DNA from: Escherichia coli
GTDB lineage: Bacteria > Pseudomonadota > Gammaproteobacteria > Enterobacterales > Enterobacteriaceae
Strand: one strand, 5' to 3'
Assembly (NCBI RefSeq): GCF_003334335.1
Contig: NZ_QOWQ01000182.1
Length of the DNA stretch: 500 nucleotides
This document shows, one piece after another, positions 1 through 500 of the stretch. A program made the translations under genes and the position numbers. The notes below the pieces were generated by a model. That model had not been told where the DNA came from. It saw only the letters and a list, made by a program, of their open reading frames with translations, and did no database searches. Positions within the stretch are counted from its first letter, which is position 1, and every line of letters starts with the position of its first letter.

Positions 1-470
1 TCCGTATCCCAGACCGGCTGCACAAAGATTTCGCCGTTAAACGCATGAACGCCCACACCTTCACGGATAAATTCCGTGAACGTGCGTTTTCCTTCCACGT
101 CGATCTCGCCAAACATCCCTTCTGCGTATTCCGACCAGGCCGCCTCCACCTCATCGACAAAGCTTTTTGCTGCGGTCTCCCGCATCCCCAGCCAGCGCCA
201 GTTCGGACGGTAGCTGATCAGAAACATATGCCCGACAATGTGATCCTTATGCAGAGCCACCGCATTAGCCGCTATTCCGTTATTGCGCACCAGATCATCT
301 GCCCGGGCATTCCCCAGACGCAACGCGGGTAGCAGGGCCGCATCGGCACTCTGCGCCGGTGGCAACCACTCAGCCATTTGCCCGCCAAATCCTGCACCGC
401 CCCCGTTGTAGCTGAGACTCTCACGAAGCGGAACGCCGTTCACATCAATCAGGACAGGCGTTCGTTTCAT
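1..470 (-). CDS. Phage portal protein, lambda gpB family; N-terminal 156 codons, 3'-partial (continues past window position 1)
   Basis: Reverse-complement translation from the ATG complementary to + 468-470 is open to the window edge: MKRTPVLIDVNGVPLRESLSYNGGGAGFGGQMAEWLPPAQSADAALLPALRLGNARADDLVRNNGIAANAVALHKDHIVGHMFLISYRPNWRWLGMRETAAKSFVDEVEAAWSEYAEGMFGEIDVEGKRTFTEFIREGVGVHAFNGEIFVQPVWDT. By-eye alignment with the lambda gpB N-terminus (recalled from memory) shows long conserved blocks: GxGFGGQ, DAALLP, GNARADDLVRNNG, AANA, LHxDHIVG, EVEAAW, KRTFT, IREGV, HAFNGExFVQ, WDT. A GGAG Shine-Dalgarno sits 7 nt upstream of the ATG. Confidence 0.9.
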   Translation of the reverse strand, partial: MKRTPVLIDVNGVPLRESLSYNGGGAGFGGQMAEWLPPAQSADAALLPALRLGNARADDLVRNNGIAANAVALHKDHIVGHMFLISYRPNWRWLGMRETAAKSFVDEVEAAWSEYAEGMFGEIDVEGKRTFTEFIREGVGVHAFNGEIFVQPVWDT

Positions 471-500
471 AACCTCACTCCCAGCGGACGACGGCGACGC
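467..500 (-). CDS. C-terminal end (10 codons plus stop) of the upstream gene, probably a gpW-like head-tail joining/head completion protein; 5'-partial
   Basis: Minus-strand frame ending at the TGA complementary to + 467-469 reads ...RRRRPLGVRL*. The arginine run followed by a short hydrophobic tail resembles the lambda gpW C-terminus (...QRRRGPAGFYV, from memory). The position immediately upstream of the portal gene and the 4-nt ATGA stop/start overlap match lambda W/B organisation. Only 10 residues are visible, so the family assignment is tentative. Confidence 0.55.
   Translation of the reverse strand, partial: RRRRPLGVRL
478..481 (-). promoter_or_regulatory. Shine-Dalgarno (GGAG, within a GGGAGTGAGG purine-rich stretch) for the portal gene
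   Basis: Minus-strand sequence 5'-GGGAGTGAGGTTATG-3' (+ 468-482); the GGAG is separated from the ATG by 7 nt. It lies inside the 3' end of the upstream coding sequence, as expected for translationally coupled genes. Confidence 0.5.

Follow-up and report, generated by a model that had tools for sequence, protein, structure and literature searches.

What does the minus strand of this 500-nucleotide stretch of Escherichia coli DNA (the window, which here always means the whole stretch) begin to encode, and to which kind of element does it belong? Reading both strands, we found one minus-strand frame that is free of stops across the entire window; from its ATG (470..468), 156 codons extend leftward as far as base 3, with window bases 1-2 forming a partial codon, the start of portal codon 157. 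The remaining two minus-strand frames are stop-rich throughout, and the GC content across the window is 50-69%. A previous sequence-only reading had placed a lambda-family portal protein of 156 residues at positions 1-470, and both coordinates and length proved correct when the frame was re-read. Our analysis leaves very little doubt that a lambda-family portal gene, in the allele known from phage 21 gene 4, starts on the minus strand just after the end of a gpW-like gene, with which it is probably coupled in translation. The 5' part of this homologue of phage 21 gene 4 and lambda B occupies 1..470 (minus strand, codons 1-156 being 470..3), and it is identified by its open frame, by profile matches, by its match to lambda gpB and by its codon-position bias.

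The family assignment is carried by several independent collections. The sole Pfam match of the frame is Phage_portal_2 (PF05136), at E = 8.3e-29 and over positions 2-121 of the 354 in the model, and the sole NCBIfam match is the portal_lambda equivalog TIGR01539; here the score of 175.8 bits exceeds the curated whole-protein cutoff (172.7 bits), even though the window can reach profile positions 1-126 of 457 only. An HMM search with a lambda-family portal profile, which had been proposed as a check, thus gave a clear answer. Among the PHROGs, phrog_21 ('portal protein') was matched at 5.2e-49, and the best match among solved structures was the lambda 'Portal protein B' (8k38 and six more entries), whose chain residues 7-159 align with query residues 5-156 at E = 2e-58. 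Given the E-values for the gpB structure and PF05136, as well as the TIGR01539 score relative to its cutoff, the similarity lies far beyond chance. The two conserved blocks on which the portal assignment was originally built are also present: the glycine-rich GxGFGGQ segment appears as GAGFGGQ at aa 25-31 (378..398, minus strand), where it aligns with GSGFGGQ of lambda gpB, and the second block, GNARADDLVRNNG at aa 53-65 (276..314, minus strand), is identical in lambda gpB. The portal claim is therefore upheld by Phage_portal_2, by portal_lambda above its cutoff, by the gpB structure and by the 99.6-100% identical records, which are annotated as portal.

Two further PHROG families match the portal frame. 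The top match, phrog_3993 (195 positions, 'unknown function'), reaches 320 bits over aa 1-156 (window 3-470, minus strand), and phrog_27056, likewise unannotated, is also found among the matches. Both seem to have been assembled from N-terminal pieces of portal proteins without ever receiving the portal name.

Annotated relatives allow the allele and its surroundings to be specified. Over its 500 bases the window agrees completely with Escherichia phage PhiR5_1 (100% identity), whereas phage 21 and a dozen related phages match it at 99.6%; in all of these phage matches a 'portal protein' and a 'head-tail joining protein W / Ad1 adaptor' are annotated beneath the matched region. Among 5426 complete E. 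coli genomes, 1861 (about a third) carry the sequence, nearly always on the chromosome, with a median of 2 places per matching genome and no more than 5, and with a single record, the NCTC9112 chromosome, matching at 100%. In PhiR5_1, NCTC9112 and phage 21, the ORF starting at the window's ATG is 1593 nt long (530 aa) with a terminal stop only, and its first 156 residues equal the window translation. The gene order in these three records is Nu1-A-W-B-C/Nu3-D-E-FI-FII-Z-U-V-G-T-H, the same as in lambda, and the products around the portal comprise the small and large terminase subunits, W, an S49 protease/scaffold (C/Nu3), a decoration protein, the major capsid protein, and FI through to the tape measure. 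The portal gene thereby follows those for the large terminase subunit and the gpW adaptor and precedes the protease/scaffold gene in the identical records. The sequence-only reading had also called the locus a phage or prophage head module, which agrees with the late head and tail operon surrounding the gene in the 99.6-100% identical annotated records. This places the window among the head-assembly genes of a lambdoid phage or prophage of E. coli, one of the phage 21 type. The portal reading is refined in that the allele is that of phage 21 (Jouyvirus) rather than lambda's own. Gene, family, structure (via lambda gpB) and role are already known, so that nothing here is new to biology; the value lies in annotating the surrounding contig, where terminase genes and cos are expected upstream on the coding strand, and genes for the protease/scaffold, decoration and capsid proteins downstream.

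The same records bear on whether the copy in the window could be a decayed prophage remnant, i.e., a portal pseudogene of the same ancestry that is truncated or broken somewhere outside the 500 bases and yields no working portal. Defective lambdoid prophages are common in E. coli, and the presence of the sequence in so large a share of the complete genomes (the 1861 of 5426 mentioned above), typically at two and at up to five places in each, counts in favor of such decay. Yet, the frame is intact within the window, and its protein is identical to that of the functional phage 21 gene. Moreover, in both 100%-identical records the ORF is whole (530 aa) and embedded in complete operons for head and tail, and one of them, PhiR5_1, was deposited as a complete phage genome. 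An in-frame stop appearing once flanking sequence is added had been named as an observation that would speak against the portal reading; none is present in the 100%-identical records, where the ORF is complete with one terminal stop, a check made by proxy. The window covers 156 of the ~530 portal codons, and intactness was accordingly judged from these identical records standing in for the flanks. On balance, a broken copy seems unlikely, and we favor an intact phage 21-type portal gene.

A few of the matching places in the complete E. coli genomes (7 of 2974) sit on plasmids rather than on chromosomes, and these may be phage-plasmids or prophage fragments borne by plasmids. The prophage of NCTC9112 that matches at 100% (NZ_LR134079.1 19049-23641) is arranged in its late region as Stx phages typically are, with, in order, a DNA methyltransferase gene, a tRNA-Ile gene, two tRNA-Arg genes, TerB-family and DUF3927 genes, and a gene for a SASA-family (NanS-p-like) esterase; no stx genes are annotated in this late region.

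The 30 bases to the right of the portal start belong to a second gene. Shifted by +1 against the portal frame, window positions 499..467 (minus strand) translate to RRRRPLGVRL followed by a stop, representing the last 10 residues of a head-tail adaptor homologous to lambda W and to the phage 21 gene 3 product (3' end at 467..500, minus strand, identified by translation and by annotated W/gp3 coding sequences). This peptide is identical to the C-terminus of the PhiR5_1 gpW, and phage 21 gp3 is one residue off: the codon at window nt 497-499 (minus strand) specifies Arg here and in PhiR5_1 (RRRRRPLGVRL) versus Cys in both phage 21 records (RCRRRPLGVRL), with the difference lying at nt 499, and the phage 21 alignments therefore end at window base 498. 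The W tails of Gifsy-1 (RRRAPVGVRL) and of lambda (RRRGPAGFYV) resemble that of the window's adaptor. The portal start codon (468..470, minus strand) is positioned as annotated in PhiR5_1, NCTC9112 and phage 21, and the TGA stop of the adaptor (469..467) overlaps it as ATGA, a 4-nt overlap between W/gp3 and portal genes that is annotated in these three records and in lambda. A GGAG ribosome-binding site (478..481, minus strand) lies within GGGAGTGAGGTTATG, 7 nt upstream of the ATG, and the equivalent bases are listed as a putative ribosome_binding_site in M81255. Because of the ATGA overlap and the GGAG at this distance, the two genes appear to be arranged for coupled translation, as far as can be judged from their layout.

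Two labels in the original record of the phage 21 head operon (M81255.1 3553-5156) deserve mention: the gene 4 product is called 'head-tail preconnector gp5', and the ribosome-binding site ahead of gene 4 is assigned to gene 3. Both appear to be slips in the deposited annotation.

Which part of the portal does the window encode? In the lambda virion, gpB comprises four domains, a wing (residues 24-249 and 368-452), a stem, a clip and a crown, and its first 23 residues are not seen in the structure (PMC10721106); B loses 21-22 aa at its N-terminal end (PMC3224144). The RefSeq lambda record NC_001416 annotates B with a 22-aa leader and a mature peptide. By alignment with this lambda leader, the window probably encodes a leader of ~19 residues (~aa 1-19, 414..470, minus strand) that would be cut off as the prohead matures. 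Nowhere else is the alignment with lambda gpB so poorly conserved, and the stretch is 3 residues shorter here. The mature part that follows, ~137 residues (3..413, minus strand), corresponds by alignment with 8k38 residues 7-159 to the first two-thirds of the first wing-domain segment, or about residues 23-159 of lambda gpB. One might imagine that such a poorly conserved leader, instead of being a dispensable pro-peptide, plays an allele-specific role, e.g., in the recognition of a cognate protease or scaffold at prohead initiation, or else that the portal of a defective-prophage copy has been kept for another use; no observation made here points to either idea. We regard both as quite improbable, and retain a leader that is probably cleaved from a conventional portal.

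Compared with known portals, the closest counterpart is the product of phage 21 gene 4 (portal or 'head-tail preconnector'; M81255, OL657228; genus Jouyvirus by record taxonomy), which has the same residue at 156 of 156 positions. Its DNA is 99.6% identical over window positions 1-498, both differences within the portal coding sequence being synonymous, and it shares with the window the start codon, the ribosome-binding site and the 4-nt gene 3 overlap. Lambda gpB (NP_040583; PDB 8k38, 8k39, 8xot and others) shares PF05136 and TIGR01539, the place in the operon after W, GxGFGGQ and GNARADDLVRNNG, and an N-terminal wing segment that aligns without gaps past residue ~20, but it is more distant, its protein being 60% identical from end to end and its DNA ~67% identical within the window. 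The terminases of lambda and 21 reportedly prefer their own proheads, via the C-terminus of the large subunit, according to work from the Feiss laboratory. A third counterpart is the portal of Gifsy-1 from Salmonella (STM2606, annotated as a lambda gpB homologue), whose DNA is 76% identical across window 7-483 and which is identical at 133 of 155 aligned residues (22 amino-acid differences). The W-B arrangement is the same in Gifsy-1, but its portal starts with GTG, as opposed to the ATG of the window, and it comes from another host genus.

The function can be proposed by homology. Lambda B is a 12-mer that interacts with the C-terminus of A and with W, Nu3, C and E (PMC3224144), and the 530-aa product, as a homologue of gpB, would likewise assemble into a ring of twelve copies at the unique portal vertex. 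Together with the protease/scaffold (the C/Nu3 homologue), this ring would nucleate the assembly of the prohead, and it would then offer a docking site to the C-terminus of the large terminase subunit. In lambda, the complex of terminase and DNA docks on the portal and pumps the DNA through the portal channel (PMC4669245); by analogy, the ring is predicted to conduct DNA inward at packaging and outward at infection. After packaging in lambda, gpW and gpFII bind beneath the portal, and then the tail joins (PMC10721106), and the ring encoded here would similarly bind a gpW adaptor and a gpFII stopper, which join the tail. For the portal of the window, the dodecameric state, the interactions with partners and the cleavage of the leader are all inferred from lambda.

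The substitution pattern among relatives at graded distance speaks to whether the 156 portal codons are translated. Relative to ECO111 5-P (98% DNA identity), all of the 10 changed codons are synonymous, and relative to PhiR12_1 (96.8%), 14 of 16 are synonymous and 2 nonsynonymous. At the larger distance of Gifsy-1 (76%), 90 of 111 differing bases fall at codon position 3 (75 synonymous and 22 nonsynonymous codon changes), as do 84 of the 164 bases that differ from lambda. Since substitutions are found mostly at third codon positions or are synonymous, the pattern identifies the portal frame as a real, translated gene under purifying selection.

This comparison also disposes of a plus-strand ORF at 45..332 (95 aa, ATG start) as a real or additional gene overlapping the portal in antisense. 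It is the longest complete ORF listed for the window, and its frame is open in Gifsy-1 and lambda too; open antisense frames are, however, common in GC-rich coding DNA. In the close relatives PhiR12_1 and ECO111 5-P (96.8-98% DNA identity) it is interrupted by an in-frame stop, its amino-acid sequence drifts freely among relatives, in contrast to the almost exclusively synonymous changes in the portal frame, and it is called in none of the annotated records (PhiR5_1, NCTC9112, phage 21). We therefore rejected it on the grounds of the stop in near-identical relatives and the lack of sequence conservation, and consider an antisense gene at this place extremely improbable.

The possibility that the frame encodes a portal of a different family (HK97, SPP1 or P22 type), or a non-portal protein sharing only motifs with gpB, might draw on the fact that the window shows no more than the N-terminal 30% of the protein, but it is practically negligible, with Phage_portal_2 and portal_lambda (the latter above its cutoff) as the sole Pfam and NCBIfam matches and with the 530-aa portal of the identical records being collinear with lambda gpB (533 aa) at 60% identity from end to end.

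Little else was detected in the window beyond the lambda-family portal gene and the adaptor end. Rfam gave no match on either strand at E <= 1, a promoter scan of the window returned no promoter-like site, and a repeat search found only short imperfect pairs, as expected by chance. On the plus strand, antisense to the portal, a terminator-like hairpin of 8 pairs is formed at 60-80 (TTCACGGA..TCCGTGAA), and a T-rich run comes after it (window 60-90 in all). One such site was found compared to 0.3 expected in shuffled sequences, which is at the level of chance, and the hairpin was set aside as a terminator.

Finally, one GenBank record seems to be misattributed. The 'Campylobacter phage CJLB-4' (MW057783.1; host C. 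jejuni, from poultry faeces) agrees with lambda at every one of the 5401 nt compared (330-5730 of the record against NC_001416 411-5811, 100.000% identity), and it looks like lambda DNA, possibly stemming from contamination or from a sequencing control, rather than a phage of Campylobacter.

What the first reader, a model, noticed from the sequence alone, without database searches (positions are those of the whole stretch)
467..470. ATGA stop/start overlap between the gpW-like gene and the portal gene
The upstream ORF's TGA (complement of + 467-469) shares two nucleotides with the portal ATG (complement of + 468-470). This implies translational coupling with no intergenic space, hence no room for an independent promoter or terminator. 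As I recall the coordinates, lambda W and B overlap by the same 4 nt, so the junction architecture is conserved, not just the proteins.
Basis: partly seen in the sequence, partly recalled or inferred. Interest (0 to 1): 0.3.

Follow-up and report, generated by a model that had tools for sequence, protein, structure and literature searches.

The report
gpW–portal ATGA gene overlap, lambdoid prophage
The stop codon of a small phage head-tail adaptor gene (gpW type) overlaps the start codon of the portal gene by four bases (ATGA), exactly as in phage lambda; this is real, already annotated in phage 21 and its relatives, and is the commonest kind of gene junction in these genomes.

Summary
On the minus strand, ATG (470-468) starts a lambda-family portal gene. 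TGA (469-467) ends an upstream frame that reads ...RRRRPLGVRL*. The window is 100% identical to phage PhiR5_1 and to an E. coli NCTC9112 prophage, and 99.6% identical to phage 21. Extending past +500 gives a 68-aa ORF that is 55% identical to lambda W, hits Pfam gpW at 1.3e-22, and lies between the terminase large subunit and the portal. Lambda W (2633-2839) and B (2836-4437) overlap by the same ATGA.

Conservation is clade-dependent. Of 42 non-redundant lambda/21/PS3-like junctions, 33 are NTGA overlaps, against a 21-24% genome-wide baseline. In chi-like phages TGATG/TAATG dominates, with some 0-13 nt gaps. So tight juxtaposition is what is general.

A Shine-Dalgarno (SD) motif, GGGAG, lies 7 nt upstream of the ATG, inside gpW's C-terminal P-x-G codons. 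Those codons show a strong bias to GGA/GGG/AGG. No conserved RNA structure is present.

The best model is SD-assisted termination-reinitiation that matches output of two 12-copy binding partners. This is inferred, not shown.

The feature is already known and ordinary: M81255 annotates both genes and the ribosome binding site. Interest is low.

The parts
1..470 (-). 5' part of the portal gene (lambda gpB / phage 21 gene 4 homologue), codons 1-156 of 530; start ATG at 470-468
   Evidence: The frame is open across the whole window. The full ORF is 530 aa in L001 3531-5123. Pfam Phage_portal_2 PF05136 6e-100; PHROG 21 portal 2e-190. It is annotated as portal in PV340545, M81255 and NZ_LR134079.
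467..500 (-). 3' end of the gpW-type head-tail adaptor (Ad1) gene (phage 21 gene 3 homologue): last 10 sense codons RRRRPLGVRL plus stop TGA at 469-467. The gene continues 173 nt beyond +500.
   Evidence: Translation. The full 68-aa ORF is L001 3328-3534. Pfam gpW 1.3e-22; PHROG 75; PDB 1HYW lambda gpW 3e-15; 55% identity to lambda W.
467..470 (-). ATGA stop/start overlap (4-nt CDS overlap)
   Evidence: Read directly from the sequence. The same tetramer is at this junction in 79/79 near-identical viral contigs where it could be located. The same geometry occurs in lambda, HK225, N15, Gifsy-1 (GTGA), Marinobacter PS3 (GTGA), iEPS5, ZRG1 and HFM1.
478..482 (-). Shine-Dalgarno motif GGGAG for the portal gene, 7 nt before the ATG, lying inside the gpW coding sequence
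   Evidence: Read from the sequence. GGAG is annotated as the ribosome binding site in M81255 at 2979-2982. Best duplex with the 16S 3' tail is -7.7 kcal/mol, within the top 7% of windows in its own portal CDS.
479..487 (-). Codons CCG CTG GGA (P-L-G) of the gpW C-arm. The Gly codon GGA (481-479) supplies the core of the SD.
   Evidence: At this aligned site, 11 nt before the portal start, the codon is GGA/GGG in 23 of 24 Gly cases and AGG/AGA in 14 of 14 Arg cases among 40 non-redundant lambda-like junctions. Background in portal genes is 28% GGA/GGG and 6% AGR.

Best explanation
The window holds the junction between two adjacent late-operon morphogenesis genes of a phage 21-type lambdoid prophage of E. 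coli. These are the gpW-type adaptor gene (68 aa) and the lambda-family portal gene (530 aa), both read on the minus strand.

The two genes are on one polycistronic late mRNA. The adaptor's UGA and the portal's AUG overlap as AUGA. A GGGAG Shine-Dalgarno motif lies 7 nt upstream, built from the codons of the adaptor's C-terminal arm.

Most likely mechanism: a ribosome finishing gpW terminates at UGA with the portal AUG one base behind it. It is held by the SD/anti-SD contact and re-initiates on the portal gene (SD-assisted termination-reinitiation). Some additional de novo loading probably occurs at the same SD. This ties portal output to adaptor output. That makes sense because the two proteins are direct binding partners, each present at 12 copies per virion.

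Shown here: gene identities, the overlap, the SD, its codon-level conservation, and the conservation of a tight junction. Inferred: that re-initiation actually happens, and how much of portal synthesis depends on it.
For: Gene identities and geometry.

The same ATGA occurs in lambda W/B.

Junction survey:
- 10 of 19 annotated phages with lambda-type portals have NTGA and 4 have a 1-nt overlap.
- Among 42 non-redundant lambda/PS3-like viral contigs, 33 have NTGA, 8 have a 1-nt overlap, and none has a gap.
- 63 of 66 chi-like junctions lie between +4 and -13 nt.
- The ATG/GTG alternation and the different flanking residues (GFYV*/MKTP in lambda, GVRL*/MKRT here, RFIL*/VKAP in PS3) show the geometry persists while the sequence diverges.

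SD evidence: -7.7 kcal/mol here. The lambda-like clade averages -5.97 against -2.90 background. Rare purine-rich codons are fixed at the SD position, with p = 7e-12 and 1.4e-15; these are not phylogenetically corrected.

Literature:
- Translation was coupled in 13 of 14 ATGA/TGATG pairs tested, and removing the SD lowered re-initiation in 4 of 5 E. coli pairs (PMC6728339).
- Coupling needs overlaps or very short distances, and such pairs are enriched for subunits of heteromeric complexes (PMC10666635).
- Lambda has 12 gpB and 12 gpW per virion, and the gpW C-arm (residues 55-68) binds gpB by beta-sheet augmentation (PMC10721106).
Against: There is no expression data for this junction.

A good SD means the portal could be initiated entirely de novo. 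One E. coli ATGA pair (bioBF) showed no coupling.

Four-nt overlaps are 21-24% of all junctions in these genomes, so the geometry by itself is weak evidence of a special function.

The neighbouring A/W junction changed from ATGA in lambda to a 17-nt overlap in the 21 type. Such junctions are therefore not inviolable.

From memory, not verified here: lambda W amber mutants still make DNA-filled heads, so portal synthesis cannot depend strictly on ribosomes reaching the end of W.

gpW acts late, after packaging, and the portal acts first, at prohead initiation. Co-translational assembly is therefore unlikely to be the benefit.
Confidence: 0.65

Rival explanations
1. The portal is initiated independently and the overlap is just compaction. 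Fresh 30S subunits translate the portal by binding the GGGAG SD. The ATGA overlap is a by-product of genome compaction and mutational drift of stop and start codons, with no dependence on W translation.
For: The SD is strong and conserved at the codon level. Four-nt overlaps are the commonest junction genome-wide. bioBF is an ATGA pair without coupling. The A/W junction differs between lambda and the 21 type. Recalled, not verified: W amber mutants still assemble heads.
Against: Translation was coupled in 13 of 14 tested overlap pairs. NTGA at this junction is far above baseline in the lambda-like clade: 33/42 against 30/132. The chi-like clade keeps the junction within +4 to -13 nt even though it shows no SD enrichment. 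That is hard to explain if only de novo SD-driven initiation mattered.
Confidence: 0.27
2. Coupling works by RNA unfolding. A secondary structure hides the portal SD and AUG, and ribosomes translating the end of W melt it, allowing initiation.
For: In the 21-type sequence the minimum-free-energy fold pairs part of the SD and AUG region.
Against: That fold is no better than shuffled sequence: z = -1.2 for the 21 type and z = +0.8 for lambda. RNAalifold on 16 divergent lambda-like junctions predicts no conserved pair at all.
Confidence: 0.05
3. The overlap is an annotation artefact. The real portal start lies downstream, for example GTG at codon 10 or ATG at codon 32, so there is no real overlap.
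For: None specific. The start has not been determined by protein sequencing for this phage.
Against: The ATG is the first start codon in the ORF. It has an SD at ideal spacing. The N-terminus MK(R)TP... is conserved in Gifsy-1, lambda, N15 and HK225. A start codon abuts or overlaps the adaptor stop in nearly all of about 108 non-redundant loci.
Confidence: 0.03

Closest known systems
Phage lambda W/B junction (NC_001416: W 2633-2839, B 2836-4437)
   Same: Both have a 68-aa gpW followed by a lambda-family portal. Both have a 4-nt ATGA overlap, a portal that starts MK..., and an SD made from the Gly codon of the gpW C-terminal P-x-G motif.
   Different: The proteins are only about 55% (W) and about 61% (portal) identical. 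The last W codon is TTA (Leu) here and GTA (Val) in lambda. The SD is GGGAG with a 7-nt spacer here and AGGA with an 8-nt spacer in lambda. The upstream A/W junction is a 17-nt overlap here but ATGA in lambda.
Phage 21 head operon, genes 3 and 4 (GenBank M81255)
   Same: It is 99.6% identical to the window. It has the same ATGA, and the record already annotates gene 3 (2787-2993), gene 4 (2990-4582) and the ribosome binding site GGAG (2979-2982).
   Different: There are two base differences. gp3 reads RCRRR in M81255 and RRRRR in the window.
Overlapping unidirectional gene pairs coupled by termination-reinitiation (Huber et al. 2019, 2023)
   Same: The genes are co-directional, overlap as ATGA, have an intragenic SD upstream, and encode two subunits of one complex.
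   Different: Coupling has not been measured for this pair. The two proteins act at different times in assembly.
Chi-like (Casjensviridae-type) adaptor/portal junctions
   Same: Gene order is the same (terminase large subunit, PHROG 75 adaptor, lambda-family portal), with the stop and start within a few bases of each other.
   Different: The dominant form is TGATG/TAATG (29 of 66 non-redundant) or a 1-13 nt gap, and ATGA occurs in only 4 of 66. There is no SD enrichment.

Membership tests
gpW / head-tail adaptor Ad1 (Pfam PF02831, PHROG 75) | Significant match to the family profile over the whole protein | tested here: met
   Pfam gpW 1.3e-22, residues 4-67 against model positions 3-66 of 66. 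PHROG 75 3.1e-29.
gpW / head-tail adaptor Ad1 (Pfam PF02831, PHROG 75) | Small size (about 68 aa) and sequence similarity to the solved lambda gpW | tested here: met
   68 aa, the same as lambda W. 55% identity over 51 aa. PDB 1HYW E = 3.3e-15.
gpW / head-tail adaptor Ad1 (Pfam PF02831, PHROG 75) | Position between the terminase large subunit gene and the portal gene | tested here: met
   Annotated order is Nu1, A, W, portal, protease/scaffold, D, E in L001, L002 and L003.
gpW / head-tail adaptor Ad1 (Pfam PF02831, PHROG 75) | Two-helix bundle, beta-hairpin and C-arm fold; forms a 12-mer on the portal | not tested
   No structure prediction was run. This is inferred from sequence similarity to 1HYW/8K38 and from the lambda structure paper.
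Lambda-family portal (Pfam PF05136 Phage_portal_2) | Full-length match to the family profile | tested here: met
   PF05136 6e-100, model positions 2-354 of 354. PHROG 21 2.3e-190.
Termination-reinitiation coupled gene pair | Co-directional genes with a 4-nt (ATGA) or 1-nt overlap | tested here: met
   ATGA at minus 470-467.
Termination-reinitiation coupled gene pair | Both genes on one transcript, with no promoter or terminator between them | tested here: inconclusive
   No sigma-70-like site was found in L001 2800-4300. Only weak 5-bp terminator-like hairpins lie inside W. A single late transcript is established for lambda (general knowledge) but was not measured for this phage.
Termination-reinitiation coupled gene pair | Translation of the downstream gene depends on ribosomes reaching the upstream stop codon | not testable with these tools
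   This needs reporter assays or ribosome profiling.
Termination-reinitiation coupled gene pair | Intragenic SD upstream of the downstream start (common but not obligatory) | tested here: met
   GGGAG with a 7-nt spacer, -7.7 kcal/mol. Codon bias at the site.

The most novel reading that the evidence does not exclude
The last codons of gpW may be under a double constraint. They encode the C-arm that docks onto the portal, and at the same time the Gly/Arg codon of the P-x-G/R motif is held to GGA/GGG/AGG so that it serves as the portal's Shine-Dalgarno. Together with the conserved stop/start overlap, this would form a family-wide device in lambda-like phages. It would set adaptor and portal synthesis at a fixed ratio matching their 12:12 stoichiometry. 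Chi-like phages would achieve the same result by SD-independent TGATG re-initiation.
Probability: 0.45. Interest if true: 0.25.

Novelty: already known. Interest (0 to 1): 0.1.

Why it matters
It matters little beyond confirming correct annotation. The junction is a textbook example of operon compaction and probable translational coupling in a phage late operon. GenBank records for phage 21 and lambda already carry it.

There is modest added value. The survey shows that what is conserved across lambda-type portal phages is a tight adaptor-stop/portal-start junction, and the exact form is clade-specific. It also shows that the portal's ribosome binding site is written into the codons of the adaptor's portal-binding arm. 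That could be useful for refactoring or recoding lambda-like head modules: synonymous recoding of the W 3' end, or separating W from B, may change portal dosage.

Tried and rejected
- **gpW scan of viral contigs:** The search for related loci with the gpW protein alone returned only 99-100% identical loci. These confirmed invariance of ATGA (79/79) but said nothing about divergence.
- **gpW alignment as a scan query:** I switched to portal alignments.
- **tblastn with the 68-aa gpW against phages:** reached only lambdoid relatives.
- **RNA structure at the junction:** single-sequence folds were not better than shuffles. The alignment fold gave zero pairs. The RNA-unfolding model was therefore rejected.
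- **Promoter and terminator scan:** nothing meaningful.
- **Lambda-specific expression papers:** Sampson et al. 1988 PNAS and Liu et al. 2013 PNAS ribosome profiling are not in the held library, so no W:B expression ratio could be cited.
- **Literature on lambda head-gene coupling or the phage 21 sequence paper:** searches found nothing directly relevant.
- **Alternative portal start and programmed frameshift or fusion at ATGA:** both were considered. There is no evidence for either, and the ORF structure and homology argue against them.

Full report
**Observation.** The minus strand of the window reads 5'-...CGTCCGCTGGGAGTGAGGTTATGAAACGAACG...-3'. The ATG frame stays open for all 156 codons down to position 1. 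The TGA frame reads RRRRPLGVRL* inside the window. ATGA also occurs at two other places on this strand (298, 154), so the tetramer itself is unremarkable. What counts is that this copy joins two real genes.

**Where the window comes from.** The window is 100% identical to Escherichia phage PhiR5_1 (PV340545) and to a prophage in E. coli NCTC9112. It is 99.6% identical to phage 21 (M81255, OL657228) and several 'lambda-like' isolates. Matching sequence is found in 1861 of 5426 complete E. coli genomes, with up to five copies per genome. In all three annotated contexts the gene order is small terminase, large terminase, a 207-nt 'head-tail joining protein W / gene 3', portal, protease/scaffold, decoration protein, major capsid protein. 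W ends 4 nt inside the portal gene in each. The 1990s record M81255 even annotates the ribosome binding site GGAG at 2979-2982, which corresponds to window complement 481-478.

**The upstream ORF.** Beyond +500 the frame continues to an ATG 207 nt upstream of the stop, giving 68 aa: MVTVAELQALRQARLDLLTGKRVVSVQKDGRRIEYTAASLDELNRAINDAESVLGTTRRRRRPLGVRL.
- It is the same length as lambda W and 55% identical to it over 51 residues, E = 1e-19.
- It matches Pfam gpW (PF02831) at 1.3e-22 over essentially the whole model.
- It matches PHROG 75 'head-tail adaptor Ad1' at 3e-29.
- It matches the solved lambda gpW chain 1HYW at 3e-15.

The downstream protein matches Pfam Phage_portal_2 (lambda family) at 6e-100 and PHROG 21 at 2e-190.

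**Lambda.** NC_001416 annotates W at 2633-2839 and B at 2836-4437. The sequence there is ...GGATTTTATGTATGAAAACG....

**Is the geometry special?** In PhiR5_1, 15 of 70 same-strand adjacent gene pairs overlap by exactly 4 nt (12 ATGA, 3 GTGA). In lambda the figure is 15 of 62. This agrees with the literature, in which -4 and -1 are by far the commonest distances between unidirectional genes across 1,695 prokaryotic genomes (PMC10666635). So the junction type is the default.

**Is it conserved at this junction?** I read the junction in 19 annotated phages carrying lambda-family portals, from 100% down to about 23% portal identity.
- Ten have an NTGA overlap: lambda, 21, PhiR5_1, HK225, N15, Gifsy-1 (GTGA), Marinobacter PS3 (GTGA), chi-like iEPS5, Pseudomonas ZRG1 and Acinetobacter HFM1.
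- Four have a 1-nt overlap.
- One abuts (Wolbachia WO).
- The remaining four have gaps of 3 nt (Xanthomonas M29), 12 nt (Xylella Bacata) or 108 nt (Faecalibacterium Lagaffe), or a 10-nt overlap (Rhodobacter RcMrWorf).

The upstream genes are adaptor-family proteins (PHROG 75, 118 or 5774) in all but one case.

I then ran two scans of viral contigs with portal alignments. Profile HMMs located the adaptor stop and the nearest in-frame portal start, independent of annotation.
- In the lambda/PS3-like clade, 42 non-redundant junctions gave 33 NTGA (26 ATGA, 7 GTGA), 8 one-nt overlaps and one 11-nt overlap.
- In the chi-like clade, 66 non-redundant junctions gave 29 one-nt overlaps, 4 ATGA and 30 with gaps of 0-13 nt.

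What is general across the family is tight juxtaposition of the adaptor stop and the portal start, not ATGA as such. The geometry persists while the flanking residues and even the start codon change: GFYV*/MKTP, GVRL*/MKRT, RFIL*/VKAP. By contrast, the neighbouring A/W junction is ATGA in lambda but ATGG in the 21 type. This moves the terminase stop 13 nt downstream and gives a 17-nt overlap.

**Initiation signals.** GGGAG lies 7 nt before the portal ATG. Its best duplex with the 16S 3' tail is -7.7 kcal/mol, in the top 7% of equal-sized windows from its own portal CDS. Across 40 non-redundant lambda-like junctions the mean is -5.97 against -2.90 kcal/mol for background. The chi-like clade shows no enrichment, at -3.26 against -2.71.

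The SD is made from the codons of gpW's conserved C-terminal P-x-G/R motif; in the window these are CCG CTG GGA at 487-479. At that site, whose first base is 11 nt before the portal start, the codon is GGA/GGG in 23 of 24 Gly cases, against 28% of Gly codons in the portal genes (p = 7e-12). It is AGG/AGA in 14 of 14 Arg cases, against 6% (p = 1.4e-15). These p-values ignore shared ancestry, but the direction is clear: synonymous choice is constrained toward an SD. In lambda the C-arm (residues 55-68) is the part of gpW that binds the portal by beta-sheet augmentation (PMC10721106). The same nucleotides therefore carry both a protein-binding constraint and a translation-signal constraint.

**RNA structure.** Folding 120 nt around the junction gives z = -1.2 for the 21 type and z = +0.8 for lambda, relative to shuffles. 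RNAalifold on 16 divergent lambda-like junctions predicts no pair. An RNA-unfolding mechanism of coupling is not supported. A consensus scan finds no sigma-70-like promoter in the 1.5 kb around the junction and only weak terminator-like hairpins.

**Mechanism.** The best-supported model is SD-assisted termination-reinitiation, in which ribosomes terminating at the W UGA restart at the overlapping AUG. Supporting points:
- Translation was coupled in 13 of 14 ATGA/TGATG pairs tested experimentally, and the SD contributed in 4 of 5 E. coli pairs (PMC6728339).
- Coupling collapses once the stop-start distance reaches about 20 nt.
- Overlapping pairs are enriched for subunits of heteromeric complexes (PMC10666635).
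- gpW and gpB are direct partners at 12 copies each (PMC10721106).

This remains inference. One E. coli ATGA pair (bioBF) is not coupled, and the SD here is good enough for de novo initiation. From memory only, lambda W amber mutants still build DNA-filled heads, which argues against obligatory coupling. I put about 0.65 on at least partial coupling, about 0.27 on purely independent initiation, and little on the remaining rivals.

**Comparison and novelty.** The feature is the phage 21 gene 3/gene 4 junction, homologous to lambda W/B. It is annotated in public records, including the ribosome binding site. It is a member of known families on every testable criterion. The only untested criterion is the functional one, dependence of portal translation on W translation. 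It is already known and ordinary, and interest is low. The small addition from this work is the clade-level picture of junction forms and the codon-level evidence for an SD embedded in the gpW C-arm.

Noticed in passing
window 479-487 (minus strand); L183-L262 and L001, L004, L085, L086 at the equivalent site: The Gly/Arg codon of gpW's C-terminal P-x-G/R motif lies 11 nt before the portal start. It is almost always a rare purine-rich codon: GGA/GGG in 23 of 24 Gly cases and AGG/AGA in 14 of 14 Arg cases. It forms the portal's Shine-Dalgarno. The same residues belong to the C-arm that binds the portal in the lambda cryo-EM structure.
   Followed up: partly
L103-L182 (chi-like/Casjensviridae-type contigs), adaptor-portal junction: In this clade the junction is mostly TGATG/TAATG (1-nt overlap) or a 1-13 nt gap, and ATGA is rare. 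The region upstream of the portal start shows no SD enrichment, unlike the lambda-like clade.
   Followed up: partly
L001 3328-3344 versus L004 2633-2636 (outside the window, 5' end of W): The terminase-A/W junction is ATGA in lambda but ATGG in the 21 type. The terminase stop is lost and A runs 13 nt further, giving a 17-nt overlap. This shows how easily ATGA junctions can drift.
   Followed up: partly
window 60-80 (+ strand) with T-rich tail to about 90; equals L001 3941-3921: An 8-bp inverted repeat, TTCACGGA-TAAAT-TCCGTGAA, is followed by CGTGCGTTTT on the strand antisense to the portal gene. It is a terminator-like hairpin formed by the FTEFIRE codons. It is probably incidental.
   Followed up: no
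window 485-499 (minus strand) versus L002 (M81255): The gpW C-arm carries a run of five arginines (RRRRR) in the window and in PhiR5_1. The old phage 21 record reads RCRRR. This is either a real polymorphism or an early sequencing error.
   Followed up: no
whole window: Sequence matching the window occurs in 1861 of 5426 complete E. coli genomes, with a median of 2 and up to 5 copies per genome. The 21-type head module is one of the commonest prophage modules in E. coli.
   Followed up: no
L098 505-1044 (Xanthomonas M29), L100 527-1093 (Synechococcus S-CBS1), L096 707-1066 (Acinetobacter HFM1): In distant lambda-type-portal phages the gene just upstream of the portal is longer, at 119-188 aa. 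It carries an adaptor-like (PHROG 118) region only at its C-terminus, so it looks like an N-terminally extended or fused adaptor. Xylella Bacata's adaptor is annotated at only 55 aa and matches just the C-terminal two-thirds of PHROG 75, so its start codon may be mis-called.
   Followed up: no
window 45-332 (+ strand): A 95-aa ATG ORF runs antisense to the portal gene. There is no evidence that it is a gene. It is a typical shadow ORF opposite a GC-rich coding frame.
   Followed up: no

Follow-up and report, generated by a model that had tools for sequence, protein, structure and literature searches.

In phage lambda, the head–tail joining protein gpW forms a 12-mer ring in which helices and beta-hairpins build the ring and residue R32 clamps the DNA (PMC10721106). 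The top of this adaptor is positively charged and faces the negatively charged bottom of the portal, and the C-terminal arm of gpW (the C-arm, residues 55–68) augments the beta-sheet of the portal wing at gpB residues 320–324 (PMC10721106). The protein gpFII binds around the gpW hairpin barrel and not to the arm (PMC10721106, PMC11661146), and contact of the arm with either gpFII or the tail-completion protein is not described in PMC10721106. The last ~14 residues of lambda gpW are disordered in solution and do not stabilize the fold, yet PMC3208555 describes them as critical for connector assembly and cites Maxwell et al. (2000) for C-terminal residues being critical for activity. A preliminary description of the DNA examined here, made from the sequence alone, had started from the premise that the gpW C-terminus matters for head–tail joining, and this is what that paper reports for lambda. 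More distant proteins in the same role are the Ad1-type adaptors HK97 gp6, SPP1 gp15 and 80alpha gp49, which likewise form a dodecameric ring below the portal that receives a stopper protein, but which are larger and have two additional N-terminal helices. The folds of gpW and of these larger adaptors have been argued to be related (PMC11661146); we detected no sequence match of the gpW type described below to HK97 gp6, SPP1 gp15 or 80alpha gp49.

The closest described relative is the head completion protein gp3 of phage 21 (M81255, AAA32341), a 68-residue protein whose gene has terminase gene 2 on one side and portal gene 4 on the other. The gene considered here is the same one; its sequence and its name, phage 21 gene 3, date back decades, and public records already list its product as a gpW family head–tail joining protein. 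Over our window, the whole 500-nucleotide stretch of Escherichia coli DNA that was analysed, identity is 100% with Escherichia phage PhiR5_1 and 99.6% with phage 21 and a group of lambda-21-like coliphages, and each of these phages has the matching region annotated as a portal protein plus the head–tail joining protein W (Ad1 adaptor). Of 5426 complete E. coli genomes, 1861 (about a third) have matches to the window, 2974 in total and nearly all of them chromosomal, where the genome annotation likewise reads phage portal protein and phage head–tail joining protein. The window is thus a very common lambdoid prophage head module of the phage-21 type. In PhiR5_1 and phage 21 the module runs, as in lambda, from small terminase through large terminase, W, portal, protease/scaffold, decoration protein and major capsid protein to FI and FII, with the order Nu1, A, W, B annotated in both PV340545 and M81255. 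Enterobacterial-type lambda-like head genes also turned up in assemblies labelled as a Collinsella MAG (L095, its portal 100% identical to that of the E. coli phage), Chryseobacterium sp. 18061 (L116) and Algoriphagus pacificus (L131), where they probably reflect contamination or mis-binning.

The feature under study lies at the right-hand edge of the window, on the minus strand. Translation of window positions 1–499 gives RRRRPLGVRL from 499 to 470 and then a stop (codons CGT CGC CGT CGT CCG CTG GGA GTG AGG TTA, then TGA), and base 500 is the third base of a preceding Arg codon. In terms of the complete protein, positions 467–500 hold the final base of the R58 codon, codons R59–L68 and the TGA stop, and the visible RRRRPLGVRL is the C-terminal half of the gpW C-arm. 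The preliminary description had placed a gpW-like gene tail at exactly these coordinates, with exactly this peptide, and had compared it with a lambda ending, RRRGPAGFYV, that is also correct (W of NC_001416 ends QRRRGPAGFYV). The stop codon, at 467–469, overlaps the ATG start of the portal gene (phage 21 gene 4, homologous to lambda B), at 468–470, in the form ATGA, the portal start being the annotated CDS start in PV340545 and M81255.

Because the window cuts the gene, the full upstream ORF was taken from the identical PhiR5_1 sequence (L001:4828-5034), where it encodes 68 residues: MVTVAELQALRQARLDLLTGKRVVSVQKDGRRIEYTAASLDELNRAINDAESVLGTTRRRRRPLGVRL. This protein matches the Pfam gpW family (PF02831) with an E-value of 1.3e-22 over residues 4–67 of 68, PHROG 75 (head–tail adaptor Ad1) at 3.1e-29 over residues 1–68, and NCBIfam NF047331 with 50.3 bits, where the cut-off is 33. 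It also matches the solved structure of lambda gpW (PDB 1HYW; E 3.3e-15, residues 4–66), and the cryo-EM entries 8K38, 8XOW, 8XPM and 8XQB are matched alike. The gene sits between the large terminase gene and the lambda-type portal gene, and residues Q27-K28-D29-G30-R31-R32, including the DGRR motif, are invariant between the 21 type and lambda. The C-arm carries the basic run followed by P-x-G-hydrophobic-x-hydrophobic, as RRRRRPLGVRL. A ten-residue resemblance might have arisen by chance, but that is not the case here, because the full proteins align at E 1e-19 (all 68 residues against lambda gpW) in addition to the Pfam match. Retrieved in full and aligned to the gpW family, as had been proposed, the upstream ORF encodes a gpW-family protein and not a member of an unrelated family. 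We therefore consider it very probable that window positions 467–500 are the end of a phage-21-type gpW gene, encoding a 68-residue Ad1 head–tail adaptor, in a lambdoid prophage head operon; the analysis itself shows the sequence identity, the family to which the protein belongs, the order of the genes, the conserved motif and the overlap with the portal gene. That the visible residues might instead be the C-terminus of the large terminase subunit, the unrelated family that the preliminary description had named, has practically no chance of being right. The ORF that ends at the portal start has only 68 codons for amino acids and matches gpW profiles in three libraries, and the case is excluded because the large terminase gene, which overlaps the W start, has its end at L001:4844, which precedes the W stop by 190 bases, and encodes a different C-terminus (...LSGGVNGYSR); we found nothing in favour of it.

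The remainder of the window is portal gene. From 470 to 1 on the minus strand, a frame of 156 codons stays open to the window edge, with the N-terminus MKRTPVLIDV and the opening sequence MKRTPVLIDVNGVPL, and represents the first part of a lambda-type portal protein whose full-length form is 61% identical to lambda gpB. Taking a score above the curated cut-off as the test of membership in the portal family (TIGR01539 portal_lambda / PF05136), we found that the 156 in-window residues alone reach 175.8 bits with TIGR01539 in NCBIfam, against a cut-off of 172.7. An Rfam scan of the window gave no RNA family match, and a promoter scan gave no promoter-like site. One terminator-like hairpin occurs on the plus strand at 60–89 (TTCACGGA...TCCGTGAA and then a stretch rich in T), antisense to the portal gene, where shuffled sequences led us to expect 0.3, and it is probably a chance occurrence. 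The plus-strand ORFs of the window were considered as genes and rejected, as they lie antisense to the portal gene and have nothing in their support.

Compared residue by residue with phage 21 gp3, the protein is identical at 67 of 68 positions, and the gene shares its place between terminase and portal, its ATGA overlap and its annotated ribosome-binding site with phage 21 gene 3. The single difference falls at the very edge of the window, where phage 21 has C59 (TGT, L002:2961-2963 in M81255) and both the window (CGT, 497–499) and PhiR5_1 have R59. Cluster representatives with RCRRRPLGVRL also exist, and the number of arginines in the basic run is thus variable. Against lambda gpW (PDB 1HYW and 2L6Q; cryo-EM, for example 8K38), the protein has the same length and the same alpha/beta-hairpin/alpha core, and it is 50% identical overall, with invariant TGKRV and VQKDGRR blocks, the latter including R32. 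Gene order and the overlap of W with the portal start are also the same in lambda, and the partners of lambda gpW are 61% (portal) and 70% (FII) identical to the 21-type proteins. The two tails have R60, R61, P63 and G65 in common, five of the last ten residues are shared (R, R, R, P, G), and both proteins end hydrophobic-x-hydrophobic. The terminal three residues all differ (VRL versus FYV), such that in passing from QRRRGPAGFYV to RRRRRPLGVRL each of the three end residues that were critical in lambda is replaced. Positions 66 and 68 are hydrophobic in both proteins (V/F and L/V), and position 67 alone changes character, from Y in lambda to R here.

If the 21-type protein works as its lambda homologue does, twelve copies would bind beneath the portal once DNA is packaged, and their helical cores and beta-hairpins would form a ring, clamp the DNA end and create the binding site for gpFII. 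The otherwise disordered C-arm (55–68) would run up the portal and add a strand to the wing sheet at the position of lambda gpB 320–324. By this analogy the partner of the ten visible residues is the portal, and within RRRRPLGVRL the basic run would probably be part of the positive adaptor face that meets the negative portal base, the P-x-G would form a turn, and a hydrophobic-x-hydrophobic strand (V-R-L, against F-Y-V in lambda) would complete the arm. The corresponding docking geometry in the 21-type phage, with VRL on a portal strand of sequence TNSVT, is inferred from the lambda structure by homology; we found no structure or genetics of a 21-type gpW–portal complex. A fusion of the two proteins, portal-(GGGGS)x10-W, modelled with AlphaFold2 from a 16-row paired alignment, gave a structure too poor to bear on docking (mean pLDDT 51.7, pTM 0.38, the tail below 50); its W part shows the order H-E-E-H at a pLDDT of about 77–85.

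How the ending varies in the wider family bears on what the VRL/FYV difference may mean. A profile search of 1.84 billion representative proteins yielded 523 gpW relatives, of which 105 full-length representatives were examined. In 88 of the 105, two or more R/K stand in a row within the last 16 residues, and about 40 of the 105 end in G-[VFIL]-x-hydrophobic, the endings seen including GVRL, GVRF, GVSF, GVSL, GVIF and GFLF besides the GFYV of lambda. We also collected 44 W/portal pairs from phage records and species-representative genomes, among which G-V-x-hydrophobic tails accompany 21-like portals as well as distant Vibrio, Photobacterium and Shewanella types, and [GR]-F-[YFS]-x tails hardly occur except with portals that share at least 70% identity with that of lambda. 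The 21-type ending is therefore like those that are more frequent in the family, and GFYV of lambda is the less common variant. Some gpW-like ORFs lie 5′ of portals that are only ~26% identical (L132-L173, from alphaproteobacterial and betaproteobacterial loci) and end in ...RRRRWGTVATKGL, ...RRRRILTSASKGL or ...RPFASKDL, which suggests that this branch has a distinct arm type. Three gpW cluster representatives (P0065, P0094 and P0107) are frameshifted, with a normal start and end around a scrambled middle or with altered tails, and are likely sequencing errors or decayed prophage copies.

Such diversity invites the view that the tail drifts neutrally within a degenerate motif, so that any basic run followed by P-x-G-hydrophobic-x-hydrophobic would fit any lambda-type portal and FYV would simply be the less common version. 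The many endings listed above are what this view predicts, as are the 21-like G-V-x-hydrophobic tails of distant Vibrio-type and Photobacterium-type loci and the change of character at position 67 alone, from Y to R, with 66 and 68 remaining hydrophobic. Free drift fits less well with the behaviour of individual lineages. In a word-indexed homologue search, which returned 21-type relatives and fragments only and not lambda gpW, PLGVRL is kept in 33 of 34 full-length 21-type representatives of 90%-identity clusters, while the number of arginines varies and the core falls to about 79% identity; inside the lambda/N15 clade, GFY[VA] is nearly fixed. Each lineage thus holds its own ending under purifying selection, which lineage-specific fit describes better than free drift does. 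We place neutral drift a little short of an even chance.

The preliminary description had gone further in the other direction and proposed that the divergence of the tail may reflect co-variation with the portal or with a tail-completion partner. The second of these partners finds no place in the lambda structure, in which the arm pairs with the portal wing and no such contact is described (PMC10721106). For the portal, the proposal amounts to VRL versus FYV determining specificity and having evolved jointly with the portal that each serves, so that 21-type and lambda-type tails would not be interchangeable between portals. It has a structural rationale, in that the tail contacts the portal wing at gpB 320–324 (PMC10721106) and the portal strand aligned to these residues differs between the types, being AAPVR in the lambda, N15 and phi80 types and TN[SN]VT in the 21 type (TNSVT here). 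This strand moreover lies next to the 25 portal residues (lambda 298–322) at which conservation is lowest, a surface loop that leads into the strand with which the C-arm pairs and that is 12% identical, compared with 60% overall (L001:5031-6620 versus L003:2836-4434). That [GR]-F-[YFS]-x endings are nearly restricted to portals whose identity to lambda is 70% or more points the same way.

A comparison of tail variation with portals, which the preliminary description had recommended, shows that portal type and ending sort together in part, but the relationship is no tighter than that with the rest of the protein. In 36 distinct W/portal pairs, the correlation of tail similarity is rho 0.41 with that of the portal and rho 0.42 with that of the W core. 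There are also exceptions, namely L100, whose GVVL tail goes with a portal that shares 73% identity with lambda, and L124, whose GFCL tail goes with a distant portal. The F/V difference represents perhaps two or three evolutionary events, and thus carries no statistical power. The tail codons adjoin the portal gene, such that linkage predicts the same pattern from any breakpoint inside W; given this adjacency and the two nearly equal correlations, co-variation is not separable from linkage. Beta-sheet augmentation, furthermore, is largely backbone-mediated and tolerates side-chain change, and the hydrophobic-x-hydrophobic pattern is kept in both tails. An IMG/VR scan with a gpW alignment contributed no diversity for co-variation, as all 80 loci kept had the identical W protein, and of the contigs of four diverse gpW representatives three were short and lacked a full portal, the one complete portal being that of P0100 (L089).

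A match between tail and portal is also favoured by a natural mosaic, the gpW homologue STM2607 of the Salmonella prophage Gifsy-1. Its core is lambda/N15-like (78–80% identical) and not 21-like (52%), yet it ends PVGVRL, compared with PLGVRL here, and is followed by a 21-type portal (83% identical), with the mosaic junction near residue 50. In the Gifsy-1 sequence (L084, NC_010392, 6400–8100), the lambda/N15-like DNA patch comprises only about W nucleotides 18–152, and the C-terminus of the large terminase is, like the tail and the portal, 21-like. In lambda the large-terminase C-terminus is a portal-binding element (interaction table, PMC3224144), and the swapped patch thus has a peptide that contacts the portal on either side, the terminase C-terminus and the W tail, both of which stayed with their portal. 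With this mosaic, the differing portal strand and the structural rationale on one side, and on the other the equal correlations and a pattern that linkage explains, residue-level co-variation of tail and portal is plausible but not demonstrated, and we regard tails that are specific to, and co-evolved with, their cognate portals as a rather doubtful explanation of the VRL/FYV difference. A broader and, in our estimation, unlikely extension is that in lambda-like phages the C-arm of gpW, the C-terminus of the large terminase and the portal itself form a co-inherited, portal-matched set, within which the gpW core would be freely exchangeable with junctions at the core/arm boundary, as in Gifsy-1, and the last three residues of gpW would decide which portal type is docked. 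In the reading that we favour, the difference from lambda is ordinary variation in a conserved motif and was inherited along with the portal gene of the 21 type next to it.

Translation signals of the next gene lie in these bases as well. A GGAG Shine–Dalgarno sequence for the portal gene lies at 478–481 on the minus strand, inside gpW codons G65-V66 and 7 nt 5′ of the ATG, as transferred by sequence match from the ribosome-binding site annotated at 2979–2982 of M81255. The tail bases thereby also serve portal translation, through GGAG and the ATGA start, probably by coupling to translation of W, such coupling being suggested by the ATGA overlap. It might be argued from this arrangement that the terminal codons are shaped mainly by the portal translation signals (ribosome-binding site and ATGA overlap) and not by the needs of the gpW protein. 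Both GGAG and GAGG fall inside codons G65-R67, lambda has an AGGA tetramer in W codons A64-G65, an ATGA or GTGA overlap occurs at 32 of 41 distinct W/portal junctions, and a strict SD-like tetramer is found in the last 20 nt of W at 28 of the 41, mostly arising from the conserved x-G-V/F codons. The other 13 junctions, however, keep the peptide motif without a strict SD-like tetramer, and the residues are conserved through synonymous changes, with GVRL encoded as GGAGTGAGGTTA, GGGGTGAGACTG or GGAGTACGTTTA. The last three residues of lambda gpW are, in addition, reported as critical for the activity of the protein itself (PMC3208555). Since the peptide motif survives synonymous recoding between lineages, protein function is the main constraint on these codons, and the dual use is real; that translation signals dominate is quite unlikely.

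As a gene, the feature at 467–500 is of little significance, being an ordinary annotated feature of a ubiquitous prophage module. Its junction with the portal gene is a clear example of a functional protein tail that shares its bases with the ribosome-binding site and start codon of the next gene. Lambda and 21, with the Gifsy-1 mosaic beside them, make up a ready natural experiment for studying how an adaptor may be matched to its portal through a short disordered arm.

Follow-up and report, generated by a model that had tools for sequence, protein, structure and literature searches.

The window, that is, the whole stretch of 500 bases of Escherichia coli DNA analysed here, carries the start of the gene for the portal, the DNA-entry ring, of a phage 21-like lambdoid prophage of E. 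coli. The explanation that we regard as best overall, and as probable, is that of a phage 21-like portal protein from which an S49 protease would remove a short N-terminal leader by cutting near L19|S20, with the glycine-rich box that follows being retained. The gene itself is already known, as it is gene 4 of phage 21 (M81255, sequenced in 1993), a homologue of lambda gene B. With a known gene and a known homologue, the discovery value is small; a motif within the leader, described below, would be amenable to testing by lambda genetics.

The window encodes the beginning of a phage 21-type portal

On the minus strand, an open reading frame starts with an ATG at 470-468 and stays open as far as window position 3, yielding 156 codons. 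By translation and homology, it represents the 5' part (codons 1-156, positions 1-470, minus strand) of a portal gene of the phage 21 type within the lambda family, the remaining ~1.1 kb of which lie past window position 1. Beginning after the ATG, the frame reads MKRTPVLIDVNGVPLRESLSYNGGGAGFGGQ..., and a longer N-terminal read is MKRTPVLIDVNGVPLRESLSYNGGGAGFGGQMAEWLPPAQSADAALLP.... All 156 residues agree with phage 21 gp4 (100 % identity), and the 500 bases are 100 % identical to Escherichia phage PhiR5_1 and to E. coli NCTC9112, and 99.6 % identical to phage 21 (M81255, OL657228). From phage 21 gene 4, labelled 'head-tail preconnector' in M81255, the window differs by two nucleotides over 498 aligned bases, both of them silent, and the two agree in the ATGA overlap with gene 3 and in the annotated ribosome-binding site. 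Furthermore, the segment is present in more than one third of the complete E. coli genomes (1861 of 5426), nearly always on the chromosome, and is therefore a common prophage gene.

Profile and structure database searches were run with a full-length relative of 530 residues, which is identical to the window protein across the shared part. It matched Pfam family PF05136 (Phage_portal_2) with an E-value of 6e-100 over residues 29-397, and in a search of PDB sequences it retrieved lambda portal protein B with an E-value of 2.5e-214 over query residues 5-523, represented by 8k38 and six further entries, which establishes homology to a solved dodecameric portal. The window fragment alone matched the portal family phrog_21 (E = 5e-49). 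Identity to lambda gpB amounts to 61-62 % at full length (61 % over 521 residues) and to 62 % for the 156 residues within the window.

The surroundings of the start codon fit a portal gene as well. The 3' end of a gpW-like head-tail adaptor gene (phage 21 gene 3) occupies positions 467-500 on the minus strand and ends in ...RRRRPLGVRL followed by the stop, which shares the tetranucleotide ATGA with the portal start; translation of the portal begins at this ATG, coupled to the gpW-like stop. A GGAG ribosome-binding site, read from the sequence, is located at 478-481 on the same strand, 7 nt before the ATG, and corresponds to the site that record M81255 of phage 21 annotates at 2979-2982. The gene thus takes the position of a portal gene, between the gpW-like adaptor and large terminase genes on one side and the head protease gene on the other; the full order around the portal was seen in PhiR5_1, phage 21 and NCTC9112, and the gpW-like 3' end lies inside the window itself. 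A nomenclature problem was met in the 1993 record M81255, where the products of both gene 4 (portal, 2990-4582) and gene 5 (protease, 4572-6077) are named 'head-tail preconnector gp5', a mislabel that has since reached the name of at least one protein from Shigella (P0079, 'Head-tail preconnector gp5').

A protease/scaffold gene follows the portal gene in relatives

The initial annotation had predicted a lambda-like protease/scaffold gene downstream of the portal, beyond window position 1, and had proposed to look there for a gpC-like gene. Such a gene was found in every relative checked, directly downstream of the portal in PhiR5_1, phage 21, E. coli NCTC9112 and four distant metagenomic loci, that is, in identical or near-identical or in distant relatives of the window, which itself ends before the gene. 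A portal gene with nothing of this kind behind it, which the initial annotation had named as a refuting case, was not encountered. In PhiR5_1, the next gene overlaps the portal stop and encodes a protein of 501 residues that is 53 % identical to lambda gpC and matches Peptidase_S49 (E = 2.6e-35) as well as the head maturation protease family phrog_53 (E = 2e-224); in NCTC9112, the PGAP label of the gene is S49 family peptidase. Phage 21 gene 5 contains a nested in-frame gene 6 (Nu3-like), mirroring lambda C/Nu3. The phage 21-type protease/scaffold protein (501 residues) is 62 residues longer than lambda gpC (439 residues). In these relatives, the gene immediately downstream of the portal thus encodes an S49 protease, with the nested scaffold annotated in phage 21, as expected where the portal is processed.

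The order terminase, gpW, portal, S49 protease, decoration protein and capsid was observed in a phage and in an E. coli chromosome, and lambda has the same gene order as the phage 21 type, with the S49 protease and nested scaffold downstream of the portal. All four distant metagenomic loci display the terminase-gpW-portal-S49 order. In L005 and L006, a decoration-protein gene (HDPD) precedes an E-like capsid gene, in L007 a capsid gene is present and no decoration domain could be recognised, and L004 stops short of both genes.

Two further observations concern this part of the genome. In M81255, three repeats of ~105-115 bp, named 'Tri1 box', 'Tri box' and 'Tri3 box', are located at 5542-5936 (genes 5 and 6), within the nested scaffold gene. 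In addition, three database entries of 748-912 residues (P0077, P0107 and P0115) unite a portal (PF05136) and an S49 protease (PF01343, PF25145) in one polypeptide. They may be genuine fusions, or they may reflect a frameshift or an assembly error where the B and C genes overlap. The phrog_21 portal profile (1362 positions) likewise covers both proteins, the protease matching its positions 502-795.

The N-terminal leader and its predicted cleavage

Processing of the lambda portal protein from gpB to gpB* is textbook knowledge. The RefSeq annotation of lambda (NC_001416) assigns codons 1-22 to a leader peptide and lets the mature portal begin with G23. The position of the cut differs between sources, from codon 22/23 in RefSeq to 21 or 22 residues within a single paper, which tabulates '22 aa removed from B N-term' and speaks of 'a 21 amino acid peptide' in its text, and which states that the consequence of the removal for interactions is not known (PMC3224144). 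Modification of gpB by the gpC protease is also mentioned with reference to Medina et al. 2010 (PMC12617516), and the cryo-EM model of the lambda virion is without the first 23 residues, its wing domain comprising residues 24-249 and 368-452 (PMC10721106). Literature searches yielded no primary data on the exact lambda cut site.

The initial annotation had described a lambda-type portal N-terminus whose first ~30 residues keep the layout of gpB, and this description held up, as the leader can be aligned to that of gpB with a single gap (PVLIDVNGV-PLRESLS in the window against PTLLGPDGMTSLREYAG in lambda). From this alignment, residues 1-19 (MKRTPVLIDVNGVPLRESL; positions 414-470, minus strand) are predicted to form the leader, and S20 (codon at 411-413, minus strand), which aligns to lambda G23, would be the first residue of the mature portal. 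The cut would accordingly be expected near L19|S20, which places it between bases 414 and 413 of the window, and the predicted mature N-terminus of the protein, at or near S20, reads SYNGGGAGFGGQ....

Compared with that of lambda gpB, the window leader is three residues shorter and ~35 % identical, which makes it the least conserved stretch in the pairwise comparison (~6 of 17 aligned positions), yet with fixed anchors. Relatives carry the leader in two flavours, a phage 21 type (...LIDVNGxPLRESLS) and a lambda type (...LLGPDGxTxLREYAG), both of which run into Y-x-G-G-x-x-G-F-G-G-Q. Around the aligned cut, the two types share the conserved context L-R-E-x-x-x-Y-x-G-G-G, whereas the residues at the cut itself differ, being Y-A|G in lambda and S-L|S in the window protein. 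A leader co-linear with that of lambda and a conserved cut context are what gpB-to-gpB* processing would lead one to expect. Processing is documented for lambda alone, and no experimental report of phage 21 gp4 processing was found in the searchable literature; from the comparison with lambda, we infer that the phage 21-type portal is cleaved as well.

The glycine-rich box is predicted to remain on the mature portal

Behind the predicted cut lies a glycine-rich box, YNGGGAGFGGQ, formed by Y21-Q31 and defined by translation, alignment to lambda gpB and conservation within the clade. The initial annotation had placed this motif at 378-410 and the first 31 residues at 470-378, coordinates that proved exact by translation (residues 1-31 correspond to 470-378 and Y21-Q31 to 410-378, minus strand). 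Lambda gpB has YHGGGSGFGGQ at residues 24-34, identical to the window box at 9 of 11 positions. In an alignment of 56 sequences (relatives with 59-88 % identity), G12, L15, G27, G30, Q31 and W35 are invariant, and L7, R16, Y21, G23, G25, F28 and G29 are at least 90 % conserved; furthermore, the box or a close variant occurs in nearly all full-length matches with at least 60 % identity. Judged by these sequence comparisons, the match to the lambda portal is beyond chance.

Further away, the picture changes. A HMMER scan of 1.84 billion cluster representatives returned 7887 relatives at E <= 0.001, and 122 full-length representatives with 30-54 % identity were aligned. The pattern G[GA]GxGFGGQ occurs in only three of these 122 diverse family members, all with at least 46 % identity; it thus characterises the enterobacterial lambda/21 clade and not the family as a whole. 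The other representatives display a looser Y-x-G-A-x-R-x-x-x-E-L, followed by the family-wide W-x-P...S-A-D...L-L-P.

The initial annotation had counted the glycine-rich segment among the first ~30 residues for which it considered lambda-like trimming. The layout is indeed shared with lambda, but trimming of the segment itself is at odds with a lambda leader of residues 1-22 and a virion model that starts at residue 24. As the lambda leader ends at codon 22 and the model begins at residue 24, the box is kept in mature gpB*, and by alignment it is predicted to be retained in the window protein too, at the mature N-terminus and the start of the wing domain. In the corrected reading, the glycine box thus marks the start of the mature portal and not the discarded peptide. 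An AlphaFold2 monomer model built from the 56-sequence alignment (mean pLDDT 59, pTM 0.49, residues 20-71 below 50) was too poor for the leader and the glycine box.

Proposed assembly pathway and alternative explanations

By analogy to lambda, we propose that the portal and the protein encoded next to it, an S49 serine protease whose gene harbours a nested Nu3-like scaffold, enter the prohead initiator together. The S49 protease would then cut off the short N-terminal leader of ~19 residues near L19|S20, leaving a mature portal that would begin S-YNGGGAGFGGQ and retain its glycine box at the start of the wing domain. Besides phage 21 gene 4, the closest known counterparts include lambda gpB/gpB* (PF05136; coordinates deposited as 8k38 and 8xot, among others), in which the leader, the L-R-E context, the glycine box and W-x-P...S-x-D-A-A-L-L-P are co-linear with those of the window protein. 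Distant PF05136 portals (30-45 % identity, metagenomic, as well as PDB 8vhx chain D) belong to the same family and many share the box of the leader (see below), but they are without the GGGxGFGGQ run and have the looser Y-x-G-A-x-R-x-x-x-E-L instead.

Two alternatives concern the cut and its surroundings. The phage 21-type portal could go unprocessed, its leader-like N-terminus remaining on the mature protein, as direct reports for phage 21 were not found and both P1 and P1' at the aligned site are unlike those of lambda. However, the conservation of the leader layout and of the L-R-E...Y-x-G-G-G context, and the gpC homologue of 53 % identity immediately downstream, argue for processing and render this alternative rather improbable. 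It is somewhat more conceivable, albeit still unlikely, that the glycine box, instead of being mainly a structural part of the mature wing domain, provides the recognition signal or the flexibility that allows the S49 protease to cut immediately before it, a role that would be compatible with the explanation favoured here. The box begins one or two residues past the annotated lambda cut and is near-invariant in the enterobacterial lambda/21 clade. On the other hand, it is missing from 119 of the 122 diverse representatives, and two portals that lack it, P0141 and P0166 (the two neighbourhoods examined), still have an S49 gene directly downstream; moreover, in the lambda virion, the box shows enough order for the model to begin at residue 24.

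For the glycine run, a role in nucleotide binding, as a P-loop or a Rossmann-type loop, was also considered, since GGGAGFGG superficially resembles glycine-rich loops, the only point in its favour. The protein belongs to the portals, most members of the family have lost the run, and the spacing of the glycines fits neither GxGxxG nor GxxxxGK[ST]; given this spacing and context, we rejected the idea as having next to no credibility.

A deeply conserved box within the leader

The leader of the phage 21-like portal contains a box of its own, LIDVNGVPL (L7-L15; positions 426-452, minus strand), which is described by the pattern [ILVMF][ILVMF][DN]xxGxP[ILMFV]; the corresponding stretch of lambda is L9-L18, LLGPDGMTSL. 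Among the 122 representatives, this pattern occurs within the first ~20 residues of 21 proteins and nowhere else in 61,922 residues, as compared with a mean of 0.04 in shuffled sequences; a looser form was found in 35 of 122, versus 2.2 in shuffles. By these counts, no other element of the leader is conserved as deeply as this box, which can be traced down to ~30 % identity and thus much deeper than the glycine box. As it is present in 21 of the representatives and the glycine box in only three, the part that lambda discards holds the more deeply conserved element.

An S49 gene lies directly downstream of portals with the leader box (P0137, P0182) and without it (P0141, P0166) alike, so the presence of an S49 gene does not discriminate the box. 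When we searched further head proteins of PhiR5_1 and lambda (Nu1, A, W, C, D, E, FI and FII) for the box, only weak and inconsistent loose matches turned up, and no published description of such a leader motif was found. Tentatively, and with rather low confidence, we suggest that the box might dock the S49 protease/scaffold transiently during prohead initiation, or serve nucleation of the portal ring at that stage in the same way, and be removed thereafter. We regard the leader box as a small lead and as the only mildly new item of the present analysis, the rest being known.

Other features of the window

On the plus strand, an open reading frame of 95 codons at 45-332 runs antisense to the portal gene. 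Its translation matches two small PHROG families without known function, phrog_19427 (E = 3e-13) and phrog_22532 (E = 2e-12), which could speak for a real gene; yet the whole frame falls inside strongly conserved portal coding sequence on the other strand, the scan revealed no promoter-like site, and the annotated records examined (PhiR5_1, phage 21 and NCTC9112) have no gene there. Since such families can come from repeated mis-calls on near-identical DNA, those matched here were probably seeded by recurrent mis-calls, and we deem a real antisense gene very improbable.

In the window as a whole, an Rfam scan gave no match at E-values up to 1, and the promoter scan found none. The terminator scan detected a single terminator-like hairpin with a T-run (TTCACGGATAAATTCCGTGAA CGTGCGTTTT) at 60-80 on the plus strand, within the coding region and antisense to the portal; as 0.3 such sites are expected in shuffles, this hairpin is most likely due to chance.

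Follow-up and report, generated by a model that had tools for sequence, protein, structure and literature searches.

The adaptor–portal junction of a phage 21-type late operon in a 500-nucleotide window of Escherichia coli DNA

Introduction

Does a short piece of Escherichia coli DNA that reads as phage head genes from end to end hold anything besides those genes? The question is raised here by a stretch of 500 nucleotides, called the window below, from contig NZ_QOWQ01000182.1 of assembly GCF_003334335.1. A preliminary description made from the letters alone had assigned every base to two tightly packed phage morphogenesis genes on the minus strand, a portal gene and a gpW-like gene, and had found no basis for claiming an undescribed system. 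The present analysis follows up that description by similarity searches, family models, comparison with relatives, and scans for RNA genes, repeats, and signals. As set out below, we consider it close to certain that the window, a segment already known and very common, belongs to the late (morphogenesis) operon of an E. coli phage or prophage of the lambdoid, phage 21 type. Two smaller features on or within the portal gene, an antisense open reading frame (ORF) and a hairpin, are the places at which something additional might have been encoded, and these are weighed together with the possibility that the window stems from a defective element.

The features considered in the window are as follows.

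1..470, minus strand: 5' part of the portal gene, homologous to phage 21 gene 4 and lambda B, recognized by its open frame and by homology
467..500, minus strand: 3' end of a gpW-type head-tail adaptor gene (phage 21 gene 3), recognized by frame translation and by the full gene in an identical record
467..470, minus strand: ATGA overlap of the adaptor stop and the portal start, read from the sequence
473..481, minus strand: Shine-Dalgarno region of the portal gene, GGAGTGAGG, read from the sequence and lying within the adaptor coding sequence
45..332, plus strand: mirror-frame shadow ORF of 95 aa, antisense to the portal gene and judged to be no gene
60..80, no strand assigned: perfect 8-bp hairpin TTCACGGA-TAAAT-TCCGTGAA, in the portal codons F-T-E-F-I-R-E and judged incidental

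Identity, prevalence and genomic context

A megablast search of deposited phage genomes matched all 500 bases of the window at 100% DNA identity to the inducible Escherichia phage PhiR5_1 (PV340545.1), and among 5426 genomes one record, the E. coli NCTC9112 prophage at 3.35 Mb (NZ_LR134079.1), is likewise 100% identical over 500 bases. Because both match perfectly and yet differ from each other, with 77 differences in the 7193-nt terminase-to-capsid block and dissimilar regions upstream of the lysis genes, the window is not assignable to either one in particular. Phage 21 (M81255, OL657228) and a dozen relatives follow at 99.6% DNA identity in the same type of search. The features annotated beneath the phage matches are portal protein B and head-tail joining protein W, which are genes 4 and 3 in phage 21. 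By sequence, the window is the phage 21 allele of the adaptor and portal genes and not the lambda allele, because lambda DNA matches at only about 67% identity and only in a sensitive-mode search.

This allele is widespread in the host species. Matches at no less than 80% identity, covering at least 80% of the window, occur in 1861 of the 5426 complete E. coli genomes, and carriers have it at a median of 2 places and a maximum of 5, nearly all of them chromosomal.

The flanks of PhiR5_1, the NCTC9112 prophage, and phage 21 carry the uninterrupted order Nu1-A-W-B-C/Nu3-D-E-FI-FII-Z-U-V-G-T-H, which continues after H with M-L-K-I(-J) in the two longer stretches of the three. The order that the preliminary description had predicted for the flanks (small and large terminase subunits, gpW-like gene, portal, protease/scaffold, decoration, and major capsid genes) is therefore the one found in all three records. 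No moron gene or other insertion lies near the window in these flanks. In addition, every record examined has the portal gene uninterrupted and in a phage context, and not in the broken or non-phage setting that the preliminary description had named as grounds for abandoning its reading.

A plasmid or other non-phage context was also considered and set aside, as the search of PLSDB returned only 10 matching records, all with the matches beneath the same two genes, and was uninformative. Six of these 10 records are at least 286 kb long, ranging up to 1.4 Mb, and one is labelled EDL933; these large "plasmid" records with the portal allele may be chromosome fragments.

Several further observations concern the records that were compared. 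The tape-measure gene H is split into two coding sequences in PhiR5_1 (L001 19924-22496), as against a single 2574-nt gene in NCTC9112 (L002 22922-25495); the PhiR5_1 version is one base shorter, with the gap near gene position 2234 in a locally divergent stretch, and the missing base reflects either a true frameshift or an error in sequencing. The region that precedes the lysis genes in the NCTC9112 prophage (L002 3860-8452) has genes for a DNA methyltransferase, three tRNAs (one Ile, two Arg), TerB, DUF3927, and a SASA-family esterase of 1989 nt. The layout is similar to that of the late regulatory region in Stx phages, but L002 3860-8452 has no annotated toxin genes. Among the more distant matches, MW057783.1, deposited as "Campylobacter phage CJLB-4" (48,361 bp), gives at 2830-3230 an identity, E-value, and score exactly equal to those of the lambda records, and may be lambda DNA under a Campylobacter label. 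The portal-homologous region of phage vB_EcoM-783R5 (ON470627.1, 17956-18222) is annotated as "plasmid partitioning protein", which is probably a naming error.

The portal gene

The portal gene starts with the ATG at 470-468, so that codons 1-156 and two further bases lie in the window and the gene continues beyond position 1. As translated from this ATG, the N-terminus reads MKRTPVLIDVNGVPL, and a longer stretch of the protein reads MKRTPVLIDVNGVPLRESLSYNGGGAGFGGQ. In a six-frame translation, minus-strand frame 0 has no stop in all of its 166 codons, and the remaining frames have 1-11 stops each. A stop-free frame also appeared in 425 of 20,000 mononucleotide shuffles of the window, which makes the open frame alone modest evidence. 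The identification of the window rests on identity and homology and not on the open frame.

The homology is extensive. The 156-aa fragment alone scores 175.8 bits with the NCBIfam model TIGR01539 (portal_lambda) and thus passes the cutoff of 172.7, and the full portal gene taken from a 100%-identical record scores 705.6 bits against that cutoff. The same full gene covers model positions 2-354 of 354 in Pfam PF05136 (Phage_portal_2) at 6e-100. Residues 5-156 of the fragment align with residues 7-159 of chain 8k38_A, the solved structure of the lambda "Portal protein B", at E = 2e-58, and the portal family phrog_21 was matched at 5e-49. By these comparisons, which include a score above the family threshold, homology to a solved structure, and a position in the head gene cluster as read in the matching records, the protein is a member of the lambda-family portals.

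A stronger match than phrog_21 was returned by phrog_3993, a 195-position profile annotated as "unknown function", which covers portal residues 1-156 (window 3-470, minus strand) at 9.8e-96. This profile probably represents N-terminal fragments of portal proteins for which no name was ever assigned.

Relatives with slightly different DNA provide a view of how the gene is maintained. When the portal part of the window was compared with phage 21, PhiR12_1, and ECO111, 17 distinct variable sites were found, and the minus-strand portal frame is under purifying selection, because 15 of these 17 are synonymous third-position sites.

The adaptor gene and its junction with the portal gene

Of the adaptor gene, the window contains one base of a preceding codon, the final 10 codons, RRRRPLGVRL (residues 59-68), and the TGA at 469-467. 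With 10 codons in the window, the assignment rests on the full genes of the matching records, in which residues 59-68 are identical. The full 68-aa adaptor of the 100%-identical record scores 50.3 bits with NF047331 (phage_HTJ, NCBIfam) against a cutoff of 33, matches phrog_75 (head-tail adaptor Ad1) at 3e-29, and aligns without gaps to lambda gpW over residues 16-66, with 28 of 51 residues (55%) identical (E = 1e-19). The score above the family threshold and the pairwise homology to lambda gpW, its basic C-terminal arm included, place the predicted protein among the gpW-type head-tail adaptors. Overall, both gene names given in the preliminary description are borne out, the portal by PF05136, TIGR01539, the gpB structure, and phage 21 gene 4, and the gpW-like gene by NF047331, phrog_75, and the similarity to gpW.

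The adaptor and portal genes share four nucleotides (ATGA), so that there is no intergenic base and the whole window is coding. Together with the 100% identity to annotated records, this confirms the view of two minus-strand morphogenesis genes packed without a gap. By annotated coordinates, the same 4-nt overlap occurs in PhiR5_1, NCTC9112, PhiR12_1, phage 21, lambda, N15, HK225, and 705R4. The GGAG at 478-481 corresponds to the ribosome_binding_site annotated at 2813-2816 of the phage 21 record OL657228. An ATGA overlap with a ribosome-binding site (GGAG/GAGG) inside the adaptor gene is a layout typical of translational coupling, and translation of the portal is thus probably coupled to that of the adaptor.

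The junction on the other side of the adaptor gene is different in this respect. The overlap of the large terminase gene with the adaptor gene measures 17 nt in phages of the 21 type (L001 11828-11844; L003 2621-2637) and 4 nt in lambda (L006 23-26); the terminase/adaptor junction has thus diverged between the two types, whereas the ATGA junction of adaptor and portal is unchanged. In phage vB_EcoM-705R4 (ON470624.1, L009 8-241), the gene in the gpW position, with a 4-nt overlap with the portal start, is annotated as "ATP synthase F0 sector subunit b" and is probably a misannotated adaptor.

Comparison with phage 21 and lambda

Genes 3 and 4 of phage 21, for head completion/adaptor and portal, are among the closest known counterparts of the window, with 99.6% identity over window positions 1-498. 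Phage 21 differs at three nucleotides (window 123, 330, and 499), of which the two in the portal part are both synonymous; portal residues 1-156 are therefore identical, and the ATGA overlap and the ribosome-binding site are the same as well. A difference lies in the form of the records: that of phage 21 is a free phage genome beginning at cos, whereas the orientation of the window suggests an integrated prophage. PhiR5_1 and the NCTC9112 prophage have the same two genes in the same late-operon order.

Lambda gpB and gpW (J02459; PDB 8k38, 1HYW) belong to the same protein families and are encoded in the same order with the same 4-nt W/B overlap, but there are also differences. The lambda DNA match begins about 100 nt into the query, and the extreme N-terminus of the portal, the leader, differs. 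The last residues of the adaptor differ also, being RRRRPLGVRL here, whereas the 68-aa lambda gpW aligns as ...RRRGPAGF through residue 66.

Function by analogy with lambda

In the lambda virion, twelve copies of gpB form the portal and twelve copies of gpW form the adaptor ring beneath it (PMC10721106). Residues 24-249 of gpB constitute the wing domain, the first 23 residues are not seen in the structure, and gpW attaches to gpB through an extended C-arm, residues 55-68, which docks by beta-sheet augmentation (PMC10721106). The lambda record J02459 annotates a 22-codon leader and a "processed B".

If the proteins of the window behave as their lambda homologues do, the portal would form a dodecameric ring at one vertex of the capsid, through which terminase would pump DNA into the head and through which the DNA would later leave. 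Residues 1-156, the part encoded in the window, would comprise the N-terminal leader, which is cleaved in lambda, and the beginning of the wing domain. The 68-aa adaptor would bind under the portal of the DNA-filled head and help to retain the DNA, as the twelve copies of lambda gpW do, and its residues 59-68, those present in the window, would fall within the C-arm that docks on the portal. What the comparisons made here show directly is the sequence identity, the membership of the two families, the order of the genes, and the purifying selection on the portal frame; the oligomeric state, the leader cleavage, the C-arm contact, and the translational coupling are all carried over from lambda.

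Scans for other elements

A search of the 500-nt window against 4227 Rfam families gave no match at E<=1, ARAGORN found no tRNA or tmRNA gene in it, and no sigma-70-like promoter site was detected in the window. Repeats in the window amount to one imperfect 23-nt direct repeat in two copies (74% identity) and two short inverted repeats, with no repeat array. The preliminary description, which had reported neither an RNA gene signature nor a repeat array, agrees with these scans. Its statement that there is no unexplained ORF requires qualification: a 95-aa ORF with matches to PHROG families does exist on the plus strand at 45..332, and the statement holds in the sense that this ORF is explained as a shadow of the portal gene, for the reasons given below.

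Alternative readings

One might think that the ORF at 45..332 encodes a genuine protein from the strand opposite the portal gene. It begins with ATG, runs for 95 codons, and has matches in three PHROG families that lack an assigned function (phrog_19427 at 3e-13, phrog_22532 at 2e-12, and phrog_31544 at 2e-4), and tblastn finds translations about 30-37% identical in lambda, N15, phi80, and Aeromonas phages. However, every one of these tblastn matches lies opposite an annotated portal gene, and therefore the similarity mirrors the conservation of the portal. The ORF shares its codon boundaries with the portal gene, and in this mirror register a stop can arise only from the sense codons TTA, CTA, and TCA, of which the fragment has just one. 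Stop-free mirror-frame runs of 88-291 codons are present in all of the longer late genes checked (Nu1, A, B, C, D, E, V, and H), and because such runs are so common in the neighboring late genes, an ORF of this kind is expected by chance. Relatives do not preserve it either. In PhiR12_1 and ECO111, a substitution at window 132 that leaves the portal protein unaltered puts an in-frame stop inside the ORF; the stop at 330, with which the ORF ends, is missing from these two and from phage 21; and the ORF frame contains 5 stops in N15 and HK225. Of 28 substitutions relative to the three close relatives, 27 are non-synonymous in the ORF frame as compared with 2 in the portal frame, and the ORF has no NCBIfam match and no promoter-like site. 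An overlapping antisense gene was accordingly rejected, with the frame neither kept open nor under purifying selection in relatives, and we give the idea practically no chance of being correct. The simplest explanation for the three PHROG families is that they collect over-called antisense ORFs rather than real proteins.

The hairpin at 60..80 might be a functional RNA element, either an intrinsic terminator for antisense transcription (on the plus strand, where CGTGCGTTTT follows) or a structure in the portal mRNA acting on stability or translation. A terminator-like site was found on the plus strand only, 1 as compared with 0.3 expected, and the predicted fold is stable on both strands (plus strand, -15.7 kcal/mol, z = -4.5; minus strand, that of the mRNA, -21.5 kcal/mol, z = -5.9), although these z-scores are inflated because the segment was picked after a scan. 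The T-run is, however, short and interrupted, neither a plus-strand promoter nor an Rfam match accompanies the hairpin, and the palindrome falls on the codons of FTEFIRE. The hairpin is present in the phage 21/PhiR5_1 allele, but PhiR12_1 and ECO111 have at position 78 a substitution, synonymous in the portal, that disrupts one pair of the stem with no compensating change and leaves -9.3 kcal/mol (z = -2.6), and the homologous stretch of lambda does not fold (z = -0.29). An intrinsic (Rho-independent) terminator at this site was rejected on the grounds that the stem is not maintained in close relatives and is absent in lambda, and a functional role of either kind has in our estimate a very small chance. 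Smaller still is the chance that the hairpin or the ORF has a function specific to a lineage. If this were true, the hairpin might keep antisense transcription out of the late operon or have a modulating effect on the portal mRNA, and the ORF could yield a small antisense-encoded protein in the sub-lineage in which it is open.

A reading of another kind concerns the whole window, which might come from a defective prophage remnant or a hijacker element in which these genes have ceased to serve virion assembly. Defective members are numerous among the lambdoid prophages of E. coli, and the presence of a median of 2 and up to 5 copies in carrier genomes would fit such an origin. On the other hand, the window has an unbroken reading frame and matches at 100% identity PhiR5_1, the record of which gives E. 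coli C as host; the NCTC9112 copy has a full late operon, with no pseudogene flags on its head and tail genes; and the variation among relatives shows purifying selection. We regard a defective origin as unlikely, though distinctly more credible than a function for the ORF or the hairpin, and the preferred reading, with which none of the results conflicts, remains a late-operon piece of a phage 21-type phage or prophage.

Implications

Both genes in the window are textbook virus-assembly genes, and the conclusion of the preliminary description that no undescribed system is present stands. This is a clean negative, and the window can leave the search for undescribed systems. Finally, the ORF at 45..332 serves as a worked caution for phage genomics, in that a shadow ORF in a GC-rich phage gene gathers matches to families of "unknown function" without being a gene.
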